Assembly (NCBI GenBank): GCA_002299465.1
Contig: DBNX01000014.1
Span: 19,052 to 83,051, forward strand
DNA from: Patescibacteria group bacterium UBA661
Lineage (GTDB): Bacteria; Patescibacteriota; Minisyncoccia; Phycocordibacterales; UBA918
Reading direction: 5' to 3'
Length of the DNA stretch: 64,000 bases
Part shown: positions 1 to 64,000 of the stretch, one piece after another
Layout: the number at the start of each line of letters is the position of its first letter
How positions within the stretch are numbered: the stretch's first letter is position 1
Made by a program: the position numbers and the translations under genes
Notes under the pieces: generated by a model
Seen by the model: the letters and a program-made list of their open reading frames with translations, nothing else
What the model was told of the DNA's origin: nothing
Database searches by the model: none

Positions 1-1
1 G

Positions 2-169
2 GAACTTTTAGAAGAGTTAGCAAGTGAATATCAGCGCTTAGAGAAGCGCCTAAATTACGAGGAAGGAGCTGGTGGGATTTGTGTAATTACTCCTGAACCA
101 ACCCTGGTAATAGTAGATGGTAATTGTGCGGCTCTTGATCCTCGCTCACCACATATGCGGGGCCTGTAA
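2..169 (+). CDS. 3' fragment of an unidentified protein; the gene starts upstream of the window
   Basis: Frame 2 is open from the window edge to TAA at 167-169 and codes ...GICVITPEPTLVIVDGNCAALDPRSPHMRGL. No family recognised. Confidence 0.3.
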   Translation, partial: ELLEELASEYQRLEKRLNYEEGAGGICVITPEPTLVIVDGNCAALDPRSPHMRGL

Positions 170-198
170 GGATTAAGTGGTTACTTTATAATGCTTAA

Positions 199-561
199 AT
201 GACGCAAAAATCAATTCTTAGCGGCACTACTCATCGTTTACCGAGCGATATGCAAAAGGTGTTTTTGGCTGATGCGGACAGTTTAGAGGCATGGAATAGC
301 TTAACGCCACTAGCTCGTAATGAGTGGATTTGCTGGGTAACGATTGTAAAAAAAGCGGAGACTCGCCAAGAGCACTTAATCCGATTGGGTGAGGATTTAC
401 GAAAAGGGAAGCGACGACCGTGTTGTTGGCCGGGTTGCCCGCACCACAATCCCAAGGCAGGTAAGTGGCTGCCAAATAGTGCCATCAAAAGAGCGCGTCC
501 AAAATCACAGAGTCGTAACAGTCTAAAATCCACAAAAGTCACAGTGGTTAGAAAAAAATAA
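199..561 (+). CDS. YdeI/OmpD-associated (OmdA-like) family protein
   Basis: 120-aa ORF with the motif LEAWNSLTPLARNEWICWVTIVKKAETRQEHLIRL, typical of the YdeI C-terminal domain, and a basic tail. Confidence 0.5.
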   Translation: MTQKSILSGTTHRLPSDMQKVFLADADSLEAWNSLTPLARNEWICWVTIVKKAETRQEHLIRLGEDLRKGKRRPCCWPGCPHHNPKAGKWLPNSAIKRARPKSQSRNSLKSTKVTVVRKK

Positions 562-595
562 CTGCCGAAGCGTTGCTTGGTTTTAATACTTCAGA

Positions 596-2473
596 TTAAT
601 TGGTCTGGCGCATCGTCGTCTTGATGTCAAAGCGTGGATTAACTTTTTTACCGGGATTAAAAATATCATCAGGATCACAAATGTGTTCCGTTTGTTTGAA
701 TAATTCCAGAATGTGTTTACTAAACAATTTAGACAAATGTGGGGTACGGATTATACCATCATTGTGTTCGCCGCAGATGTTGCCTTTGTATTTAATAGCG
801 GTGTTATAGAATTTTTCAGCCATTTTTTCAACCAGAATAGGGGTAATTTTTTGTGTAAAATCAAGTAGTGGGTAAAAGTGAAAATGCCCATTACCGCCAT
901 GACCATGCACCGCGGCGACGACATTGAACTCTTTAAACAAACGCTTCACTTCCAGGAAAAACTTGGAAAGATTTTCCGGCGGTACGGTCATATCTTCGAG
1001 GAAAGCGGCGGGGCGGCGCCTGGGATCCTGAAACTTAGAGAGGGTAAAGCTAGCTCGGCGAACTTGCCAAAGCATCTCTTTTTCGTGTTTATTGTTAACC
1101 ACGCGCGCTCGTGTCTTGGCGGTACTGATGTCTTTGATGATAGAAGTTACCTCGTGTTCAGCCAGAGTTTCTTCGTCCAGAGTGATCAGAAAAGTAAACT
1201 CCGGAGTCTGGCGACCGTAGCGAATGTGATACGTCGCATACATAGAGAGCATTGTCTGGTAGTAGGTTGTGCCGGAGAGGCGTTGCTTGAAGAAAGTAGG
1301 ATTTTTAAGAGCTAAGTCAAAAGTCAGGGCGTCAAATAATTCAACGTTGATAGGATTGTATTTTAACGATTTGACAACCACCGCGGCGGCATCTTGCAAG
1401 TCAAATATCGGCACCACCAAAAGAGTGGTGTTGTGTTGGATGGGTAAGGCTCGCATCGTGAGTTTGGTGATTATGCCGATAGTGCCTTGACTGCCCGAGA
1501 TAAGGCGAGTTAAATCGAAAGTCCCTTTGCCACGCTTGAAAGCCACCACACCATCACTCAAAACGTGCCAGAGCGAATAACCGGCTGTATTTTTCGGAGT
1601 TTTTGGTTTGGCTTTATTTATTTCACTTTCATTTTTCTCTAGGAGAGCAAAAATCTCGCGCGCTATATTTGCGTAAGCATGTTTGTGTTTAACCAAGGCT
1701 TTGAATTCTTTGTAGGTGAGGGGTTTGATGGTGTAAGTATTGCCGTCATAAAGCACTACCGAGAGCGACTCCACCCAATCAGCACAGTGACCGTAACGTA
1801 GAGAATCCGGTCCGGCGGCATTATTAGCCACTGAACCACCAATTGTGCAAATGTCTTTTGAGGAAGTGTAGGGCGGTAAATAAGCATCATAACGTTTGAG
1901 CTTTTTCTCGACATCGCGCCACATGGCGCCTGGCTCACAGGTGAAAGTGATTTTGTCAGACTTTACCACCACTTCTCCGATGCTGTTTAAGTGAGTGCAA
2001 ACATCAATCACAATTGAATCCGTGAGTGAGCCGCCCGACAATCCAGTACCAGCCGCCCGGGTGGTAAGTGATAATGAGCTAAAACGTTTTGTCTCGCGGG
2101 CAATGACTTGCGTGGCGATTTCTACATCGGCAGCGTTCTTTGGCTGAATAACAATTTGTGGGCAGATAGAAAAAATACTTTCATCGGTGCTGTATTTTTC
2201 TAGGACTTTTTTATCAGTAGAGATGCCGCCGCGGAAACCAGCTTCGCGAAGGATTTTTTCAATGAGGAGATGACCTAGGGGGTTGCGTTTAATAATTGGT
2301 AACAGAGCAGATTTGGTGGTAGCAACCTTAGAGTGTGGTTGGTGTGTTGTGCAAGTGGCGTGGACTGGCTTAGTGGCTTTTGTGCTTTTAGGTTTAGACA
2401 CTCGCCGCGGGCGAAGGGGAGTGTTTGTGTCGTTAGTGCTGATTGAAACAACTGCAGAAGAACCATCGTTCAT
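596..2473 (-). CDS. FAD-binding oxidoreductase (FAD-linked oxidase; GlcD / D-lactate dehydrogenase-like)
   Basis: PCMH-type FAD-binding region (VIQPKNAADVEIATQVIARE...AAGTGLSGGS) and a C-terminal FAD-oxidase domain with a His-rich motif. The ORF track extends it to 2533, which would overlap the divergent helicase start, so the internal Met at 2473 (MNDGSS...) is preferred. The N-terminus carries a Thr/Lys-rich low-complexity extension. Confidence 0.65.
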   Translation of the reverse strand: MNDGSSAVVSISTNDTNTPLRPRRVSKPKSTKATKPVHATCTTHQPHSKVATTKSALLPIIKRNPLGHLLIEKILREAGFRGGISTDKKVLEKYSTDESIFSICPQIVIQPKNAADVEIATQVIARETKRFSSLSLTTRAAGTGLSGGSLTDSIVIDVCTHLNSIGEVVVKSDKITFTCEPGAMWRDVEKKLKRYDAYLPPYTSSKDICTIGGSVANNAAGPDSLRYGHCADWVESLSVVLYDGNTYTIKPLTYKEFKALVKHKHAYANIAREIFALLEKNESEINKAKPKTPKNTAGYSLWHVLSDGVVAFKRGKGTFDLTRLISGSQGTIGIITKLTMRALPIQHNTTLLVVPIFDLQDAAAVVVKSLKYNPINVELFDALTFDLALKNPTFFKQRLSGTTYYQTMLSMYATYHIRYGRQTPEFTFLITLDEETLAEHEVTSIIKDISTAKTRARVVNNKHEKEMLWQVRRASFTLSKFQDPRRRPAAFLEDMTVPPENLSKFFLEVKRLFKEFNVVAAVHGHGGNGHFHFYPLLDFTQKITPILVEKMAEKFYNTAIKYKGNICGEHNDGIIRTPHLSKLFSKHILELFKQTEHICDPDDIFNPGKKVNPRFDIKTTMRQTN

Positions 2474-2524
2474 ATTGGTATATTGTAACCTATAAACGAA
2501 AAAATATGCTACCCTTATTTCCAC

Positions 2525-4219
2525 ATGACACAAGAAACCGCTTTGGAGATTTTGAAAACGGGAGCGAATGTTTTTCTCACAGGTGAACCGGGGGCTGGTA
2601 AGACTTATGTCATCAATCAGTACATAGCGTGGCTCGAAGCGGCGGGACTTAAAGTAGCAGTTACGGCTTCAACTGGTATTGCTGCTACGCACATTGGTGG
2701 ACTCACCATTCACTCGTGGAGTGGCATCGGTGCCCGAGACACACTTACGCATTATGACCTCGATCAAATAACAACCAAAGAAAAATTAGTGAAGCGTATC
2801 AAAAAGACGCAGGTGTTGGTGATTGATGAGGTGTCGATGCTTGACGGCAAGTTACTCGATATGGTGGATGTGGTTTGTCGCACCATCCGGGAGTCAAAAG
2901 AGGCGTTTGGTGGTATGCAGGTGGTTTGTGTCGGAGATTTTTTTCAATTACCGCCAGTGGCACGAGCGGGTGAAGTGTCACGCTATGCTTTTGAGTCACG
3001 CGCGTGGGAGAATTTATCCCCCCTAACTTGCTATCTAACCGAACAGCATCGCCAAGAAGATGAGTTGCTACTCAGTCTTTTGGGGGCAATCAGACGCGGC
3101 GAGATAGAGGAGGAGCACTACACTTTACTCGGAGAACAAGTCGCCATTGCTTATGCGGACATCGAACCGACTCGTCTGTACACGCACAATGCTGATGTGG
3201 ATGCCGTTAATTTGGCTAAATTGCGCGAATTATCAGGTGCGGTCCAAAACTTCACAATGACTGGGCATGGCAATCGTGTCTATCAAGAATCCTTGACGCG
3301 TAATTGTTTGTCGCCAGCCCAATTAGCGTTGAAAGTGGAAGCGATGGTGATGTGTACAAAAAATAATTTTGAAGCTGGTTATGTCAACGGTACGCTGGCT
3401 AGGGTGGTTGGTTTTGATAATTATGACAAGTACCCGATTATTGAAACAGCTGACAAAAGACGAATCACAGTGGAGCCGGTTACTTGGGAAGTGGTTGAGC
3501 ATGGTCGGGTTTTGGCGTCGATTGAACAGGTACCATTGCGTTTGGCTTGGGCAATTACAGTGCACAAAAGCCAAGGGATGTCACTAGACGCGGCTGAGGT
3601 AGATTTGTCGCGAGCGTTTGTTTATGGGCAGGGATACGTGGCGCTGTCGCGCGTGCGTGCACTGGCTGGTCTTAAAGTGCTGGGTGTTAATCCAAACGCG
3701 CTAATGGTCGATTCAAAAATCATCAACCAAGATGTTCGCTTTCGGAGTGATTCGGAGGCAGCGGAAGAAACTTTTACAGCTTTAGACCGACAGGAATTGC
3801 TTGGTATGCACGAACGTTTTGTGAAAGCCAGTGGTGGTAAACTCCCCACGGCTACCGCCACGGCTGAGGCAGTTTCCAGAGTTGGCAAACGTTTGGAGGG
3901 AGAGAGTACCTATGAACAAACTTTGCAAGCGTTAAAACAAGCTAAGTCATTGGGTGAACTCGCTCAAATGCGTAATTTGGCAGTGACAACAATACTTGGA
4001 CATCTCGAATATTTAGCAACGGCTGATAAATTAGAAAAAGACCTAATTTTGCCACTGTTGGCGGATTTTGCTGACAATAAAAAGGCTAAAGCGGCTGTTT
4101 ACGCCGCCATTGCTACTCATGGGGCAGAAAAATTAAAACCTCTTTATGAAGCAACCGATGGTAAATATGATTATCTGTTAATACGGCTTTTGCGGGTGGC
4201 TTACCAGTTGGGGATATAA
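2525..4219 (+). CDS. PIF1/RecD-like ATP-dependent DNA helicase
   Basis: Walker A GEPGAGKT at the N-terminus, DEVSM Walker B, and the order of AAA_30 then UvrD_C-like regions (QGMSLD...VALSRV) typical of PIF1-family helicases. Confidence 0.7.
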   Translation: MTQETALEILKTGANVFLTGEPGAGKTYVINQYIAWLEAAGLKVAVTASTGIAATHIGGLTIHSWSGIGARDTLTHYDLDQITTKEKLVKRIKKTQVLVIDEVSMLDGKLLDMVDVVCRTIRESKEAFGGMQVVCVGDFFQLPPVARAGEVSRYAFESRAWENLSPLTCYLTEQHRQEDELLLSLLGAIRRGEIEEEHYTLLGEQVAIAYADIEPTRLYTHNADVDAVNLAKLRELSGAVQNFTMTGHGNRVYQESLTRNCLSPAQLALKVEAMVMCTKNNFEAGYVNGTLARVVGFDNYDKYPIIETADKRRITVEPVTWEVVEHGRVLASIEQVPLRLAWAITVHKSQGMSLDAAEVDLSRAFVYGQGYVALSRVRALAGLKVLGVNPNALMVDSKIINQDVRFRSDSEAAEETFTALDRQELLGMHERFVKASGGKLPTATATAEAVSRVGKRLEGESTYEQTLQALKQAKSLGELAQMRNLAVTTILGHLEYLATADKLEKDLILPLLADFADNKKAKAAVYAAIATHGAEKLKPLYEATDGKYDYLLIRLLRVAYQLGI

Positions 4220-4330
4220 TTCTAGGTGGGTAATTTTTGGGTGTAGACTATTAACTAGGGGGCTAGAGATAGTCTTTTTCGTAGTTTAATATTTATTGAT
4301 TCAATCAAACTAAACACCATAATTTTATTT

Positions 4331-5293
4331 ATGAACTTAAAACATTCTTTACCAGCACTTTTAATTGTCGCTACAGCTGGAGTGGTGGCTCCAGCTCCTG
4401 TTAGTGCTCAGATCTCTATTCCAAATGAGATAGTTAATGAGGCATCTAGAGCTTTACAGGCGGAAGTAAATGCGCGCATGGCTACTGCTAGGGTCATTGA
4501 AGCAGCTGAGCAGTCTCTAGAAAGGTTAGAGAGAGCAATTTCACGCACTACTTTAACAGGTAGTGCTAAAGAAAGTGCTCTTGATCAACTTACGCAAGCC
4601 CGAGGCGTCTTGGATAGGGCCAGAGCACAACAAGACGACCGCGCTTGGCGCGAAGCACAACGCTCAGCAACGGAAGCGAGGCGGATAGCGGATCGAGCGA
4701 TTACCACCTTAAGTAGAGATGAACAGCGAGCAAATAGAGACAGCGCCGCCGCGGCTAGAGCTATTCAAACCGCTGAGCGAGCAATAGAAAGATTTCAAAC
4801 AACACTAAGAGGCACAACCCTCTCGGGTGATCATTTACAAAGAGCGCAAGGGTCTCTCGCTGAAGCCCAGGATCTTCTTGCTACCGCCAGAGCCCAGCAG
4901 ACTGATCGACTCTTCCGCGAAGCACAGCGTACAGCTAGTCAGGTTAGCCGGATTGCTGATAGGGCCAGAAGCACGCTAATCAGTCAAGAAAGAAGAGTAA
5001 ATAGCGCTGGTGCTGCCACTACCAGAGCCATCCAGACTGCTGAACAATCCCTAGAAAGATTAGAAAGAGCCATCTCAGGCAGCAGAGTAGTCGGCGATCA
5101 TCTGCAAAGAGCTCAGAGCTCTCTCGCTGAAGCCAGAGATCTTCTCGCTAGAGCCAGAAGCCAACAAAGTAACCAAGCTTTTGCTGAAGCGCAGCGTACC
5201 GCCAATCAGGTCAACAGTCTAGCGCAGCGAGCAATTACGCAACTTGAACAAGCTCAACAAAGACAAAATCAATCGCCACAAGGGACCTACTAA
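4331..5293 (+). CDS. secreted alpha-helical tandem-repeat protein (hypothetical)
   Basis: Signal peptide MNLKHSLPALLIVATAGVVAPAPVSAQ, then roughly 80-aa internal repeats (AIQTAE..LERAISG...GDHLQRAQ.SLAEA.DLLA.AR.QQ....FREAQRTA.QV). Sequence is Ala/Gln/Arg-rich. Confidence 0.6.
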   Translation: MNLKHSLPALLIVATAGVVAPAPVSAQISIPNEIVNEASRALQAEVNARMATARVIEAAEQSLERLERAISRTTLTGSAKESALDQLTQARGVLDRARAQQDDRAWREAQRSATEARRIADRAITTLSRDEQRANRDSAAAARAIQTAERAIERFQTTLRGTTLSGDHLQRAQGSLAEAQDLLATARAQQTDRLFREAQRTASQVSRIADRARSTLISQERRVNSAGAATTRAIQTAEQSLERLERAISGSRVVGDHLQRAQSSLAEARDLLARARSQQSNQAFAEAQRTANQVNSLAQRAITQLEQAQQRQNQSPQGTY

Positions 5294-5312
5294 TTTTTTA
5301 GAAGCTTATTCT

Positions 5313-5348
5313 AAAAACACCCCAGCTGAATTCAGATGGGTTGTTTTT
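5313..5348 (+). terminator. imperfect hairpin with embedded T-run downstream of the 4331..5293 gene
   Basis: aaaaacacccc agctgaattcagat gggttgtttttt; the stem has one mismatch. Confidence 0.4.
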
Positions 5349-5415
5349 TGATGATAATTTATTTCTTGTAAAACACTATGCTAGAATAATAGGGTGAAGC
5401 CCACGGTGGTTTCGT

Positions 5416-6288
5416 TTGAAGTTTGTTAAAAAAGAAAATAATTCATTTATGAATCTAAAATATTCAATTACAGCACTTTTATTGGTCGCCATGGTGGGCA
5501 TGGTTTCACCAGTGACAGTAAACGCCCAACAACCAAGTCCAACCAATTTAACTGAGCTAATGGAACGACTGCAAAGTCTCATTAAACAAGTAGAAGAATT
5601 ACAAAGGCAAATGAAAGCGTTGCGAGGGGAAGCGAGACCAGAAAAAGAAGCGAAGCCAGAAAAAAGAGATAGGGAACAAAAAGATCATCCACGAGCAAAA
5701 AATGCCAGCACTACGGCCGCTGCGGCGATTGCTGACGCGGAGAGGGCAATTACTGCCTTAGAGAGAGCCATCAGTGGAGCTACAACAACAGTCAGAGTTA
5801 ACACAATAAGAAACGCTGAAGACGCTTTAGATGACGCCCGAGAAGAATTAGCGGAAGCCCGAGAAGAATTTTCCGAGCAGGAGTTTCGTGACGCACACCA
5901 AACAGCGAGAGCGGCTCAGCGAGTGGCAGAAAGAGCCACTGCTAGACTGACTGGTAGCGAACGATTGGAGAGGAGAAATTTTGACAAAGATGATGATAAG
6001 GACGACAAAGACCGTTCAGCTTTAACAAGAAACGCCAGCACGACGGCTAGTCGAGCGATTGAATCTGCTCAAAAATTAATTGAAAGATTAGAAAGAGAAG
6101 TCACTAACACAACAGTGGCTGAGGAACGCTTAGAGGATGCGGAAGAATATCTTGATGATGCTATGGAAGAATTGGCTGAAGCCAGATTAGAGTTCTCAGA
6201 GCGAGATTTTCGTGACGCAGAAATGGAGGCCAGAGAAGCCATTCGTTATGCGGAAAGAGGACTGAAAATCCTAGAACAAGCTAGTTAA
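5416..6288 (+). CDS. secreted alpha-helical repeat protein, paralog of the 4331..5293 gene (hypothetical)
   Basis: Signal peptide MNLKYSITALLLVAMVGMVSPVTVNAQ is nearly identical to the neighbour's. Two copies of the motif AI..AE.AI..LERAISG.TTTV..N.....EDALDDA.EELAEAR.EFSE.EFRDA, plus a KDDDKDDKD acidic linker. Confidence 0.6.
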   Translation: MKFVKKENNSFMNLKYSITALLLVAMVGMVSPVTVNAQQPSPTNLTELMERLQSLIKQVEELQRQMKALRGEARPEKEAKPEKRDREQKDHPRAKNASTTAAAAIADAERAITALERAISGATTTVRVNTIRNAEDALDDAREELAEAREEFSEQEFRDAHQTARAAQRVAERATARLTGSERLERRNFDKDDDKDDKDRSALTRNASTTASRAIESAQKLIERLEREVTNTTVAEERLEDAEEYLDDAMEELAEARLEFSERDFRDAEMEAREAIRYAERGLKILEQAS

Positions 6289-6304
6289 AAAACTTATCGA
6301 AACC

Positions 6305-6335
6305 AAAAACCACCCAAACAATTTGGGTGGTTTTT
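6305..6335 (+). terminator. rho-independent terminator
   Basis: Perfect hairpin aaaaaccaccc-aaacaattt-gggtggttttt followed by a T-run. Confidence 0.7.
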
Positions 6336-6453
6336 GGTTTGTAGATCGACCCCCAACAGGAGTAAAACTCTTTGGAGTAAGTCAGACGCATGTTTTTACA
6401 CAAGTCGCCACATAATATTGTTTAGTTTATAATTACAAAATTGGACTAATTGT

Positions 6454-6864
6454 ATGAACGACTACCAACAGCACAGACAAACAGCCGTCGCCTGCATAGA
6501 AAGTGAAGTTGAAAAATGGGCGACCTTGCTTGGCGTTACTTACACTAAGGTGGTCATAAAAAATCATAAGCGTCGGTGGGGGAGTTGTTCGTCTTTGGGT
6601 AATCTTAATTTTAATTACCGATTGTTGTACTTACCGGAATGTTTGCGTGATTACATCATTGTTCATGAATTGTGTCACCGCAAACAATTTAACCACAGCC
6701 ACGCTTTTTGGTTTGAGATCAGTCTGGTATTGCCAAACTATCGGGAGCGCGTGTTTGCTTTAAGACAATTAGAGCGAGCTACTAAGATGTCACCAGAATT
6801 ACTACGGCAACACCAAATAACACATAATTGTCCGCACTGCCAGCAACAAATCCAAGCTGATTAG
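6454..6864 (+). CDS. YgjP-like (DUF45) M48-family zinc metallohydrolase
   Basis: HExxH motif in context (IIVHELCHRKQFNHSHAFW), characteristic of the YgjP/UTP pyrophosphatase family. C-terminal CPHC. Confidence 0.6.
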   Translation: MNDYQQHRQTAVACIESEVEKWATLLGVTYTKVVIKNHKRRWGSCSSLGNLNFNYRLLYLPECLRDYIIVHELCHRKQFNHSHAFWFEISLVLPNYRERVFALRQLERATKMSPELLRQHQITHNCPHCQQQIQAD

Positions 6865-6916
6865 GGGTGAAAGTAGAGAGAATTTAATTTGTTATACTGT
6901 ATACTGTAGTCTCTCT

Positions 6917-8155
6917 ATGAAATATTTTTCTGCTGGCTTAAGCAAAATTGGAGCTTTATTTTTGGCGATGTTTTTGGTTGTGCCAATGACAGCGGTGTCC
7001 GAGACGGTTTCTTACGCTGGAGTAGCCGACCCACTGCCGGTGATTGTTTTTGGGCGAGATGATTGTGGTTTTTGTATTGAACAATTTGAGTTTTTGGCGG
7101 CAAATCAAATTGATTACGTCTATTACAATATTGTCGAAGATCCGACGGCTCGGGAGTTATTCAACCAGCTAACCGAAAAACACCAGCTCTCCAGAGTTAC
7201 TCCGATTACAGTGGTGGGCGAACAAGTGTTTGTTGGTTTTAACGGCGGAGAGACTACTGGTAAAAGGATTTTGACGGCTCGTCTTAGCGATGAAAATAAT
7301 ATCAGAACGATTGAAGACCACCTTGCTCTAGCGACACCAGTATCGGTACAGGCGGAGGATGCTTGTACTGATGTGGCTTGTGTGGATGTCGCCAGTAGCA
7401 ACTTTGTCTACGAACTACCTTTTTTGGGAGTGGTCGATTTGCGTTCGTTTTCTTTATTTTCGCTGTCGCTTATCTTGGGGGTGATTGATGGCTTCAATCC
7501 TTGTGCGATGTGGGTGTTGGTGACTTTCTTGGTCTTACTTTCACAAGCGGGTAGTAAGAAAAAGATGATTGTCTTAGCCGGGGTTTTTATCCTAGCTCAA
7601 GGCATAATGTACAACTTAATTCTCAACGTCTGGTACAAGACGTGGGATTTTATAGCCCTTGATGAGATTGTGACACCGCTGGTGGGCTTTCTCGCGCTTG
7701 GTGGCGGTGCGTTTTTCCTCTGGCGTTGGCATCGAAACAAAAAAACTGAGTTGGTCTGTGATATTACAAACATCGAGACTCAGTCAAAGACCATCAACAA
7801 ATTCAAACAAGTTGTTAATCAACCAATTACCATCGCGTCTTTGTTGGCTATTCTCCTCATTGCTTTTTCAGTCAACGTAATTGAATTTGCTTGTTCCATC
7901 GGTATTCCGCAGGCCTACACAAAAATCCTTGAGATGAACGCCTTGGCTTTTCTGGAGCGACAAGGGTACATTCTGGTCTTTACTCTCGGCTATATGTTTG
8001 ATGATTTTGTGGTATTTGCGTTGGCGATTTGGGGTTACTCGCGTCTGCAGGCACACGGCGGAAAATACGCCCAACTGTCTCTGCTGATCGGTGGTGTTTT
8101 GATGTTATTCCTCGGCTTGATACTTTTGTTAGACCCTAATATTTTTAAGTTTTAG
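6917..8155 (+). CDS. fusion of a glutaredoxin/thioredoxin-like domain with a CcdA/DsbD-like thiol:disulfide transmembrane protein
   Basis: Signal/TM at the N-terminus, then a Grx-like segment (VIVFGRDDCGFCIEQFEFL...ITVVGEQVF), then 6 predicted TM helices with conserved Cys in TM1 (GFNPCAMW) and a later TM (EFACSIGIP), as in the CcdA/DsbD core. Confidence 0.5.
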   Translation: MKYFSAGLSKIGALFLAMFLVVPMTAVSETVSYAGVADPLPVIVFGRDDCGFCIEQFEFLAANQIDYVYYNIVEDPTARELFNQLTEKHQLSRVTPITVVGEQVFVGFNGGETTGKRILTARLSDENNIRTIEDHLALATPVSVQAEDACTDVACVDVASSNFVYELPFLGVVDLRSFSLFSLSLILGVIDGFNPCAMWVLVTFLVLLSQAGSKKKMIVLAGVFILAQGIMYNLILNVWYKTWDFIALDEIVTPLVGFLALGGGAFFLWRWHRNKKTELVCDITNIETQSKTINKFKQVVNQPITIASLLAILLIAFSVNVIEFACSIGIPQAYTKILEMNALAFLERQGYILVFTLGYMFDDFVVFALAIWGYSRLQAHGGKYAQLSLLIGGVLMLFLGLILLLDPNIFKF

Positions 8156-8295
8156 AAATTTCTGCTAAAGGACTTTCTTTTTGTTGAAGATGTTTATTTC
8201 TTACAAAGATTGCCCCACGTCTGTCCCCAGTAAGAATGAGTTTTATTTTGTGGATGTGCTATTGTTTGTTGTAAGTATTACTTCCAAATAATGTT

Positions 8296-9381
8296 ATGTT
8301 AAGGAGATTAAGAAGATTGAGAAGAATTATTAGAATCGTAGGTACTGTTTTTTTAGTAGCAGCAGCGGTTGTCGTCTCTTCGTTTGCTCCGATAATTGCC
8401 GTACCATTACTGTGGCTTTTTGGTTCTACTCCAACATCAGCACCGCCCCCTCCTCCGGCAGCGATTGTTTGTACTCCAGTCACTCACGAAAGCGATGGCG
8501 CTGGTGGTTGTCGTCCAGTTTTAGCGCCACCAACTAATGTGAGTGTTTTACCAATAGGCTGCGGCGGTGCGGTAAGTGTTACTTGGGACCCGGTCAGCAG
8601 AGCTGAGCGCTATGAAGTCTCGATAAACGGTGGGAGTTGGGTTAGTGTTACCCCGCCCCGACGACATATTTTTTCAGACTTAACAGTCAGCTCCAACCAA
8701 ACCGTCACTGTGCGTGCACATGCTTGGGATAGCTCTACGCCAGGGCGTTCGGCACCAACGTCGGCTAGTGGTTTAAGTTCTGGTGTTTGTAACGAACTTA
8801 ATGCCGGCAACTGCTTAATCCCAGCTGGGGCCAATAACTGCAACGCCTCGGTGGTGTGGGATATGACAGGTAACCCCAGCCCGTTTCGGATTGAAAATGA
8901 AACTAACAGCAACACAATCATAGGTAACACAGCTTCAGGAACGCAAAGTGCGACCATATCGTATGGTAATAATACTATAAATGCGTTTAGTAATAACATG
9001 TTAATTAATACCGACATTTCCACAGCTACTTGCGTACCACAGCATTTCTTTCTTGACCTTACGCAAACCTGTCAACCTAACCCAATTATCACTATCACTC
9101 CCGAGCCAATTTGGGTACGTAGTGGAGACACTGCAGAAGTAAATATCAACATCAACGCCCCGTATGATCTGGAGTGTACTCTCGCAGGTGACATAGCTAA
9201 CACCCCTTTATTTACGCACACCGGATCAATAAATCCAGTAGGTGATTATTCAATCGATACAGTACCGATTAGTGCTACTCGCATCTTGTCAGTGTCTTGT
9301 AATACTCCAGCTAACGACTTGCAGCCACCAGCCAATGCGGAGACTCGTATAAATATGGTTCCAAGAATGCAGGAGATGTAG
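8296..9381 (+). CDS. membrane-anchored surface protein with Pro-rich linker and FN3-like domain (hypothetical)
   Basis: Arg-rich N-terminus with a TM helix, a PPPPP linker, a segment VSVTWDPVSRAERYEVSINGGSWVSV resembling fibronectin type III, and an Asn/Thr/Ser-rich C-terminal region with several Cys. Confidence 0.4.
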   Translation: MLRRLRRLRRIIRIVGTVFLVAAAVVVSSFAPIIAVPLLWLFGSTPTSAPPPPPAAIVCTPVTHESDGAGGCRPVLAPPTNVSVLPIGCGGAVSVTWDPVSRAERYEVSINGGSWVSVTPPRRHIFSDLTVSSNQTVTVRAHAWDSSTPGRSAPTSASGLSSGVCNELNAGNCLIPAGANNCNASVVWDMTGNPSPFRIENETNSNTIIGNTASGTQSATISYGNNTINAFSNNMLINTDISTATCVPQHFFLDLTQTCQPNPIITITPEPIWVRSGDTAEVNININAPYDLECTLAGDIANTPLFTHTGSINPVGDYSIDTVPISATRILSVSCNTPANDLQPPANAETRINMVPRMQEM

Positions 9382-9454
9382 TTTTCCTGCATTCACGCAA
9401 TTAAAAATTTATGCTGAGTGTAAACCCGCAAGCAAGGACCAGGTGCAATTAAGA

Positions 9455-9907
9455 CTAAAAAAGACTTTCTACCACTGCCTTCACATCTTTGCCATCGGCT
9501 TGACTGCCTAGTTTCTTCATAACAGCGCCGATTAAGACACCGATTTTTGCTCGGTCAGAGACTCCTAACTCTTGTTTGACCGCTTCGGCAATGGGTCTGA
9601 TTTGGTCGGGGGTGAGGAGAGTCGGTAGGTAGGATTCTAAAATCACCAACTCCGCTTTTTCTGGGTCGGCTAGATCTTGTCTATGAGCAGCCTCAAATTG
9701 AACAATGGATTCTTTGCGTTGTTTGGCGAGTTTTTTTACCACAGCTAAAAATTCAGCATCGCTTAATTCAGCTTGCGGAGTACGCGCGGTGGCGACTAGT
9801 TCGTTAGTGCAAGCGGTCATTATACTGCGGACAGTGCGGAGCAAGACTTCATTTTTAGCTTTCATTGCCTCTTTTAAGGTGACGCGCAAATTGGTGTGCA
9901 TTGACAT
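9455..9907 (-). CDS. GatB/YqeY domain protein
   Basis: 150 aa with LKEAMKAK...AELSDAEFLAVVKKLAKQRKESI...DQIRPIAEAVKQ..GKVMK, typical of the YqeY family. Confidence 0.75.
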   Translation of the reverse strand: MSMHTNLRVTLKEAMKAKNEVLLRTVRSIMTACTNELVATARTPQAELSDAEFLAVVKKLAKQRKESIVQFEAAHRQDLADPEKAELVILESYLPTLLTPDQIRPIAEAVKQELGVSDRAKIGVLIGAVMKKLGSQADGKDVKAVVESLF

Positions 9908-10026
9908 AAGATTTAATTAAAACATTGCCAGTATAACATTGTTTTAGGTAAATCATAAAGAAGAAATCCGGAAAATACCTCAGCCAAATAATGAGTAGAC
10001 CGTGATATAATCAAACGAAAATAAAT

Positions 10027-11103
10027 ATGGAAACAGCAGTTTTACTTTTGTTGGCGTTAGTTTTGGGGGCTTTAGGTTTGGTGCTTTATGTGCTTTTTAC
10101 CAAAAAGACCGACCCAAAAGATAACCAAGCCCTGATTCTGATGCAACAACGCATTGAGGAACTTTCTCGTACTTTAGACACAAAATTGACCGAAGCCAAT
10201 CGAGCCATGCAGGAGGGGAGTCGGGTCCAATTTCGGGAAAGTCGCGAACTCATTCAAGCTATCAATCGCGAGGTTAATGAGCAATTGCGTGATGTGGTGA
10301 TAAAAACTACCGAAGTCAGCGAAAGTAGTAAACAAGTTTTTCAGATTGCTGATCAGCTAAAAGAGTTGCAGAGTATTCTAAAAAATCCAAAACAAAGAGG
10401 TATCTTGGGAGAGTATTATTTGGAGACTGTGCTACAAAATGTTTTGCCACCGGAGGGTTTCAAAATGCAATACGCTTTTACTGATGGGGAAGTGGTCGAT
10501 GCCGCGGTTTTTGTGAAAGGAAAAATCATCCCTGTTGACTCCAAGTTTTCTTTAGATAATTACAATCGTCTGGTGGAAGCGGCTGACGGTGCCGATAAAT
10601 TACAGCACGAAAAAAACTTTCTCAATGATCTTAAGCTTAGGATTACTGAAACCGCCAAATACATTCGCCCCACGGAGGGAACGATGGATTTTGCTTTTAT
10701 GTTCATTCCGCACGAGGGTATTTACTACGATTTACTTTCCAATCGAGTGGGTGCGGGTGAAGAAAATCTTATTCAGCGAGCGGCTGGTAAGTATCGTGTA
10801 ATTATCGTTTCCCCGACTTCTTTTTTGGCATATTTGCAAACAGTACTACAAGGTCTTAAGGCGCTTGAAATTGAAGAAAAAGCTCAGGACATTATCAAAA
10901 ATGTCGATAAGCTGAGTGGCCACATTGCTAAATACGAAGATTATTATCAAAAACTAGGAATGTCTTTAAGCACGACTGTCAATCATTACAATGCCGGCTA
11001 CAAAGAACTAGGGAAAGTAGACAAGGACATTTTGAAAATTACTGGTGAGAAGGTGGGTATAGAGACGCTTACTTTGGATAAGCCACAAAAGATTGATGAT
11101 TGA
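10027..11103 (+). CDS. rmuC: DNA recombination protein RmuC
   Basis: N-terminal TM helix, long coiled coil, and the conserved RmuC core (DFAFMFIPHEGIYYDLL...VIIVSPTSFLAYLQ). Confidence 0.8.
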   Translation: METAVLLLLALVLGALGLVLYVLFTKKTDPKDNQALILMQQRIEELSRTLDTKLTEANRAMQEGSRVQFRESRELIQAINREVNEQLRDVVIKTTEVSESSKQVFQIADQLKELQSILKNPKQRGILGEYYLETVLQNVLPPEGFKMQYAFTDGEVVDAAVFVKGKIIPVDSKFSLDNYNRLVEAADGADKLQHEKNFLNDLKLRITETAKYIRPTEGTMDFAFMFIPHEGIYYDLLSNRVGAGEENLIQRAAGKYRVIIVSPTSFLAYLQTVLQGLKALEIEEKAQDIIKNVDKLSGHIAKYEDYYQKLGMSLSTTVNHYNAGYKELGKVDKDILKITGEKVGIETLTLDKPQKIDD

Positions 11104-11132
11104 TTTTCTGTTTTTCTAAGCAGGATAAAATT

Positions 11133-11160
11133 TTGCTCATTTCTAATAAATCTGTATAAT
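11133..11160 (+). promoter_or_regulatory. candidate sigma70 promoter (TTGCTC-16-TATAAT) driving the aspS leader
   Basis: ttgctc at 11133-11138 and tataat at 11155-11160. Confidence 0.35.
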
Positions 11161-11166
11161 CAAAAA

Positions 11167-11395
11167 ACACCGCTGACGTGGCTGACACCACCGAGGTGAG
11201 AGAAGAAATCTTTCTGGAATTTAAGCACTCGTTACTTATCCAGAAAGTCAGTAGAACTCTCCGTAATCTAGTGGGCACGATACGCCCCAAGTGAGCGCTC
11301 ACACTGTATACAGTGGGGAAGTAGGGTGGCACCGCGATTAAATCGCCCCTACAGATATTTATTCTTAATAACATATCTGAGGGGCGATTTGCGTT
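11167..11395 (+). promoter_or_regulatory. T-box riboswitch leader (tRNA-Asp responsive) upstream of aspS
   Basis: Exact T-box core AGGGUGGCACCGCG at 11323-11336. Canonical antiterminator: A1 AGGG/CCCU, 7-nt bulge UGGCACC, A2 GCGA-UUAAA-UCGC. Overlapping alternative terminator hairpin aaatcgcccct (11340-11350) ... aggggcgattt (11380-11390). An AGAGA-like box (gagagaag) and GAC triplets lie upstream. Confidence 0.6.
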
Positions 11396-11414
11396 CCTCT
11401 TAAATTAAAAAACT

Positions 11415-12767
11415 ATGGAAAGAACTTTAATCAGCTCACTAGCTGAGCACATTGAGAAAGAGGTTGTCATTAAAGGTTGGATTGATGTAGCGCGCGATCA
11501 AGGTAAGGTTATTTTCTTTGATTTACGCGACCGCACCGGTGTTGTGCAAGGCGTTGTTTTTGGTAAACCTGAGATTCTAGAAACAGCAAAAACCGGACGG
11601 GTTGGTTGTGTTGTGTCTGTCACTGGTAAAGTCCATAAACGTCCCGACAAAATGCGCAACGACAAAGTGCAAAACGGCGATATTGAACTAGAAATTACGA
11701 ATCTCGAAATAATCAATACCGCCCTACCCATGCCTTTTGCGGAGGATGCCGAACTTAACCTCGACACTTTGCTTGATTATCGTCCGCTTACCCTACGCCG
11801 CGAGCGGGAGCGAGCTATTTTTAAGATTCAAGCTGAAATCTTGGTTGCTTACCGTAACTACCTTAACAGCCAAGGATTCACAGAGTTTCAGGCCCCTAAA
11901 TTAGTTGGTGGTGACGCTGAGGGTGGGGCGGAAGTTTTTCGGGTAAAATATTTTAAAGGAGTGGAAGCTTCACTTGCTACTAGTCCGCAACTTTACAAGC
12001 AAATTATGGCGGGTGTGTTTGAACGAGTCTATGCGGTTGGTCCAACTTTTAGAGCTGAAAAAAGCGCCACCACTCGGCATCTTTCGGAGATATCAATGCT
12101 GGACTTGGAAATGGCTTTTATCAAAGACCATACGGATGTGATTACCTTAGTCACTAGCTTGATGCGGGAAATTGTAGAGCATATCAATGACACTTGTGCC
12201 AAAGAATTGACGCTCTTAGGGCAGCCCTTGGCTCTGGCGCCACAAACCTTTCCCGTAATGACCCTGCGTGAAGCGCAAGCCCTGATCAAGAAAGAAACTG
12301 GTGTTGACAAGACCCAAGAACCCGACCTGGAACCAGAAGACGAGCGTTTTCTTTGTGATTATGCTAATAAACATCTCCACTCGGACTTTGTGTTCGTCAC
12401 ACATTTTCCAACCAGCAAACGTCCGTTTTACACTCACATCGACCCAGCTTGTCCGGAGTTTACTCGTAGTTTTGACCTTCTTTTCCGTGGTTTGGAAATG
12501 TGTTCGGGTGGACAGCGTGTCCATAAGTACGAAGAGTTAGTTGAACGCATAAAAAGTAAGGGGCTTGATCCAGATAAGTTTCAGTTTTACTTACAGGCCT
12601 TTAAGTACGGCATTCCACCGCACGGCGGAATCGGTCTGGGCTTAGAACGTCTTACCGCTAAGTTTTGCGGAGTTACTAACGTCAAAGAAGCTACTCTTTT
12701 CCCGCGAGACATCAACCGCATAGATACTTTCACCAGTCAGGAACAAAGTGAAACGGCAGACCTTTAA
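11415..12767 (+). CDS. aspS: aspartate--tRNA ligase, short archaeal/non-discriminating type
   Basis: 450 aa with an N-terminal OB anticodon-binding domain and class II motifs (FRAE, GGIGLGLERL). Lacks the bacterial GAD insertion. Confidence 0.9.
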   Translation: MERTLISSLAEHIEKEVVIKGWIDVARDQGKVIFFDLRDRTGVVQGVVFGKPEILETAKTGRVGCVVSVTGKVHKRPDKMRNDKVQNGDIELEITNLEIINTALPMPFAEDAELNLDTLLDYRPLTLRRERERAIFKIQAEILVAYRNYLNSQGFTEFQAPKLVGGDAEGGAEVFRVKYFKGVEASLATSPQLYKQIMAGVFERVYAVGPTFRAEKSATTRHLSEISMLDLEMAFIKDHTDVITLVTSLMREIVEHINDTCAKELTLLGQPLALAPQTFPVMTLREAQALIKKETGVDKTQEPDLEPEDERFLCDYANKHLHSDFVFVTHFPTSKRPFYTHIDPACPEFTRSFDLLFRGLEMCSGGQRVHKYEELVERIKSKGLDPDKFQFYLQAFKYGIPPHGGIGLGLERLTAKFCGVTNVKEATLFPRDINRIDTFTSQEQSETADL

Positions 12768-12818
12768 ACTAAAGACTAACAACCAAACATTCGGCTTTGA
12801 CTTACTCTGGGGTATACT

Positions 12819-14237
12819 GTGTTCACTATGCTTAAAATCACCATCAGTACCAAGTCGTTATCAGATCAACCAGCAAAATACACCCGTTTGGTGGTTACCG
12901 AAGACCCAATCAGCACCCACCGTTTCCGAGAAGACGAAAAGGGAATTACTACTTACCGGATGGGTATCGGCAAGTATGCCGATATGGATGCGCGCGCTTT
13001 TCGGACTATGATTCGGTCAGTCGTGCAAGCCGCCAAAAGCCACGAAGTTGAGGCCTTGGCGATAGCATTAGATTTTAACCAATTTCCAAAACTAGCTTCA
13101 TACCCGCCAGATTGGTTGGTGAGTACTGTTACCGAAAACTTGCTCTTGGCTAGTTACGAATTCCTCAAATATAAAACCAAAGAAAAGAAAAAGACTCTCA
13201 CGGAAGTAGTGTTGGTTGATTTGACCGAACCGTCCTCTAAAGCTGGCTTAAGCCGGGGTCTTGTCGTGGGTGAGTATGTAAATTGGGCGCGTGATTTAGC
13301 TAACACTGCAGCCTGCGATTTGTCACCAGCAAAATTAGCCGAAGCGGCTAAAAAACTAATGGCCAACACCAAAGTTTCTGTCAAAGTGTTGGGGCAAAAA
13401 GATCTGGTGAAGTTAAAAATGGGCGCGCTTTTGGCGGTTGGTCAGGGCACGCGTCAAGAGACTAAATTAATTATTGCCGAATACTGGGGAGCTGGTAAGA
13501 ATGACAAAACAAAACCACTGGTGCTCATCGGCAAGGGAATCACTTATGACACGGGTGGTCTCAATGTAAAGCCATCAGGATCTATGCACGAGATGCATAT
13601 GGATATGTCTGGTGGCGCCACCGTACTAGCCGCAATCGCCGCTGCCGCCAAATTGGGATTAAAGAAAAACATCGTTGCCTTAGTGCCAGCCGCTGAAAAT
13701 GCCATTTCTGATACAGCGATGCGAGCGGGCGATATCGTCACGGCTATGAATGGTAAGACCATCGAGATTCTGCACACCGATGCCGAAGGACGACTTATTC
13801 TGGCGGATGCCCTAACTTACAGTCAGCGTTATCAACCACGAGCGATTTTGGACGTGGCGACATTGACCGGCGCTGCGTTAGTGGCGCTCGGACAGCACGC
13901 CAGTGCTGTTATGACCAAAGACCAAAATTTGCAGGATACTTTGGTTAAACTGGGAGAGGTTTCCGGTGATTTGATTTGGCCACTGCCACTTTGGGACGAG
14001 TACAAACAACACCTCAAAAGTTATCGCGCTGATGTAAGCAATATCGCCACTAATTTCTCACGGTTTGGTGGTTCTATTGAAGGTGGGACATTTCTTTCCT
14101 TTTTCGCTCCAGCCGACACGCCTTGGGCACATCTTGATATCGCACCCCGCATGGATAGTATTCCTAGTGATAAATTAGCGAAGGGGGCAACTGGTGAGCC
14201 GGTGCGTCTGCTGATTTCTTTTCTCGAAAACTATTAA
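12819..14237 (+). CDS. pepA: leucyl aminopeptidase (M17 family)
   Basis: NTDAEGRL signature and the M17 catalytic-domain motifs (GKGITYDTGG, MDMSGGA). Confidence 0.85.
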   Translation: MFTMLKITISTKSLSDQPAKYTRLVVTEDPISTHRFREDEKGITTYRMGIGKYADMDARAFRTMIRSVVQAAKSHEVEALAIALDFNQFPKLASYPPDWLVSTVTENLLLASYEFLKYKTKEKKKTLTEVVLVDLTEPSSKAGLSRGLVVGEYVNWARDLANTAACDLSPAKLAEAAKKLMANTKVSVKVLGQKDLVKLKMGALLAVGQGTRQETKLIIAEYWGAGKNDKTKPLVLIGKGITYDTGGLNVKPSGSMHEMHMDMSGGATVLAAIAAAAKLGLKKNIVALVPAAENAISDTAMRAGDIVTAMNGKTIEILHTDAEGRLILADALTYSQRYQPRAILDVATLTGAALVALGQHASAVMTKDQNLQDTLVKLGEVSGDLIWPLPLWDEYKQHLKSYRADVSNIATNFSRFGGSIEGGTFLSFFAPADTPWAHLDIAPRMDSIPSDKLAKGATGEPVRLLISFLENY

Positions 14238-14286
14238 TTCACATTAAACCAACACTGAGTGTGTTAGTATTTTTGTAATCGTCACA

Positions 14287-15027
14287 ATGTTTAGTAATAA
14301 TCAATCAGTTATCTCTGTTAAGACGGAAGTCTTTGAAGGTCCGCTTGAACTGCTTTTGGATTTGGTTGAAAAACGTAAGTTGCTCATAAATGATATTTCG
14401 CTGGCGTCAGTAACTGACGAGTATATGCGAGAAATCAGTGCCTTGCCGGAATTGTCGTTACCAAACGCTACCCACTTTGTTGCCCTCGCCGCCACCTTGC
14501 TACTCGTAAAATCAAAATCGCTTTTGCCGATACTTGACCTGACCGCTGAGGAAGAGCAGAGCATTGATGATTTAGAATCGCGTCTTAAGTATTATCAAAT
14601 AATTCGTGATGTGGCTCTACCTCTACAGCTTAGATTCGGGAAAACAATTCTTTACACCCCGCAGTTTACGCCGCCAGCCATTAGTGTTTTTGTCCCGGAT
14701 CAGTACTGCAATTTAAGCTCATTACAAATCGCTATTAACGACGTCATGGTTGGTCTGCCTGTCCAGGAAAAGCCGCGACAAGCCACAGTAAAAATGACTA
14801 TTTCACTAGAAGAAATGATGTCTCGTTTAGAATCAAGAATTCGCCAGAACTTAAAAACAAAATTTTCCGAATTGCATCTAGGTGAAGTCGAAAAAAAGAC
14901 CGTGATTGTTAGTTTTCTTGCCTTGTTAGAACTTTTCAAACAAGGGCATTTAATCGTTACTCAAAACGAACGTTTTGCTGAAATTGAGATCGAACTGGAA
15001 CACCAAGACACTCCGCGTTACTATTGA
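14287..15027 (+). CDS. scpA: segregation and condensation protein A
   Basis: ScpA N-terminal motif (FEGPLELLLDLVEKRKLLINDISLASVTDEY); immediately followed by scpB. Confidence 0.8.
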   Translation: MFSNNQSVISVKTEVFEGPLELLLDLVEKRKLLINDISLASVTDEYMREISALPELSLPNATHFVALAATLLLVKSKSLLPILDLTAEEEQSIDDLESRLKYYQIIRDVALPLQLRFGKTILYTPQFTPPAISVFVPDQYCNLSSLQIAINDVMVGLPVQEKPRQATVKMTISLEEMMSRLESRIRQNLKTKFSELHLGEVEKKTVIVSFLALLELFKQGHLIVTQNERFAEIEIELEHQDTPRYY

Positions 15028-15103
15028 CAAACTAACATAAAAATTACTTAGATTTACACCGTGCGGAACTCTTACCGAAACGGAATTGTGTTAGAATGCC
15101 AGT

Positions 15104-15643
15104 ATGCCAATTGATATCCTCATTGAAGGATTGTTGTTTTATAAGTCTGCTCCGCAAAAGAAGGCGGTGGTGTTGAAATTGTTTGGCATCTCAGAAGAAG
15201 AATTAACTAACGGTCTGAACACTCTGCGAGAAAGATTGCAATCGGGGGCGACTCGATTGATTGAAACGGACACCGAAATTCAACTAGTCACCGCTCCTGA
15301 ATTGTCACCTGTGATTGAAGCACTCCGCAAATCAGAACTAAAAGCCGACATCGGCAAAGCCGGAGCTGAGACTCTAGCGATCATTCTGTATCAGGGTCCT
15401 ATTTCACGCACTGATATTGATCGGATTCGGGGTGTAAATTCATCTTTTATTCTGCGCAATCTGCAAATCCGTGGACTGATTGAACGCACGACGGCTGAAG
15501 TGGGTTCTGGTTATCGTTATCTCGCAACCACTGCCTTATTGGCTCATCTCGGCGTTACGCACAAACACGAATTGCCAGATTTTTCTAAAGTAGCGAATAC
15601 GCTGGAAGAATTTTCCGCCACTGAAATTACACAAACTCTATGA
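15104..15643 (+). CDS. scpB: segregation and condensation protein B
   Basis: ScpB winged-helix motifs (GPISRTDIDRIRGVNSSFILRNL..RGLIER); 179 aa. Confidence 0.8.
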   Translation: MPIDILIEGLLFYKSAPQKKAVVLKLFGISEEELTNGLNTLRERLQSGATRLIETDTEIQLVTAPELSPVIEALRKSELKADIGKAGAETLAIILYQGPISRTDIDRIRGVNSSFILRNLQIRGLIERTTAEVGSGYRYLATTALLAHLGVTHKHELPDFSKVANTLEEFSATEITQTL

Positions 15644-16704
15644 ACCAGCCAGACAAAAATGAAACTGTTGCTGTGCCACCCGAGGATTTTATCTTACCTG
15701 AAGATTATGCCAACCGAGAAGAACCTTCGGAAAACCCCAACCCTCGTTTTCGCGTTTTGCCGCACCTAGCTCTCTTGGCGTTGATTTTGTTTGCGCTTTT
15801 TAGTGCTCTGATTTTGCCTCAAGCCTTTTCTTCTCTGCAGTTTGCCAGCGTCGCCACGCCGCCCACACCAGTGGCGACCGCTGTTGTCTCAGAGTTACCA
15901 GCAAACCCCTGGACGGAGATTAATCTAACCGCTGAAGCTGTGCATGTCTGGGATATTGCCGAACAGCAGACTTTGTTCAGTAAAAATGCTGATGAAAAAT
16001 TACCTTTGGCTTCAATTACCAAACTCATGACCGCACTACTTTCTTACGAGTTAGTTGAAGATGACACACTGGTAACTATTTCACCCGCCGCCGCTAGACA
16101 GGAAAGCGGGGGCTGGTTTTTAGCTGGCGAAAAATACCGAGCAAAAGAGCTGGCCGATTTTTCTTTAATCACCTCACACAACAGCGCGGCTTATACCTTA
16201 GCTGATGCGGTAGGAGCTTTGCTTGGTTATGCAAGGCCGGTTGAGCAGTTTGTGCAAGTGATGAATATTCGATCCGCGGAATTAGGTTTGCACACCTTTG
16301 AGTTTAATAACCCAACCGGCTTAGATATTTCAGATACGATTGCTGGTGGCTACGGTAGTGCCTATGATGTCAATCGACTAATGGAGTACATTGTCAAAAA
16401 CCACCCGGAGATTTTATTACCTACCATCACCCCAGAGATTCGTCTCTATAACACGGGCGGGAGTTTTCATGAAGCCGACAACACCAACAATCTGGTATCA
16501 GAATTTCCCGGTCTCGTTGGTTCTAAGACCGGCTTTACTGATTTAGCGGGCGGTAATCTGACGATTGTGTTTGATGCTGGTTTTAATCGTCTGGTGGCAA
16601 TAACGGTTTTGGGCTCGACGCGAGCCAACCGCTTTACGGACGTCAAAGCGTTAGTCAACGCTGTTCAGTCAACTCTTACCAGCAACCCGAGCCCGCAAAA
16701 TTAA
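15640..16704 (+). CDS. D-alanyl-D-alanine carboxypeptidase (S11 family, PBP5-like)
   Basis: Overlaps scpB by 4 nt. Contains SITK (ASITKLMTA), SHN (TSHNSAA) and KTG (GSKTGFT) motifs. Confidence 0.7.
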   Translation: MNQPDKNETVAVPPEDFILPEDYANREEPSENPNPRFRVLPHLALLALILFALFSALILPQAFSSLQFASVATPPTPVATAVVSELPANPWTEINLTAEAVHVWDIAEQQTLFSKNADEKLPLASITKLMTALLSYELVEDDTLVTISPAAARQESGGWFLAGEKYRAKELADFSLITSHNSAAYTLADAVGALLGYARPVEQFVQVMNIRSAELGLHTFEFNNPTGLDISDTIAGGYGSAYDVNRLMEYIVKNHPEILLPTITPEIRLYNTGGSFHEADNTNNLVSEFPGLVGSKTGFTDLAGGNLTIVFDAGFNRLVAITVLGSTRANRFTDVKALVNAVQSTLTSNPSPQN

Positions 16705-16714
16705 TCTATTCACT

Positions 16715-17782
16715 ATGGAAATCCTCACTCTTAAAATTCTCTTGCCTTCGGTTATCGCTTTTGCGATTGGTGTCATGATTACACCAATCGTGACACACTA
16801 TCTTTACGCTTTTAAGGTTTGGAAAAAACAGGGCGGTAAAACTGATATGTTAGGAAAAACCGCTGAAGAATTCAATCGTCTTAAGGGTGACGATGAGGTA
16901 AAAACGCCACGGATGGGCGGGATTGTTATTTGGGGGAGTGTGATTATTACGGTGTCGCTATTGTTTATTCTTACCCTAGTCAACGATATTGAATTTTTTG
17001 CAGAGGTTTTTTTCCTTACTCGTTCACAAACTTGGATACCATTTGCGGTTTTTGTTATCGGGGCACTGATTGGTTTTATGAATGATTTTTATGACGTACA
17101 ACACGGTGGGCGAGGGGTGCCACTGCGAGTGCGTTTAGTTTTGATCAGTCTAATCTCAGGATTTATTGGGTGGTGGTTTTATGCAAAACTCGGGGTAACT
17201 ACCGTGGGTAATCCCTTCGGTGAGCCAATCTTCCTAGGAATTTTACTAATTCCTTTCTTTATTCTCCTCACTAACGCGGTTTATGCCAGCGGTGTTATAG
17301 ACGGCATTGATGGACTTTCCGGTGGAGTTTTTGCTACCGTTTTTGCGGCTTACGCTGGTGTCGCCATCCTCTATTCGCAATACGACTTAGCCGCTTTTTG
17401 CATAATGCTAGTGGGAGCGATTCTGGCGTTTCTCTGGTTCAATATCCCACCAGCACGTTTTTGGATGACCGAAACTGGAACAATGCCACTCACCCTCACT
17501 TTGGCAGTAATTCTCCTGATGACTGATCAGTTGGTTGGCGGATACGGAATCGCCTTGTTTGTAATTATTGGTTTTGTGCTAGCGGCCACAGTCACTTCAA
17601 ATGTTTTACAGATTGGTTTTCGCAAATTGGCTGGTCGCAAACTATTCCGCATCGCCCCCTTACATCATCATTTTGAAGCCATTGGCTGGCCTTCTTACAA
17701 GGTCACGATGCGTTATTGGGTGATCAGTATGATTTGTGCTGTGTTGGGGGTAATTATCGCTACTTTACTCGGCACAACTTAG
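16715..17782 (+). CDS. mraY: phospho-N-acetylmuramoyl-pentapeptide transferase
   Basis: Ten predicted TM helices and MraY motifs (NAVYASGVIDGIDGLSGG; HHHFE). Confidence 0.85.
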   Translation: MEILTLKILLPSVIAFAIGVMITPIVTHYLYAFKVWKKQGGKTDMLGKTAEEFNRLKGDDEVKTPRMGGIVIWGSVIITVSLLFILTLVNDIEFFAEVFFLTRSQTWIPFAVFVIGALIGFMNDFYDVQHGGRGVPLRVRLVLISLISGFIGWWFYAKLGVTTVGNPFGEPIFLGILLIPFFILLTNAVYASGVIDGIDGLSGGVFATVFAAYAGVAILYSQYDLAAFCIMLVGAILAFLWFNIPPARFWMTETGTMPLTLTLAVILLMTDQLVGGYGIALFVIIGFVLAATVTSNVLQIGFRKLAGRKLFRIAPLHHHFEAIGWPSYKVTMRYWVISMICAVLGVIIATLLGTT

Positions 17783-17799
17783 ACTAATTTAGTCACATT

Positions 17800-18921
17800 A
17801 TGCCCACCCCACACCCACCACGTTCCATCGACCTAATCTTACTTTCACTTATCGGAATACTTCTTCTAGTTGGATTTTTTACTTTTATATCAGCCTCCCT
17901 CGGTCTCTTAGCGAGGACGGGTGCTAGCTTCGGCTCAGTTGCTTTTAGTCAGTTTTTTTTTGGTATTTTGGGTGGTTTAGTCGCTCTGGTAATCACTAGC
18001 AACATCTACTATCGCAACTGGCGGCGGTACTCACTCTACATTTTTCTGGCTGGTATTTTTGCTACTTTGCTAGTTTTTGTCCCCGGTCTAGGAATGAGTC
18101 ATGGTGGAGCCACACGCTGGCTTGATCTTGGTTTTACGACCGTCCAACCGTCAGAGTTTCTAAAAATCGCCTTTGTCATTTACACTGCAGCCCTTTTTTC
18201 TGGACTGCATCGACAGCTTGATACTTGGCGTTATGGCGTACTGCCTTTTCTGGGTGTACTAGCGGTAGTTTCTGCAATCGTCCTGATTCAACCAGACACC
18301 GATACTTTTCTAGTGATGGCTGCGACCGGAACAACTATGTTCATCGTGGCGGGTGCGCGCTGGCGACATATTTTATTACTGGTTGTCACCGCGGTTTGTG
18401 TGCTGGCAGTTTTGGCTTTTAGTCGACCCTACATCATGGATCGTCTCACTACTTTTATCAATCCCGCGAATGACCCCTTGGGAAGCGGTTATCAAATCCA
18501 ACAGTCGTTGATTGCCATTGGTTCAGGTGGTCTCTTTGGTCGCGGCTATGGTCAAAGTGTTCAAAAATTTGAATATTTACCCGAGCCTATCAGTGACTCT
18601 ATTTTTGCCGTTTATGCTGAAGAATTCGGCTTTGTTGGTAGCTTTTTTTTGATTTTGCTATTTACCGCGCTTACGTTTCGTGGTTTTAAAATCGCCGCTA
18701 CGGCAGAAGATTTATTTGGGATGTTACTGGTGGTGGGTTTTATGACACTGATCGCTTCGCAAGCTTTTCTCAATATGGCAGCTTTATCAGGAATCGCCCC
18801 GCTTTCCGGTCTGCCACTGCCGTTTGTCAGCCATGGCGGAACCGCTTTATTTGCGGTTTTGGCGTCTTTGGGTATCGTTCTTAATGTGTCAAAATATCGC
18901 ATCAACCCAAGGCGGTCGTGA
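17800..18921 (+). CDS. ftsW: FtsW/RodA/SpoVE family peptidoglycan glycosyltransferase
   Basis: Polytopic SEDS family protein (QPSEFLKIAFVIY...LPEPISDSIFAVYAEEFGFVG), located between mraY and murG. Confidence 0.8.
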   Translation: MPTPHPPRSIDLILLSLIGILLLVGFFTFISASLGLLARTGASFGSVAFSQFFFGILGGLVALVITSNIYYRNWRRYSLYIFLAGIFATLLVFVPGLGMSHGGATRWLDLGFTTVQPSEFLKIAFVIYTAALFSGLHRQLDTWRYGVLPFLGVLAVVSAIVLIQPDTDTFLVMAATGTTMFIVAGARWRHILLLVVTAVCVLAVLAFSRPYIMDRLTTFINPANDPLGSGYQIQQSLIAIGSGGLFGRGYGQSVQKFEYLPEPISDSIFAVYAEEFGFVGSFFLILLFTALTFRGFKIAATAEDLFGMLLVVGFMTLIASQAFLNMAALSGIAPLSGLPLPFVSHGGTALFAVLASLGIVLNVSKYRINPRRS

Positions 18922-18933
18922 TACACTTGTTTT

Positions 18934-20043
18934 ATGAAAATTGGTTTTGTTGGCGGTGGTACAGGGGGGCATTTTTATCCGCTCATAGCAGTGGCAGAAG
19001 TGCTGATTGACTCTCCCCAAAAACCAGAATTGTACTATTTTGGTCCAGAGCCTTACGATGCCAGCTTACTTAAGCAGTGCGGTATTACTTTTGTATATTG
19101 TCCCGCTGGGAAATTACGTCTTTATTTTTCAATCCAAAACTTTTTTGATATATTTCGGAATTTTTTTGGGGTTTTCGTAGCTATTTGGAAGTTGTACTGT
19201 TTGTACCCAGATGTAATTTTTAGCAAAGGCGGTTACACAAGCGTACCAATTCTTATCGCCGCACGACTTTTGCGCATTCCGGTAGTGATTCACGAATCTG
19301 ACGCGGTACCCGGGCGGGCAAATTTGCTAGCTCGCAAATTTGCCCGCTACATCGCCATCTCCTACCCGGAAGCGGCTAAGCATTTCCCGACTGCCAAGAC
19401 CGCTCTCACTGGTATCCCGATTCGGAGAGAGCTTTTAACTCCAGACTCGGACCCCTTCAGCACCCTAGGAATACCCAATGATTTACCCTTGGTTTATGTG
19501 ACGGGTGGTTCTCTCGGGGCGGTGAGATTAAACAATGTCATACTAGAAACCCTAGATGAGTTATTACCAGTTTGTCGGGTTTACCACCAGACTGGTAAAG
19601 CTCATCTAGAGACAGTGCGTTTATCGGCACAAAGTTTTATTAAAGACAGCTCCCTCCAAGAGAGGTATTATTTGGTGGATACTCTACCGGTAGAAAAGGT
19701 TAACGCTCTTCTCACCGCGGCTTCCATTGTAATCACTCGAGCCGGTAGTACAACTTTGTTTGAAATTGGTATTCACGGTACACCCAGTATCATCATCCCG
19801 ATTCCTGAAGACATCAGTCGCGACCAGCGTAGTAACGCCTACGCCTTTGCTCGGAGTGGGGGAGCGACAGTAATTGAAGAACGCAATTTAAGTGATGTCT
19901 TGCTTACCGCGGAAATTCGTTCTATTATTGGCAACCCTGAACACTGGCGAGAAATGAGTGCTGCTGCCAAACAGTTTGTGCCACATGATGCCGCCGAAAA
20001 AATTGCGGCTAGTCTAATTCAGATTGGAATTGAACATGGATAA
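18934..20043 (+). CDS. murG: UDP-N-acetylglucosamine--N-acetylmuramyl-(pentapeptide) pyrophosphoryl-undecaprenol N-acetylglucosamine transferase
   Basis: GT28 N-terminus (GGGTGGHFYPLIAVAE) and C-terminal MurG domain; follows ftsW. Confidence 0.8.
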   Translation: MKIGFVGGGTGGHFYPLIAVAEVLIDSPQKPELYYFGPEPYDASLLKQCGITFVYCPAGKLRLYFSIQNFFDIFRNFFGVFVAIWKLYCLYPDVIFSKGGYTSVPILIAARLLRIPVVIHESDAVPGRANLLARKFARYIAISYPEAAKHFPTAKTALTGIPIRRELLTPDSDPFSTLGIPNDLPLVYVTGGSLGAVRLNNVILETLDELLPVCRVYHQTGKAHLETVRLSAQSFIKDSSLQERYYLVDTLPVEKVNALLTAASIVITRAGSTTLFEIGIHGTPSIIIPIPEDISRDQRSNAYAFARSGGATVIEERNLSDVLLTAEIRSIIGNPEHWREMSAAAKQFVPHDAAEKIAASLIQIGIEHG

Positions 20044-21508
20044 TAATCCGTCACCGACAAATAACAAAATCGTCACACGCTTTGCTCCGTCACCGACGGG
20101 TTTTATGCATATTGGGGGAGTCCGCACGGCTCTCTTTGCGTATCTTTACGCTCGCAAACAGGGTGGGAAATTCATTCTAAGAATTGAAGATACGGATAAA
20201 GCCCGAGAATTGGCTGGTTCGATTGCTCACATTCAAGAATCGCTACGTTGGCTTGGTATCAGTTGGGATTACGGTCCAGATAAACCTGGTCCTTTTGGTT
20301 CGTGTGTGCAATCAGAACGTTTGCCGAGTTATCGTGCCTGGGCAGAAAAATTAATCACGGCTGGATTTGCCTACCCTGACCCTTACACCGAAGAACAGGT
20401 TGCTGTTTTTCGTGAACAAGCCACCAAAGAAAACCGTCCGTTTTTATATCGTCAGCACCGTCCGTCTACTTTCGAAACTTGGGATGGCACCAAACCGCTT
20501 CGGCTTAAAGCCCCAGCCATTAAACGTTACCATTGGCACGATGTGACTCGGGGAGAATTGTCAGCCGGGGAAGAAATGGTGGATGATGTTGTGCTCATCA
20601 AGTCTGATGGTTATCCAACCTACAACTTCGCTCACATCATTGATGATTATGAAATGGGGGTAACGCACATTATGCGGGGCGATGAGTTTATCGCCAGTAC
20701 GCCTAAGTTTCTAAGCATCTACGATGCGCTCGGTTTTGCTTATCCGACTTTTGTGACCCTACCGCCAATCCTTCGCGATGACCGAACAAAAAAACTCGGC
20801 AAACGCGATGGTGCCAAAGACATTCTTGAATATCGCACGGAAGGTTATCTACCAGAAGCGATGGTTAATTTTTTGGCACTAATTGGCTGGAATCCGGGGA
20901 CTGATCAGGAATTGTTTACAACCGAGGAATTAATTGCGGCTTTTGATATAAGAAAAATTCAACGGGCGGGGGCGGCTTTTAACGAAACAAAACTTTTGTG
21001 GATGAATAAGCAACACTTACTACGCAAGTCCCAAGATGAGCAATTTTCTTATGTGCTAAACGCTTTACCACCAACCCTACTGGCGCAACCACAGTACTCC
21101 GAACAACGTCTAAAACGACTTCTACCAACTATTCTCGAGCGGGTGAGCGTGGCAGTGGAAGTTGCGGAGGCGTTCGCTGTGGGCGAATATGATTACGTAT
21201 TTGCTTCACCGGCATACGACCAGTCCCTCTTACGCTGGAAAAACGACACCTCGGTAGTGGCTGTCAAACCGCGTTTGGAGCACGCCAAAACACTACTTGT
21301 GACAGCTGATTTTTCTAATGCCGAAACCATTAAAGCCAGTCTGTGGCCATACACCGATGAAGTCGGTCGCGGTGAAATACTCTGGCCACTGCGCGTTGCT
21401 CTCTCTGGCAAGGAACGTTCACCAGACCCGTTTACATTGGCTTACATACTCGGTAAAGAGGAAACGCTGCTCCGAATTGAAAAGGCTTGTGCTAAAATAG
21501 GGGAATGA
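20024..21508 (+). CDS. gltX: glutamate--tRNA ligase
   Basis: Class I HIGH motif (PSPTGFMHIGGVRTALF) and KMSKS-like motif (KLGKRDG). Overlaps the murG 3' end by 20 nt. Confidence 0.9.
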   Translation: MELNMDNNPSPTNNKIVTRFAPSPTGFMHIGGVRTALFAYLYARKQGGKFILRIEDTDKARELAGSIAHIQESLRWLGISWDYGPDKPGPFGSCVQSERLPSYRAWAEKLITAGFAYPDPYTEEQVAVFREQATKENRPFLYRQHRPSTFETWDGTKPLRLKAPAIKRYHWHDVTRGELSAGEEMVDDVVLIKSDGYPTYNFAHIIDDYEMGVTHIMRGDEFIASTPKFLSIYDALGFAYPTFVTLPPILRDDRTKKLGKRDGAKDILEYRTEGYLPEAMVNFLALIGWNPGTDQELFTTEELIAAFDIRKIQRAGAAFNETKLLWMNKQHLLRKSQDEQFSYVLNALPPTLLAQPQYSEQRLKRLLPTILERVSVAVEVAEAFAVGEYDYVFASPAYDQSLLRWKNDTSVVAVKPRLEHAKTLLVTADFSNAETIKASLWPYTDEVGRGEILWPLRVALSGKERSPDPFTLAYILGKEETLLRIEKACAKIGE

Positions 21509-22830
21509 GGGTACAACGTCTCATTACGGTTTTTCTGTGTGGTCTCGTAACTTTACCGACAGTTACGTTTACTTGGTCGTATGCTTCGGCGCAAAGTCCT
21601 GATATTGCAAGTTTACAAAGAGACATCACCGAACGGGGTAGTCGTCTTTCCGAAATTGAAAGAGAAATTGAAAAATACAATCAGGAACTAAGAGTGGTGG
21701 GGGCTGAGAGACAGACCCTGCAGAGAGCTCTCGATCAACTTACTTTAGAACGGCGCCGCATTCAAGCTGAACTTTCGAGAACGCAAAATCTAATCGGCTC
21801 GACTGATCTCGAGATTAATAAATTAGCTTTAGAGATAAAGGAAGCTGAACAGTCTATTGAAATTAACGCCGCCGCTATCGCTCAGATAATTCGCTCTGAG
21901 TATAAATCGGGCGATGACACGATGGTGGAAATATTACTACAAAACAAGCGATTTTCGGATCTCTGGGACACGCTTGAAGCTAAAGAAAGAATTCGTAACA
22001 GCTTGACTGAAAAAGTAATTAGTTTAGGAGAATTTAGGCGGACACTGGAAACAAAACAGAATGAGACGAGAGCAAAAAGGGAAGATTTAGTCTCCTTAAG
22101 CAATCAATATTCCGACCAAAATCTTGTTCTCACCAATAACCAAAAGGAACGAAACAACTTACTTCAAGTAACAAAAAATGAGGAACGCCGCTACCAGCAA
22201 ATGTTGGCGGAAAGACGCGAGGCGCGCGATCAAGTCTTACAAGAGCTAAGGGATTACGAAAATCGACTTCAATTCATACTCGACCCCAAGACCATCCCGC
22301 CACTCGGTACTCAAGTGTTTGCTTGGCCGCTAAGAAATATAATAATCACACAGTATTTTGGCGGTACTGAATTTGCTCGTAGAAATCCTAGTGTTTATGC
22401 GGGTAGGCCTTTTCACCCGGGAGTTGATTTTGGTGCGCCGCGCGGCACCCCCATCCTCGCACCGCTAGCTGGTACTGTGCGTGACACGGGGAATACTGAC
22501 TTAGTGCCGGGGTGTTTTTCTTGGGGCAAATGGATACTGGTTGATCACGCTAATGGGCTCTCGACTCTCTATGCGCACTTAGATGTAATTAGCGTAAAAC
22601 CAGGACAAAGAGTGGCTACGGGCGAAATAATTGGCTATACCGGTAATACTGGGTTTTCTACGGGACCACACTTACATTTTACAGTTTATGTTAGATCGGG
22701 GGTCACTGTTAGACAATTTAACGAAATTAGAACAGTCACTAGTTGCGGTCCAGCCAAGACGCCAGTAGCCGCGACCACCGCCTACATTGATCCTCTGATG
22801 TACTTGCCGCCACCACCACGAAGAAATTAG
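21505..22830 (+). CDS. M23 (LytM) family metallopeptidase with N-terminal coiled coil (EnvC-like)
   Basis: Signal peptide, long coiled coil, and a C-terminal M23 domain (HPGVDF...GYTGNTGFSTGPHLHF). Overlaps gltX by 4 nt. Confidence 0.75.
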   Translation: MRVQRLITVFLCGLVTLPTVTFTWSYASAQSPDIASLQRDITERGSRLSEIEREIEKYNQELRVVGAERQTLQRALDQLTLERRRIQAELSRTQNLIGSTDLEINKLALEIKEAEQSIEINAAAIAQIIRSEYKSGDDTMVEILLQNKRFSDLWDTLEAKERIRNSLTEKVISLGEFRRTLETKQNETRAKREDLVSLSNQYSDQNLVLTNNQKERNNLLQVTKNEERRYQQMLAERREARDQVLQELRDYENRLQFILDPKTIPPLGTQVFAWPLRNIIITQYFGGTEFARRNPSVYAGRPFHPGVDFGAPRGTPILAPLAGTVRDTGNTDLVPGCFSWGKWILVDHANGLSTLYAHLDVISVKPGQRVATGEIIGYTGNTGFSTGPHLHFTVYVRSGVTVRQFNEIRTVTSCGPAKTPVAATTAYIDPLMYLPPPPRRN

Positions 22831-22953
22831 CTCGTTTTTTAACGTAAGTGTTTGTAAGTCTGTGGATAAGTCAGCTCTAGCTGGTGGATAAAATGTGCAA
22901 ATGGTTGTACTATAAAAGTGCGATGTTATGCATCGTAGGAACTTACCCTCACG

Positions 22954-22983
22954 GAAGCCCACTTCTGCCTAGAAGTGGGCTTC
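22954..22983 (+). terminator. 13-bp stem hairpin downstream of the M23 peptidase gene
   Basis: gaagcccacttct-gcct-agaagtgggcttc with no clear T-tract. Confidence 0.3.
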
Positions 22984-23012
22984 TAGGGCCCTAAAATGCA
23001 TATTAATACTAA

Positions 23013-23528
23013 TTGATTGTTATGAACGAAGGTCTCAGACCACAAGACGCTATTCTAAGTACTAAATTTGTCGATTATATCGAGGATAATCAAATAACCT
23101 CAAAAGAGTTGCGTGATGCCTATTATACTTTGTTGGATGTAATTGAAGAAAAACAGCCTGATCGAGTACAAGAATTAGTTACATATATGAACGTGATGTC
23201 AAAGCAAGGTTATCCTTTAAATCGTTTTGTAGAAACCATTTCTCAACTAGAGAGTTGGGAATACGCGGAGGCAGATTTTGCCGCCTATGTTGACAGTCTG
23301 CCGATAACGGATAAAGAAAAATCTCTATTGAAATCGATTCCAGAAAAATCAAGAAACGGGGAAGTTACGATTGCTCTAGATGATGAGCATGTAGCAAATA
23401 TCAAAATCGAAAACGCTTCCAAATTTGAAGGTTTTTATTTAGCGTTTTTAGAAGAAATACAGAAAGTTCTTACCAAAATAAACCCCAGTCCCCAAAACAA
23501 AGTTAGTTTTTGGTTTGAAGAAAAATGA
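23013..23528 (+). CDS. hypothetical protein
   Basis: 171-aa ORF with no recognisable motif. Confidence 0.4.
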   Translation: MIVMNEGLRPQDAILSTKFVDYIEDNQITSKELRDAYYTLLDVIEEKQPDRVQELVTYMNVMSKQGYPLNRFVETISQLESWEYAEADFAAYVDSLPITDKEKSLLKSIPEKSRNGEVTIALDDEHVANIKIENASKFEGFYLAFLEEIQKVLTKINPSPQNKVSFWFEEK

Positions 23529-23543
23529 CGTAAAATTTAAGCT

Positions 23544-24086
23544 ATGTCTTATTGCAAATATGTGGTCGAGTTAGCAGAAAACAATTTGCACAAAAACTAC
23601 CACGACACCCGCTATGGTTTTCCGTTGGCTGATGATAATGAGTTGTTTGGTCGGCTACTCTTAGAAATAAACCAAGCTGGTTTAAGCTGGGACATCATTC
23701 TTAAAAAAGAAGCCAACTTTAGAAAAGCGTATGATAACTTTGTGATTGCCAAGGTGGCTCGTTACGGTGAGAGAGAAATCTTTAGGCTGAGCAATGACGC
23801 TGGAATTATTCGTAATCATCTCAAAATTAAAGCCGCGATAAGCAACGCGCAAAGTATTTTAAAGTTACAGGCCGAATCTGGTTCTTTTGCTAATTGGTTA
23901 AAAAAACATCATCCTCAAAGCCGACTAGAGTGGACAAAATCATTCAAGCAAACTTTCAAATTCACGGGCGGTGAAATTGTTAACGAATTTTTAATGAGTA
24001 CTGGCTACCTGCCGGGGGCGCACGCGATAGATTGTCCAATCTATCAAAAAACAATAGAAGCCAAACCGGCTTGGGTGTCTAAATAA
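23544..24086 (+). CDS. tag: DNA-3-methyladenine glycosylase I
   Basis: Tag family motifs (HDTRYGFP, INQAGLSWDIILKKEANFRKAY, DAGIIRNHLKI). Confidence 0.75.
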   Translation: MSYCKYVVELAENNLHKNYHDTRYGFPLADDNELFGRLLLEINQAGLSWDIILKKEANFRKAYDNFVIAKVARYGEREIFRLSNDAGIIRNHLKIKAAISNAQSILKLQAESGSFANWLKKHHPQSRLEWTKSFKQTFKFTGGEIVNEFLMSTGYLPGAHAIDCPIYQKTIEAKPAWVSK

Positions 24087-24166
24087 AGACCACGCCCCTG
24101 GCTTTTTGTTGCTTACTAGTAACCGTAGATGCTACAATTAAACTATAAGTTAGACAAATTATTTTT

Positions 24167-24901
24167 ATGTCATTTATCTCTTCGGAACGTTCTCTAATTA
24201 GCGCTGCCGCTATTCTAGGTATAGCTTTTGTTATCGGTGTTTTAATTGCTAGCCACACTGCCTACACAATAAGAATCTCGCAAGACGTTATTGAGGTTAC
24301 TGGTTCAGCGCGCGTAGCGGTCACTTCTGACTTTGCGCGGTGGACTATAACAGCCGGTGTAAACACTGGTCTCCATGATAAAGCCGAAGGTTATGCAAGA
24401 TTGGAGGAAGCTAGTAAGCAAATCCTACAATACTTAAACGAGCGTGGTTATGACTTGGTTGAAACACCTATTCCAATGGCTTTTCCAAATTTCGTACACA
24501 GTGAGCAGGCGGGATCGGTGCAGACTGGTTACCAAATACAGCGGAATTTTGTTGTGCGAAGTGATGATGTGGCGGGGATACAAGCATTAGCCAGCAATAT
24601 AGTTCCGTTTACTGGCCCTCACCATAATATTATCAACAACTCACTAGAGCTGACTTACAAGAATCTACCCGAGACCAGGGTCACCTTGCTTACCGCCGCC
24701 ATCGCGGATGCGAAAGCTCGGGCGGAAGCTATCGCCAGAGAGAGTGGTAGGGAAGTGGGGGATTTGCGCACGGCTGCTAGTGGCGTGGTGCAAGTCTTAC
24801 CGGTCGGTGGAGTGGAGGTGTCTGATTTTGGGACTTACGACACTGCCAGTATGGAAAAAGAAGTGATGGTGACAGTGCGGGCTAAGTTTAGTCTAAATTA
24901 G
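24167..24901 (+). CDS. SIMPL (DUF541) domain protein, BP26-like
   Basis: N-terminal TM helix plus a SIMPL-like domain (TGSARVAVTSDFARWTITAGV...VVQVLPVG). Confidence 0.65.
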   Translation: MSFISSERSLISAAAILGIAFVIGVLIASHTAYTIRISQDVIEVTGSARVAVTSDFARWTITAGVNTGLHDKAEGYARLEEASKQILQYLNERGYDLVETPIPMAFPNFVHSEQAGSVQTGYQIQRNFVVRSDDVAGIQALASNIVPFTGPHHNIINNSLELTYKNLPETRVTLLTAAIADAKARAEAIARESGREVGDLRTAASGVVQVLPVGGVEVSDFGTYDTASMEKEVMVTVRAKFSLN

Positions 24902-24911
24902 TCAGATTCGC

Positions 24912-24947
24912 CCGCTGTAAAAAATGCTTAAGCATTTTTTACAGCGG
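24912..24947. terminator. perfect 36-nt palindrome (18-bp stem) between the SIMPL and SDR genes; candidate terminator or operator
   Basis: ccgctgtaaaaaatgctt|aagcattttttacagcgg with no mismatch. Confidence 0.5.
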
Positions 24948-25000
24948 ATGCTAGACTAGTTATGTCGAGGTGTTAGTACTTTTAAGTTCATTTTTATTTT

Positions 25001-25735
25001 ATGCAAAACAAAATTGCTCTAGTGACTGGTGCCGGACAGGGTATTGGTCGTAGCGTTGCTCAGCATTTAGCTGAGGCTGGTTGTCGGGTGGTTTTAACTG
25101 ATAGTAATCGGGAGCGGGTCGAGTTGGCGGCAGGGGAAATACGGGAAGCTGGTTACGAAGCAGTCGCTGCCTGTGGTGACGTTAGTAATCGCGAAGATGT
25201 TAAAGCGATGTTCGCCGCCTCCAGCGTTTTTGGCCCAGTTGAAATCTTGGTAAACAACGCTGGCATATTTCCATACATAAATTTTACTGAGCTCTCCGAG
25301 TGGGATTGGGAGAGAGTCCTTAAGGTTAATCTAAACTCTGTTTATCACTGTAGCCAAGAAGCTTTGTATTGTATGCCTAATGGTGGTCGCATAATTAACA
25401 TCTCATCGATCGCTAGTCATCTGGGGTTCGCAGGACTGACGCACTATTGTGCCGCTAAAAGTGGTGTTAATGGTTTTACCAGAGCGTTGGCACTGGAAGT
25501 AGCACACCGCGGCATAACGGTAAATACCATAGCGCCTGGCGCCATTGATACCCCGGGAGCAAATATGACAATGGACCAAACGGCTGAGAATGCTTTTCTT
25601 GCCAAAATACCACTCGGTCGTAAGGGTAGACCGGAAGAGATTGCTCAGGTGGTGGGTTTTTTGGCATCAGCGGAAGCTACTTACATAACCGGTCAGGTAA
25701 TTACTGTGGATGGCGGTTGGTCAATGGCCAGTTAA
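25001..25735 (+). CDS. SDR family oxidoreductase (FabG-like 3-oxoacyl reductase)
   Basis: TGAGQGIGRS Rossmann motif, NNAG, and the catalytic YxxxK (YCAAK). Confidence 0.8.
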   Translation: MQNKIALVTGAGQGIGRSVAQHLAEAGCRVVLTDSNRERVELAAGEIREAGYEAVAACGDVSNREDVKAMFAASSVFGPVEILVNNAGIFPYINFTELSEWDWERVLKVNLNSVYHCSQEALYCMPNGGRIINISSIASHLGFAGLTHYCAAKSGVNGFTRALALEVAHRGITVNTIAPGAIDTPGANMTMDQTAENAFLAKIPLGRKGRPEEIAQVVGFLASAEATYITGQVITVDGGWSMAS

Positions 25736-25738
25736 AAT

Positions 25739-25763
25739 AAACCACCGGCTGAGGCGGTGGTTT
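25739..25763. terminator. bidirectional hairpin terminator between convergent genes
   Basis: aaaccaccg-gctgagg-cggtggttt with flanking T/A runs. Confidence 0.55.
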
Positions 25764-25784
25764 GGATTTTGATTGCGGACTACT

Positions 25785-26138
25785 TCAAGTAGTTGTAGTT
25801 TTTTGCTTGAGGGCGGCGATTTGTTTTTTGATTTTTGCCACCGGTTTGGTGCGAGCCAGACTCTGGTTTCTGTTGAGGTAAAGGAAATATGGGCGTATTT
25901 TTCCGCCGCCTTCCTTTACATAAACACGCACATCTTGCTTGTGGTCAGAACGCTTGAGCTCAGCCACAAACCGTGACGGTACTTCGTAGACGCCATCAAC
26001 CAGATTGTCAGCAACGGTGATATTGAGGTGTTCTAGCGTAGCCGCTGAATCACCCTGATCATTAAACCATTCGGCGATAGCCTCGTTAGCGCTGGGACTA
26101 AGAGGCTTCACATAGAAAGAGTATTGGCGTGAAGACAT
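25785..26138 (-). CDS. hypothetical protein
   Basis: 117-aa ORF with a good SD (aggaagg) upstream of the ATG and a Lys-rich C-terminal tail. No family recognised. Confidence 0.4.
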   Translation of the reverse strand: MSSRQYSFYVKPLSPSANEAIAEWFNDQGDSAATLEHLNITVADNLVDGVYEVPSRFVAELKRSDHKQDVRVYVKEGGGKIRPYFLYLNRNQSLARTKPVAKIKKQIAALKQKTTTT

Positions 26139-26289
26139 GGTGGCACCTTCCTAGTTTGAAATGAAACAAAAAAGAACAAAAGAGCTAGAGAGAAAGAATA
26201 TCGAAATAACGGCAAATGTAAAGAGTTGTGTCTGTATAAAGTCAGACTATTAAAATGATTTAAGGTAACCTCTAATTTTTTATTTTTTA

Positions 26290-26310
26290 ATGTCGCACAA
26301 TATTTTGCAT
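26290..26310. repeat. left copy of an inverted palindromic element (atgtcgcacaatattttgcat)
   Basis: Reverse-complementary to 26708..26735 apart from a short indel. Confidence 0.5.
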
Positions 26311-26311
26311 A

Positions 26312-26321
26312 GGGGGGGGGG
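26312..26321. repeat. G10 homopolymer tract
   Basis: Ten consecutive G in a roughly 45% GC genome, about 175 nt upstream of the 25785..26138 start, followed by a G-rich stretch (gtagagttggtgggtgataggggcaagg). Confidence 0.9.
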
Positions 26322-26707
26322 TAGAGTTGGTGGGTGATAGGGGCAAGGTCGGTGCTGGACGTTTTAGTGTGCTTTTGCATTAGGTTAATTTTTGACACTG
26401 AACCAGCTAACGTTCCGGTTTGTACCCAAGACAACAATTTTTGTAAGTGCTCAGATAAAACCAAAATAGCCACAAAAATTTAGTTTGTCAGATTTTTTAA
26501 AACAAAAAGTAACCGTAGCAACTCTGCTGGTAGGAATAATTTTAAATGAGGTTTACTAGCTGTGAGCACGCCCGAGTTACTTAACAGGAGCGTAGCTTAC
26601 AAGAGCTTGTAAGGCTCAGGATACTAGATTAGGCGTACCGATCCCAACCCCTATAACTAACCCAGCCCAACTCCGGTAGTGTAGTGCCGACTTTAGATGT
26701 ATAGCTT

Positions 26708-26735
26708 ATGTCGCAAAAGATATATTGTGCGACAT
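26708..26735. repeat. right copy of the inverted element; itself a 28-nt hairpin (atgtcgca-aaagatatattg-tgcgacat)
   Basis: Self-complementary ends; its reverse complement matches 26290..26310. Confidence 0.5.
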
Positions 26736-26861
26736 CTATCTATTACTATGACTAAGCATTACGACATTATTTACCTAAAGCTAAAGCCTCCCCTTTCCCA
26801 CTCGTATCGCTCCTAAGCCGCGGCTGGCTCTTATAAAATTTTTGCGACGTTGCCATTCATA

Positions 26862-27632
26862 TCAAGTGCCAATAAAATCTCTAACCATATCCAGATAATT
26901 CTGTCTGTCGTTGGTCAGATAAATATTCCGAGTAGCTTGGCGTGTTAATTGCCCCTCTAATTCTGGGTGTCTGTAAAGATATTGTTGGAGTTTGTTTGGT
27001 ATAATTTCGTCTTGTGAAAATACACTTTCGCTGTCCCCCATTATTTCTCGAACTGGTTCTTTGAGTAGACTGTAATGGGTGCAACCTAGAATAACAGCCC
27101 GTGCTCCAGCGTCTCGCGCCGTCTTTGTCTCGGCGCTGATATTAGCAAATGCCTGGGCGATGTTCCCGGATTCAATTAACGGTACAATTTCTGGCAATGC
27201 TTTGCTTAGTAAAGACAGCTCTGCGTTTAACTTTGTTAATTCCCTCTGGTACTTACCAGAAGCAACTGTTCGCTTAGTGGCAAACAACATCACTGGTGTC
27301 AGTGCTTTATCCGCCAGCACCTCAACTGTCGGTATGATAACCCCCAGAATACGCCGCGTAGCATATTCACCTTGCAAAATGGTGTCTTGTAGGCGGCGCA
27401 GGGTTTCGGCTGAAGCCGTATTGCAAGCAATAATGACAAGTAGACAATCTTTGGCAAACAAATGCTCGACACCAATTTTGGTCAGTCGGAATATCTCTTC
27501 CTCTGGTTTGTTACCAAAAGGCAAATTAGCAGTGTCTCCATAAAACTCATAATCGTACTGAGGCAACTGCTTAGTTACCGCCTTTAGAATAAGCAACCCC
27601 CCTAGCCCCGAATCAAAGAAACCAATTTTCAT
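26862..27632 (-). CDS. murI: glutamate racemase
   Basis: GFFDSGLGGL N-terminus, the two catalytic Cys motifs (ACNTAS; GCTHY), 256 aa. Confidence 0.85.
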   Translation of the reverse strand: MKIGFFDSGLGGLLILKAVTKQLPQYDYEFYGDTANLPFGNKPEEEIFRLTKIGVEHLFAKDCLLVIIACNTASAETLRRLQDTILQGEYATRRILGVIIPTVEVLADKALTPVMLFATKRTVASGKYQRELTKLNAELSLLSKALPEIVPLIESGNIAQAFANISAETKTARDAGARAVILGCTHYSLLKEPVREIMGDSESVFSQDEIIPNKLQQYLYRHPELEGQLTRQATRNIYLTNDRQNYLDMVRDFIGT

Positions 27633-27638
27633 ACAGCT

Positions 27639-28154
27639 TTATGGGTTTGTTTCGGAAACTTTAGTTCGTGTAGCCGTGGGACCAGCAAGACGGACGTTTT
27701 TACTAGCCAGTTTAACAATGGCGTAGTACTGGGCTTTTGTTATCGGTATGACCGATAAGCGGTTCCCTTTTTTGATAAACGGCAAATCCGAAAATCGCTG
27801 GTCTGATTTTAAAGTTTCCAAAGAAACAATTTGTGAAAACTTATTAATATAACGCATAGTTGGTCCAAGCCACCGCGGGTTGTTTGGAGTCGATTTGGCG
27901 TCATAGTACTGGTGTCCAGGGATGAATTGTGTGGGGTCTGGTGCGGCTGCTTTTGCTACCACCATCTCCCCCACCACCCCGACATTCTTGGTACTGGAGT
28001 GGTAAAATAACGCCAGATCGCCGATTTTCATCTCGTCACGAAACATATTGCGAACTTGGTAATTACGCACCCCATCCCATAATGACAATCCGGCTCGTTT
28101 TAAGTCATCGATTCCAAATTCACTAGGTTCACTTTTCATTAGCCAATACCGCAT
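27639..28154 (-). CDS. EVE (PUA-like) domain protein
   Basis: MRYWLMKSEPSEF...WDGVRNYQVRNMFRDEMKIGDLALFYHS, the diagnostic EVE/DUF55 N-terminus. Confidence 0.7.
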   Translation of the reverse strand: MRYWLMKSEPSEFGIDDLKRAGLSLWDGVRNYQVRNMFRDEMKIGDLALFYHSSTKNVGVVGEMVVAKAAAPDPTQFIPGHQYYDAKSTPNNPRWLGPTMRYINKFSQIVSLETLKSDQRFSDLPFIKKGNRLSVIPITKAQYYAIVKLASKNVRLAGPTATRTKVSETNP

Positions 28155-28238
28155 AGATTTTGTTGTCAGATTTCTAGATTATACTATACAAAAAAGTTTC
28201 GCGGACTTTTCTCATTGTGTAATTGTCCCTGATAAAGT

Positions 28239-28264
28239 AAAAAGCACCCAAAGGGGTGCTTTTT
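28239..28264 (-). terminator. rho-independent terminator after the transglycosylase-like gene
   Basis: On the minus strand: aaaaagcaccc-cttt-gggtgcttttt followed by a T-run. Confidence 0.6.
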
Positions 28265-28266
28265 AC

Positions 28267-28533
28267 TTAGTTATTCATCGCTAAGGCGTTGCTCCAGCAA
28301 GGGGCGGAAGCATTCCACGGACGCGTCCCTTGTGTTTCGTAAAGGTAGCGTGCGTAGGCCATATTGTGATAAATGTCGTAGAGATTGAGGTTCATAGAAC
28401 GTGCTGTCTCCTCGTGGTAACGTTTATTGATCTGCATTACGCCAGTGTCGTCGTTGTCAACTCTGCCCCTTAGGACAGAACCGTCAGCGAGAGTGTGTCG
28501 AAAAGTCGATTCACAACGGGCAATGTGTATCAT
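28267..28533 (-). CDS. small lysozyme-like / lytic transglycosylase (GH23-like) domain protein; the N-terminus may extend to about 28683 without a canonical start codon
   Basis: ARCESTF...GVMQIN resembles the SLT catalytic Glu/Ser and GLMQ motif. The in-frame upstream 50 codons encode a signal-peptide-like hydrophobic segment (LILSNVILAVLAATSFSTVVPAS) but contain no ATG/GTG/TTG. Confidence 0.45.
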   Translation of the reverse strand: MIHIARCESTFRHTLADGSVLRGRVDNDDTGVMQINKRYHEETARSMNLNLYDIYHNMAYARYLYETQGTRPWNASAPCWSNALAMNN

Positions 28534-28957
28534 TATCGGTATATCACGGAAATAAGAACGAACTATTCGCTCGGTTGAAATAGTAGCAGCGGGCAGGTTT
28601 TCTTGTGCTACTTCTGCCGAACTTATATAACCGAACTCAGTACTTGCAGGGACAACGGTCGAAAACGACGTCGCAGCCAGAACAGCAAGTATTACATTGG
28701 ATAAAATAAGCCATTGGTCTTATCTTATAAATACCGGCTTTTAGGTCGGTAACCGCAAAATCATAGCATAAATAGCGGATTTTTTATATTATAGCATATA
28801 TTAAGCTATAAGTCAATAGCTTGTGGTAATGTCTAAATAAATTTGGGCTGTTTTCAGCTATATTATAATCTAAGTCAGTTTTTATTTCGATTTATAAGTT
28901 TAAACCTCCCAACCCTCCGATCTTCGGCTTTAACACCAGTCAGTATATCTAAAAAAG

Positions 28958-28990
28958 CCGCCCCGAAAGTCGAGACGACTTTCGGGGCGG
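28958..28990 (-). terminator. rho-independent terminator of the mTERF-like gene
   Basis: 14-bp stem ccgccccgaaagtc / gactttcggggcgg with loop gagac, followed on the minus strand by TTTTTT. Confidence 0.65.
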
Positions 28991-29006
28991 TGGGCGGGGT
29001 TACCTC

Positions 29007-29999
29007 TCAGAAATCTTTTTTTCTGTATATGCGGTAAACAGCTCTCGGTGTCGGCTTTTCCTCTAAAGACCGAAACTTTCTTGCAATTGGGATGTAGTGC
29101 TTGGGAGACATACCAATGAATGTGAACGAGTACGCAATGAACTCATTAGCCTCTACCTCTAGCTGTCGACAGAGCTTTAATTTCCTGTCGATATTCTCAA
29201 ACGAGTAGCCGAGGATGTTCGGCGCCGTAGTGATCAGCTTCTGTGGGTCTTTGAACCCACGCTCACGCAACCCAGCGATTTTCCCGTCGATGTTCTCAAG
29301 CGAGTAGTTGAGGATAAGAGGCATCGAGACAATCATCTTCTGCGGGTCTTTGAACCCACGCTCTCGCAACCCAGCGATTTTCCCATCAATGTTCTCAAAC
29401 GAGTAGCCGAGGATGGCAGGCGACGTAATGATCAGCTTCTGCAGGTCTTTGAACCCACGCTCTCGCAACCCAGCGATTTTCCCGTCGATGTTCTCAAACG
29501 AGTAGCCGAGAATGGTAGGCGACGTAATGATCAGCTTCTGCGGGTCTTTGAAGCCACGCTCACGCAACCCGGCGATTTTCCCGTCGATGTTCTCAAACGA
29601 GTAGCCGAGAATGGTAGGCGACGTAATGATCAGCTTCTGCGGGTCTTTGAACCCACGCTCTCGCAACCCGGCGATTTTCCCATCAATGTTCTCAAACGAG
29701 TAGCCAAGGATGGTAGGCGACGTAATGATCAGCTTCTGCGGGTCTTCGAACCCACGCTCTCGCAACCCGGCGATTTTCCCGTCAATGTTCTCAAACGAGA
29801 GACCAAGGATGGCAGGCATCGAGACAATCATCTTCTGCAGGTCTTCGAAGCCGCGTTGTCTTAATCCTTCAATCTTTTTGCCATAATCTTCAACTGGCCA
29901 AAGGTGGTTTTTAAAGATCGAGCTGCCCTCAATACGTTCCAACCCGAAGATTTCCGCATAGAAATTTTGACGGGCGTTTCTTTCTTCTTGAGAAAGCAT
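29007..29999 (-). CDS. tandem-repeat protein with seven 33-aa mTERF-like motifs (hypothetical)
   Basis: Seven consecutive copies of G-LRERGFKDPQKLIITSPTILGYSFENIDGKIA. The pattern L..GF.d.q.i..ii..P.iLg.S.EN...K....L...GF matches the mTERF repeat consensus. Unique N- and C-terminal regions flank the repeats. Confidence 0.55.
   Translation of the reverse strand: MLSQEERNARQNFYAEIFGLERIEGSSIFKNHLWPVEDYGKKIEGLRQRGFEDLQKMIVSMPAILGLSFENIDGKIAGLRERGFEDPQKLIITSPTILGYSFENIDGKIAGLRERGFKDPQKLIITSPTILGYSFENIDGKIAGLRERGFKDPQKLIITSPTILGYSFENIDGKIAGLRERGFKDLQKLIITSPAILGYSFENIDGKIAGLRERGFKDPQKMIVSMPLILNYSLENIDGKIAGLRERGFKDPQKLITTAPNILGYSFENIDRKLKLCRQLEVEANEFIAYSFTFIGMSPKHYIPIARKFRSLEEKPTPRAVYRIYRKKDF
29178..29870. 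repeat. seven tandem 99-bp direct repeats, over 90% identical at the nucleotide level (coding)
   Basis: Unit gggtctttgaacccacgctctcgcaacccagcgattttcccgtcgatgttctcaaacgagtagccgag... recurs with only a few substitutions. Confidence 0.85.
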
Positions 30000-30163
30000 G
30001 GTACTCTCCTGTGTAGGGTGGAAGACAGTTTTGCTAATTTAGACTATATCATAAAATATGTTTTTGTCCAATTTTTTGCTGGCTGTTATCAGTACTCAAT
30101 TACACTACTACAACTATAATTTTGCTGAATTATGTGTTTTAATTTAAGGGTTTCTTAAACGGT

Positions 30164-31087
30164 ATGACATTATTATTATTTTTTGGAGCGTTGGTGGCTC
30201 CCTTCCTCTACGCGATTACCAACCACGTAGATAAAATTCTCCTTCAAAATTATTTCAAGGAAGGCGGGGTTGGTACATTGATTATTTTCTCCTCCCTCCT
30301 CTCTTTTATTGCTATACCAGTGGTGCTTTTTGTTGATCCAACGGTACTACAAACTGATTGGTTTAATATAGCTATACTGACAGTTGTCGGTGCGATGAAT
30401 CTCATCTTGTTGTGGTGTTACTTGCAGGCGCTCAACGCCGATGAGCCCACGGTCGTTATTATCTTTTACCAGTTGGTGCCTGTACTCGGCCTGATTCTTG
30501 GCTATTTGGTGTTAGGAGAAATGATTACTCTGATGCAGGGGGTGGCCATGGCACTCATCATTGTTGGTGCTTGTATTATGACGTTAGCAAGTGACGAGGA
30601 TGGGAAGCTTACTATCCGACTTCGGACCCTGGGTTATATGGTGATTGCATCTTTGTGTTGGGCGGGTGAGTCTACTCTCTTTAAAAAAGTGGCCCTAGAA
30701 GAGAACGTTTGGCGTTCCTTTTTCTGGGAAAGTCTTTCGATGGTTGTTATTGGTATTATTTTGTTTTTATTTGTGCGTCGCTATCGCCAATCATTCCTAA
30801 AGGCACTAAAAGTAAACAGTAAACCAATTTTAGGTTTAAACGTTTTCAATGAGTCAGTCTACATAACTGGTAACATGGCAGCTTCTTTTATGGTGGTCCT
30901 CATTCCGGTGGCTCTTAACTTGCTGATGAATTCCTTCCAGCCCATATTTGTGTTCGTTATTGGTCTGGTATTGGCGTGGTTTATACCGAATTATGCGACT
31001 GAGACAGCGCGTAGTCGCTGGAAGCAGAAACTGTTAGCCATTGTCTTCACCGGCTTGGGGGCGTATTTCATTGGTGACTGGTGGTAG
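30164..31087 (+). CDS. DMT (EamA-like) family transporter
   Basis: 307 aa, about 10 predicted TM helices in a duplicated 5+5 arrangement. Confidence 0.55.
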   Translation: MTLLLFFGALVAPFLYAITNHVDKILLQNYFKEGGVGTLIIFSSLLSFIAIPVVLFVDPTVLQTDWFNIAILTVVGAMNLILLWCYLQALNADEPTVVIIFYQLVPVLGLILGYLVLGEMITLMQGVAMALIIVGACIMTLASDEDGKLTIRLRTLGYMVIASLCWAGESTLFKKVALEENVWRSFFWESLSMVVIGIILFLFVRRYRQSFLKALKVNSKPILGLNVFNESVYITGNMAASFMVVLIPVALNLLMNSFQPIFVFVIGLVLAWFIPNYATETARSRWKQKLLAIVFTGLGAYFIGDWW

Positions 31088-31187
31088 GTAAGAAGTGACC
31101 ACATTTTGTGTCTTTCTAACACCTTATCTAAATTTGATTTTTAGCTTCTTTAAAAAAACTTACTGCCGAGAGCTTTTATTTAAGTAA

Positions 31188-32030
31188 TCATTGCTGTTGT
31201 TTGGCATAAACCAGTGCTCCATAAAGACCAGCGTCATCTTTTAGGGTGGCGGTGGTAATGAAAGGACAAGCCACAAAACCATCGAGAGCTTCTACGGTGT
31301 ATTTTCTGGTGGCTTCAATTGGTATTTTTGGATCCCCCACCATCATAGAACCACCGAGAATAATTACCTCCGGCGACCAGTACAGAATGGTGTTGCGCAA
31401 TCCTTGTGCTAAATACTCCGCTAACTCGTCCCATAAAGCGTCGCTTTGGGGGATTTCGTAGGGCTTAACTCCTAGACGAGATTCCACCGCTGTACCGGAC
31501 ACCAAGTTTTCTAAGGTTGGAGTCACGTCTTCGCCTAAAATGGTCCTGTCTATATCAAGCAGTTGGTGACCGGGTTCAAAGCCAACTGTTGCAATATCTA
31601 GTTTGCCTTGCTCGATCTTTACCCCACCCACACCGGTGCTGATGGTGTGGTAAGCAACAATATCAAGCCCCTTCCCTGCCCCAAAAACCGCTTCCCCTAA
31701 ACCCGCTAAGGCCGTGTCATTTTCTAAGTAAACTGGTACACCAAACTGAGCAGTTAAATCTTTAGTCAGCGGTTTACCAGCCCAACTACCAAGCACGGCA
31801 TCATTAGCGATGCCGGTTTTATTCTCCATTAGCAAACCCCGAATACCACCAGCTATGGCTTTTATTTTTTTACCGGCTGCTAATTCAGCGATTCCTTCCG
31901 ACATTTTTTTAAGACCAGCTTGATAATTAGTTGGGGTGTTAAAAGAAATCTTTTGTGTGATGGTTTTACCATCATCGCTAACCGCTACTCTAATTTTCGT
32001 GCCACCAACATCAAAAACAACGTAGATCAT
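31188..32030 (-). CDS. ROK family sugar kinase (glucokinase-like)
   Basis: VFDVGGTKIRVAV N-terminal ATPase motif; ROK-like core; 280 aa. Confidence 0.7.
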   Translation of the reverse strand: MIYVVFDVGGTKIRVAVSDDGKTITQKISFNTPTNYQAGLKKMSEGIAELAAGKKIKAIAGGIRGLLMENKTGIANDAVLGSWAGKPLTKDLTAQFGVPVYLENDTALAGLGEAVFGAGKGLDIVAYHTISTGVGGVKIEQGKLDIATVGFEPGHQLLDIDRTILGEDVTPTLENLVSGTAVESRLGVKPYEIPQSDALWDELAEYLAQGLRNTILYWSPEVIILGGSMMVGDPKIPIEATRKYTVEALDGFVACPFITTATLKDDAGLYGALVYAKQQQ

Positions 32031-33283
32031 AGGAATAAAATCTCCTTGGTTTTATTTTTGTAAAGTTCTACGTTGGGTTGGTCAAAAGCATTTAGTTTTA
32101 GTAGTTTTGCTACGTACATTACCTCACGTAGTCGCATCGCCATAAATTGCCCGGTCGAGTAAGTAAGATTTTCTTCAAAGATTGTGGCGCGATGTGGTAG
32201 CTGTAGCTCTTGGTAAGCGGCGATTACTCCACCGTAGAGGGCGGTTGCTACTTCTTGAATCGAATAACCCTTAAGAGCGCCGGCTATTTTGGTTTGTTTA
32301 GGAATCATAACATCCAGTGTTTCATCATCAAAAGTCACAAAATCCGTATACATTTTTGGTACACCACTTAAAAATAATTGTCCGACTGAGTGGAGCTCCA
32401 CCGGCGTTACAATCGTCGGTACCATCACCTCGCGTACGGGCTTATTTTCGATGGTTACCGCCTTCCCTAAGCTTTCAGCAAATAATTGTCGATACCAGCG
32501 ACCGAGCTTTTCTAAGCGTGGTTCAAAGGCAAAAAAGGTGTAGTGCGGATATCTGAGTTGGTGATAGCAAGTAATCCGAGCGGCGCTATCAACTACTACT
32601 GATTCCAGAGTCGGGTTGAGGACGTCTAAATAACCAGAGAGAAATTCGTCTACATCGTAATTTAGTAAGGCGAGCGGAATAAGTCCGACAGCGGTCGCAA
32701 TCGAGTAGCGTCCGCCAATAATTTCTGGCATCGCCACGGTGGTGGCGTTTAGTTTTTTGCCAGTTTTCATAAACTCAGTCCCTGCGTTACCAATAAAGTA
32801 ACTTTGGTCGTAAATAGATTTTCCGTACTTACCTTCTAAAATTGAAAACAAAACCGCCGCGTTGGCTAAGGTTTCTGTCGTGTTACCAGATTTGCTAACC
32901 ACACAAACTGCTATCTGCTTAACTTGTTTGTAGCGGGTTAGAGTTTTTTCCAAAGAGCGAAAAGTATCAACTCCGACCGTATCCAAGACGAACAGCTCGC
33001 GGGTGTGATCGGAAAGAATGCCGTGCACAGCTTCCACGCCAAGACTAGAGCCGCCAATACCCACTAAAATTACCAACCTAATATGCTTAGCTCGCTGGCT
33101 AGCTGTCTCCACTGCGCGGTGTAAAGCTAAATCTTTTGCGTAATACAAAGATGCTTCTGGTACTTCTAAATTAAACTGTTTTTCAGCTTCTTGTATTTCG
33201 GTTCGGTAAACCTGTAAGGATTTTTTGTTTTGGATCAGTTGACGTTCCTTGAGTCGAGCGTCATCAAAGTACGAAATGTGCAT
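32027..33283 (-). CDS. pgi: glucose-6-phosphate isomerase (short type)
   Basis: SIS-domain motifs (VGIGGSSLG; SKSGNTTETL) and a C-terminal PGI domain; 418 aa. Overlaps the kinase gene by 4 nt. Confidence 0.75.
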   Translation of the reverse strand: MHISYFDDARLKERQLIQNKKSLQVYRTEIQEAEKQFNLEVPEASLYYAKDLALHRAVETASQRAKHIRLVILVGIGGSSLGVEAVHGILSDHTRELFVLDTVGVDTFRSLEKTLTRYKQVKQIAVCVVSKSGNTTETLANAAVLFSILEGKYGKSIYDQSYFIGNAGTEFMKTGKKLNATTVAMPEIIGGRYSIATAVGLIPLALLNYDVDEFLSGYLDVLNPTLESVVVDSAARITCYHQLRYPHYTFFAFEPRLEKLGRWYRQLFAESLGKAVTIENKPVREVMVPTIVTPVELHSVGQLFLSGVPKMYTDFVTFDDETLDVMIPKQTKIAGALKGYSIQEVATALYGGVIAAYQELQLPHRATIFEENLTYSTGQFMAMRLREVMYVAKLLKLNAFDQPNVELYKNKTKEILFL

Positions 33284-33297
33284 AGATTTTTATATAT

Positions 33298-34074
33298 TTA
33301 GACCTGTCGGACATTCTTGCAGTCAACATTTTTTAAGACATATTTGTAAGCATCTTCAACCGAATCTACAACCACAAAGAAATCCAAGTCTTCTTTGCTG
33401 ATAGTTTTAAACTTTTTTACAAGATCTTTTTCAAACCAGTGCAACAACGGGTTCCAAAATTCCGAGCCATACAAGACAATCGGAATCCGTTCAATTTTTT
33501 TGGTTTGAATGAGGGTAATAATCTCAAAGAACTCATCCAGAGTACCGTAGCCACCAGGAAAGTAGACATAGGCCTCAGAAGCGAATGTCAGCATTACTTT
33601 ACGCGAAAAAAAATACTTAAAACTCATGGATTCTGTCGTGTAGGGATTTAGTTTTTGTTCAAACGGTAATTCGATATTAAGTCCCACTGACCGTCCACCC
33701 ACCTTAAAAGCACCCACGTTAGAGGCTTCCATAATTCCTGGACCGCCACCGGAAATCACAGCAAAACCCTTTTTGGCTAATTTAGCAGCTAGTTCCTCAG
33801 CGGCTTTGTAGTAAGGGTCGTCAGGAGTAAGTCGAGCACTTCCCCAAAAAGTAACTGATAGTCCGTAATTTCGCAACAACTCAAAACCCTGCACAAACTC
33901 AGACATAATTCTAAAAACTCGCCACGATTGCACTGCCCCGTCTTGACCGGCTGGGTCCAGTAATTCCGTTACCACTCGACACTGCTGGCTAGATTTTTTT
34001 GACTTAGCCTTATCTAACCCGAAAATTTTTTTGACCATACGCATATGTACATTGTAACATTCTATGTCTGCCAA
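33298..34074 (-). CDS. LOG family protein (TIGR00730; cytokinin riboside 5'-monophosphate phosphoribohydrolase-like)
   Basis: VTFWGSAR...ISGGGPGIMEA...PGGYGTLDE, the hallmark LOG motifs. Confidence 0.75.
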   Translation of the reverse strand: MADIECYNVHMRMVKKIFGLDKAKSKKSSQQCRVVTELLDPAGQDGAVQSWRVFRIMSEFVQGFELLRNYGLSVTFWGSARLTPDDPYYKAAEELAAKLAKKGFAVISGGGPGIMEASNVGAFKVGGRSVGLNIELPFEQKLNPYTTESMSFKYFFSRKVMLTFASEAYVYFPGGYGTLDEFFEIITLIQTKKIERIPIVLYGSEFWNPLLHWFEKDLVKKFKTISKEDLDFFVVVDSVEDAYKYVLKNVDCKNVRQV

Positions 34075-34658
34075 GGAATGTCATACTGCGCAAATTCGGG
34101 GAGAAGTTTTTGGTCGTGCAGTAAACGAGAAATTACTTCCGCGTGTGAAAGTGCCCCAGTGAGAGCGTTGTGGGGCTCGGGTTCTTCGGGAATACCACAA
34201 TAATTCAAAATCGCGTCTAAGTTTAAGGCACTGCGGCGATGTTGCGCATCGAGGGGTGGGTAGAGCCCTCTTTTTACGATATGCATCCAGGCCAGGGTGT
34301 GGCTGTCTATCGTGCGGTGGGCAAAATCTTGTGGTAAATGAGCACGGATACAAGCCGCTTTCAGAAAATCACGGTCAAACGAAACGTTTTGTCCCGCCAG
34401 AGTACGGTCGCCCATATGCTGAGACCATTCGAGAAAAGACCTGACCAACTCTGCTTCGCTAACTTTATTGGGGTCGGTAATAGTTGCCTCATCCATACCG
34501 TGTACGGCAGTCGCTTCTTCCTGAATATGAGCCCCCGACCAAATCCGACATTCCCCGTAAAAGCGGTTGGTAGGCATTTCATATTCTAAAGCTCCCAGCG
34601 CAATAATTGAACACTTCTGATAATCTACTCCGCTTGCTTCAATATCGATTACAATCAT
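34062..34658 (-). CDS. DEDD-type 3'-5' exonuclease domain protein
   Basis: IVIDIEASG Exo I motif; H..D C-terminal motif; 198 aa. Confidence 0.6.
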   Translation of the reverse strand: MIVIDIEASGVDYQKCSIIALGALEYEMPTNRFYGECRIWSGAHIQEEATAVHGMDEATITDPNKVSEAELVRSFLEWSQHMGDRTLAGQNVSFDRDFLKAACIRAHLPQDFAHRTIDSHTLAWMHIVKRGLYPPLDAQHRRSALNLDAILNYCGIPEEPEPHNALTGALSHAEVISRLLHDQKLLPEFAQYDIPWQT

Positions 34659-34660
34659 AA

Positions 34661-35455
34661 TTAAATATTAGCCATTGCCTTCCGTTTTTCAAATTCAGAA
34701 GCCACGATAGCTCCGTAGTAAATCACTGAGGCGATTACGTATACCCATACCAAAAGGACCAAAATAAGTCCGGCTGCACCAAAAATATTAAGAGCGGGTT
34801 TGGTCGCTAGGTAAAGAGTGACCAGGTTTTTAGCAAAAACGAATAAGAGTCCTGCTGTCAAAGCCCCTACCAAACAGCCGCTAATACTCGGTGCCTTAGC
34901 TACTAAAAATCGGTAGAGCAAGAAAAAGAAAAAAGAGATACTAAAAAACCAAATCAAGACTGGCACTAGCCGATTTTCTAATTCCAACATCGCCCAAACG
35001 CCTTCGATGCTAATGATCGCCAAAACGTAAATTTGTAGGATGGCGATAAAAAATATCGAGCGGAAAGTTTGCCAAAGCCAGGATTTTAAATCATTTTCTT
35101 GAATATTCCAGATGTGTCTAAAGCCGTAACCGAGGACATTAATAGCTGCCACACCAGTTACTGAAAAAAAAGCAATCGCTAATATAGGTACGTCGTATGA
35201 ATGTACTTGCACATCAAGATTCTGCACAGCATAGCTAATCAGAGAGGTCAGATCGGGACCAAACATCGCTCCCCAACTGATAAACATATTCCTGACAAAT
35301 TCAAAGCCAAAAAATGTACTTGAGATACCCAAAGAAATCAAAATGAGTGGCACCAAAGCGAACGGGGCGTAATAAGAGAAAGCCGCGGCGTGGTGACTCA
35401 TACCCAAGCTGATCCATAGGCTGACGGATTTAGATAATATCTGGAGACGGTGCAT
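34661..35455 (-). CDS. YihY/BrkB family membrane protein
   Basis: Six predicted TM helices with a YihY-like N-terminus (AAAFSYYAPFALVPLILI). Confidence 0.65.
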   Translation of the reverse strand: MHRLQILSKSVSLWISLGMSHHAAAFSYYAPFALVPLILISLGISSTFFGFEFVRNMFISWGAMFGPDLTSLISYAVQNLDVQVHSYDVPILAIAFFSVTGVAAINVLGYGFRHIWNIQENDLKSWLWQTFRSIFFIAILQIYVLAIISIEGVWAMLELENRLVPVLIWFFSISFFFFLLYRFLVAKAPSISGCLVGALTAGLLFVFAKNLVTLYLATKPALNIFGAAGLILVLLVWVYVIASVIYYGAIVASEFEKRKAMANI

Positions 35456-35471
35456 GTCTGTTTATTCTACC

Positions 35472-35897
35472 CTATCTAAGGCCAGGGCAATTAACGGCCG
35501 GGGTATAACCAGCCGCCTCAGCGGCTGCTCGTGAGGGAAAAGTAAGCAAATTTTCTGGCTTAATTCGTGCTGCCCCTGGACATTCGGGCAGATGATACCG
35601 GGTGCCGTTTCTTGATGCCACCACCGCTACGGTTTGGCTGTCTTGTTCAGTTACTTCACTTACTTGGACTGGAGTGGCGGTCGAGGTGAGTGGTACGTGG
35701 GTGGGTGTCAAATTGATGTTTGCTTGCTTTTCTTGATAAATTACCGTGGCGGTTTCGGTATTTGTACTTAAAACCGAATTTAAGGAGACGGACTGCCGAC
35801 CGAGCAAAAAGGAGATGGCTGCCACAAAAATAATCAAAACACTGAAGAAAATTCGGTCATTTTGGAGAGCGGACTTGAATTTTTCTTTCATATACAT
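35472..35897 (-). CDS. membrane-anchored protein with C-terminal Ada-type zinc-binding-like domain (hypothetical)
   Basis: N-terminal TM helix. The C-terminus (RYHLPECPGAARIKPENLLTFPSRAAAEAAGYTPAVNCPG) resembles the Ada_Zn_binding pattern YH.P.C...I...N...F.s...A...G..PC..C. Confidence 0.35.
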   Translation of the reverse strand: MYMKEKFKSALQNDRIFFSVLIIFVAAISFLLGRQSVSLNSVLSTNTETATVIYQEKQANINLTPTHVPLTSTATPVQVSEVTEQDSQTVAVVASRNGTRYHLPECPGAARIKPENLLTFPSRAAAEAAGYTPAVNCPGLR

Positions 35898-35936
35898 TAT
35901 AATCGCACCATAATCTATCGTTAATCATTATATCCT

Positions 35937-36212
35937 ATGGCAACCAAAAAAGCCGCGGGTACCGCGAAAAACCTGCGTGACTCGCAACCTAAATATCTGG
36001 GCATCAAAAAAACCGCCGGCGAAAAAGTTGGTCTTGGTCAAATTATTGTTCGTCAACGTGGTACAAAAATTGAAGCGGGCAAGGGCGTTAATGTTGGTAA
36101 AGACCACACTCTTTACGCCGCCCAACCAGGCACTGTTTCATTCCGCAGTCTACGCAAAAAGCGTTTTGACGGTAGTCTAGTCGTCAAAAAAGCCGTGGAC
36201 GTCATTGCTTAA
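35937..36212 (+). CDS. rpmA: 50S ribosomal protein L27
   Basis: MATKKAAGTAKNLRDSQPKYLGIK...IIVRQRGTK..AG.NVG.GKDHTLYA; 91 aa. Confidence 0.9.
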   Translation: MATKKAAGTAKNLRDSQPKYLGIKKTAGEKVGLGQIIVRQRGTKIEAGKGVNVGKDHTLYAAQPGTVSFRSLRKKRFDGSLVVKKAVDVIA

Positions 36213-36233
36213 ATCTCAATTCGATTTAGCCCA

Positions 36234-36273
36234 AAAACAAAAACTCGGTCTTTGCAGATCGAGTTTTTGTTTT
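36234..36273. terminator. bidirectional terminator between rpmA (+) and the cyclophilin gene (-)
   Basis: aaaacaaaaactcg-(12 nt loop)-cgagtttttgtttt. Confidence 0.6.
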
Positions 36274-36296
36274 GCCTTTCTTTAAACGGCAATGAG

Positions 36297-36998
36297 CTAG
36301 GGTCGAGTAATCAGTACGGACTCAATAATTACAGGATTAACCGGTAAATCATTAGCGTTTGTTTCGGTGGTAGCGATAGCGTCCACCACATCCATACCAC
36401 GCAAGACTCTGCCAAAAACTGGGTGTTTCGATGACAGAGGCTCCTTATCAAAATCCAGATTGGTGTTATCAACTACGTTTATAAAGAATTGGCTGCCACC
36501 AGATTCGGGACCGCGGTTTGCCATGGCGATAGTGCCGCGTACATTCGTTAAGTATTCTCCACTAACGTGTTCGTCGGGGATGGTGTAGCCAGGACCGCCT
36601 GTGCCGTATCTAAGATATTCACCGGTTCTGGTATAGGGATCGCCAGATTGAATCATAAAACCCTCAATCACGCGGTGGAATTTAATCCCATCATAAAAAC
36701 CCTCCTCAGCTAGTTTGATAAAATTTCCAGCCGTGATAGGCATGGTGTCTGTGAATAATTCGATTTCAATCACACCGCGGTTGGTGAGCATAGTGGCAAC
36801 AGGGTTGTTAGGATTTGTCATTTCTACTTGATAAGCGGATAATTCTTCGGGTGAAAGTGGACCTGGTAATTGTTCGTTTAGCTGGCTGTCAGTGACGGTC
36901 GGAGTGGTGTCATCACCCAGCCAAAACGCCAAACCAACCACTAACCCCAATGACAACACCATCACTCCACCCACTGCTATTAAACTTTTTTGCTTCAT
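36297..36998 (-). CDS. peptidyl-prolyl cis-trans isomerase, cyclophilin type, membrane-anchored
   Basis: N-terminal TM helix and a cyclophilin core (ITAGNFIKLAEEGFYDGIKFHRVIEGFMIQSGDP). Confidence 0.85.
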   Translation of the reverse strand: MKQKSLIAVGGVMVLSLGLVVGLAFWLGDDTTPTVTDSQLNEQLPGPLSPEELSAYQVEMTNPNNPVATMLTNRGVIEIELFTDTMPITAGNFIKLAEEGFYDGIKFHRVIEGFMIQSGDPYTRTGEYLRYGTGGPGYTIPDEHVSGEYLTNVRGTIAMANRGPESGGSQFFINVVDNTNLDFDKEPLSSKHPVFGRVLRGMDVVDAIATTETNANDLPVNPVIIESVLITRP

Positions 36999-37015
36999 AC
37001 TGTTTTTTACAGATG

Positions 37016-37462
37016 CTAATGATTATTTGCTAAAACTTTAATACTTAAACTGCCAGTTTTACCCCCACCCGCTATGGAGACACTATGCTCCCCCACTGTT
37101 TTTATAGGTGAAGTAAATTTTAGGTAACCCGTCTCAATCACATAACCGCGCTCAGCGAGAACGGTGGTCAGTGTGGTGGCTTGCACGGACTGGAAAAGAT
37201 GACCTTGTTGGTTGGCTTCCATATTTATAACCAGAGGTTCTTTTGTACACGACTCAATTACTGCCGCTATCAACTGCCCGACATCAGCTTGGGCTTGGGC
37301 CTTACCGGACTTAAGGGCTTCCACCCGCTTTATGTTGGCCGGAAGGGCGGGTAAAGCGTCTTTTTGGGGAATTAACTTATTCAAAGCAAAACCGTCAGGC
37401 ACTTCTTTGACTTCATAGCGTTTGCCAATTTTAGCAACATCCCTGAGAAGAATTACTTTCAT
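37016..37462 (-). CDS. rplI: 50S ribosomal protein L9
   Basis: MKVILLRDVAKIGKRYEVKEV.DGFA.N.LIP; 148 aa. Confidence 0.85.
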   Translation of the reverse strand: MKVILLRDVAKIGKRYEVKEVPDGFALNKLIPQKDALPALPANIKRVEALKSGKAQAQADVGQLIAAVIESCTKEPLVINMEANQQGHLFQSVQATTLTTVLAERGYVIETGYLKFTSPIKTVGEHSVSIAGGGKTGSLSIKVLANNH

Positions 37463-37546
37463 AACATTCGTTTATTTTATGACATTTGCTACTAACAACC
37501 CAATAACTTCAGTATCATAACAAGTTATCAGCTCGTGGCAATATGC

Positions 37547-38875
37547 TTAATTACTATTCACCTCACTGACCACTGCTTCGCCCGCCAGGAAACGGAGGGC
37601 CGCGTCTAGTTGCGGGTCAATATCACTAAGACGCTCTTCGGGTGTGCGGTTGATGATGATGTCCGGCTCAAGACCACCGTCTGAGATGGACTTTCCGTCT
37701 GGTGTAAGCCAGCGGGTTACGGTGACTTTGAGTGATGAGCCGTCTTCTAGGCTAATCAATTCTTGCACCGAGCCTTTACCAAAGGTGTTGGTGCCGATAA
37801 CTGTCGCGTAGTCGTGCTCACTGAGTGCTCCGGCGAGAATCTCAGAGGCCGAAGCAGAACCACGGTCTACCAGCACAACTATTTTTTCAGGAGCTTCCCT
37901 GCCTAACGTTCGACCTTGGCTACGGTACAACTTTTCCTCACCTTGCTCACTGTGGCGTTCGCGTACCACTACTTTACCAGTTGGTAAAAAGAAACTAGCG
38001 ATAGAAACGGCGCTCTGCAAGTATCCGCCTGGATTACCGCGCAAATCAATTATCAACTTAGTAGCATCTGATCTGACATATTCGCGCAAAGCTTCTTGCA
38101 TCTTAGCTTCAGCTAAGGCGTTGAAACTGTAGAGGCTGATGATAAAGACGTCACCGCGTTGTTCGGTTTTGGTTGTTGGAATAACAATCGTATCTCTAAC
38201 TACTGTAAATTCACGTAATTCCATTTCTCCCTCGCGTAAGATGTCGAGAGTGACGGCTGTTCCCTTTTCGCCACGAATGCGCCGTACCGCCTCGTCAATC
38301 GACATATTTCTGGTAATTTCTCCATCGATCTCGATTATTTTATCGCCCGCCAATAGACCAGCTCGTTCGGCCGGAGTATCGACAAGTGGTGTAATTATCG
38401 TGATTACGCCGTCTCGGTTGCCCACCTCCATACCAATGCCACTAAAATTACCGGACACATCTTCAGTAAAAGCGCGACTTTCGGCTGGAGGCATAAAAAC
38501 TGTGTAGGGGTCGCCATAAGCTCCTACCATACCTTGAATGGCCCCACGCAGTTTATCTTCAGGAGTAACAACATCCTCGGGACCAGCCACGATAAAACGC
38601 TCTTCCAGAAGATGCCAAACTTCCCAAAACTCTGTAAGGTCAACTGGTGTAGCGGGGGCAGGAGTGACTTCACGACTGAAGATAGAGAAGATGCTGGCGG
38701 TGTTGTCGGTGGGTTCTAGAATAGTGTGAGCTTGCGCTCCGGTAAAAAAAGCTCCCACCGCCAGCAAAACAGCTAAGGCAATTCCTAAGGAGCTATTGTA
38801 AGCGGAAGTTTTTTTGTCTTCGGGCAGTTGAGAAGTGCCCTGTGTATTTTCTGTCATTTGGACATTATGACACAA
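37547..38875 (-). CDS. ctpA: S41 family C-terminal processing peptidase (Ctp/Prc) with PDZ domain
   Basis: N-terminal TM helix, a PDZ domain (GDKIIEIDGE), and the S41 catalytic region (GGYL..; GSASASEI). Confidence 0.8.
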   Translation of the reverse strand: MCHNVQMTENTQGTSQLPEDKKTSAYNSSLGIALAVLLAVGAFFTGAQAHTILEPTDNTASIFSIFSREVTPAPATPVDLTEFWEVWHLLEERFIVAGPEDVVTPEDKLRGAIQGMVGAYGDPYTVFMPPAESRAFTEDVSGNFSGIGMEVGNRDGVITIITPLVDTPAERAGLLAGDKIIEIDGEITRNMSIDEAVRRIRGEKGTAVTLDILREGEMELREFTVVRDTIVIPTTKTEQRGDVFIISLYSFNALAEAKMQEALREYVRSDATKLIIDLRGNPGGYLQSAVSIASFFLPTGKVVVRERHSEQGEEKLYRSQGRTLGREAPEKIVVLVDRGSASASEILAGALSEHDYATVIGTNTFGKGSVQELISLEDGSSLKVTVTRWLTPDGKSISDGGLEPDIIINRTPEERLSDIDPQLDAALRFLAGEAVVSEVNSN

Positions 38876-38942
38876 ACTTTAGCATTGACCAAAGCCACTC
38901 TGGGTACTGTCTATTTAGAAATTATTTTGTTATGCTAAAAAT

Positions 38943-40403
38943 ATGTTTAGTAATCTTTTTCGATCCGAGAAAACCGCCTTCGCTACCTTGCCTATCCAGC
39001 TCTACAATACCAGCGGTGGCCAGAAAGAAATTTTTCAAGCTCAAAATGACGGGGTGGTTTTAATGTACAGTTGTGGCCCAACGGTTTACGATTACGCCCA
39101 CATTGGAAACCTTAGATCGTACGTTTTTTCAGATATCTTAAAACGCACCCTGCAATTTCATGGCTACGCTGTTTCCCACACTATAAATTTTACTGACTTC
39201 GGGCACCTCACAGATGATGGTGATGCCGGTGAAGACAAAATGATGAAAGGTCTCAAGCGTGAGGGGTTGCCAGTGACACTGGAGGCAATGCGCGACCTCT
39301 CGGATCGTTACATTAGGGCCTTTACAGAAGATTTTGCCGCTCTGCGCATTATTCCCCCCACGACTTGGGCGCGGGCGAGTGAATATATTCCAGAACAAAT
39401 TAAACTCATTGCGACACTACAAGAGGCTGGCTATACTTATGAAACTAGTGACGGAGTTTATTTTGACATTAGCAAGTTTCCGGCTTACGGCAAACTCGGA
39501 AACATTAACTTGAGTGAATTAAAAAGCGGAGCACGGGTAGAAATTAACACTGAAAAAAGACAAGCGGCTGACTTTGCTGTTTGGAAAAAAGGCACTCTCG
39601 GTTGGGACAGTCGTTGGGGTAAAGGTTTTCCGGGTTGGCACATTGAATGCTCTGCGATGGCGATGGCTACGCTTAGTGAAACTATCGATATTCATACTGG
39701 TGGCATAGATCACATACCAGTTCATCACAACGCTGAAATTGCCCAATGTGAGTGTGCTACTGGTAAGACTTTTGCTCGGTACTGGCTTCATAATGCCTTT
39801 CTTAGTATCAACAACACCAAAGTCAGCAAATCACTTGGCAACACTTTCACTCTACGTCAGCTGTTTGAGCAAGGTTTCACTGGAGAAGATTATCGGTACT
39901 GGTTACTGACTGCACATTACCGCTCGCCGGTAAATTTTTCTTGGGAAGCTTTAGCGGCAGCGAAGCAAGCTCTCTTTCGTTTGCGTCGCCTTGTCTATGA
40001 GGAATATCAACAAGTAGACGGTGTTCCAGAAACCAACTACGTTGCGCAATTACGCAGTCATCTCGCTAACGATTTAGACACACCGGCGGTGATTGCCTTG
40101 CTTTGGCAAATTACCAAAGATACCAATCTAGACAATCCGACCAAGTGCGCCACCATTAAGGTTTTTGACAGTATTCTCGATGTTGGGCTAAGTGCCACCA
40201 AAGCAGAGGGGCAAGAGGCGCTGGGAACGGTAACTGCCGATGAAATTCCGTCCGCCATTCAAACTTTGCTAGACAAACGAGAGGCGGCCCGAATTGCCAA
40301 CAATTGGTTCGAAGCTGACACTCTGCGCGAAGCTATTAAAATCAAGGGTTACAATCTAGAAGACACTCCGCACGGACCAAAACTAAGTAAAATCTTGGAT
40401 TAG
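38943..40403 (+). CDS. cysS: cysteine--tRNA ligase
   Basis: HIGN(LRSY) HIGH motif, KMSKS (KVSKSLGN), and the Zn-binding Cys/His pattern of CysRS. Confidence 0.9.
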   Translation: MFSNLFRSEKTAFATLPIQLYNTSGGQKEIFQAQNDGVVLMYSCGPTVYDYAHIGNLRSYVFSDILKRTLQFHGYAVSHTINFTDFGHLTDDGDAGEDKMMKGLKREGLPVTLEAMRDLSDRYIRAFTEDFAALRIIPPTTWARASEYIPEQIKLIATLQEAGYTYETSDGVYFDISKFPAYGKLGNINLSELKSGARVEINTEKRQAADFAVWKKGTLGWDSRWGKGFPGWHIECSAMAMATLSETIDIHTGGIDHIPVHHNAEIAQCECATGKTFARYWLHNAFLSINNTKVSKSLGNTFTLRQLFEQGFTGEDYRYWLLTAHYRSPVNFSWEALAAAKQALFRLRRLVYEEYQQVDGVPETNYVAQLRSHLANDLDTPAVIALLWQITKDTNLDNPTKCATIKVFDSILDVGLSATKAEGQEALGTVTADEIPSAIQTLLDKREAARIANNWFEADTLREAIKIKGYNLEDTPHGPKLSKILD

Positions 40404-40474
40404 AAGTTATTCACAAAATCCACACTCTGGCGGAAAAAACGTCAAGTGTCGGTACGTGCTACAATAGCTCCACT

Positions 40475-41857
40475 ATGGCAGAATCAGCTACCGTCAACCG
40501 TTCTCTACGCACACCACCGCGTAATATTGACGCGGAAAGAGCTCTGCTCGGGGCGATTATCTTAAAACCTGACGTGATGCACGATATCGCCACCAATGTC
40601 TACCCGGAAAGTTTTTTTGTTGAAAAACACCGGCTCATTTTTGAAGCACTTTTGCAGATATTTTCTAAGGGTGATCCGATTGACGTAGTGACTCTGGTCT
40701 CAAAACTCCGGGGCAACAACAATCTAGATCGAGTGGGCGGTGCCACTCTCATCACCGAACTAATTGAGACAGTACCAGCGGCTGGCAATGCTCACTACTA
40801 TGCTGAATTGGTCCAAGGCAAATTCGCTTTGCGTAGTCTTATTTACGCCGCTGAGGAAGTGGCTGAAATTGGCTATTCTGACCCAGAGAGTGTTGATGAG
40901 GCACTTGACCAAGCCGAAAAAAAGATTTTTCACGCCACCCAATCTCCGAGCGCCCAAAAATTTAAGACTATTGGCGCTTCGTTAACCGAGGCGTGGGGGC
41001 GTTTTGAGTACCTTAGTGCCAACCAACACGAAACGCGTGGCGTACAATCGGGTTTTACCGCTATCGATAACTTGTTGGCTGGTTTTCAAAAATCTGACTT
41101 AGTGATTTTGGCGGCTCGTCCCTCGATGGGTAAAACCACTTTTGCACTTGATGTGGCACGCAACGCTGCTCTCAAATATGGTGCTTCGGTCGGTATTTTT
41201 TCGCTAGAAATGAGTGACCAACAACTGGTAGATAGAATGCTGGCGGCGGAAGCGGGAGTGGACTCGTGGAAGCTGCGCACTGGCAGATTAAGTAATGACC
41301 ACGAATTTGCGGCCGTGCAACAAGCGATGGCGCGTCTTTCTGAAGCAAAAATACATATCGATGACCAAGCCGGCAACAACATTCTCAAAATGCGTTCGGC
41401 CGCGCGTCGCCTTAAAAATGAGCATGGTCTGGATTTGCTCATCGTCGATTACTTACAACTAATGTCCCCCACTGCCACCAAAGCCAGTGATTCGATGGTA
41501 CAACAAGTGACAGAAATCTCTCGTTCCTTAAAAATTATGGCTCGTGACTTGGAGGTGCCAGTGATTGCTCTTTCCCAGCTTTCTCGTGCGGTCGAACAAC
41601 GTGGCGGCAAACCTCGTCTCTCTGACTTACGCGATTCTGGCTCTATAGAACAAGACGCCGACGTGGTTATGTTTATCCACCGTGAAGATAAAATAAACAA
41701 AGAGTCAGAAAGACCAAACATTGCTGAGATATTGGTTGAAAAACACCGCAACGGACCGGTGGGGGTGGCGGAATTGTACTTTGACAGTAAACACGTTCGT
41801 TTTCTTAATCTTGACACTCACCACGCAGCTGAACCCGGAGCTAGTGATGATTTTTAG
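40475..41857 (+). CDS. dnaB: replicative DNA helicase DnaB
   Basis: DnaB N-domain, Walker A (ARPSMGKT), and the RecA-like core ending in the SRxxE/DRD motifs (IALSQLSRAVEQR; DLRDSGSIEQDAD). Confidence 0.9.
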   Translation: MAESATVNRSLRTPPRNIDAERALLGAIILKPDVMHDIATNVYPESFFVEKHRLIFEALLQIFSKGDPIDVVTLVSKLRGNNNLDRVGGATLITELIETVPAAGNAHYYAELVQGKFALRSLIYAAEEVAEIGYSDPESVDEALDQAEKKIFHATQSPSAQKFKTIGASLTEAWGRFEYLSANQHETRGVQSGFTAIDNLLAGFQKSDLVILAARPSMGKTTFALDVARNAALKYGASVGIFSLEMSDQQLVDRMLAAEAGVDSWKLRTGRLSNDHEFAAVQQAMARLSEAKIHIDDQAGNNILKMRSAARRLKNEHGLDLLIVDYLQLMSPTATKASDSMVQQVTEISRSLKIMARDLEVPVIALSQLSRAVEQRGGKPRLSDLRDSGSIEQDADVVMFIHREDKINKESERPNIAEILVEKHRNGPVGVAELYFDSKHVRFLNLDTHHAAEPGASDDF

Positions 41858-41863
41858 TTTTTT

Positions 41864-42499
41864 ATGTCACCGCTTGAAAAACTCGTTAGTCACTTTGAAC
41901 GTTTCCCCGGCGTGGGTTTGCGTCAAGCCCGGCGTTTTGTTTTTCATATTTTAACCTTACCCGAAGCCGAGACCAAAGAAATTGCATCTCTCATTACTTC
42001 CCTAACCGATTCTGTGGCGGAATGCGAACATTGCCACCGTTTTTTTGCAAAAAATAATCAAGAGACAAGGCGGTGTCAGATTTGCAGTGACGCTAATCGT
42101 GACAGCGGCAAAATGTTGGTTGTCAGTCGTGATAGTGATATTGACGCGATTGAACGAAGTCGTCTTTATGATGGCTATTATTTTGTGTTAGGAGGCACTG
42201 TCTCACTTTTAGCCAATCCAGACGCCAAGCAGAAAGTCCGTGCTGGCAAACTCAAGGCGCAAATAAGCAGTTTAACCAAGCAAGGTTTGCTACAAGAAGT
42301 TATTTTGGGCTTCGCTGTTAATCCAGACGGTGAAAATACCGCGCGCTATATTGAGTCAATTCTAAAAGACGTTATTCCGACTGACCAACCGCTTACCATT
42401 TCTTATCTCGGGCGTGGTCTATCGACAGGTAGCGAGTTAGAGTACGCTGATCCAGAAACCATCAAGAGTGCCTTAAATAATCGCACGGGCCAGCACTAA
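41864..42499 (+). CDS. recR: recombination protein RecR
   Basis: HhH (FPGVG.RQA.R), C4 zinc finger (CEHC...CQIC) and a Toprim domain; 211 aa. Confidence 0.85.
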   Translation: MSPLEKLVSHFERFPGVGLRQARRFVFHILTLPEAETKEIASLITSLTDSVAECEHCHRFFAKNNQETRRCQICSDANRDSGKMLVVSRDSDIDAIERSRLYDGYYFVLGGTVSLLANPDAKQKVRAGKLKAQISSLTKQGLLQEVILGFAVNPDGENTARYIESILKDVIPTDQPLTISYLGRGLSTGSELEYADPETIKSALNNRTGQH

Positions 42500-42573
42500 C
42501 TACTTTTAGGGCTTAAGCAAAGGGAAGATACTGCAAAGTATCGTAGTAAAAAATCGCCCGAGTGGGCGATTTT

Positions 42574-42948
42574 TTAGTTGATTGCTTCGATTTTGATTTG
42601 AGCGTAAGTCTGTCTGTGTCCGAGACGGCGGTCGCGGTTGCTTTTGGCTTTGTAACGCACAATCGTTAGTTTAGGACCTTTCTTTTCACCTAGATAAGTA
42701 GCCTTAACCTTACCGCCGGTGTAGGGGGTGCCTAATTTTGCTGATTTACCATCGTCGGTCATCAATACGGTATCGAAGTCAATCATGTCGCCAGCTTTAT
42801 GTTCACCGAGAAGCTCAACTTCAATAATATCGCCGACTGAAACCACGTATTGCTTACCGCCTGTGGCGATTACCGCAAAGGCATCGTTCTTAGCTGTTTT
42901 TGTTGCCATAGTGCCGGCAATTCTACTAGAAAATCCTAAAAAATGCAA
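42574..42948 (-). CDS. rplU: 50S ribosomal protein L21
   Basis: FAVIATGGKQYVVSVGD and the C-terminal GHRQ.YA.IKI motif. The N-terminus has a 12-20 aa extension, so the true start may be the internal Met near 42909. Confidence 0.8.
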   Translation of the reverse strand: MHFLGFSSRIAGTMATKTAKNDAFAVIATGGKQYVVSVGDIIEVELLGEHKAGDMIDFDTVLMTDDGKSAKLGTPYTGGKVKATYLGEKKGPKLTIVRYKAKSNRDRRLGHRQTYAQIKIEAIN

Positions 42949-43044
42949 CTTTTCCCGGGAGGTAAGCTTTTCAAAGGATTTTTTGACAGATGAGTTTTTG
43001 CCACTAGACTATTTTATCCGCTTACAAAATAGTCTGTAGCTTTA

Positions 43045-43986
43045 TTACAAACAAAGACCAACTCTCTCTCTGACCGTTGCCATTTTTGTTCTGGCGTAAG
43101 CCCGAGCCCGCTCCGTGCCGTCTTTGAGAATTTTTTTGACATCGTCATCTGTGATTTCAGCACGAGCGGTACGCAGCGGAGCGAGAAAATCATCCAAATC
43201 TACAATCAAGGCTTCTTTGAGATTTTTGTATTTTCCGCGATTGGCTTCGTAGAGTGGGGCTAGTTCGACTTCGCTTTTCAGTAGACGGTGGATGGCATAA
43301 ACATTTTCTGGACGCTCCCCATTGGAGTCTGTGGTGATGCTCATAACCGCTTTTTCTATTTCCGCTCGACTGCTAAAGAGCGGTATCGTGTTTTGGTAAC
43401 TTTTACTCATCTTTTGACCATTAGTTCCTGGCACCACGCCGACTCCCTTAAGAATGGCTTCTTGCGGAGCGGTGAAAGTTTCGCCGTACGCTAGATTGAA
43501 TTTGTTGGCGGCTTCGCGGGCGTATTCAATGTGTTGTCTTTGGTCTTCACCGACTGGCACAACTTCCGCGTCATAAAGAAGAATATCAGCCGCCATCAAC
43601 ATCGGATAATTAAACAAGCCGGCGGTGGCTTCTATTCCTTTGGCTACCTTGTCTTTGTAGGCATGGGCCTGCATCAGGAAAGGCACCGTGACCAAGCACT
43701 CAAAAATCCAAGCTAATTCTGTGTGTTCTGGGACGTCTGATTGTTTAAAGATAATGGCTTCTTGGGGATGCACACCAACAGCTAAGTAGTCTTTTACTAC
43801 GTCCAGAATGTTCTGTCGCAGTGTTGTAGCGTCGCGCACTGTCGTTAAGGCATGCAAATCAGCCACCATCAAGTAGCTATCATAATCCTGATAAACATCT
43901 CTAAAAGGCTTTAGAGCCCCAAAATAATTGCCGATATGAAGTGTTCCTGATGATTGGATTCCGGTCAAAAGGCGTTTCTTAATCAT
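43045..43986 (-). CDS. trpS: tryptophan--tRNA ligase
   Basis: TGIQSSGTLHIGNY HIGH motif and KMSKS (KMSKS present); 313 aa. Confidence 0.9.
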   Translation of the reverse strand: MIKKRLLTGIQSSGTLHIGNYFGALKPFRDVYQDYDSYLMVADLHALTTVRDATTLRQNILDVVKDYLAVGVHPQEAIIFKQSDVPEHTELAWIFECLVTVPFLMQAHAYKDKVAKGIEATAGLFNYPMLMAADILLYDAEVVPVGEDQRQHIEYAREAANKFNLAYGETFTAPQEAILKGVGVVPGTNGQKMSKSYQNTIPLFSSRAEIEKAVMSITTDSNGERPENVYAIHRLLKSEVELAPLYEANRGKYKNLKEALIVDLDDFLAPLRTARAEITDDDVKKILKDGTERARAYARTKMATVRERVGLCL

Positions 43987-44027
43987 AAATAATCTAGATT
44001 TTAGCAGAAATTCAAGTTAATGAATAG

Positions 44028-45707
44028 TTACATAACTACCGGTAGTTCTAAGGTAAAGCGAGAACCTTGCCCTTCCCCGTCCGAGTGAGCGGTGATATTT
44101 CCACCCATCGCTTGAGCTAATTTGAGAGCTACATAGAGACCGAGCCCAGTCCCCCTCACATTAACAGTGTTGGCTGAGTCTCCGCGTTTAAATTTTTGAA
44201 AAATGTTATCAAGAGTATCTTTGTTCATACCAATGCCAGTGTCTAAAATATCAACAAAAACTTTTTTCGTCTTCCCGTTGTCTCTAACTAGGACAGTAAT
44301 TGAGCCCTTAGGCGTGTATTTGATGGCGTTGCCAATTAGGTTAAACAAAATCTGTTGTATCTTACCCTGATCTGCATTAATGACACCCTGGGAAGATTCT
44401 AGGCGGCTCCGGAAAAGTAAGATGACTCCATTGTGCAAGGCTTCTGGACGTAAGTCATCGCAAGTATGCTCCGTCAATTGATGTAGATTAAAGTCGGTAA
44501 AATTATATTTCATATTACCAGATTCAATTCGAGAAACGTTCAAGAAGTCTTCAATACTTTCCGCCATAAATCTGGCTGATCTTTCGATTCTTTCCAGGGG
44601 TTCGCTTAGTTTTGCTGGCACCACACCATAGTCACCCTCACGAATCATTGAAGCGTACCCAGCAATCGAAGTGAGCGGGCTGCGGAGTTGGTGGGAGGCA
44701 ATCGAAACAAACTCCGATTTTTGTTTATCAATAGCCATTAGGCGTTTGTTTACTTCGGTTAGATTGTTGGCTAAATTAGCGAGTTCATCGCGCTGTAGAA
44801 TTTCTCGTCGGATACTTCGGGTCAGAAAAATTCCAATTACACCAGTCATCACTAAGGTAGTAGACAAGATAATGATTGCAGTCTTGTTTTCGGTAAAAAC
44901 AAATTGTGCGCCAATCAGGATAACCAGAGCGATAATCAATGCCTGTGAGGCAAAGAGATTGACGTTAAAAGTTTTGAACTTAACGATTAGTATCGTGATG
45001 AAAACGGCAAAGACCAGCATACCAAAGAGACCGTAGATTTCGAGGCGAGAGTCATAGAGGAGTCCGATGCTGGTTAGGTAAGTTATGACAAAAGTCAATG
45101 AGAGGAACGACAGTAAAAAGAATCCCATACCTATGCCCATCAGCATAATTTGCTTCTTGAAATCGGGGGTTGCGCGGTAGTATTCACGTATCATCAACAC
45201 TGGTATCCAGATTAGGGCTATTGCGCCAATGGCGGTGTAGTATATTTTGTAAAATAATCCCTCGTACTCAAATGGGTTACACTGTGTAATGTTAAATCCA
45301 CTCAAGTTTAAATTAGTGTGGGCAAACAATAAGACAGGGAGTAGCAAGATCGTAAAAAAAACTTTGAGTTTATTACTGATATCTTTTTTATACAAAAATA
45401 CATAAATAAAATAAATGCTAAGTATGGGAATTAGGGCTTGTAGAATCGCGAATAATGGCCAAATAAATAAAATCACACCGGCATCGACATTAGTCCAAGC
45501 AATCAGACTGATAAATGTCCACAAAGAGAAACCGAGCGTGATGAACAAGAGTAAACGATTAAGTAGTAATCGTGGACCATTCCAGAAAACGAATAATCCC
45601 AACAAAAGAGCAATGATGGCAACTGGAATGTGTGAATAGTAAATGATTACCGGTAAGTCGGGGCTGAAGAAAAAATAACTGGGTTCCGGAAATAGATAAC
45701 AAATCAT
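44028..45707 (-). CDS. sensor histidine kinase with polytopic N-terminal membrane sensor domain
   Basis: About 9-10 TM helices, then HisKA (SHQLRSPL) and HATPase_c (GTGLGLY). No response regulator gene in the window. Confidence 0.8.
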   Translation of the reverse strand: MICYLFPEPSYFFFSPDLPVIIYYSHIPVAIIALLLGLFVFWNGPRLLLNRLLLFITLGFSLWTFISLIAWTNVDAGVILFIWPLFAILQALIPILSIYFIYVFLYKKDISNKLKVFFTILLLPVLLFAHTNLNLSGFNITQCNPFEYEGLFYKIYYTAIGAIALIWIPVLMIREYYRATPDFKKQIMLMGIGMGFFLLSFLSLTFVITYLTSIGLLYDSRLEIYGLFGMLVFAVFITILIVKFKTFNVNLFASQALIIALVILIGAQFVFTENKTAIIILSTTLVMTGVIGIFLTRSIRREILQRDELANLANNLTEVNKRLMAIDKQKSEFVSIASHQLRSPLTSIAGYASMIREGDYGVVPAKLSEPLERIERSARFMAESIEDFLNVSRIESGNMKYNFTDFNLHQLTEHTCDDLRPEALHNGVILLFRSRLESSQGVINADQGKIQQILFNLIGNAIKYTPKGSITVLVRDNGKTKKVFVDILDTGIGMNKDTLDNIFQKFKRGDSANTVNVRGTGLGLYVALKLAQAMGGNITAHSDGEGQGSRFTLELPVVM

Positions 45708-46144
45708 AGTTCGGAATTAGTGGTAGTTTTAGGCGATTGGGGTGGGAGTGAGGCGGTGTCAGATGACCGGTGGTCTACCGGATCACAAATACTACCAATT
45801 TTTTGCGGGTCGCAGAAAGAGATTGAACAGCTTCTTTCTTGATTGGTACAAGTATTGGCAAAAGGACAAGCGGTGATATTTTCTCCGCACAGTTTTATTA
45901 AATCAGCCGCATAACGCTCCACTTTAGTGTAATAAAAAACATCAGCGGTTGGACAATCAGAAATATCCGCAATAATAAGATCTTGGCAACCCAAATAACA
46001 ACTAGCGACAGTTGGGTCACAATCCATTTTGTAAGATACCAAATAATCATCGAGTACCACAAAACGGTAGTAAGAAGCCGCCATAGTGAAAATTAAAAGC
46101 GGAATGACCGTATACGCGAGAATGTTTCGCAAAAAATGCTGCAT
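45704..46144 (-). CDS. membrane-anchored Cys-rich extracytoplasmic protein (hypothetical), co-transcribed with the histidine kinase
   Basis: N-terminal TM helix, then 11 Cys in about 110 aa. Its stop overlaps the kinase start by 4 nt. Confidence 0.45.
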   Translation of the reverse strand: MQHFLRNILAYTVIPLLIFTMAASYYRFVVLDDYLVSYKMDCDPTVASCYLGCQDLIIADISDCPTADVFYYTKVERYAADLIKLCGENITACPFANTCTNQERSCSISFCDPQKIGSICDPVDHRSSDTASLPPQSPKTTTNSEL

Positions 46145-46319
46145 AATAAAATATGACTCCTGTGTCTATCTTACAGCATAAAAGATAATATTTTGGGTTA
46201 AATTAAGGCGGGGTTGTATATATCGTCAAAAACCTTAGTGTGCGTAAATCTAAAATAACGATTGATTTTTACTAGAGAGCGATAGTTTATTTTTGACTAT
46301 CGGAAGCGATGAGGGAACA

Positions 46320-47630
46320 TCAACGAATCCATCCCCACTGACGTAATTTTTCTTGCTCCTCATTTATAAATTTAAGCCCAATATCGGTCCGGTACATCAT
46401 ATTTGGTATAGATATTTTATTTACTCGGGCATAGGCACTAGTGCGGGCAGCTTGAACACTACTACCTTTACCGGTCACATAAAGTGCGTAACCATGGTGC
46501 CCGGCGTGGTAGTAATGTTCTTTACCGTCAGGTAATTTAGCTTTGGCGATTTCCTCAAAATGAATATGAGAAAAATCTTCAGGGCTAAAATCCTCACTAA
46601 AGAAAAGGGAGACACCGGTTGAGGTTGTGACGCGAGCCCCACTGGCTAAATCAGGGGCAAACGGAAAAGGCGGTAGAGCAATGGAGACAACTATTCCGTA
46701 ATCAGTAGAGTATTTTAAGTCGTAAGGTTTGCCATCAGCGATAGCTTTAAGCACCTCACCCCAAGGAGAAATTTGTAACTCACACTGGAGTTCGGCGGCG
46801 GGAGTACCGAAACGAGTAGTAGCTTCTAGCGGCCAGACACCTTCAGCATTAACAATGCAGCCAATATCAATGTCGCCCTTGTAGTCAATTTTTATTAAAT
46901 GGTCAGTCAGTTTGGCGAGAGTAGCTTGAAACAGTGGTTGTTGTTCGTCATCTTCATACCACATCAAAGTCCCCATTTCAGCCGTGAGCGGACCGATGTC
47001 GCCATTCATAAAACGTTTGTGTTCAAGATTTATTTCAATTGGACCTACCCAATGTTCGCCGTTAAAATAACGAGCTACCCCAATTTCTACTCCCACCACT
47101 CTTTTTTGTAAATGGACACTAGTGATGTTTTCTTTTTTATAATATTGGAGCATATCAAGAATGTCAGTTCCGTTACTTCTTTGTCCAACATAGTTAAGGG
47201 CACTGATGTGGGTATTTTGTTTTAACACCCAATAATCAGGATTATTTTTGACAAAATCAGCCGCCGCATCGGGGGTTGCAAAATCATACGAGGGTAAGGT
47301 TTTAACACCACTGTCAGCGAGTAGCTGTTGAAAGTGCTGGCGATCCAATTCCATTTTGTTACTTGCGGCATTACCACCAAAAACACTGTACCCAGCTTGT
47401 CGTAGGCGGTCTGGCAAATCAGCAAAGTTAACATCATCAAAAACAATCAGACCGTCTTTACCGACCCAGTCTAATTCTTTTTCCCAGTTAGAGACCTGTT
47501 CAACAAAGCCTGCCAGACAATTTTTGCGATCAGGATGTTCTACATACAGCTTCACGTCGTGTCCCTCTTTAAGTAGTTGGTGAATGACAGCTGAACCAAT
47601 AAGTTCTCCAGAAATAAATAATACTCGCAC
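46320..47630 (-). CDS. ATP-grasp enzyme related to phosphoribosylamine--glycine ligase (PurD-like)
   Basis: EHKRFMNGDIGPLTAEMGTLMW matches the PurD DHKRl.dGD.GPNTGGMG region and the overall length (436 aa) fits. The canonical N-terminal GGREHA motif is absent (SGELIGSAV instead). Confidence 0.5.
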   Translation of the reverse strand: MRVLFISGELIGSAVIHQLLKEGHDVKLYVEHPDRKNCLAGFVEQVSNWEKELDWVGKDGLIVFDDVNFADLPDRLRQAGYSVFGGNAASNKMELDRQHFQQLLADSGVKTLPSYDFATPDAAADFVKNNPDYWVLKQNTHISALNYVGQRSNGTDILDMLQYYKKENITSVHLQKRVVGVEIGVARYFNGEHWVGPIEINLEHKRFMNGDIGPLTAEMGTLMWYEDDEQQPLFQATLAKLTDHLIKIDYKGDIDIGCIVNAEGVWPLEATTRFGTPAAELQCELQISPWGEVLKAIADGKPYDLKYSTDYGIVVSIALPPFPFAPDLASGARVTTSTGVSLFFSEDFSPEDFSHIHFEEIAKAKLPDGKEHYYHAGHHGYALYVTGKGSSVQAARTSAYARVNKISIPNMMYRTDIGLKFINEEQEKLRQWGWIR

Positions 47631-47639
47631 GGTAAATAA

Positions 47640-48050
47640 TTAGTTATAAATATTTTCTACTGGATAGCTTAAGCCACGATTGATAACTTGCTGTTCGTAA
47701 TCGGTTAACTTAAAAGCAGCAACAAACTCTTGAGTCAATTTTTCAGTATCGATAGTATCTTGGCAGGTGTACACATCAATCGTAATAAAACCACGCTTAG
47801 GGAAAGTATGAAAGCTCATATGACTTTCCGCGATTAATACAAAACCGCTAACTCCACCGGGGTCTTTTTGATTCTTGGGACCAACCTCGACCACAACTGG
47901 CTGAGAGATGGTGTGCATACCCATCGCCACCGGTATTTTCTCGAGAAAGTTACGCAAAGTCGGAATATCTTTTAACAAATCAGGATCAGCACCATAGCCA
48001 TCGAGCATATAATGTAGACCAAAGCGGGCGGTGTTTTGTTGGGTTGACAT
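47640..48050 (-). CDS. speH: S-adenosylmethionine decarboxylase proenzyme (class 1b, pyruvoyl-dependent)
   Basis: GVSGFVLIAESHMSFHTFPKRGFITIDVYTCQD aligns with the B. subtilis SpeD self-cleavage region (ESH...). Confidence 0.85.
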   Translation of the reverse strand: MSTQQNTARFGLHYMLDGYGADPDLLKDIPTLRNFLEKIPVAMGMHTISQPVVVEVGPKNQKDPGGVSGFVLIAESHMSFHTFPKRGFITIDVYTCQDTIDTEKLTQEFVAAFKLTDYEQQVINRGLSYPVENIYN

Positions 48051-48195
48051 AATATTAGGAAATATTTTTCATTATAGCATATAAAAAATATATTGTCAAA
48101 GTAAAAAATACAACATTTGTTTGACGTCTATAATGTTAACTGTTTCTAGCGTAAATAGTAACAAGCGATGTGGGGAAAGAAAATACGGCTGTAAG

Positions 48196-48681
48196 TCAGT
48201 TAGCTGCCATAATGACAAGCGGTATTAGCAGATACCAGAAACTAAAAGTCTGGTTGTTAAGCCAACTAAGCAAAGCTGGCTGGGTACCGAGAAGATCAGA
48301 AAAAGGTAAATAGTTCATAATTAAGACTAAAGCAAAAATAGTGAAAGCGATAGTCAGTAGGATTTTTTTACCGAACGATTCAAAGCGATTTTCTAGGTAT
48401 TCTGAAGGCATCACGCGGCGGAAAAAGAGAAAACCAAGCACGGTCAAAAATAAAAAACCGCCAATCGCCAAATAAGTGTTTTCGTTAACCAAGGATTGAT
48501 AGGGTTGTAGCTTAAAAAGCAAAAGTGCTAGATAGCCAGCACAAATTAAGTTTATTAAGCTCTGTCGACCACCGAAAAAAGCCCAAACCAAACCCACCGC
48601 TGCCGTGGTTAATAATATGCTGAACTCAAAAATGAAATTCTGGATTAAGCCGATATCCATTATCGTTTCATTATATCGCAC
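48196..48681 (-). CDS. hypothetical membrane protein
   Basis: 161 aa with 4-5 predicted TM helices; no motif recognised. Confidence 0.4.
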   Translation of the reverse strand: MRYNETIMDIGLIQNFIFEFSILLTTAAVGLVWAFFGGRQSLINLICAGYLALLLFKLQPYQSLVNENTYLAIGGFLFLTVLGFLFFRRVMPSEYLENRFESFGKKILLTIAFTIFALVLIMNYLPFSDLLGTQPALLSWLNNQTFSFWYLLIPLVIMAAN

Positions 48682-48774
48682 GCTTAAGAAGGATTGACTT
48701 AGAGAAATTCACACCCAGTGTTATATAGGAAACCAAAAACGCTACGCCTGAGGCGTAGCGTTTTTGGTTTCCTA

Positions 48775-49848
48775 CTAAATCCCTTCTTGACGTAATTCCT
48801 CAATAAGCTTCTCTGCTTTTTTAGATAACTTTTTCGGAAGAGCGATGTTGATTTTTATGAGTAAATCACCACGGGTGCCGTTGCCTAGGGGTACGCCCTT
48901 CCCTTTCACGCGTAGCATCTCCCCATGCGCTACACCGGTTGGGATTTTTATTTCAATAACACCATCCAGAGTTTCTACGTTATAAGCGCCACCGAGCAAA
49001 GCATCGGAAAGTTTGGTGGGAAGATTGACGTGCAAAGTAGAGCCGTCGCGCTTTATGGTGGGGTGAGATTCCACCTGAACTTTTATGTAGAGATCGCCGG
49101 GTTGTCCGTGTGGCATCGCCTCGCCTCTACCGGTCATTCTAATCACTTCCCCATTTTCAATCCCCGGCGGTATCTTGAAGGTGATTTCTTCTTGATTACG
49201 CCTAATGCCGGTACCGGCGCAGTGCCCGCAACGTTCTTTTGGTACTTCACCCCGACCCTGACAAACACTACATTCTCGCACAGTAGTAAAGCTACCCAAG
49301 ATACTTTGTCTCGTTTCGTGCAGTTTACCATTACCGCCACAAGTGACGCAGCTGCTAAGACCAGCGCCGGCTTTAGCACCGGATCCTTGACACTGTTCAC
49401 AAAGCATATTTTTGGTAACCAGAACCTTACGTTCGGTTCCAAAAATTGCTTCTTTGAAACCCAGATTGATTTCAATCGAGATATCCCGACCGCGCGCTGT
49501 ACGACTAGAGCGCGCTCCAGCAAAACCAAAACTCTCAAAAATATCATTCAAGTCGAATTCGAAGTTTCCGTTTTGAAAGCCCCCTCCGCCGGCAAAATCT
49601 TGCCAGTTAAAACCAGCCGCTCCAGCCCCCGTTCCACCACCGCTAAAAGCCCGACCGTAGCTATCGTATTCAGCTTTTTTCTTATCGTCACCCAAAACAG
49701 CGTACGCCTCGGTTATTTCTTTATATTTTGCCTCATCCCCCGTCTTTTTATCGGGGTGATACTGAGCCGCCAGCTTACGGAACGCCTTTTTAACCTCTTC
49801 TTTAGAAGCGCCCCGGGAGAGACCAAGAATTGAATAGTAATCCTTCAT
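48775..49848 (-). CDS. dnaJ: chaperone DnaJ
   Basis: J-domain (YAVLGD; HPD), a G/F region, and four CxxCxG zinc-finger repeats. Confidence 0.9.
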
Positions 49849-49916
49849 GGAAGCGTTTGCTTAGACCTAGTAATGGGTCGATTATGCCACCTTTTGCTAT
49901 TTGAGCAAGTTGTTGA

Positions 49917-51797
49917 CTATTTTGTATCTTTGTTGTCTTCTTTTATCACCTCGGCTTCCCTTTCGGCTGTATTTTCACCCGATTTTTCAGTAGTAGCAGC
50001 TTTTTGCATAATTTCGCCAATTTTTTGTAGAGCGGTAGCTAAAGCATCGGTCTTGGTTTCAATCTCAGCTTTAGTCGCCGTGGCAAAAGAGTTTTTTAGC
50101 TCAGAAATTTTTGTTTCAATCTCAGATTTTGTTTCGGCTGGTACTTTATCACCGTGTTCTTTTAGTGATTTTTCGGCATTGTAGATTAGTTGTTCGCCTT
50201 GGTTTTTAGTTTCGATCAATTCTTTTTTCAGAGCATCCTCAGAGGCGTGTTCTTCCGCTTCTTTTTTCATACGCTCGATGTCGGCTTCAGACAGACCAGA
50301 GCTGGCTTCGATGCGAATGGACTGTACTTTACCAGTAGTCTTGTCTTTGGCAGTAACATTGAGTACACCATTACTATCGACATCGAAAGTAACTTCGATT
50401 TGCGGTAAGCCACGAGGAGCAGGCGGAATCCCATCCAGTACAAATTTACCAAGTGATTTATTATCAGTCGCCATTGGTCTTTCACCTTGTACGATGTGTA
50501 TCTCGGTCGAGGTTTGGTTGTCGGCAGCAGTTGAAAAGACTTGCTGTTTTTTGGTTGGAATGTGGGTATTTTTTTCGATTAGTTTAGTGTTTACGCCACC
50601 CATCGTTTCAATGCCTAGCGAGAGTGGAATCACATCAACTAAAGTAATATCCTGCACGTCACCTTGAAAGATACCAGCTTGAATAGCAGCACCGAGTGCT
50701 ACCACCTCATCGGGATTGATGGTCTTGTTTGGTTCCTTGCCAAAGAGTTCCTTGACCGCGTTCTGAATTGCCGGCATTCGGGTTTGCCCACCGACTAAAA
50801 TAATCTCGTCAATCTCCTCTTTCTTGAGACCCGAAGCGGACAAAGCTCGTTTGGTGATTTCGATTGATTTATCAACGTAGCGATGTGCTAATTCTTCTAA
50901 TTTAGCACGTGTGAGCTTGATTAGAAGGTGTTTAGGACCATTAGCATCGGAAGTGATGAAAGGAATATTGACTTCCGTCTCAGCGGTGGTGGAGAGCTCG
51001 TGTTTAGCTTTCTCCGCCGCTTCATCAAGCCGTTGCAGAGCTAATTTATCCTTACCGATATCAATACCCTCTGACTTACGGAATTCTTCAATCAAAAAGC
51101 GAACAATTTCTTGGTCAATATCTCGACCGCCCATATGAGCATCGCCATCAGTTGACTGTACCTCAACCACATCATCACCCACCTCTAGTACTGTCACGTC
51201 AAAAGTACCGCCACCAAAGTCGTAGACGACAATTTTTTCCTCTTTTTTCTTGTTGAAACCGTAGGCTAGAGCGGCGGCAGTGGGTTCATTGATAATACGC
51301 CTCACTTCAAGACCGGCGATTTTGCCAGCGTCTTGCGTAGCTTTGCGTTGGGAATCGTTAAAGTAAGCGGGTACAGTGATCACTGCTTCGGTTATTTTTT
51401 CACCCAGTTTGGCTTCCGCATCCGCTTTTAATTTAGAGAGAATCATCGCGGAAACTTCTTCTGGACGATAGTCTTTTCCGCCCATCACTACCACCGCACC
51501 ACCGTCAGCGCTTTTTTTAACTTCATACGGAACAATCGCTTTGTCTTTCTGGACCGCCTCCTCTTCATAGGTGTGTCCCATAAAGCGTTTAATGCCATAA
51601 ATGGTGTTGGTGGGATTGGTGACCGCTTGTCGTTTAGCAATTTGTCCAACCAAACGTTCGCCGGTTTTTGAAATCGCCACAATTGACGGCGTGGTGCGAT
51701 TGCCTTCACTATTTTCAATTATGCGCGGTTCGCCTGCTTCAATGATGGCGACTGCCGAGTTGGTAGTACCAAGATCAATACCTAGAATTTTTGCCAT
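49917..51797 (-). CDS. dnaK: chaperone DnaK (Hsp70)
   Basis: [25 protein letters not shown], and the rest of the Hsp70 signature set; 626 aa. Confidence 0.95.
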
Positions 51798-51824
51798 AGA
51801 TGATTTGTTGTAAGTGTTAGTTAA

Positions 51825-52436
51825 TTAATTTTGTTCAAAGACCCCAATCACTACTCGCGCTGGTCTGATTGATTCGGGCTGATCATTACTGTTCTTGATG
51901 GCATAGCCGGGTTGAATAATGGTGACAATTTTATCATGCAACTCTTTGTCTGTAACTGGAATTGTGGAGAGGGCTTCGTGTTGGTAGGGATCAAATTTTT
52001 CTCCAACGGGATTTATTTTCTTTACTCCGTACTGCGTCATAATGCTGTTTAATTGTGCATAAATTCCCTCAATGCCCTTCCGCCAATTAGCATCAGCTTT
52101 TTCCCAAATTTCCTTGTTTGCCATCGCTAATTCAAAACTGTCACAAAGCGGTATCAGCTGTTCCATGTGCTTGAACGTCAACCGCTCCCGGTCGCGTAAG
52201 CGTTCCTCATCGAGGCGTTTTCTGGCATTAAGGAAATCAGCTTTAGTTCTTTGTAAGTCTTCCTGTAACAAACGTTTTTCTGCTTCTAAATCTTTCAATT
52301 TTTTCTTCAGTGAACTAATAATGTTTTGTTGGTTTTCTTCAATCTCTGTTATTTCAGGATCGGGTAAAATGTCGTTTTCAGTGGTGATTTCTACTTCATC
52401 CTGAGTCGTTGCTTCGTTATTATTTCTATTCACCAT
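51825..52436 (-). CDS. grpE: nucleotide exchange factor GrpE
   Basis: Coiled-coil N-terminus followed by a GrpE domain; immediately upstream of dnaK. Confidence 0.85.
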   Translation of the reverse strand: MVNRNNNEATTQDEVEITTENDILPDPEITEIEENQQNIISSLKKKLKDLEAEKRLLQEDLQRTKADFLNARKRLDEERLRDRERLTFKHMEQLIPLCDSFELAMANKEIWEKADANWRKGIEGIYAQLNSIMTQYGVKKINPVGEKFDPYQHEALSTIPVTDKELHDKIVTIIQPGYAIKNSNDQPESIRPARVVIGVFEQN

Positions 52437-52442
52437 AGTATC

Positions 52443-52471
52443 ATTATAAATACAAAATATTTGCTTGTCAA
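52443..52471 (-). promoter_or_regulatory. consensus sigma70 promoter TTGACA-17-TATAAT for grpE-dnaK-dnaJ
   Basis: On the minus strand: ttgaca (52466-52471), 17-nt spacer, tataat (52443-52448). Confidence 0.55.
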
Positions 52472-52514
52472 AAAATGTGACTTTGGCAGCCTAAAATAGC
52501 ACTAACAACAAAAA

Positions 52515-52540
52515 ACAAGACTCCGCGTGGGGAGTCTTGT
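52515..52540 (-). terminator. rho-independent terminator after rpsI
   Basis: On the minus strand: acaagactcc-ccacgc-ggagtcttgt followed by TTTTTTGTTGTT. Confidence 0.6.
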
Positions 52541-52547
52541 TTTAAGT

Positions 52548-52958
52548 CTAGCGCTTTGACCAGGCGGGGCGTTTGCGTGCTTTGCGCAGGCCGAATTTCT
52601 TACGCTCGACTGAACGCTGATCGCGCTTAAGAAGACCCTCACGTTTAAGTGGGGTGCGTCGAATGGCCTTTTCAGCGACTAAAGCCCGTGCAATTCCGAG
52701 CTTGATGGCATCTGATTGAGCAGAAAGACCACCGCCTAGAACTTTTATTGAAACCGCGTAGCATTCAATGCCAGCATCTTTTGTTTCGAGTACCGATTGC
52801 AGATTTTGTTGTAAGGCAGCGTGCTTAAAGTAAGCATCCAGAGTTTTTCCATTTACAGTAAAAACGGTTTCTTTAGCTGGGGTCAATCGGACACGAGCTG
52901 TCGCGGTCTTGCGTCGACCAATGCCCTCGGTGTATTTAGTTATTTTTGCAGTAGTCAT
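52548..52958 (-). CDS. rpsI: 30S ribosomal protein S9
   Basis: GRRK.A.ARV N-terminus and C-terminal GGG...Q..A...GIARAL....R..LK..G.L.RD.R..ERKK.G..KARK. Confidence 0.9.
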   Translation of the reverse strand: MTTAKITKYTEGIGRRKTATARVRLTPAKETVFTVNGKTLDAYFKHAALQQNLQSVLETKDAGIECYAVSIKVLGGGLSAQSDAIKLGIARALVAEKAIRRTPLKREGLLKRDQRSVERKKFGLRKARKRPAWSKR

Positions 52959-52962
52959 AAAT

Positions 52963-53325
52963 TTATTCGGTTACAACAAGTTGTTTGAGTAATTGCTTTT
53001 TAAGCTTGTTGTTAGGAAGCATGCCAGCCACTGTCCGACGAACCACTTCAGCATAACCCCGACGGGTCGCCAACCTACCGAGAGTTTCTACCCTCCGTCC
53101 CCCCGGGTAGCCAGAGTAGGTCTGGTAAATCTCAGTTCTTTTCTTTTCTGAAATATCAAGCTTGCTCACATTGTTAATGCTGACAGTCACGTCTTCAACC
53201 GTGTGGCGAGCAAAATCAGTAGCGTGTTTACCGAGCAACACTGCAGCCGCTTCAGTTGCCACTTTACCCAAACGTTTGTTGGTAGCGTCAATTTGGTAAT
53301 TTTTGGTAGTAATTATTTGAGTCAT
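52963..53325 (-). CDS. rplM: 50S ribosomal protein L13
   Basis: IDATNKRLGKVATE aligns with L13 VDATGKTLGRLAT. The Met at 53325 is chosen over the ORF-track start at 53346 because it matches the E. coli N-terminus and removes the overlap with rplQ. Confidence 0.85.
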   Translation of the reverse strand: MTQIITTKNYQIDATNKRLGKVATEAAAVLLGKHATDFARHTVEDVTVSINNVSKLDISEKKRTEIYQTYSGYPGGRRVETLGRLATRRGYAEVVRRTVAGMLPNNKLKKQLLKQLVVTE

Positions 53326-53335
53326 AATAAATAAG

Positions 53336-53692
53336 TTACGCAACAAATTCGATAACTGCTAGATCTCGACCAGACTTCGTTCTTCCCATTTTTATTACTC
53401 GCGTGTAGCCACCGTTACGTTCTGTGAACTTAGGAGCGATTTCAGTAAAAAGTTTTTTAATCACATCATCTTTTGGTTCACCGAGTCGGCTAGCAACTAG
53501 GCGTCGTGAAGCGATAGTGTTGCGTTTAGCAAAAGTTACCAAACGTTCGATTCGCGGTTGCAATTCTTTAGCCTTAGCAGCGGTGGTAGTGATTTTACCA
53601 GTTTCAATTAGCGAGACCGAAAGACCACGCAAAAGTGCGGTACGTTGTCCGGCGCTACGACTGAGGGTGCGATTTTTGTTGGCGTGTCTCAT
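53336..53692 (-). CDS. rplQ: 50S ribosomal protein L17
   Basis: MRHANKNRTLSRSAGQRTALLRGL; 118 aa. Confidence 0.9.
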   Translation of the reverse strand: MRHANKNRTLSRSAGQRTALLRGLSVSLIETGKITTTAAKAKELQPRIERLVTFAKRNTIASRRLVASRLGEPKDDVIKKLFTEIAPKFTERNGGYTRVIKMGRTKSGRDLAVIEFVA

Positions 53693-53702
53693 AGGTTTTT
53701 AA

Positions 53703-54662
53703 TTAATCAGCGAGCGATAGGTCCATTTTTTCAAGAAGAGTTACAATTTCTTCCAGACCTTTTGGTCCAATCCCATCGAGGGCTAGAATATCATCTTTTT
53801 TCTTTCGCACAAGTCCACCGACGGTTCTGATACTCGCTCCCTCTAAAGCTTGTAGAGTCCGAGCGGAAACATCGAGAGTTTCAATCCTAGTCTTCAGAAT
53901 ATCTGGATTGGGACCGGTGGCAGTGTCGGTTACCTCAGCCGCTACTGGGGCGGGTGCTGAAGAAAAATTGTCTTGAAAACCAATTACAGCTTTAAGCTGA
54001 TGAATCATAATGGCAATAGCTTGTTCTAGGGCTTCGCGCGGAGTGAACGTGCCGTCAGTTTCGATGGAAACCCGCAGGCGGTTGTAGTCAGTTCGATCCC
54101 CAACGCGCATATTCTCCACTTCATAATTAGCACGTCTGATTGGTGTAAAAACTGCGTCAATAGCAATGGTGCCGATTTCTACCTTGTCGCGTTGGTGTAC
54201 TTCGCGTGGTACATAACCTAGTCCTTTTTCAACTAGAATTTCCATCTCGAGAGTAGTCGATTTGGCGGTAATCTCAGCAATTGGTTGTTCCGGATTTAAT
54301 ATTTGGACTTGGCTGGGTGCGATTATGTCAGCAGCCGTGACAATTCCAACACCAGATTTTTTGAGAGAAATCCTAATTGGTTCGTCGCTGTGGAGAGCCA
54401 GACGAATACGCTTGAGGTTAAGCAAGATTGTTATCACATCCTCGCGCACTCCAGCCAGAGTACTAAACTCGTGTGCGGCTCCCTCAATTTTAACTTGAGT
54501 AATCGCCGCTCCTGGCAAAGAGGATAATATAATACGGCGTAGTGAGTTGCCTAGAGTGTGACCATATCCGGGATAGAGTCCGTCTATTTCAAAAACTCCG
54601 TGAAAATCATCTTCAGAAACAACGCGTGGCTTTGATGGTAGGGTAATGTTGGTCTCTAACAT
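53703..54662 (-). CDS. rpoA: DNA-directed RNA polymerase subunit alpha
   Basis: N-terminal dimerisation domain (GHTLGNSLRRILLSS) and alpha-CTD; 319 aa; located between rpsD and rplQ. Confidence 0.9.
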   Translation of the reverse strand: MLETNITLPSKPRVVSEDDFHGVFEIDGLYPGYGHTLGNSLRRIILSSLPGAAITQVKIEGAAHEFSTLAGVREDVITILLNLKRIRLALHSDEPIRISLKKSGVGIVTAADIIAPSQVQILNPEQPIAEITAKSTTLEMEILVEKGLGYVPREVHQRDKVEIGTIAIDAVFTPIRRANYEVENMRVGDRTDYNRLRVSIETDGTFTPREALEQAIAIMIHQLKAVIGFQDNFSSAPAPVAAEVTDTATGPNPDILKTRIETLDVSARTLQALEGASIRTVGGLVRKKKDDILALDGIGPKGLEEIVTLLEKMDLSLAD

Positions 54663-54705
54663 AGTATTGATGTACTTAAAAAACTTTAATAACCTAATTT
54701 GTTCT

Positions 54706-55311
54706 CTAGCGACTGTAGAACTCCATTACCTGTTCTGGATCAAATAGCGTTTCTGAGGGATTGTAAGTCGGAATACTGACGACAGTAGCAGTTAACTTTT
54801 TTGCATCAAGCTTAAGCCAGGTTGGCACTACAGATTGTTCCGCTCGTTCAGAAAAAGCTGTAAATAGAGCGGAGGGCTTGCTCCCTTCTCTAACCGTAAT
54901 CACATCACCTACGGTTACTTTATGTGATGGAATATTCAAGCGTTTGCCGTTTACGACAATGTGACCGTGCGAAACCATCTGTCTGGCCTGGAGTCGGGTT
55001 TTAGCAAAATCAAGACGATAGACGACGTTATCCAGACGAGACTCCAAGCGCTCCATCAAGTGGTTAATAGGTTGGTGTCCAGAAGCAATCGCTTCATTAA
55101 CGTAGCGACGTAGTTGTTTTTCTGTTACGGCATAGCTGAAGCGCATTTTTTGCTTTTCTATAAATTGACGCTTATAGTCACTAGACTGACCGCCGCGTTG
55201 CCTGGTTCTACCAGCGCGAGCTTGGGATATTTCGAATTTTTGCGATTGCGTTTTTTCGAAAATAGCTGCTCCTAAGCGTTTCGCAATTTTAAATTTTGGT
55301 CCGATTTTCAT
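54706..55311 (-). CDS. rpsD: 30S ribosomal protein S4
   Basis: MKIGPKFKIAKRLG... and an S4 RNA-binding domain (RLD.VV.RLG...TR..ARQ.V.HGH..VNG). Confidence 0.9.
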   Translation of the reverse strand: MKIGPKFKIAKRLGAAIFEKTQSQKFEISQARAGRTRQRGGQSSDYKRQFIEKQKMRFSYAVTEKQLRRYVNEAIASGHQPINHLMERLESRLDNVVYRLDFAKTRLQARQMVSHGHIVVNGKRLNIPSHKVTVGDVITVREGSKPSALFTAFSERAEQSVVPTWLKLDAKKLTATVVSIPTYNPSETLFDPEQVMEFYSR

Positions 55312-55323
55312 AATATAAATAAA

Positions 55324-55755
55324 TTAGACACGACGAGGCTTGGGGGGCTTCGTTCCATTAAACGGTATTGGTGTCATATCTGTAATATTTGTGATACCGA
55401 TACCTTTGCCAGTAAAACCACGCAGAGCTGATTCTCGTCCGGCGCCCACTCCGCGAATAATAACCTCAGCCTCTTTCATCCCCATTTGTTGGGCTTTTTC
55501 ACCAATAATTTCACCAACTTTAGCAGCTGCAAAGGGTGTGCTTTTACGTGAACCCTTAAAGCCTAAGGCGCCACTCGAAGCGCTCATCACAGCATTGCCT
55601 TTTGGATCGCAAAGCGTCACTATCGTGTTGTTAAAAGTTGCCAATATATTAAGTTTACCATTAGCTAATTTGCGCTTTGGTATACGGTTAAGAGCGCGCG
55701 ATGTACCCGCTACGTCTGAACCACCTCCCTTCTTTATGATACGTTTCTTACCCAT
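55324..55755 (-). CDS. rpsK: 30S ribosomal protein S11
   Basis: NNTIVT..D..GN......SGA.GFKGS.K.TPFAAQ; 143 aa. Confidence 0.9.
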   Translation of the reverse strand: MGKKRIIKKGGGSDVAGTSRALNRIPKRKLANGKLNILATFNNTIVTLCDPKGNAVMSASSGALGFKGSRKSTPFAAAKVGEIIGEKAQQMGMKEAEVIIRGVGAGRESALRGFTGKGIGITNITDMTPIPFNGTKPPKPRRV

Positions 55756-55795
55756 ATGCCTTTACGTAACAATTAATAAATAATAAAACTACTTT

Positions 55796-56173
55796 TTAAG
55801 TCTTTTCTAACTTACGGCGACCACTACCCATCGTCTTCTTTACTCCCTTAAGAGTGCGAGCGTTAGTCTTAGTACGCTGACCACGCGCCGGAAGACGCTT
55901 GGCGTGCCGAGAGCCGCGGTAGGATTGGATGTCTTTTAAGCGCTTGATGTTTGCTGAAATTTCACGTTTTAAGTCCCCTTCAATTTTATAGGACTCAACT
56001 TTTTCGCGGATTGCATTCTCTTGTTCGGTGGAAAGTTCGGTGGGTTTGATGGTGGGATCAATTTTTAGTTCAGCCAAAAGAGTTTTGGCTCTAGATAAGC
56101 CAATGCCGTAGACCGCCGTTAAGGCGTAGGCCATTTGCTTTTCATCAGGAATCGTTATACCAGAAATTCTCAT
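55796..56173 (-). CDS. rpsM: 30S ribosomal protein S13
   Basis: MRISGI.IP..K....ALT.IYGIG...A; 125 aa. Confidence 0.9.
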   Translation of the reverse strand: MRISGITIPDEKQMAYALTAVYGIGLSRAKTLLAELKIDPTIKPTELSTEQENAIREKVESYKIEGDLKREISANIKRLKDIQSYRGSRHAKRLPARGQRTKTNARTLKGVKKTMGSGRRKLEKT

Positions 56174-56182
56174 AAAAATATA

Positions 56183-56299
56183 TTAACCTTGACGTTGCTT
56201 ATGTCTTGGCTTTTTTTTATTTATAACAAAAACCACACCACGACGTTTTACAATAACATCGTCGGGGCTCATTTTTTTGACTGATGATCTAACTTTCAT
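56183..56299 (-). CDS. rpmJ: 50S ribosomal protein L36, cysteine-less variant
   Basis: Hand translation gives [38 protein letters not shown] (38 aa), matching L36 (MKVRASVKK...RRG.V.VIC.NPKHKQRQG). This ORF is not in the supplied track because it is under 60 aa. The Zn-ligand Cys/His are replaced by S/P/D/N. Confidence 0.75.
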
Positions 56300-56306
56300 A
56301 TTTTTT

Positions 56307-56534
56307 TTAAAGTCTTTTCGTAATTCGCGCTTTTCCACCGTAAGGATCCATAACCATACCAACTTTATCGCCGACTAAAACTCGGATGCGAAACTTCCGC
56401 ATCTTACCTGCTAAGTAAGCGATTTTAAGTTCTTTCGTGTCGTCTATGATAACACGAAAAAGAGCATTAGGCAGAGCTTCCTCCACGGTGCCGTAAGTCA
56501 ACTCGTCTTTAACATCTTGGTCTTTCTGATCCAT
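56307..56534 (-). CDS. infA: translation initiation factor IF-1
   Basis: S1-like OB fold (G.V.E.LPN..FRV......E....LAGKMRK..IR.L.GDKV); 75 aa. Confidence 0.85.
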
Positions 56535-56592
56535 TAAACGACGCTGAGTTTAACAGACTGCCAGAGAATGGTCAAGTGTTTAATACACAGGT

Positions 56593-57942
56593 CTAAAGTG
56601 CTGGCGATTCTTCTATTTTTGTTTCGACGATAATTTCTTCTGGCTTGTCTGGAAATGACCTAGAATAAAAAGGTTTTCTTGTCACAGCGGCTGATCTAAT
56701 TCCGGGATGGGCTGGTAACACTACTGCCAACGCCGTGAAAGGTTTGCCTGCCAAATCAGTTTTAAGTTGCTCAGCGTCAAACTGCCAGACAATTTGTGGT
56801 CTACCCAAAATGGTGAAGTTTAAAGCAGTTTCGTTTCTCAGATCTCGAGCGCTTAAATTGGCATCCATATAAGCAAAAGTAAGGTCGTGAATATTTGTAA
56901 TCTCGACTGGTAAGTCGTTGTAAGTGGGCACTGTTTCGTTGGCTAAATAGGAAGCAAAATCACTTTTTCTAAATAGCGGTTGCTGAAGAGTGGCTTCTTC
57001 TCTTATAGTCACTAGATTTTCGCCAAATTGAATAGTTGGCAAAGATTTGTAAGTAATCGAAATGGCACCGGGAAAAGCAATAAAGTCAGCTGGTTTTTCT
57101 TCGTTAATTTTAGCTAAGAGTCTAGCGCGTAATTCTACTTGTAGGGCTTGCTGGGCAGTGGAAAGTTCAGTTCCGTCAATTTCAAAACGCAATCCTTTGT
57201 AGCCACCAGTAAAAGCGACTCGGTTTTCAGCATAGATAGAGCGAAAAAGTTCATTTAAATTGTTCTCTTGAAAACCGGGAATGTCAAACCTGGTGCCAGC
57301 TGGTAAATTGTATTCCTCACCAAAACCATCGGAAAAAACTTCTGCCCGGATGGTACCTGGAACCAGAGTTCCGGTGTTATCACGAACGGCTCCGGGCACG
57401 ACTACGGATTCTTGGATTCTGAAGATTAAGCCATCCGGACTTCTAAATCGGGTGTTTTTTATCAACCTTTCCGTGCCTGGTGTGGTTTTAATTATCTCTA
57501 GGTAACCCCTGGCTTGTTCCTCGACGTGCCTCTCCCCAGTCGCAGCCACTTGACGCTCGCCGACTTCAGTGAGCGTCATTATCTCGTAAGACAAACGTCC
57601 GTCACGTTGTTCGGGATAGGCAATAAATTCAGCATTTACAGTTGGAACTGTAAATTCCGGGTACACGGTAAGGGTGGTTTTTGAGAAAAAATAACTAGCA
57701 CCAAAAATACCACCGACAAACAAGACAATTCCTACCACGGCTACTATGACATTTAGTTTCTTTTTTGTGTTGCCGTTTTTTATTACAATTGTGTTGACAT
57801 CAAGATCCTCGGGAGCAGCTGGTCGACTCGGCCTAACGGTTGCTGTTTCTGGATTGGTATTCAATGTGTGGTTAGCAGAAAAATCTCTTTTACGTCTGGG
57901 TTCGGTTGGTCGAATGTCTTGTAAGTTCCATTTTTGTGTCAT
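56593..57942 (-). CDS. hypothetical membrane-anchored protein at the 5' side of the infA-rpmJ block
   Basis: 449 aa with a basic N-terminus, one TM helix (NVIVAVVGIVLFVGGIFGASYFF) and a large extracytoplasmic domain. No family recognised. Confidence 0.4.
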   Translation of the reverse strand: MTQKWNLQDIRPTEPRRKRDFSANHTLNTNPETATVRPSRPAAPEDLDVNTIVIKNGNTKKKLNVIVAVVGIVLFVGGIFGASYFFSKTTLTVYPEFTVPTVNAEFIAYPEQRDGRLSYEIMTLTEVGERQVAATGERHVEEQARGYLEIIKTTPGTERLIKNTRFRSPDGLIFRIQESVVVPGAVRDNTGTLVPGTIRAEVFSDGFGEEYNLPAGTRFDIPGFQENNLNELFRSIYAENRVAFTGGYKGLRFEIDGTELSTAQQALQVELRARLLAKINEEKPADFIAFPGAISITYKSLPTIQFGENLVTIREEATLQQPLFRKSDFASYLANETVPTYNDLPVEITNIHDLTFAYMDANLSARDLRNETALNFTILGRPQIVWQFDAEQLKTDLAGKPFTALAVVLPAHPGIRSAAVTRKPFYSRSFPDKPEEIIVETKIEESPAL

Positions 57943-57963
57943 AGTAATTTATAGTATAGCTTT

Positions 57964-59193
57964 TTAGTAGTGCTCAAATTTCGTATGTTGCCCCGGTGTG
58001 TGGAAAAACTGAGCCGAGATTAACAAAGCCGTATCTTGTTGGCTTTTCCGTAGTCTATCACTTAACTCCTCCGGGTAAAACTTGGTAATAAGCTCAAAAG
58101 AAGTCGGGTAAGTGGCGTGATCAGATCGGGTCGCCTTTTCCGCCGCGTCATCTATTCGCTTCATAAAGAATTCCTCATTACGCAGATTGCCGTGAATAAA
58201 AATCTTCTTTGGTATCGATAAAGAATCTCCCGTTTCTTTGAATAATTCCACTAATTTTGCCTCGTAAGAGTCAAAAATCTCCTTAACCTCAGATCGTTTC
58301 TCCGCCGTATATTTTTCTAATGCCGCCATCGGATCGGGCGTATGTAAATAACCAAAAGCCTCTTCTAAGGGGACTGACAAAACATTTGCCAATTCTCGCG
58401 CGATGGAAAAAACTCCAAAAGGCGTATGTGTAGTGTGTTGTAGAATACCGTTTCTGATTACCCCTAGTTCAGTGGCTTCGTAGGTTATGTCAACCAAGCA
58501 ATACTCAGTTAGTTCTGGTTGTAATTGGCGTATCACAGAATAATAAACCAGCATAAAAGAGTACAAACGAGCAGTTGCTCGGGGCATAATTTTTTCAAGA
58601 GACTCAGCCACGGTTTTTATTAAATAGTCTTGGGCTACAACATTAGCTTGGATAACCTTAAGAGTTTTGGCTGTCTGATCCGCAGGTTCGGAAATTTCAT
58701 AGCCGTTAGCTAATAAACCGATGGTAGTTTTTGTGACTACCGAGAGTCCGAGTTGTTGAATTTTTTCTTGACTGGCAATTTCTTCAGACAGTTTAGTATT
58801 AGCTGTGCGCAAAAGTTCATCCACCAATTTTTGCGAGACTGTAAAATCACTGCTGTGACTGTAAGAGATTTCTTTGGTAACAGTGTATGACCAAGGAGCG
58901 GCAATGGTAATCTGTACTTCTAAAACTTGTCTAGATTTAGAAAGTGTTTCCAATGCCTTCATCCCCTCCCCGTCCAAGCGCATTAAGGCGTTCATAAGCG
59001 ACACCATAACGTGTTTAGCACTAGCCGTAAGGGATTCAGAGTGTCGAAGTGGTACAAACTCACGCTCGACCCAGATTATTTGAGGATAAGCTAATTGTGG
59101 ATCACTTTTAATAATTGCTACCAAAACACTGCCGGAGCCAATATCAACCAGCACCCCGTATCTGACTTTTGATCCTGGATTAGCAAATAACAT
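57964..59193 (-). CDS. Ppx/GppA-like (ASKHA sugar-kinase/actin-fold) phosphatase family protein, tentative
   Basis: N-terminal phosphate-1-like motif VLVDIGSGSVLVAII and a later D-I-x4-TEL motif (LVDITYEATELGVI) reminiscent of Ppx/GppA; 409 aa. A PilM/FtsA-like actin-fold ATPase is the alternative. Confidence 0.35.
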   Translation of the reverse strand: MLFANPGSKVRYGVLVDIGSGSVLVAIIKSDPQLAYPQIIWVEREFVPLRHSESLTASAKHVMVSLMNALMRLDGEGMKALETLSKSRQVLEVQITIAAPWSYTVTKEISYSHSSDFTVSQKLVDELLRTANTKLSEEIASQEKIQQLGLSVVTKTTIGLLANGYEISEPADQTAKTLKVIQANVVAQDYLIKTVAESLEKIMPRATARLYSFMLVYYSVIRQLQPELTEYCLVDITYEATELGVIRNGILQHTTHTPFGVFSIARELANVLSVPLEEAFGYLHTPDPMAALEKYTAEKRSEVKEIFDSYEAKLVELFKETGDSLSIPKKIFIHGNLRNEEFFMKRIDDAAEKATRSDHATYPTSFELITKFYPEELSDRLRKSQQDTALLISAQFFHTPGQHTKFEHY

Positions 59194-59260
59194 GATACTA
59201 ACCAGTATAGCAAAATGTCTTGGCGGGATTGATTTTTACTTTAAGATTTAGGGGATAGCA

Positions 59261-61234
59261 TCAATCGGTAAAAATGGCCTTGATTCGTCTCACGCCGGCG
59301 GCCGAGGACTCTTCTTTACTGATTTTAAAGGTGCTTGGCAATTCTTCGAGGCGTTCGACATGTGGTCCGCCACAAAGTTCTCGGGAAAAAATTTCACCCT
59401 TGTAGCCGGTCATCGTGTAAACTTTAACTTCGTCTGGATAACGGTCCCAAAAACTAGCTTCAATAGTTTTATCAGCTTGTGCCACCGACTTAGGTAAAAT
59501 TTCAATACTGACTACCCCACCGCTTTTGATGGCTTCATTAACGTAATTTTCAACTTCATTTATTTGCTCGGGAGTAAGCTTGTCAGGGTGAGTAAAATCA
59601 TAGCGGGACCTTTCGCCGGTTATGTTGGAGCCGGCCTGGTGCACGTGTTCACCCAAAACCTTACGCAGTCCTGCCAATAGTAAATGGGTAGCGGTGTGGT
59701 ACTGAATTACTCTAGTTGAGTTATCTGCCAAACCACCCTTAAATTTATGTTCAGCCCCAATCCGAGAAGCGTCTTTGTGGGCTTGCATTTTTAAGTTAAA
59801 TTGCTCTCGACTTACCGTTAGTTTACGTTCCTGTGCCATTTCTTCAACAATTTCTATCGGAATCCCATAAGTAGTTACAAACTTAAAGACCACCTCCGAA
59901 TCAAGCTCGCGACTTTCGCCTACTTCTTTTTTTGCTGATTCACCCCGATTAAGATCTTCCGTTAAGTTGTATTTATCAAACTCTTTTTCAAATTCTCGGA
60001 AACCTTTAGCGAGAGTCTTGCGGAATTGCTCTTCTTCCTGACTGATGGCCTGCAAAATCTGAGTTTCTTGTTCTTTTAGATTTGGATACTGATTTTGGTA
60101 GGTGGCAATTACGCTTTTGGCTAATTCCGCAAAACGCCCTGCCGGCACAGCGATGCGATCCGCATACCGAACCGCCCGCCGCAGTAGGCGACGAACAAAG
60201 TATGGCTGATCAGTATTCCCCGGGTTTACCCCGTCACCAATTAACAGCACGGCTCCGCGTAAGTGGTCCGTGATAACGCGAAAAGCAATTAAATCGTCTT
60301 CGTAATTTTTACCAGAAAGGCGTGAAATATGGGCGACTACGTCAGCTAGTAAATCTACCTTAAAAATATCGGGATCAGCATTTTTGGCAGCGGCAATACG
60401 CTCCAAGCCACCACCAAAATCAACGTTACGTTGGGCTAATTTTGAGAAAGTACCGTCTTCGTTTTTGATGTATTCAATAAAAACCGAGTTGCCGATTTCA
60501 AGAAATTGTCCAGAGTCGCTGTTAGGATGAGGGGCTTGGGCAGCAAAGACGGGGTGAGTGGCGAAGGTGGGACCAAAATCGTAAAAAACTTCGCTGTCTG
60601 GTCCACCAATCTCACCGCTAGGCATAGCTGCCGGCTTGCCAGCGCGACTCCACCAATTTTTGGTGGCATCGTAATAAAAAATCCGACCTCCTTGCATTCC
60701 AATTTCGTAACCAGCTGCTTCCGATCCGATATGCACTGCCTTGGCTTCAATTCCACGTTCAGCAAAAAGCTCTTGCCAAATAGCTACCGCCTCCTCATCG
60801 CGTGGGATGCCGAGGGATTCATCCCCAGCAAAAACTGTCACATAAATTCGATTGGGGTCAAGACCAACCTCATCTACTAAAAAAGTAAAAAACCACCGTA
60901 ATTGTTCCTGCTTAAAATAATCACCGAGTGACCAATTACCCAACATTTCAAAAAATGTGGTGTGTCGATTATCCCCCACTTCTTCAATATCATTGGCGCG
61001 AAAACACTTTTGTGAGTTTACCAAACGGACCCCTTTGGGGTGTTTTTCACCTAGTAAATACGGTATTAGTGGTTGCATTCCGCTGCCAGTAAACAATGTC
61101 GTCGGGTCATTTTCTGGCACAAGAGCCGAGGACGGAATAATTGCGTGCTTCCGGCTTTCCATAAAATTAAGATATTTGTCTCGAATCGTGTTTCCTCCCA
61201 TATTGCATTGAATTAATTTATGATTTAAAGGCAC
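59261..61234 (-). CDS. alaS: alanine--tRNA ligase, short form lacking the C-Ala domain
   Basis: The class II catalytic core, tRNA-recognition domain and editing domain (HTATHLL...CGGPHV) are all present and the protein ends after the editing domain (657 aa). The ORF-track start is GTG at 61234; an ATG lies at 61201. Confidence 0.85.
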   Translation of the reverse strand: MPLNHKLIQCNMGGNTIRDKYLNFMESRKHAIIPSSALVPENDPTTLFTGSGMQPLIPYLLGEKHPKGVRLVNSQKCFRANDIEEVGDNRHTTFFEMLGNWSLGDYFKQEQLRWFFTFLVDEVGLDPNRIYVTVFAGDESLGIPRDEEAVAIWQELFAERGIEAKAVHIGSEAAGYEIGMQGGRIFYYDATKNWWSRAGKPAAMPSGEIGGPDSEVFYDFGPTFATHPVFAAQAPHPNSDSGQFLEIGNSVFIEYIKNEDGTFSKLAQRNVDFGGGLERIAAAKNADPDIFKVDLLADVVAHISRLSGKNYEDDLIAFRVITDHLRGAVLLIGDGVNPGNTDQPYFVRRLLRRAVRYADRIAVPAGRFAELAKSVIATYQNQYPNLKEQETQILQAISQEEEQFRKTLAKGFREFEKEFDKYNLTEDLNRGESAKKEVGESRELDSEVVFKFVTTYGIPIEIVEEMAQERKLTVSREQFNLKMQAHKDASRIGAEHKFKGGLADNSTRVIQYHTATHLLLAGLRKVLGEHVHQAGSNITGERSRYDFTHPDKLTPEQINEVENYVNEAIKSGGVVSIEILPKSVAQADKTIEASFWDRYPDEVKVYTMTGYKGEIFSRELCGGPHVERLEELPSTFKISKEESSAAGVRRIKAIFTD

Positions 61235-61282
61235 TATACCAAAAAAATAGATTTTAACGAATTTATAGCCAGTGCGGTAGTG

Positions 61283-61519
61283 TTAGTTGGTCAAGAACAA
61301 AAATAATGTGGGGTTATAGTAAGCCATTTCTAAAAAATAACCCGCTACAAGCAGGAGCAGTCCGACAAAGGTAATAATCCGTTCCTGTTTGTAACTAAGA
61401 ATCACCAGACGATCAATGCGGTGTTCCTTAACAATCGAGTGGTGCATGTGCAAGACTGCCAAAATGACTAGTAGCTTTCCTACCACCCCCAGTGTTATTC
61501 CCCACATTAAGATGTCCAT
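61283..61519 (-). CDS. small two-TM membrane protein (hypothetical)
   Basis: 78 aa with two hydrophobic helices. Confidence 0.3.
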   Translation of the reverse strand: MDILMWGITLGVVGKLLVILAVLHMHHSIVKEHRIDRLVILSYKQERIITFVGLLLLVAGYFLEMAYYNPTLFLFLTN

Positions 61520-61529
61520 AAAAATTAGA

Positions 61530-63380
61530 TTATTTTACTCGTAACTGTTTTGTGACTAAGCGACCAAAGCTTTCTATATCCTGCTCATGCTTAGACAGAG
61601 CCGTGATAAAAGTATCGGCTCTAGTTGTGTCGATGCCGATCTTTTTAAAGATGTTGACTACCGAATCAGACGCTCCGGCGGTGAGGAAGGTGTCAATTTG
61701 TTTTCGGTAGGATTTATCAGAAACAAACTCTTGCGCCATTAAGGAACTCATTAAGTGCCCAAAAGCGTAAGAGTAAACATAGAAACCATAACGAAGATGT
61801 CCCACGTAGACGTAAGAAGCGCCGTCAAGCAGCTTCACAGCAATCGCTGGACCCAAATAGGAGCGAAGATGTTTGTACATACAGGTCTTGAGTTCTTCGT
61901 GTGTCATTGCTCCGTCGCGGGCAATGGTTTGGTGAATTTCTAACTCGCAGTTAAAAAAGGCGATCTGTCGTTGCATAGTAGCAATGTCACGGGTCAGGCG
62001 GTAGTGCAGTAGTGCCAGTTTGGTTTCTGCATCGGCTTGCTCAGCTAAGGCGGCAAAGACCAATGACTCAAACAAAGTACTAGCTGTCTCGGCCGTGACA
62101 ATCGAATGACCATCGTAAAAAGGACTTTGTGTAGCTGATTGCTTGGCGTGGATAGCGTGTCCCATTTCGTGAGCTAGAGTTTCAAGACCGCTTAGGGTGT
62201 CAGTATGGTTTAACATTACCTGGATGGGATGACCAGTTTCGTCCGACATAAACGCCCCACCCTGTTTACCAGCGCGTGGATAAACGTCAATCTGACCACG
62301 CTCTAGCATAGTATCGAACAACTTTCCGTAATCATTATTTACATCATAAAACACATCACGACAGATAGTCACTGCCTCAGCAAAGGAAATTGTCGGACTA
62401 ACACCCAAAGCATCGTATTTGTTTGGGTATGGTAACTGTTTTACGCCGTGGTATTTGGCCTTCAATTTGTAAAACTTTTGGCTAAGCACAAATCCTTTAC
62501 TGGTAATAGCCTGGACTAAGGCCTCAATGCTCGTCTCAGTGTGTTCATAACTAAGGGCCGTCGCGCTGTAGGGTTTTTTGTAGCCACGTAGTGTATCCTC
62601 CGCTCGTACGTCAGCGATGATGGCATTAAACTCATGTTCGGCGGGGATGCCGAAAGTATCAATTTTTTCGATAATTTTATCCCAAAGTAGTGGTTTTTCT
62701 GAGTTGGGGATAGTCTCCAGGGTCCCCAAAGCAGTTGGAATAGCTACCGCAGTATCTTTCCAATCAACAGTGGCTGTGCTAATCATTTTTTCAGTCATAT
62801 CCTGCCACAGCCCGGTGGCAGGTACGCTTTTTAAGCGGATGATTTTTTCTTCGGGTTCACTGAGATGATGAGTCGCTCCCGCAAAAAGTGTTTTCAGAAA
62901 ATAATGGTAGTGTGAAAAGTTGGGATCTTTCAACAACTGGCGTTTGGTTTCCGTCTTGAATTTACCTAATTCGAGTGGAAAAAAAATAACTTGGTCCGAA
63001 GCAATCCGCAGACGTTGGCGGATGGTGGCTAGTAATTTCTCTGCCGCACTATCGTTGACGTTAATTTTTAAGCGCAAAGACAAATAACGCAGGGGTTTAC
63101 TGATTCTGGGTTCACCCAACAAATTTTCGTATTCGCCTAGTGCCTTCTTTAGCAAGTTAAAATCAGCAGCCAAAGACGCCTTCCGCCACTTTTTGTTAAA
63201 ACTTTTATAAGCTTGTTCAGCGTAAGCGACATCAGCTAAAAGATTTTTGTCGTTGAGGTTTTTATAATAAAGTTTCGCTAAATCCCAGGTCACCGGGTAA
63301 TTTGGCAAAGGTGGTAGGTTTAATTTTGTTTGGTAATTCAGAAAAGGGCTGACTGAAACTGGTTGGCTTGTATTTTTCAT
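61530..63380 (-). CDS. pepF: oligoendopeptidase F (M3 family)
   Basis: HEMGHAIH zinc-binding motif within the M3 fold; 616 aa. Confidence 0.8.
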   Translation of the reverse strand: MKNTSQPVSVSPFLNYQTKLNLPPLPNYPVTWDLAKLYYKNLNDKNLLADVAYAEQAYKSFNKKWRKASLAADFNLLKKALGEYENLLGEPRISKPLRYLSLRLKINVNDSAAEKLLATIRQRLRIASDQVIFFPLELGKFKTETKRQLLKDPNFSHYHYFLKTLFAGATHHLSEPEEKIIRLKSVPATGLWQDMTEKMISTATVDWKDTAVAIPTALGTLETIPNSEKPLLWDKIIEKIDTFGIPAEHEFNAIIADVRAEDTLRGYKKPYSATALSYEHTETSIEALVQAITSKGFVLSQKFYKLKAKYHGVKQLPYPNKYDALGVSPTISFAEAVTICRDVFYDVNNDYGKLFDTMLERGQIDVYPRAGKQGGAFMSDETGHPIQVMLNHTDTLSGLETLAHEMGHAIHAKQSATQSPFYDGHSIVTAETASTLFESLVFAALAEQADAETKLALLHYRLTRDIATMQRQIAFFNCELEIHQTIARDGAMTHEELKTCMYKHLRSYLGPAIAVKLLDGASYVYVGHLRYGFYVYSYAFGHLMSSLMAQEFVSDKSYRKQIDTFLTAGASDSVVNIFKKIGIDTTRADTFITALSKHEQDIESFGRLVTKQLRVK

Positions 63381-63386
63381 GATTTT

Positions 63387-63989
63387 CTATCTAAGGTATT
63401 TTGTCTCTTCGGCTTGTTTGGTTTCGTTAATAAAATCTTTGTATTGCTCAAAAACGTGGTTGAACTCCGCGAGAATTGACCCGGACAGGCGGCTATTTAT
63501 GACATTGGCAATGTTTTGATAAACCTCCAATCTTTCATCAAAATTTGCCCCGAAGTCCTTAACAAAACGTTCGGTAGAGTCTCGATAATCCTCGACCATC
63601 GTGCGAAAATTGTGCATTTTATCGGCAGCGGCTACTAACACGGCTTCTTTGGGGCCGCGTTTGAGTTGTTTGGCGTAAAGATTTTTCTTTTCTCGCCAAG
63701 TAATTTTATTTCCAGCAGAGCTTTTTGGTTCAGTGAGAGCTTCGACTATTTCTCGCACTCGCCCCCCAAAGTCCTCTTGTAATTCTTCTAAACTGTAGTC
63801 TGTGTCTTCAATCGTGTCGTGCAATAAAGCCGCCACAATGACGTCTTCGTCATCTGTGTAATCCAGTAAGGTGAACGCTGTGGCAACTAAGTGAGTTACG
63901 TACGGGAAAGGCATCGAGCCCTTACGCAGTTGATCTTTGTGCAAAACCGCCGCCGCCCGAATTGCTTGCTCGACTCGATAAGAATACAT
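63387..63989 (-). CDS. HD-domain phosphohydrolase, small (p)ppGpp-hydrolase-like (Mesh1/SpoT HD-like)
   Basis: H..H...LLHDTIEDT and a downstream D motif, typical of the RelA/SpoT-type HD domain; 200 aa. Confidence 0.6.
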   Translation of the reverse strand: MYSYRVEQAIRAAAVLHKDQLRKGSMPFPYVTHLVATAFTLLDYTDDEDVIVAALLHDTIEDTDYSLEELQEDFGGRVREIVEALTEPKSSAGNKITWREKKNLYAKQLKRGPKEAVLVAAADKMHNFRTMVEDYRDSTERFVKDFGANFDERLEVYQNIANVINSRLSGSILAEFNHVFEQYKDFINETKQAEETKYLR

Positions 63990-64000
63990 ACTGTAATAGT

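Follow-up and report, generated by a model that had tools for sequence, protein, structure and literature searches.

DUF4398 (PF14346) is an exported three-helix bundle of ~80–95 residues, represented by Pseudomonas aeruginosa PA2901 (4fm3) and by Leptospira LipL71/LruA, which combines DUF4398 with LysM. The domain recurs beside peptidoglycan-binding modules. In the literature searched it is mentioned by just three papers, each time as a table entry, and nothing specific was found there on acidic peptidoglycan-binding surface proteins of Patescibacteria (candidate phyla radiation), bacteria with tiny genomes whose envelopes and host attachment are little understood. Repeats of the spectrin type are represented in bacteria by the cytoplasmic domain of EzrA (4uy3/4uxv) and the N-terminal domain of Borrelia BB0323 (6rjw). 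Within the window (the whole stretch of 64,000 nucleotides that was analysed), two neighbouring genes, termed here A and B, encode divergent members of the uncharacterised envelope family DUF4398 rather than a new kind of system.

Organization of genes A and B

The features of the locus are as follows:

4296..4323, +, promoter-like element upstream of A (TTGATT-16-CATAAT), a consensus scan match only, with putative function
4331..5293, +, gene A, a 320-aa protein predicted to be exported, with a signal peptide and three DUF4398-like repeats
4331..4408, +, signal peptide of A, residues 1–26, predicted cleavage VSA/QI (sequence inspection, -3/-1 rule)
4463..4732, +, A repeat 1, residues 45–134 (repeat alignment; in-register DUF4398 match below threshold)
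4733..4999, +, A repeat 2, residues 135–223 (repeat alignment; DUF4398 match, likewise below threshold)
5000..5257, +, A repeat 3, residues 224–309 (repeat alignment; DUF4398 comparison)
5317..5350, +, terminator-like hairpin and U-run after A (-16.3 kcal/mol, z = -2.9)
5437..5442, +, tentative -10-like hexamer of B, AATAAT, picked out by eye
5449..6288, +, gene B, a 279-aa protein predicted to be exported
5449..5526, +, signal peptide of B, residues 1–26, predicted cleavage VNA/QQ (sequence inspection)
5539..5631, +, leader of B, a heptad coiled coil, residues 31–61, LTELMERLQSLIKQVEELQRQMKALRGE
5632..5697, +, Lys/Glu/Pro/Arg-rich linker of B, residues 62–83 (MAFFT alignment)
5698..5970, +, B repeat 1, residues 84–174 (repeat alignment; DUF4398 comparison)
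5971..6027, +, acidic inter-repeat linker of B, residues 175–193, RRNFDKDDDKDDKDRSALT (sequence)
6028..6285, +, B repeat 2, residues 194–279 (repeat alignment; DUF4398 comparison)
6300..6340, +, strong intrinsic-terminator-like hairpin after B (-28.1 kcal/mol, z = -6.25)

Both open reading frames lie in tandem on the + strand and are true paralogs, as the earlier note had proposed: BLASTP aligns them with E 2e-33 without composition correction and E 3.5e-17 with it, and Smith–Waterman comparison of the mature proteins gives z = 16 (300 shuffles), a likeness far beyond chance or common composition. The lengths originally given were 320 and 290 aa; the former stands for A, whereas B reaches 290 aa only from a TTG start (listed ORF 5416–6288) upstream of the ATG at 5449. 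The ATG, from which B comprises 279 aa, is the start that matches the signal peptide of A, and it is likewise the start chosen for B in the public gene call for this contig. The exact protein A is found on 6 public contigs.

The -10 hexamer of the promoter-like element ends 7 nt before the ATG of gene A, which has no Shine–Dalgarno sequence, and the mRNA of gene A may therefore be leaderless. The AATAAT of gene B lies 6 nt before its ATG, inside the block ATAATTnnATTTATGAA that it has in common with gene A; with a -35 spacing of 15 nt, it was not reported by the consensus promoter scan. None of 200 shuffles folds as well as the hairpin after B, and position 6335, given earlier as the end of the pair, falls at this terminator. 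Scanning the window with Rfam and for tRNAs gave no matches. In addition, tblastn of A against phage genomes gave no match, and hence no sign of a phage origin.

The N-termini, MNLKHSLPALLIVATAGVVAPAPVSA followed by Q in A and MNLKYSITALLLVAMVGMVSPVTVNA followed by Q in B, are identical at 15 of 27 residues, and each comprises a basic n-region and an 18-residue hydrophobic core ahead of small residues at -3/-1 (V-S-A in A, V-N-A in B). This n-h-c organization, read from the sequence, agrees with the Sec signal peptides proposed earlier, through which A and B are predicted to be exported. Residues 1–28 of A have pLDDT <50 in the structure model. Inspection of the N-termini reveals no lipobox Cys, and the C-termini (...QNQSPQGTY and ...KILEQAS) contain neither an LPXTG motif nor a transmembrane segment. 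Similarly, searches of Pfam and NCBIfam detect no SLH or other S-layer anchoring domain and no sortase signal in either protein.

The mature proteins, of 29–32 kDa, are dominated by helical repeats of ~89 aa, present in three copies in A and two in B, and all of the core motifs described previously (AIQTAEQSLERLERAISG, AIADAERAITALERAISG and AEARDLLARAR) are present. In protein B the signal peptide is followed by the coiled-coil leader and a charged linker, after which come the two repeats, separated by a KDDDKDDKD linker; acidic linkers of this type had been reported for B in the plural, but this is the only one. The B model spans the leader, residues 31–61, with a helix. A has no leader, and its sole N-terminal match is to the signal peptide of B. 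In the single-sequence AlphaFold model of A, successive bundles are joined without a break, the final helix of one continuing into the opening helix of the following one, such that the tandem three-helix bundles are predicted to form rods.

Relationship of the repeats to DUF4398

The earlier note recognised no known family, which does not hold at the superfamily level. By direct search, A and B remain below the Pfam gathering score for DUF4398 (27.9 bits): the whole proteins have no DUF4398 match at E ≤ 0.1, the repeat consensus has no match in Pfam, and the single repeats score 11.4–17.4 bits (E 0.0065–0.47), all in register over profile positions 2–77. The best of these is A repeat 2 (17.4 bits, E 0.0065, profile positions 2–71 of 78). 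At the profile level, the A and B repeats are homologous, transitively, to proteins above the DUF4398 threshold. The repeat profile matches 100 proteins, and PF14346 falls in the same region in 62 of 98 (best E 4e-18); a reciprocal HMM from which A and B were left out returns scores of 147 and 108 bits, and hhalign supports a DUF4398-like relationship with a probability of 98.1% (E 9e-14).

The predicted fold is in agreement with this assignment. A single repeat taken from the A model can be superimposed on PA2901 (4fm3), whose ~95 residues form an antiparallel three-helix bundle, at 1.9 Å over 94 of 95 residues, and the core pattern A..AI..A...I...(loop)..A...L..A...L..A......[YFW]..A...A..A...A..A is common to DUF4398 and A/B. 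The repeats are well supported, in both fold and family, as divergent DUF4398-like three-helix bundles. This is, strictly speaking, not the confident match to a characterised family that the earlier note had set as a counter-argument, since DUF4398 is itself without a characterised function.

Other searches were less informative. Searches of PDB sequences, run with A and B, with a single repeat and with profiles of the repeat and of 30 family sequences, brought up only designed helical proteins, keratin and HEPN at marginal E, none of them meaningful. A word-indexed homology search with A and B retrieved only A itself and one marginal match; low-complexity words saturate the 8000 candidates of this search, so that absence there is uninformative, and the exact sequence of B is absent from the collection. 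We regard the matches to DUF5667, DUF2564, PMEI, HEPN, DUF1771, PTS_IIA, TPR, Surf_Exclu_PgrA and SMC as generic helical-bundle or coiled-coil noise, because they are below cut-offs, inconsistent among repeats or without defining residues.

The variable slot between PIF1 and YgjP

Genes A and B belong to a Patescibacteria genome of the Paceibacteria type, in which they lie in a variable slot between a PIF1-like helicase gene and a YgjP-like gene. The backbone PIF1, slot, YgjP, Grx-TM, ..., YqeY, RmuC is conserved, and the slot contents alone vary: proteins of the PG_binding_1 and DUF4398-like type fill the slot in 23 of 61 related loci, and it is empty in 27. The idea of a small cell-envelope or secretome island is only partly borne out by this synteny. 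There is no dedicated island; rather, the neighbouring YgjP/DUF45 and Grx-membrane protein genes belong to a housekeeping backbone conserved in about 60 related genomes. A link of A and B to the Grx-membrane protein was considered and rejected, since neither protein contains cysteine to tie it to a thiol-disulfide neighbour and that gene is present with the slot filled or empty.

The usual slot protein of related genomes comprises a signal peptide, a coiled-coil leader, PG_binding_1, a poly-acidic linker and 1–2 DUF4398-like repeats (examples are L005:8243–9454, L012:1798–3018 and L008:11735–12940). B resembles these proteins in its signal peptide and leader (LLxxLQSLMKQVExLQKQL), its residues 1–83 giving BLASTP matches with E 4e-8 to 1e-3 at 37–41% identity, and in its repeats, which are of their C-terminal type (27–42% identity per repeat). 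The leader of B is homologous to that preceding PG_binding_1 in the slot proteins. In contrast, A has three repeats and lacks the leader. Neither protein contains the PG_binding_1 domain, Cys pair or poly-Asp/Glu linker of the slot proteins, nor does either match PF01471, against which the orthologs score 38–53 bits. In a MAFFT alignment of B with the proteins of loci L005, L012, L008, L072 and L043, linker residues 62–83 of B sit where the orthologs hold a ~170-residue segment containing these three elements.

A further difference concerns charge. Family members have a median net charge of -53 per protein (-21.5 per domain), which is positive in only 5 of 99 proteins, whereas mature A has a net charge of +9 (pI 11.2; 43 Arg, 1 Lys, 36 Gln) and mature B of -15 (pI 4.9). 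The window presents two derived forms of the slot protein, with the anchor lost in both and the charge reversed in one. B is the local descendant of the slot architecture, from which the peptidoglycan-binding segment was lost. A is a paralog specific to this lineage, in which nothing but signal peptide and repeats remains, the repeats have increased to three and the charge has changed from acidic to strongly basic (Arg/Gln-rich).

Envelope role and comparison with known systems

An envelope-related role is the most plausible of the themes raised for this locus, and the functional inference for A and B is weak. Most likely, they act as envelope-associated structural or protein-docking rods; in its full form, as Sec-exported DUF4398-like rods serving as envelope structural spacers or protein-docking scaffolds, we give this reading a roughly even chance. 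After export, the rods would stay in the wall zone without binding peptidoglycan directly, retained instead through electrostatic or protein–protein contacts. The partner of basic A would be acidic B or anionic components of the wall, and B may oligomerize via its leader.

Alternatively, the rods could be adhesins that an episymbiotic cell releases to its surface or displays there for binding to the envelope of the host, with basic A attaching to anionic host polymers, which we consider unlikely. The extreme acidity of the family, its usual tethering to peptidoglycan by PG_binding_1 and its poly-Asp/Glu linkers would also suit polyionic or cation-buffering wall proteins, analogues of anionic wall polymers that set surface charge and bind Mg2+/Ca2+, A and B being a charge-balanced pair in this lineage. 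This is a decidedly unlikely explanation for the proteins of the window, however, as it ill suits a basic A and a B of only mild acidity, conservation of Ala/Leu/Ile/aromatic residues in the core indicates selection on the fold and not on charge alone, and no metal-binding motif was detected. We regard as very improbable that the proteins are not exported, in which case the hydrophobic stretch would be irrelevant or a membrane anchor that is not cleaved off, and the rods would be cytoplasmic coiled-coil or EzrA-like scaffolds. Cleavage of A and B is indeed read from the sequence, and among multi-repeat structures the best match is to the cytoplasmic spectrin-like domain of EzrA, yet cleavable signal peptides typically show this n-h-c organization with V-x-A at -3/-1, similar N-termini occur in 89 of 101 family proteins, most of them with an extracytoplasmic peptidoglycan-binding domain, and even if uncleaved the single N-terminal Lys would put the rod outside the membrane.

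By analogy with the four-helix-bundle PMEI inhibitors of plants, A and B might instead inhibit or regulate a cell-wall enzyme, and the family does go with peptidoglycan-binding modules. The matches of B repeat 2 to Pfam PMEI (PF04043; 19.6 bits, E 0.0011) and TIGR01614 (28.4 bits, E 9e-7) fall under the curated cut-offs of 29 and 35.95 bits, however, and a three-helix repeat in the model, the missing disulfide cysteines and the lack of a wall hydrolase gene linked to the slot all make such a role hardly probable. The earlier suggestion of an S-layer subunit or a LEA-like desiccation protectant accords with proteins that are repetitive, hydrophilic and predicted to be exported, and has the slightest probability of all: SLH, S-layer and LEA families gave no match, the mature proteins are small for an S-layer, and a slot so often empty in related genomes is hard to square with a core S-layer gene. 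Moreover, the prediction for the repeats is not one of disordered 11-mers but of compact bundles, folded around a conserved hydrophobic core.

A bolder extension of the structural-rod reading, improbable as it stands, is that the Patescibacteria family forms an extracellular 'spectrin-like' wall skeleton, in which peptidoglycan-tethered rods set envelope spacing and charge, and that the tether is replaced here by a secreted, charge-paired heteromer of A and B that would coat the cell or bridge to a host. If true, the two proteins would make up a two-component envelope scaffold, untethered and charge-complementary, of a kind not known to have been described in bacteria. The pair, being small, soluble and cysteine-free, would suit expression for biophysical tests. 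More broadly, a recurrent class of uncharacterised exported proteins sits in a defined variable slot of many Patescibacteria genomes, and DUF4398, with its solved structure, gains a clear cell-wall context in CPR bacteria as well as in spirochetes and proteobacteria.

As regards the spectrin-type systems, neither A nor B matches the Spectrin repeat (PF00435) or EzrA family models in sequence, and the resemblance lies in the predicted architecture, the A model consisting, like spectrin and EzrA, of consecutive three-helix bundles with a continuous connecting helix. With respect to DUF4398 itself, A and B are distinguished by three and two tandem copies joined as a rod, in place of a single 13-kDa lipoprotein domain, by the absence of a lipobox and, in A, by a strongly basic character.

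The gene pair and its signals

A and B are consecutive open reading frames on the + strand, with the following features:

4331-5293, +, gene A, 320 aa
5416-6288, +, gene B in its listed form, 290 aa, TTG start
4318-4333 and 5437-5451, upstream of A and B, each with a promoter-like -10 hexamer that ends 6-7 nt before the ATG
A, residues 45-134, 135-223 and 224-309, three repeats of ~89 residues
B, residues 31-61, heptad leader
B, between the heptad leader and repeat 1, Lys/Glu/Pro-rich linker
B, residues 84-174 and 194-279, two repeats with RRNFDKDDDKDDKDRS between them

The length of 320 aa given for A in the earlier note holds, whereas the 290 aa given for B reduces to 279 aa from an ATG at 5449, which the public gene prediction for this contig also uses as the start and which opens a stretch of 27 residues that parallels the N-terminus of A. 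Likewise, a KDDDKDDKD-type acidic linker is present in B, but as a single linker rather than several. The two N-termini each carry one Lys and an 18-residue hydrophobic core followed by V-S-A|Q (A) or V-N-A|Q (B), a layout like that of cleavable Sec signal peptides, from which export is predicted; inspection of both sequences revealed no lipobox.

The relationship between the proteins is clear from BLASTP (E 2e-33 without and 3.5e-17 with composition correction) and from local alignment of mature A with mature B (score 246 vs 80 +/- 10 in shuffles; z = 16), so that the tandem paralogous pair described previously is borne out. The upstream regions share the block ATAATTnnATTTATGAA, and the duplication seems to have taken in the core promoter as well. 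No Shine-Dalgarno sequence is present at 4318-4333 or 5437-5451, and both mRNAs may be leaderless. One terminator-like hairpin lies 3' of each gene, that after B being very strong. The Arg codon AGA predominates in A (22/43) and B (15/33) and is rare in the neighbouring housekeeping genes compared (2525-4219, 10027-11103 and 11415-12767; 1-3 per gene), while GC3 is lower (0.35 vs 0.40-0.44) and the AT skew over window 4001-6000 is 0.19. This bias could have arisen by mutation from acidic or Lys codons, or it could point to a foreign source or a distinct expression class.

Family and predicted fold of the repeats

Direct family scans of A and B gave no match above threshold, A yielding DUF5667 (E 0.011) and B yielding DUF2564, PMEI and TIGR01614, all under their cut-offs. 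An exhaustive HMMER search of 1.84 billion cluster representatives with a profile of the five A/B repeats recovered 100 proteins with E <= 1e-3, of which nine reached E <= 1e-10. A Pfam scan of 98 of these matches placed DUF4398 (PF14346) in 62 (best E 4e-18) and PG_binding_1 (PF01471) in 61; in the top match, DUF4398 at 253-329 coincides with the repeat-profile region 244-323. Conversely, an HMM built from the outside matches only gave scores of 147 bits for A and 108 bits for B, and hhalign of the window repeats against 21 outside domains gave a probability of 98.1% (E 9e-14, 82 columns). Each of the five repeats singly also matches DUF4398 in register below threshold (11-17 bits vs a 27.9-bit cut-off). 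The repeats are therefore divergent DUF4398-like domains that formally fall below the Pfam threshold. The earlier statement that no known family is recognisable thus stands at the level of Pfam thresholds and fails at that of the superfamily.

Thirteen columns are invariant among the five repeats, mostly Ala, Leu or Ile spaced as a helix core, and the third helix opens with an aromatic residue. AlphaFold2 predicts A alone (pLDDT 87.7) as seven helices (32-72, 78-101, 106-161, 167-191, 195-250, 256-280 and 284-314) that would form three three-helix bundles, with two 56-residue helices spanning the repeat boundaries, the same arrangement as in spectrin repeats. From the helix lengths, such a rod would be roughly 12-13 nm long. 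The model of B is weaker (pLDDT 68.8) but helical throughout, and in it the leader forms a helix of its own.

Structural matches to the model of A (score, distance, residues, identity)
4uy3, EzrA spectrin-like domain: 10.9, 3.3 A, 171/194, 8%
4fm3, DUF4398 protein PA2901: 10.2, 1.9 A, 94/95, 18%
6rjw, spectrin-like N-domain of Borrelia BB0323 ("LysM domain protein"): 8.8, 2.7 A, 153/161, 9%

Since designed three-helix bundles give similar scores, the fold alone is no proof of homology; the modelled fold agrees with the family assignment. Overall, A and B very probably consist of DUF4398-like repeats forming a three-helix-bundle rod.

A variable slot and the probable origin of A and B

Six public contigs encode a protein identical to A, among them a JGI metagenome contig of 107.9 kb and two Logan assemblies. 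Relatives of the flanking PIF1-like helicase (59-80% identical) are found in 80 genomes, all Patescibacteria/CPR MAGs, among them Paceibacteria, Kaiserbacteria, Nomurabacteria and "Elulimicrobium". Related genomes conserve the order FAD-oxidase(-), PIF1, slot, YgjP-like, Grx-membrane protein, ..., YqeY(-), RmuC. The YgjP-like and Grx-membrane neighbours of the pair are therefore backbone genes, and the envelope/secretome island proposed earlier is not a dedicated one. Among 61 loci with both PIF1 and YgjP, the slot is empty in 27, holds one or two DUF4398-like repeat proteins in 23 and has other content in 11. Compared with related loci L004-L083, the PIF1-YgjP interval (window 4220-6453) is a presence/absence hot-spot in Patescibacteria; in L004 it holds an unrelated 401-aa secreted protein.

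A peptidoglycan-binding module is present in 23/25 slot repeat proteins; in the examples scored it reached 38-53 bits, the cut-off being 23. In the typical protein a signal peptide and a heptad leader (LLxxLQSLMKQVExLQKQL) precede PG_binding_1, which is followed by a "PPGLLRAPGI" stretch containing a Cys pair, then by a poly-Asp/Glu linker and finally by one repeat or two. At the locus with the closest helicase relative (L066, 80%), the slot has two genes, the first encoding a 155-aa protein with signal peptide, leader and PG_binding_1 only (L066:4042-4509) and the second PG_binding_1 and two repeats (L066:4685-5695), which shows shuffling of the modules between adjacent genes. A second type of slot protein (L046:9275-10744, L051:11690-13204, L053:3351-4898 and L071:11824-13218) has a different leader, ILARMDEIIKEMQSLRTEF, and extra repeated acidic modules of ~45 aa ending ...DEDEIIEEIADELDxDEDDVEDxIEFD, which lack a Pfam match in L053, the sole case scanned.

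In a multiple alignment, B has exactly the slot-protein architecture, save that a 22-residue charged linker stands in place of the ~170 residues that run from PG_binding_1 through the acidic linker. Versions without the anchor have arisen at other loci too (L024 and L078).

Pairwise identity of repeats
Within A: 47-57%
Within B: 54%
A vs B: 34-39%
B vs orthologs: up to 42%
A vs orthologs: at most 36%

Given these identities and signal peptides that are alike in A and B (15/27 residues) and unlike those of the orthologs, the simplest history would derive B from the slot protein and A from a local duplication, after which A lost the leader and grew to three repeats. Members of the family are hyper-acidic, the median net charge being -53 for whole proteins and -21.5 for single domains; it is positive in only 5/99 proteins, those being Lys-rich. 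Mature B is only mildly acidic (pI 4.9, net -15). With 43 Arg, 1 Lys and 36 Gln, mature A has a pI of 11.2 and a net charge of +9, and this basic protein is thus a clear outlier.

Outside the slot, most related genomes conserve, beside the YgjP-like gene, the 412-aa protein of window 6917-8155 (55-68% identity), in which an N-terminal glutaredoxin-like domain (CGFC; Uxx-star/YruB-like matches below cut-off) is joined to a polytopic membrane part; this is a backbone protein. No link to it was found, as A and B contain no Cys. The "FN3-like" membrane-anchored protein (window 8296-9381) has no Pfam or NCBIfam match and only one weak relative among 80 related loci (L023, 32%), so that another variable slot, again for surface proteins, seems to lie between the Grx-membrane gene and yqeY. 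On the same contig, just upstream of the window start (L001:1-4697), public annotation lists a small ORF along with an N6_N4 methyltransferase and a ResIII/YagJ helicase-like gene; together they are probably a module for restriction-modification or defence.

Possible role and relation to known systems

Three different peptidoglycan-binding domains accompany the DUF4398-like module, including PG_binding_1 (CPR) and LysM (Leptospira LipL71; PMC5406399). In Borrelia BB0323, LysM is joined to a spectrin-like N-domain that matches the A model and serves as a protein-protein interaction platform (PMC12758692). From both we infer that the family may act as a wall-zone scaffold. A and B themselves might, tentatively, be envelope-associated spacer or docking rods; as neither has any anchor, retention by protein or electrostatic contacts would be most economical. 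The partner of A would be B or anionic wall material, and the leader of B may mediate its oligomerisation. That the two form a charge-paired, untethered extracellular rod scaffold is improbable.

Rival readings take A and B for an adhesin, a polyion or cation buffer, an enzyme inhibitor, an S-layer or LEA protein, or a protein that is not exported, the last to be set against the signal-peptide-like N-termini. The S-layer and LEA ideas of the earlier note are not supported; its envelope theme is plausible.

In architecture A and B resemble spectrin and EzrA, yet are no members of those families. They belong to DUF4398 at superfamily level, a domain of solved structure but without a known function, and to the widespread, unnamed slot architecture of Patescibacteria. 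From both they differ in being sub-threshold in sequence, in their tandem rod organisation, in lacking the peptidoglycan anchor and, for A, in a reversed charge.

Follow-up and report, generated by a model that had tools for sequence, protein, structure and literature searches.

What element occupies the leader of aspS in this 64,000-nt stretch of DNA (the window)? T-boxes are the textbook case of one structured RNA reading another, and current models tie their architecture to their output, such that a long Stem I with a tRNA-elbow platform is taken to be required for fast, co-transcriptional decisions and an ultrashort Stem I is tolerated in translational ileS switches of Actinobacteria only. 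The host belongs to the Patescibacteria/Paceibacteria, that is to the candidate phyla radiation (CPR), in line with an earlier note on this DNA that had called the genome CPR-like. Our analysis identifies the aspS leader as a real tRNA-sensing T-box switch, a pared-down variant overlooked by standard annotation. We consider it probable that it is a tRNA-Asp-sensing T-box leader built around an ultrashort Stem I, most likely controlling aspS through transcription attenuation. The parts of the leader, their conservation and covariation, the identity of the codon and the mutually exclusive folds were observed or computed directly. All features described below lie on the + strand, and positions are those of the window.

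Results

A T-box leader and its promoter upstream of aspS

The aspS gene (11415-12767) encodes a 450-amino-acid aspartyl-tRNA synthetase (AspRS). The earlier note had taken it for an archaeal-type enzyme of the non-discriminating type, and as a statement on family membership by sequence this holds: the protein matches the NCBIfam equivalog NF003483 (aspartate--tRNA(Asn) ligase) at 483 bits, against a cutoff of 353, and also TIGR00458 at 394.6 bits, against a cutoff of 368.4. M1 is invariant in 16 orthologues, and an in-frame stop lies three codons upstream of it. No gatA, gatB or asnS was found among the large ORFs of the window or the genes called in its flanks (~81 kb of genome). ARAGORN found no tRNA-Asp gene in the window, in 60 related loci or in both contig flanks. 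The anticodon and discriminator pairings discussed below are therefore assumed, which counts against our best explanation.

An Rfam search of the window in gathering mode returned zero matches, and the T-box surfaced only in permissive mode, where RF00230 was the sole Rfam family to match the 64-kb window at E < 0.1. The match scored 43.7 bits (E = 1.6e-8 locally, 2.4e-6 for the whole window), and the gathering score of RF00230 is 93 bits. A search with this model had been proposed as a check; it gave no match above the gathering score, together with an alignment over the full model at the local E value quoted above. That the gathering threshold is not reached speaks against our best explanation, and the score is low because about 74 Stem I positions of the model are replaced by 4 nt. 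The exact T-box core that had been noticed is present as the 14-mer AGGGUGGCACCGCG at 11323-11336, and the conserved sequence of the family reads AGGGUGGNACCGCG. The word 'canonical', which had also been applied to the leader, does not fit it: the distal part of Stem I (AG bulge, distal loop and tRNA-elbow platform) is absent, the A2 helix has a G-C base pair and the match stays below the gathering score. A spurious antisense ORF had been called across the leader.

The plausible promoter of the earlier note was found where it had been placed. Read from the sequence, it spans 11133-11160, with a -35 box TTGCTC (11133-11138), a 16-nt spacer ending in TG (11153-11154), which makes an extended -10 element, and the -10 box TATAAT (11155-11160). 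Transcription would start at ~11167-11169, just 5' of Stem I. A simple promoter scan made no call on this element because its -35 box matches only 3/6 positions. Four close relatives (L002, L003, L004 and L006) have TTGACC-16 nt-(TG)TATAAT at an equal distance from Stem I.

An ultrashort Stem I presents an Asp codon

Stem I, as defined by the Rfam alignment and by covariation among 54 sequences, comprises only 31 nt (11168-11198) and consists of a K-turn, a 4-bp stem and a terminal loop. The K-turn is formed by a C-stem CACC/GGUG, a 3-nt bulge GCU and tandem G.A/A.G pairs (G11175-A11176 with G11193-A11194). Above it, the 4-bp stem GUGG/CCAC carries the terminal loop CUGACA. The distal platform with AG bulge and distal loop, the interdigitated T-loop motif, is missing. 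The specifier GAC lies in the terminal loop at 11184-11186 and is followed by the purine A11187; a second GAC at 11176-11178 is part of the K-turn. These two account for the GAC triplets noticed earlier, and the fold contains what the earlier note had asked to look for, namely a Stem I whose loop holds an Asp codon with a purine 3' of it and, further downstream, terminator and antiterminator alternatives.

In alignment A2 (54 rows, 51 distinct), 88.9% of the cells in the Stem I helices pair, and each of the 8 pairs shows changes on both sides. The observed values were reached by 0/500 shuffles, and controls slid along the alignment paired at 27-59%. Among the K-turn bases, G7 and A26 show no variation, and conservation is 90% or more at A8 and G25. 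Within the loop, A17 is invariant and G16, C18 and A19 are each conserved at 90% or more. As loop codon, 48 leaders have GAC, 3 have GAU and 3 have AAC. Only a GAY triplet is held constant in the loop (51/54); the next base is A in at least 90%, and the two loop bases ahead of the triplet vary. The GAY specifier, together with aspS as the downstream gene, supports the view that the leader would read an Asp codon.

Stem II, a IIA/B pseudoknot and Stem III follow Stem I

Folding and a comparison of 17 leaders placed Stem II, with an S-turn (loop E), at 11198-11261. Its base helix pairs GAGAG (11198-11202) with CUCUC (11257-11261), its internal loop sets AAGAA (11203-11207) opposite AGUAGAA (11250-11256), and an upper helix is formed by AUCUUUCUGG...CCAGAAAGU. 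The 'AGAGA-like box' described earlier proved to be the start of this stem (GAGAGAAGAA, 11198-11207). The segment folds at -17.5 kcal/mol (z = -2.6). The pattern GRRRG-NRGAA ... AGUARAN-CYYYC-CG is common to the 17 leaders, in which the base helices are compensatory (GAGGG/CCCUC, GGGGG/CCCCC, GGAAG/CUUCC and GAGAG/CUCUC) and the upper part ranges from 22 to 122 nt.

A IIA/B pseudoknot with an enlarged first loop (11262-11287) was read by hand from the leader sequences. IIA pairs C11262-G11263-U11264 with A11277-C11278-G11279, IIB pairs GGGC (11273-11276) with GCCC (11284-11287), and the loop is ACGAUAC. Of the leaders compared, 13 form IIA as CGG/CCG and 6, the window among them, as CGU/ACG, with 2 mismatches. 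This supports IIA only moderately, since one compensatory type may reflect a single evolutionary event. IIB co-varies through GGGC/GCCC, GUGC/GCAC, GCAA/UUGC, GCGU/ACGC and UUGGU/ACCAA. The Stem III region (11289-11321) was assigned from minimum-free-energy folds and from relatives. The stem itself, at ~11298-11318, is CUCACACUG-UAUA-CAGUGGGG with one bulge, and it is flanked by the purine-rich stretches AAGUG (11289-11293) and AAG (11319-11321). Relatives have AAGUG, AAGAG, AUGAG or ACGAG on the 5' side and (G)AAG on the 3' side of stems that vary.

The antiterminator, a putative terminator hairpin and a third hairpin

The discriminator core, or antiterminator, occupies 11322-11351 on the combined evidence of an Rfam posterior near 1, folding and covariation. 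It comprises A1 (UAGGG/CCCUA), the 7-nt bulge UGGCACC (11327-11333) and A2 (GCGAU-UAA-AUCGC), and folds at -8.8 kcal/mol. Across the 44 leaders of alignment A3, all of them distinct rows, 91.4% of its cells pair and 0/500 shuffles reach its covariation score. The textbook antiterminator that had been drawn, 7-nt bulge included, is therefore borne out by fold and covariation alike. Bacterial tRNA-Asp carries G73 as its discriminator base, and the UGGC of the bulge would pair with a tRNA 3' end GCCA. Of 54 leaders, 49 have C and 5 have U as the fourth base of the bulge, so that UGGC is kept in 49/54, as expected from the suggested fit to G73. The pair at the base of A2 is G11334-C11346, not the usual G.U; in alignment columns 18-69 of the 44 leaders it is G-C in 38 and G.U in 6. 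At this place a G.U wobble has been said to act as the principal steric sensor of the aminoacyl group, and the G-C pair seen here counts against our best explanation.

A hairpin of ~22 bp at 11340-11390 shares AAAUCGCCCCUA with the antiterminator, so that the two are mutually exclusive, as had been recognised before. Its folding energy is -28.4 kcal/mol (z = -9.4), and 0/200 shuffles were equally stable. In the 44 leaders 86.2% of its cells pair and both sides change in 10 of the pairs; its covariation score was reached by 0/500 shuffles. With its U-rich tail we define the element as 11340-11395, on fold and covariation, with termination as its putative function. The tail is weak, as the earlier note had remarked: UUUGCGUUCC follows the hairpin with 5 U in 8, and the U-rich tail UUUGCGUU lies at 11388-11395. 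In relatives, the median count of U among the first 8 nt of the tail is 6, and a run of 4-6 U is often present. A simple terminator scan of the window did not call the hairpin with UUUGCGUU, a further point against our best explanation.

A third hairpin (11379-11399), to which fold and covariation point and to which we assign no role, pairs the terminator 3' arm GAGGGGCG (11379-11386) with CGUUCCUC (11392-11399) and holds the U-tract in its loop. It is formable only after read-through. Its folding energy is -11.5 kcal/mol (z = -3.2). In the 44 leaders 85.2% of its cells pair and 7 pairs change on both sides; alignment columns 126-159, for example, hold UA 15, GC 9, UG 6 and CG 2 times. Its covariation score was reached by 0/500 shuffles, and slid controls paired at 52-62%. 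A conserved third hairpin has no place in a simple two-state model, which also counts against our best explanation.

The leader is conserved with aspS and varies in size

The same leader is found upstream of aspS in 54/78 Paceibacteria loci, at AspRS identities of 62-85%, with the T-box core 85-135 nt 5' of the aspS ATG in these 54 loci. It travels with aspS and not with the upstream gene, given that rmuC lies upstream in 0/75 loci. Compensatory changes were seen in every helix of the leader. The leaders form a graded size series from 184 nt down to ~100 nt, in which some relatives (L028, L047 and others) have only Stem III or only a linker, without Stem II. More compact relatives went undetected by the Rfam T-box model. 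A regular-expression search for T-box cores in 0.96 Mb of loci found one further true T-box only, in L035. A scan of metagenomes with a codon-independent junction pattern found at least two real leaders, both with GAC, among matches that, of those listed, were mostly due to chance; for this reason the scan is uninformative on other specifiers.

Transcription attenuation as the most likely output

Three observations together make transcription attenuation the most likely reading of the output, as judged from sequence and structure models: the good U-tracts of the relatives, the use of intrinsic terminators in this genome and a start-codon access that is unchanged between the two states. The window has more intrinsic terminators than expected (30, 34 and 32 found versus ~21), and they are obvious at gene ends. 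The accessibility of the start region (-18 to +12), modelled for 45 leaders, was 0.60 in the OFF state and 0.595 in the ON state (p = 0.39); for the window alone, the unpaired probabilities in the two states were 0.72 and 0.80.

The alternative is that the leader acts on translation like the actinobacterial ultrashort class, with the hairpin as a sequestrator and bound uncharged tRNA freeing the initiation region. The ultrashort Stem I T-boxes described to date all act on translation, the U-tract in the window is weak, and an SD-like GAGGGG/GGAGG lies within the 3' arm of the hairpin. For fast capture of tRNA, transcriptional T-boxes as a rule depend on the elbow contact made by a long Stem I (PMC7583486). 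An ultrashort Stem I joined to a terminator thus goes against current experience, since ultrashort stems are known only from translational switches. Insertions in helix A2, which have been linked to translational T-boxes (PMC7583486), are moreover frequent in the relatives, where they resemble those of translational T-boxes, and this too weighs against our best explanation. As the earlier note had observed, no strong SD precedes the ATG at 11415, and it had suggested that the decision may be made by a weak terminator or at the level of translation. The latter suggestion did not hold up, because the missing SD is a genome-wide trait (even a loose motif was found in only 6/48 genes) and the modelled start access is equal in both states. 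In a genome without SD sequences there is nothing to sequester. Furthermore, the SD-like stretch lies ~30 nt or more from the ATG with no start codon after it, the hairpin ends 24 nt 5' of the ATG, and U-tracts are conserved after the hairpin. We therefore regard translational control as unlikely. Start-site occlusion was rejected as a mechanism on the likeness of the two states in the model across the 45 leaders. Shielding of the start region from the freed G-rich arm by the third hairpin was modelled, made no difference and was likewise rejected. A leader peptide was also considered, as was a separate start served by the SD-like GGAGG of the 3' arm, but a start codon at a suitable distance was not found.

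Other readings of the leader

The third hairpin could instead belong to a three-state switch, in which attenuation is followed by a step where this hairpin keeps the read-through mRNA out of the 22-bp terminator duplex and so affects stability or processing (e.g. by RNase III or 5'-end decay), not initiation. Its compensatory changes in the 44 leaders and its stability in the window agree with such a role, as does the model of the ON state, where the 3' arm is predicted to be paired in the third hairpin (P(unpaired) 0.12); as a precedent, a T-box leader of S. aureus is reported to be processed by RNase III (PMC7913692). Yet cleavage or an effect on stability is hypothetical, G-rich and pyrimidine-rich strands pair promiscuously (compare the slid controls above), the antiterminator plus third hairpin reach -20.3 kcal/mol versus -28.4 kcal/mol for the terminator, and modelled access to the start site is unaffected. 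We hold this possibility to be improbable, to about the same degree as translational control. A non-discriminating AspRS also makes Asp-tRNA-Asn, so that the leader might report tRNA-Asn, or both tRNA-Asp and tRNA-Asn. The match of the gene to the aspartate--tRNA(Asn) ligase equivalog would suit this, and so would AAC at the specifier of three otherwise intact relatives (L019, L038 and L077) and the Asn-responsive T-box that is reported to control tRNA-dependent amidation genes in Clostridium acetobutylicum (PMC4206432 and PMC4574755, citing Saad et al. 2012 and 2013). The GAC of the window, on the other hand, cannot form three Watson-Crick pairs with a GUU anticodon, the codon is GAC or GAU in 51/54 leaders, and no second codon is evident in the 6-nt loop. 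The three AAC occurrences are weak evidence, since G-to-A is a single transition, and we give this reading very little credence. Least of all do we expect a decaying or chance T-box-like sequence without regulatory function. The sub-threshold score, the truncated Stem I and the weak U-tract of the window might be taken to suggest one; against this stand the 54/78 loci at 62-85% AspRS identity with compensatory substitutions in every helix, a codon that varies only to its synonym or to Asn, the conserved promoter and the fact that the relatives are not assembly duplicates (44/44 rows of A3 and 51/54 rows of A2 are distinct).

Discussion

In the preferred reading, a tRNA-Asp-sensing attenuator, we infer from these parts that the leader binds tRNA, that it senses charging and that its output is termination. 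Transcription would start ~7 nt after the TGTATAAT box, and the K-turn hairpin would fold in the nascent RNA, its terminal loop offering GAC and the following A to the GUC anticodon of tRNA-Asp. The S-turn purines of Stem II would dock beside this loop, with the K-turn and the IIA/B pseudoknot setting the position of Stem II, and this docking would substitute for the absent contact with the tRNA elbow. With uncharged tRNA, the 3' GCCA would pair with the bulge UGGC and, together with Stem III, stabilise the weak antiterminator (-8.8 kcal/mol), leading to read-through into aspS. With charged tRNA, or with none, the -28 kcal/mol hairpin would form over AAAUCGCCCCUA and transcription would stop at the U-rich tail.

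Compared with canonical class I transcriptional T-boxes (RF00230; B. subtilis tyrS), the leader has the same 14-mer, the same 7-nt UGGN-ACC bulge and the same alternative of antiterminator and terminator, along with a K-turn, a Stem II S-turn, a IIA/B pseudoknot, Stem III with its flanking purines and an aminoacyl-tRNA synthetase as target. It differs from them in having no internal specifier loop, AG bulge, distal loop or elbow platform, in a G-C rather than a G.U pair at the base of A2 and in its score of 43.7 bits versus 93. Asp-specific T-box leaders of Firmicutes aspS or hisS-aspS were reportedly described by Vitreschak et al. in 2008; the Asp codon is shared with such canonical class I leaders.

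The closest likeness in layout is to the ultrashort Stem I ('class II') ileS T-boxes of Actinobacteria (Mycobacterium, Nocardia; Sherwood, Grundy and Henkin 2015, as cited in reviews; structures 6UFG and 6UFM). All members of that class regulate ileS (bioRxiv 10.1101/2023.02.28.530422). Both have the K-turn, a very short helix, the specifier in the terminal loop followed by a purine, and no elbow platform, and both continue with a Stem II bearing an S-turn, a IIA/B pseudoknot, Stem III and a T-box discriminator, so that the predicted layout matches the ultrashort class as described (bioRxiv 10.1101/2023.02.28.530422; PMC7583486). Counted from the first base of the C-stem, the third codon base is 18, the purine 19 and the S-turn strand contains A38/A39, as in the N. 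farcinica ileS structure (PMC7583486), a correspondence of positions that is suggestive only. By analogy, the S-turn of Stem II together with IIA/B may compensate for the missing elbow contact (PMC7583486). The window leader departs from this class in its codon and gene (GAC for Asp and aspS, not AUC for Ile and ileS), in its host (Patescibacteria, not an actinobacterium), in its hairpin and U-tract in an SD-less genome where the ileS leaders use SD/anti-SD sequestration, in the enlarged first loop of IIA/B and in the third hairpin after the U-tract.

Two further systems bear comparison. The glyQS leader, a natural minimal transcriptional T-box without Stem II and IIA/B, likewise reduces the T-box while keeping a terminator output, and relatives of the window leader such as L028 and L047 also have no Stem II. 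The reduction in the window is the opposite one, in that the elbow platform is dropped and Stem II kept, whereas glyQS retains the elbow platform on its long Stem I and depends on strong GGC-GCC pairing (PMC7583486). The 'NT-box' of Clostridium acetobutylicum is reported to be a T-box (PMC4206432, PMC4574755) over the indirect Asn-tRNA-Asn pathway with a non-discriminating AspRS, to which the AAC specifiers of three relatives are comparable. It is reported to have a long Stem I and an 8-nt specifier loop of dual specificity and to control an operon, whereas in the window leader GAC would be read from a terminal loop, and the gene that follows is aspS, possibly with pepA.

In the literature searched, in which key primary papers were covered via reviews, ultrashort T-boxes are described only for ileS in Actinobacteria, acting on translation, and nothing was found on T-boxes in Patescibacteria, the candidate phyla radiation, Parcubacteria or Saccharibacteria. 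Here an ultrashort Stem I, so far known only from translational ileS leaders of Actinobacteria, stands together with an apparent transcription terminator. The chances seem to us about even that these leaders form an undescribed Paceibacteria T-box lineage which reads tRNA co-transcriptionally without elbow contact, by means of an ultrashort Stem I and an intrinsic terminator, and in which some members of ~100 nt consist of a K-turn specifier hairpin, a purine-rich linker and an antiterminator, and lack Stem II, the pseudoknot and the Stem III helix. Should leaders this small be functional, they would rank as the smallest T-boxes in nature and run counter to two rules: the need of a truncated Stem I for Stem II, and that of the antiterminator for Stem III. 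A post-decision state that has not been described for T-boxes would come with the conserved third hairpin.

An Asp-specific ultrashort T-box with a terminator, in another phylum and in an SD-less genome, is a natural test of the rule that links architecture to output, and it widens both the amino-acid and the phyletic range of the ultrashort class. The unmet gathering score and the spurious antisense ORF over the leader illustrate how curated thresholds overlook regulatory RNAs in CPR genomes. The series from 184 to ~100 nt could be of use in structural studies and in designing small tRNA-responsive switches. For the organisms themselves, the leader indicates that reduced, probably auxotrophic cells still monitor the charging of tRNA-Asp, and in a few lineages probably of tRNA-Asn. 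This readout of charging would set the level of one enzyme that may feed both tRNA-Asp and tRNA-Asn.

A T-box leader with an ultrashort Stem I precedes aspS

The aspS gene (11415-12767) is separated from its 5' neighbour, an rmuC-like gene (10027-11103), by a gap of 311 nt that holds the exact T-box 14-mer AGGGUGGCACCGCG at 11323-11336, the core that an earlier note on this DNA had singled out. At the curated thresholds of Rfam, zero families were reported across the 64-kb window. With an E-value threshold, the full T-box model RF00230 matched over 11164-11353 at 43.7 bits (E = 1.6e-8, or 2.4e-6 for the whole window), against a gathering score of 93, and was the sole Rfam family at E < 0.1 in the window. 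The expected family match was thus obtained for the whole model by E-value and not at the curated cutoff. The low score is explained by the Rfam alignment, in which 4 nt stand in for 74 Stem I model positions. The proposed promoter, TTGCTC...TGTATAAT at 11133-11160, is matched by boxes in close relatives (TTGACC-16 nt-TGTATAAT) with the same spacing to Stem I as in the window. The gene caller of the source record also placed a 101-aa antisense ORF across the leader (11069-11374, minus strand; 18545-18850 in L081), which is probably spurious because the plus strand bears conserved RNA structure.

Stem I is only 31 nt long (11168-11198). Its C-stem (CACC/GGUG), a 3-nt bulge and tandem G.A/A.G pairs make up a standard K-turn, above which a 4-bp upper stem (GUGG/CCAC) carries the terminal loop CUGACA. 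Given this short hairpin build, it is the terminal loop that carries the GAC specifier (11184-11186) and the following A11187, where a long Stem I would place them in an internal specifier loop. The distal platform for stacking on the tRNA elbow is missing. The GAC-A sequence and the alternative folds that had been anticipated are present, but the T-box is not a canonical one. Stem I is followed by Stem II (11198-11261), with S-turn strands AAGAA and AGUAGAA, the IIA/B pseudoknot (11262-11287), Stem III with its purine flanks (11289-11321) and, 3' of Stem III, the discriminator. A perfect 12-nt palindrome, GUGAGCGCUCAC (11292-11303), runs across the 5' flank into the first bases of Stem III and could form a small competing hairpin; its extra AGCG is absent from close relatives.

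The antiterminator folds as originally drawn (UAGGG/CCCUA, bulge UGGCACC, GCGAU-UAA-AUCGC; -8.8 kcal/mol), and the overlapping hairpin at 11340-11390 is much stabler (-28.4 kcal/mol, z = -9.4). The helix A2 pair adjoining the bulge is G11334-C11346 in the window. Of 44 aligned leaders, 38 have G-C and 6 have G.U at this pair (alignment A3, columns 18-69), whereas canonical T-boxes conserve a G.U wobble there, to which the main steric sensing of the aminoacyl group has been ascribed. Judged by sequence, the leader parts are those of a T-box reading tRNA-Asp. Bacterial tRNA-Asp has G73 as its discriminator base, and the UGGC of the bulge would pair with the tRNA 3' end GCCA. The GUC anticodon of tRNA-Asp would face the GAC and the A after it, and by analogy with ileS structures the S-turn purines of Stem II would clamp the codon-anticodon helix (PMC7583486). 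A search for a tRNA-Asp gene covered the window, 60 related loci and ~17 kb of additional contig flanking the window, and found none.

Conservation and covariation among related loci

Close homologues of the AspRS number in the thousands; those few with names belong to Paceibacterota, Parcubacteria or the Patescibacteria group. From a 16-homologue AspRS alignment we obtained 80 genome loci with an AspRS identity of 62-85%. The motif GGUGGNACC occurred in 54 of 78 usable upstream regions, mostly 85-135 nt 5' of the ATG. Across these 54 leaders, 88.9% of cells in the Stem I K-turn hairpin were paired, with both-side changes at all 8 pairs; 0 of 500 shuffles reached the observed values, and slid controls were 27-59% paired. 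The codon position was GAC in 48 leaders, GAU in 3 (L025, L044, L055) and AAC in 3 (L019, L038, L077). The base 3' of the codon was A in at least 90% of leaders, while the two loop bases 5' of it varied freely. The antiterminator (91.4% of cells paired, compensatory changes at 4 pairs) and the terminator (86.2%, both-side changes at 10 pairs), each aligned in 44 leaders, behaved similarly. For the remaining helices cells were not counted: the Stem II base appears as GAGGG/CCCUC, GGGGG/CCCCC, GGAAG/CUUCC and GAGAG/CUCUC, IIB co-varies freely, and IIA is CGG/CCG in 13 leaders and CGU/ACG in 6. Since rmuC lies 5' of aspS in 0 of 75 related loci, the leader belongs to aspS.

In many relatives (e.g. 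L024, L031, L035, L022, L030) helix A2 carries long hairpin insertions of up to ~40 nt (A3 columns 23-61), absent from the window; insertions of this kind have been tied to short-Stem-I translational T-boxes (PMC7583486). Five minimal leaders (L047, e.g. ~3012-3120; L051, L053, L061, L080) span 99-105 nt, as compared with 184 nt in the window, with a purine-rich linker of ~25 nt between the ultrashort Stem I and the T-box. They lack Stem II, the IIA/B pseudoknot and the Stem III helix, and keep the purines flanking Stem III (AUGAG...AAAG). The Rfam model detected none of the more compact relatives, L047 among them, at E < 0.01. Because no appreciable tRNA binding is attributed to a truncated Stem I lacking Stem II, or to an antiterminator without Stem III (PMC7583486), the minimal leaders are either defective or informative.

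Transcription attenuation and translational control

The earlier note had left the decision to a weak terminator or to translation. The hairpin's tail in the window, UUUGCGUU, is indeed a weaker form of the U-tract that follows the hairpin in relatives (median 6 U in 8, often runs of 4-6). The window contains more terminator-like sites than expected (30, 34 and 32 found vs ~21), and genes are closed by clear intrinsic terminators, e.g. 28990-28958. The absence of a strong Shine-Dalgarno (SD) sequence before aspS was confirmed, yet it is normal for a genome essentially without such sequences, in which a loose SD motif occurs at 6 of 48 window genes, so that SD sequestration has nothing to act on. 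Occlusion of the start site was rejected by modelling across 45 leaders: the predicted unpaired probability from -18 to +12 was 0.60 in the free fold and 0.595 with the antiterminator segment held (p = 0.39), and for the window's own leader the values were 0.72 and 0.80. Given the U-tracts of relatives, the terminator enrichment, the scarcity of SD motifs and the unchanged start accessibility, we favour transcription attenuation, which takes about two-thirds of our confidence as to the output step, and place translational control far behind it.

An extended -10 box (TGnTAnAAT) ends 6-12 nt 5' of the ATG in many genes (e.g. 15104, 21505, 38943, 40475, 51825), which suggests from sequence that leaderless or near-leaderless mRNAs are widespread in this genome; with its long leader, aspS departs from this pattern.

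The terminator 3' arm GAGGGGCG (11379-11386) also pairs with CGUUCCUC (11392-11399), just 3' of the U-tract, in a third hairpin at 11379-11399 (-11.5 kcal/mol). Compensatory changes occur across 44 leaders, one pair being UA in 15, GC in 9, UG in 6 and CG in 2 (A3 columns 124-162). This hairpin can form only after read-through and, because its 3' strand is transcribed later, has no influence on the termination decision; modelling gave no effect on start-site access. It may keep the RNA from folding back into the long duplex, or may serve in mRNA stability.

AspRS specificity and relation to known T-boxes

The aspS product matches aspartate--tRNA(Asn) ligase equivalogs, in agreement with the suggestion of a non-discriminating-type enzyme. 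No gatA, gatB or asnS was found among the large ORFs of the window or its flanks (~81 kb). The three AAC (Asn) leaders (L019, ~5726-5758; L038, 5650-5679; L077, 5503-5531) have the loops CUAACAA, CUAACU and AAAACA and are otherwise intact T-boxes 5' of the same AspRS orthologue. They would fit an enzyme that also serves tRNA-Asn, which we take as a lead only because G-to-A is a single transition. They echo the control of tRNA-dependent amidation by a Clostridium acetobutylicum T-box, as cited in passages of PMC4206432 and PMC4574755. Four other aminoacyl-tRNA synthetase genes on the same contig (Ga0326330_1000008 of JGI metagenome 3300031922; 107,856 bp) have no T-box: gltX (20024-21508), cysS (38943-40403), whose promoter abuts the ATG, alaS (59261-61234, minus strand) and leuS (L083, 1-2034). 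The leucyl aminopeptidase gene pepA (within 12768-14237) lies 51 nt 3' of aspS on the same strand, an arrangement found in 29 of 75 related loci and 24 of 54 T-box loci, and may be co-transcribed with aspS under T-box control.

Structurally, the element conforms to the ultrashort class but departs from it in the three aspects tied to what is known of the biology of that class, namely Ile/ileS, SD sequestration and Actinobacteria. It likewise has the core features of RF00230, but lacks a distal Stem I and a G.U wobble at the A2 base, and falls short of the gathering score. Transcriptional T-boxes generally require a long Stem I, through whose elbow contact the tRNA is captured faster, ahead of the arrival of the polymerase at the terminator (PMC7583486). 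The TBDB short-stem model was applied only to Actinobacteria and to class I matches with truncated Stem I. We found no paper on T-boxes in Patescibacteria, CPR, Parcubacteria or Saccharibacteria in the open-access literature, which is absence of evidence rather than proof. A second, different T-box is present in L035 (2344-2103, minus strand; Rfam 32.5 bits, E = 0.0018), with the bulge UGGU and a hairpin followed by UUUUUU. It lies 5' of genes for a YbdK-like carboxylate-amine ligase and a glutamine amidotransferase, and T-boxes in this clade are therefore not confined to aspS.

Follow-up and report, generated by a model that had tools for sequence, protein, structure and literature searches.

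An mTERF-fold protein with seven near-identical 33-residue units in a CPR bacterial genome

mTERF has been seen as a eukaryotic invention for the control of organelle genomes, and a 2026 survey explicitly reported it to be absent from bacteria (PMC12977773). The locus described here lies in a 64,000-nt stretch of bacterial DNA (the window) and carries a gene for a 330-aa protein with seven tandem, mTERF-like repeats. It raises the questions of whether a true mTERF protein can be encoded by a bacterium, what such a protein would bind, and from where the gene came. In the literature, no paper connecting mTERF with CPR bacteria was found.

The reading frame and its seven 33-aa repeats, already noticed in a preliminary description made from the letters alone, were confirmed by the ORF call, by TRF, and by the protein register (Table 1). 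There is one mTERF gene copy within the window. The terminator hairpin begins 17 nt past the mTERF stop codon, on the strand of the gene; the strong terminator first placed at 28958-28990 is real and corresponds to an inverted repeat (I3) with 100% complementary arms. The promoter-like site and the AGGAG site are consensus matches only. With a promoter-like site, a ribosome-binding site, and a strong terminator to itself, the gene is predicted to be monocistronic. Within the array, the opposite strand has a 58-aa shadow ORF (29710-29886, +), which is a by-product of the periodic sequence and is unsupported as a gene.

Table 1. Features of the mTERF locus, given as positions in the 64,000-nt window
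Feature	Position	Strand	Basis
Window-specific segment of ~2.4 kb: terminator, mTERF gene, divergent intergenic region, EamA gene	28818..31197		Synteny, blastn
EamA gene, adjacent to mTERF gene	30164-31087	+	EamA Pfam match
mTERF-family protein CDS, complete, 330 aa, stop included	29007..29999	-	ATG start
N-cap, aa 1-44, helical, acidic (pI 5.3)	29868..29999	-	Alignment A1, secondary structure, charge
Seven in-register 33-aa/99-bp mTERF units, aa 45-275	29175..29867	-	TRF, unit table, identity matrices, DSSP, GC3
Unit 1	29769-29867	-	
Unit 2	29670-29768	-	
Unit 3	29571-29669	-	
Unit 4	29472-29570	-	
Unit 5	29373-29471	-	
Unit 6	29274-29372	-	
Unit 7	29175-29273	-	
C-cap, 55 aa, aa 276-330 plus stop, basic (pI 9.7)	29007..29174	-	Alignment A1, helices
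Intrinsic terminator: perfect 15-bp stem (11 G-C), 3-nt loop, CTTTTTT tail	28948..28990	-	Terminator scan
Promoter-like TGGACA-16 nt-TATAGT with extended TG	30070-30043	-	Promoter scan, 10/12 consensus matches
AGGAG ribosome-binding site, 6-nt spacer to ATG	30006-30010	-	Upstream sequence

In the N-cap, R10, Y14, F18, and W34 are invariant across subfamily A (alignment A1), which is defined by the C-cap motif ...FIGMSxKHYVPIxRxxR...PTPxxVxxIY. Each unit has three helices, at unit positions 10-16, 18-22, and 25-33 plus 1-4 of the next unit, with lengths of 7, 5, and 13 residues in all units (DSSP, AF2 model). The helices of the C-cap span residues 284-289, 291-296, 299-312, and 318-327, so that a degenerate eighth three-helix unit (aa 276-308) is followed by a final helix. 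No signal peptide was found in the 330-aa protein. The whole protein is basic (pI 9.35, net charge +9; family median pI 9.57), and its charge is split between basic repeats and C-cap and the acidic N-cap.

The mTERF identity of the repeats, first proposed from their residue pattern, is supported by both profile and fold. Against Pfam PF02536, the whole protein scored 98.8 bits (gathering cutoff, 23.1 bits; E 3.7e-28) over three matched stretches, and a precomputed PF02536 match was present in 41 of 59 homologs. DSSP of the AF2 model gave a unit of ~30 aa with three helices and a conserved proline before a short helix; across the family, unit position 18 is proline in 151 of 164 units. The modelled superhelical solenoid is superimposable on solved mTERF structures, with 11-21% identity to the eukaryotic ones. 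The gene is not of the eukaryotic, organelle-targeted kind, since the contig is bacterial and the N terminus is a conserved acidic helical cap rather than a transit peptide. Thus, the profile match and the model together show a true mTERF-fold alpha-solenoid, predicted to consist of the N-cap, seven near-identical units, and a C-cap with a degenerate eighth unit.

Other repeat families fitted less well. The comparison with TPR, PPR, Sel1, and HEAT repeats suggested at the outset was run, and neither a profile match nor a two-helix hairpin unit was found. TAL effectors and TALE-likes (AvrBs3, PthXo1, BurrH/BAT) are built from two-helix units of 33-35 aa in which the loop between the helices carries a repeat-variable di-residue. 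Judged by this unit and by the requirement of a significant sequence match, membership in this family was rejected. The matches to Glyoxalase_4, SSXRD, and similar families on the 330-aa protein, as well as the extra precomputed Pfam matches on two homologs (P0018 and P0025), held zero independent stretches and were discarded as repeat-summing artefacts. A JGI label of 'HicA-like mRNA interferase' on another homolog (P0200) was without Pfam support; this protein has ~14 diverged mTERF-like units. Membership in an anti-phage defence family (best PADLOC match, E 0.03) or a phage family was also rejected, the PHROG matches being sums of 20-aa partial repeat matches without a stretch passing alone, and no relatives of the 330-aa protein were found on viral contigs. 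The best PDB profile match was 8VD6 'CAP repeat' (E 8.8e-7, profile A1), via the motif ...ILGLS.DEI.... As 8VD6 is a 33-aa repeat protein designed de novo with ProteinGenerator (PMC12339374), the match was rejected as a biological clue; it seems that ProteinGenerator, a generative model, arrived at a unit resembling that of mTERF.

The protein belongs to a larger family. An indexed search gave the 59 homologs as clusters at 90% identity; the named ones are from Lloyd-, Kaiser-, Parcu-, and Peregrinibacteria, and all are annotated 'hypothetical protein'. In an exhaustive HMMER scan of 1.84 billion representatives (50%-identity clusters), 903 matched at E<=1e-3, of which 301 reached E<=1e-10 and 66 reached E<=1e-30. 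When 185,579 species-representative genomes were searched in a pattern-limited scan, 16 genome loci were obtained, all from MAGs and mostly CPR-named, 2 of which bear automated 'uncultured Gammaproteobacteria' labels. The distant HMMER matches included proteins from a Bdellovibrionia MAG and from Omnitrophota, along with one or more eukaryotic gene models. The close named members of the family are CPR bacteria, and some unnamed clusters may be eukaryotic. The shared repeat occurs in three architectures with different C-terminal caps. This C-cap diversity and the spread over several CPR classes argue for an established bacterial family and not for one recent import. So far, bacterial mTERFs are public only as 'hypothetical proteins' and are absent from the mTERF literature.

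Diverged mTERF-like units that are not homogenised were also seen outside CPR, in P0080 (Bdellovibrionia MAG, 761 aa) and P0108 (Omnitrophota, 609 aa). P0114 and P0200 (608-611 aa) are likewise mTERF-like with diverged, non-homogenised units. The N terminus of P0080 is a signal-peptide-like hydrophobic segment, which suggests that this protein may be exported.

Within a protein, the differences between units are concentrated in a patch of five positions. In 54 within-protein unit pairs with at least 80% identity, taken from 22 proteins and phylogenetically non-independent, 63% of the 175 differences fell at unit positions 16, 17, 19, 22, and 23, compared with an expected 15% (5/33 positions), and 38 of 40 proteins had this bias. 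The patch toggles within small alphabets, namely, L/S/F at 17, A/T/S/P at 19, G/S/N at 22, and Y/L/F at 23, and the frequent L-Y switch often involves two nucleotide changes (for example, CTC -> TAC in the window). Positions 3, 8, 9, 11, 15, 24, and 30 vary between proteins and are uniform within a protein, and R5, K12, and K31 are near-invariant. Units 2-4 of the window gene share the patch signature TSTGY.

At the codon level, nonsynonymous and synonymous differences stood at 280:43 for the five patch codons versus 491:559 elsewhere (21 genes, non-independent pairs), with a raw ratio of 199:7 at positions 17, 19, and 23. The amino-acid difference rate at the patch was 0.53 per codon, compared with a synonymous rate of ~0.2 per codon, and the crude per-site dN/dS was ~1 at the patch and ~0.25 elsewhere. 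Positive selection at the patch was rejected as a conclusion, since a per-site dN/dS of ~1 is no less compatible with relaxed constraint than with diversifying selection. Judged from these counts, the patch around the conserved Pro18 escapes both constraint and homogenisation.

To place the patch on a known binding surface, its positions were mapped onto human MTERF1 by a Pro-anchored sequence alignment, in which MTERF1 is only ~20% identical. The landmarks were PDB chains of MTERF1 point mutants in the profile alignment, such as the change of NP[F]ILIQS to NP[A]ILIQS in the F243A chain. The MTERF1 sequence used was accepted because it agreed with all nine landmark residues and with the two printed fragments. 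F243 is Pro+1 and thus unit position 19, and F322, in YPDVI[F], is unit position 22. By the Pro anchor, R162 is assigned to position 16 and both R202 and R350 to position 19; in the profile alignment, R251 lies opposite Asn27, which is invariant in the family. For Y288, the motif is without proline and the mapping (19-20) is approximate. Direct base contacts of MTERF1 are made by R162, R202, R251, R350, and R387 (PMC4705650); R169 was dropped as a contact because it is not on that list. The flipped bases stack on R162, F243, and Y288, and the R162A/F243A/Y288A/F322A mutant is deficient in DNA binding (bioRxiv 10.64898/2026.07.16.738964). The mapped contacts occupy four distinct positions (16, 19, 22, and 27), of which three belong to the variable set, with a hypergeometric chance of ~0.007. 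From this overlap, we infer that the patch may face the ligand.

Overall, the best explanation, and in our judgment a reasonably probable one, is a true CPR mTERF solenoid with homogenised units and inferred nucleic-acid binding by its inner face. As in other mTERFs, the cytoplasmic basic solenoid would bind nucleic acid along this face, with R5, K12, and K31 holding the backbone and the patch on and around the short second helix facing the bases, and the length of the footprint would be set by the number of units. As units 2-4 present identical patches, the target would be periodic or loosely read. Nucleic-acid binding as such is quite likely. Structured RNA such as rRNA is a possible ligand, and double-stranded DNA, with the protein as a roadblock or terminator, is only slightly less probable. 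Solved mTERF folds include DNA-bound MTERF1, rRNA-bound mitoribosomal proteins, and MTERF4. In our judgment, the patch, with its small and aromatic residues, resembles RNA-repeat readers more than it does the arginines of MTERF1. A function other than nucleic-acid binding or protein scaffolding appears improbable.

The solenoid might instead serve as a scaffold for a protein or peptide, with the patch tuning a protein interface or merely tolerating change. Alpha-solenoids commonly bind proteins, MTERF4 is a partner of NSUN4 according to PDB entry titles, the patch residues are hydrophobic or small and not Arg, Asn, or Gln, and a dN/dS of ~1 at the patch would agree with such a role. However, all characterised mTERF-fold matches are nucleic-acid-associated (MTERF1 with DNA and mitoribosomal mTERFs with rRNA), the protein is basic like 85% of its family, the patch coincides with the base-contact positions of MTERF1, and no conserved partner gene lies nearby, so that a protein-binding role is unlikely. 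Conserved neighbours were also considered as a clue to function and rejected, as seven homolog contexts had different core genes each and no operon partner, with merely loose proximity to DnaB, CysRS, or ThyA blocks.

If nucleic acid is bound, CPR mTERFs could go further and act as modular readers, in which the order of the unit signatures spells the target as in the TALE, PUF, and PPR codes. The homogenised 33-aa scaffold would then present a specificity patch (for example, S-L...A..G-L versus S-S...A..G-Y), and each genome would have an accessory reader of its own, possibly for episymbiont-host or phage conflicts. We regard this extension as improbable, and the same holds for the reading joined to it, that bacteria and not eukaryotes were the source of the mTERF fold.

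The array itself is by far the strongest tandem repeat in the window: TRF reported it at 29181-29849 with a period of 99, 6.8 copies, 89% matches, 0% indels, and a score of 979, and the second-best repeat scored 67. The initial figure of over 90% identity between the 99-bp units holds for units 2-5, which are mutually 92-97% identical at the nucleotide level, but not for units 1, 6, and 7, which are 66-86% identical to the other units. The homologs have 2 to at least 10 units in a strict 33-aa register; in subfamily A, most have 3 or 4, and the 330-aa protein, with 7, has the most. In the alignment of two homologs (P0002 and P0009), the only gap is exactly 33 residues long, which indicates that length changes by whole units. 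The longest array (L009, 2512-3639, from a Candidatus Shapirobacteria MAG) has at least 10 units and ends at the contig end; its signatures read SLSGY SLASL SQAGL SLSGY SLSGY SQASF SLSGY SLSGY SQAGL FQSGY, an order that looks like a higher-order three-unit period.

Units resemble each other more within proteins than between proteins (mean identity, 0.68 versus 0.55). Where units have the same amino acid, the same codon was used in 0.73-0.93 of positions among window units 2-7 and in 0.66-0.98 in four other loci, compared with 0.39 between proteins. This codon sharing within arrays points to homogenisation at the DNA level, beyond protein-level selection, and together with the whole-unit indel it bears out the early suggestion of recent expansion, contraction, or gene conversion. 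The route may have been gene conversion, unequal recombination, or recent duplication. As for strain-level polymorphism in copy number, a metagenome scan returned distant relatives only (45-59% identity), and the nearest collinear genomes are without the gene.

Homogenisation may also be reflected in base composition. GC3 was 0.71 in the array, 0.46-0.465 in the caps, and 0.415 ± 0.038 in the 57 other window genes. As a whole, the mTERF gene had a GC3 of 0.63 (z = 5.8) and the second lowest synonymous-codon score of 58 genes, and its caps had a normal codon score. In 3 of 4 other loci (L002, L005, and L022, with L023 as the exception), GC3 was likewise higher in the array than in the caps. Thus, it is the array excess that makes the whole gene compositionally odd, and this oddness is not to be read as foreign origin. 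The excess could be a footprint of GC-biased gene conversion or the amplification of one unit's codon choice.

A rival reading takes the seven-unit count for an error of assembly, with a true array that has more or fewer units or is polymorphic. In its favour, 99-bp units at 92-97% identity are beyond the resolution of short reads, only 3 of 99 nt separate units 3 and 4, and the mTERF match lies at a contig end in 7 of the 16 genome loci (L009, L013, L015, L018, L019, L020, and L021), so that arrays do break assemblies. Nevertheless, three public contigs, the longest of 107,856 bp (JGI sample 3300031922), encode an identical 330-aa protein, which speaks against a single assembly error in the number of units. 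In addition, all unit pairs differ at one or more nt, providing anchors for the assembler, and both caps and the reading frame are intact. An incorrect count is therefore very unlikely here. For the family at large, MAG data probably understate both the number of units and the size of the family, as near-identical 99-bp units break short-read assemblies.

The host and the surroundings of the gene are bacterial. The window genes are bacterial throughout, including MurG, MurI, an M23 peptidase, aminoacyl-tRNA synthetases, L9, L27, DnaB, and RecR, and its DnaB matches those of named relatives (Candidatus Paceibacteria, Kaiserbacteria, Pacebacteria, and 'Patescibacteria group') at 77-81%. The host, uncultured and very small, is identified by these core genes and DnaB relatives as a Parcubacteria-type CPR (Patescibacteria) bacterium. 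Four relatives (L031-L034), whose PGI is 65-69% identical, are otherwise collinear with the window over a block of DnaB, CysRS, S41 peptidase, L9, PPIase, L27, BrkB, RNase T, LOG, PGI, and ROK genes, and three of the four become collinear again from the 88-aa/EVE/MurI genes onward, L034 being without the EVE gene. Between these blocks, the mTERF and EamA genes are both missing from all four relatives, and the mTERF-unit HMM gave no match in the four loci. Blastn similarity ends at ~28818 and restarts at ~31197-31255. In place of the mTERF gene, three relatives have a CheW-like gene of 152-162 aa and the fourth has nothing extra. The preliminary description's accessory-like island is thus borne out by synteny as a 2.4-kb segment absent from four collinear relatives. 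The opposite view, based on the flat GC around the gene and its housekeeping neighbours, was overturned by the same comparison. No att-like repeats or integrase were found flanking the segment, and the inverted repeats there were weak and at chance level.

In other genomes, mTERF genes are flanked by DnaB and CysRS (L029) or by dCTP deaminase and ThyA (L030), or lie beside NusB-NUDIX and RNase III (L005). The differing core contexts, together with the absence from relatives, indicate that the family is patchy and accessory within CPR genomes. The gene in L029 (P0019 genome), of a different subfamily, lies in the DnaB-CysRS gap (3468-7449), and the window has this pair 72 bp apart (38943-41857); different slots of one conserved block have thus received mTERF genes in different lineages.

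Two further observations concern the neighbourhood. Immediately beyond the mTERF terminator, an 88-aa ORF (28267-28533, -) has sub-cutoff SLT/lysozyme-like matches (E 0.004-0.006), and its ortholog in L034 (10365-10802) has 145 aa with a hydrophobic N-terminal segment. As DNA homology reaches ~280 bp upstream of the ATG of the window ORF, this copy may have lost its 5' end or been given the wrong start. Just past MurI, there is a second variable spot (window, 25736-26861; L031, 12693-13715; L032, 12645-13616; L033, 10266-12207). It contains a phage-type integrase in two relatives, Abi_C and GmrSD-like defence genes in the third, and in the window one 121-aa ORF (26108-26473) without a Pfam match.

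With this setting, recent eukaryote-to-bacterium transfer or eukaryotic contamination of the assembly is highly improbable: the family is overwhelmingly eukaryotic in the literature, the gene is odd in GC3 and codon score, and it is missing from the collinear relatives, but it sits on a 108-kb bacterial contig with an RBS, a sigma-70-like promoter, and an intrinsic terminator, its GC3 anomaly is confined to the array (caps, 0.465) and recurs in most of the other loci, dozens of CPR homologs exist in three architectures and several CPR classes, and its identity to solved eukaryotic mTERFs is low. The two origins considered at the outset were horizontal acquisition and an unrecognised bacterial branch. 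A bacterial family stands, given its CPR spread and three architectures, and recent import from eukaryotes is disfavoured. With the CPR family, the origin of mTERF becomes testable: the family either has a bacterial ancestry or was transferred between episymbiotic bacteria and eukaryotes.

The bacterial version is unusually regular, with exact 33-aa units, homogenisation at the DNA level, and length changes by whole units. If the patch sets specificity, the protein would provide a compact repeat scaffold of bacterial origin with which nucleic-acid recognition could be programmed. If it does not, the family is still a clear natural example of how a helical repeat protein evolves in concert, and it offers structural work an mTERF that is close to ideal.

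The closest known systems differ from the 330-aa protein in several respects. It is 16-21% identical to human MTERF3 (MTERFD1; PDB 3M66), whose units are mutually diverged and irregular in length, whereas its own units are exactly 33 aa and near-identical; MTERF3 is nuclear-encoded and mitochondrial, and the 330-aa protein is bacterial, without a targeting peptide, and has different caps. Tetrahymena mS93, Chlamydomonas mL114, Polytomella mL121, and MTERF4 are 11-20% identical to it. All of these come from eukaryotic organelles and form part of ribosomes, either stably or transiently, and a ribosomal link for the bacterial gene was not found. To human MTERF1 (PDB 3MVA, 3N6S, 5CRK, and others), identity is ~20%. 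MTERF1 reads DNA largely via arginines, whereas the bacterial units have S/L/F, A/S/T/P, G/S, and Y/L/F at the equivalent positions, and R251 of MTERF1 is matched by an invariant Asn in the bacterial units.
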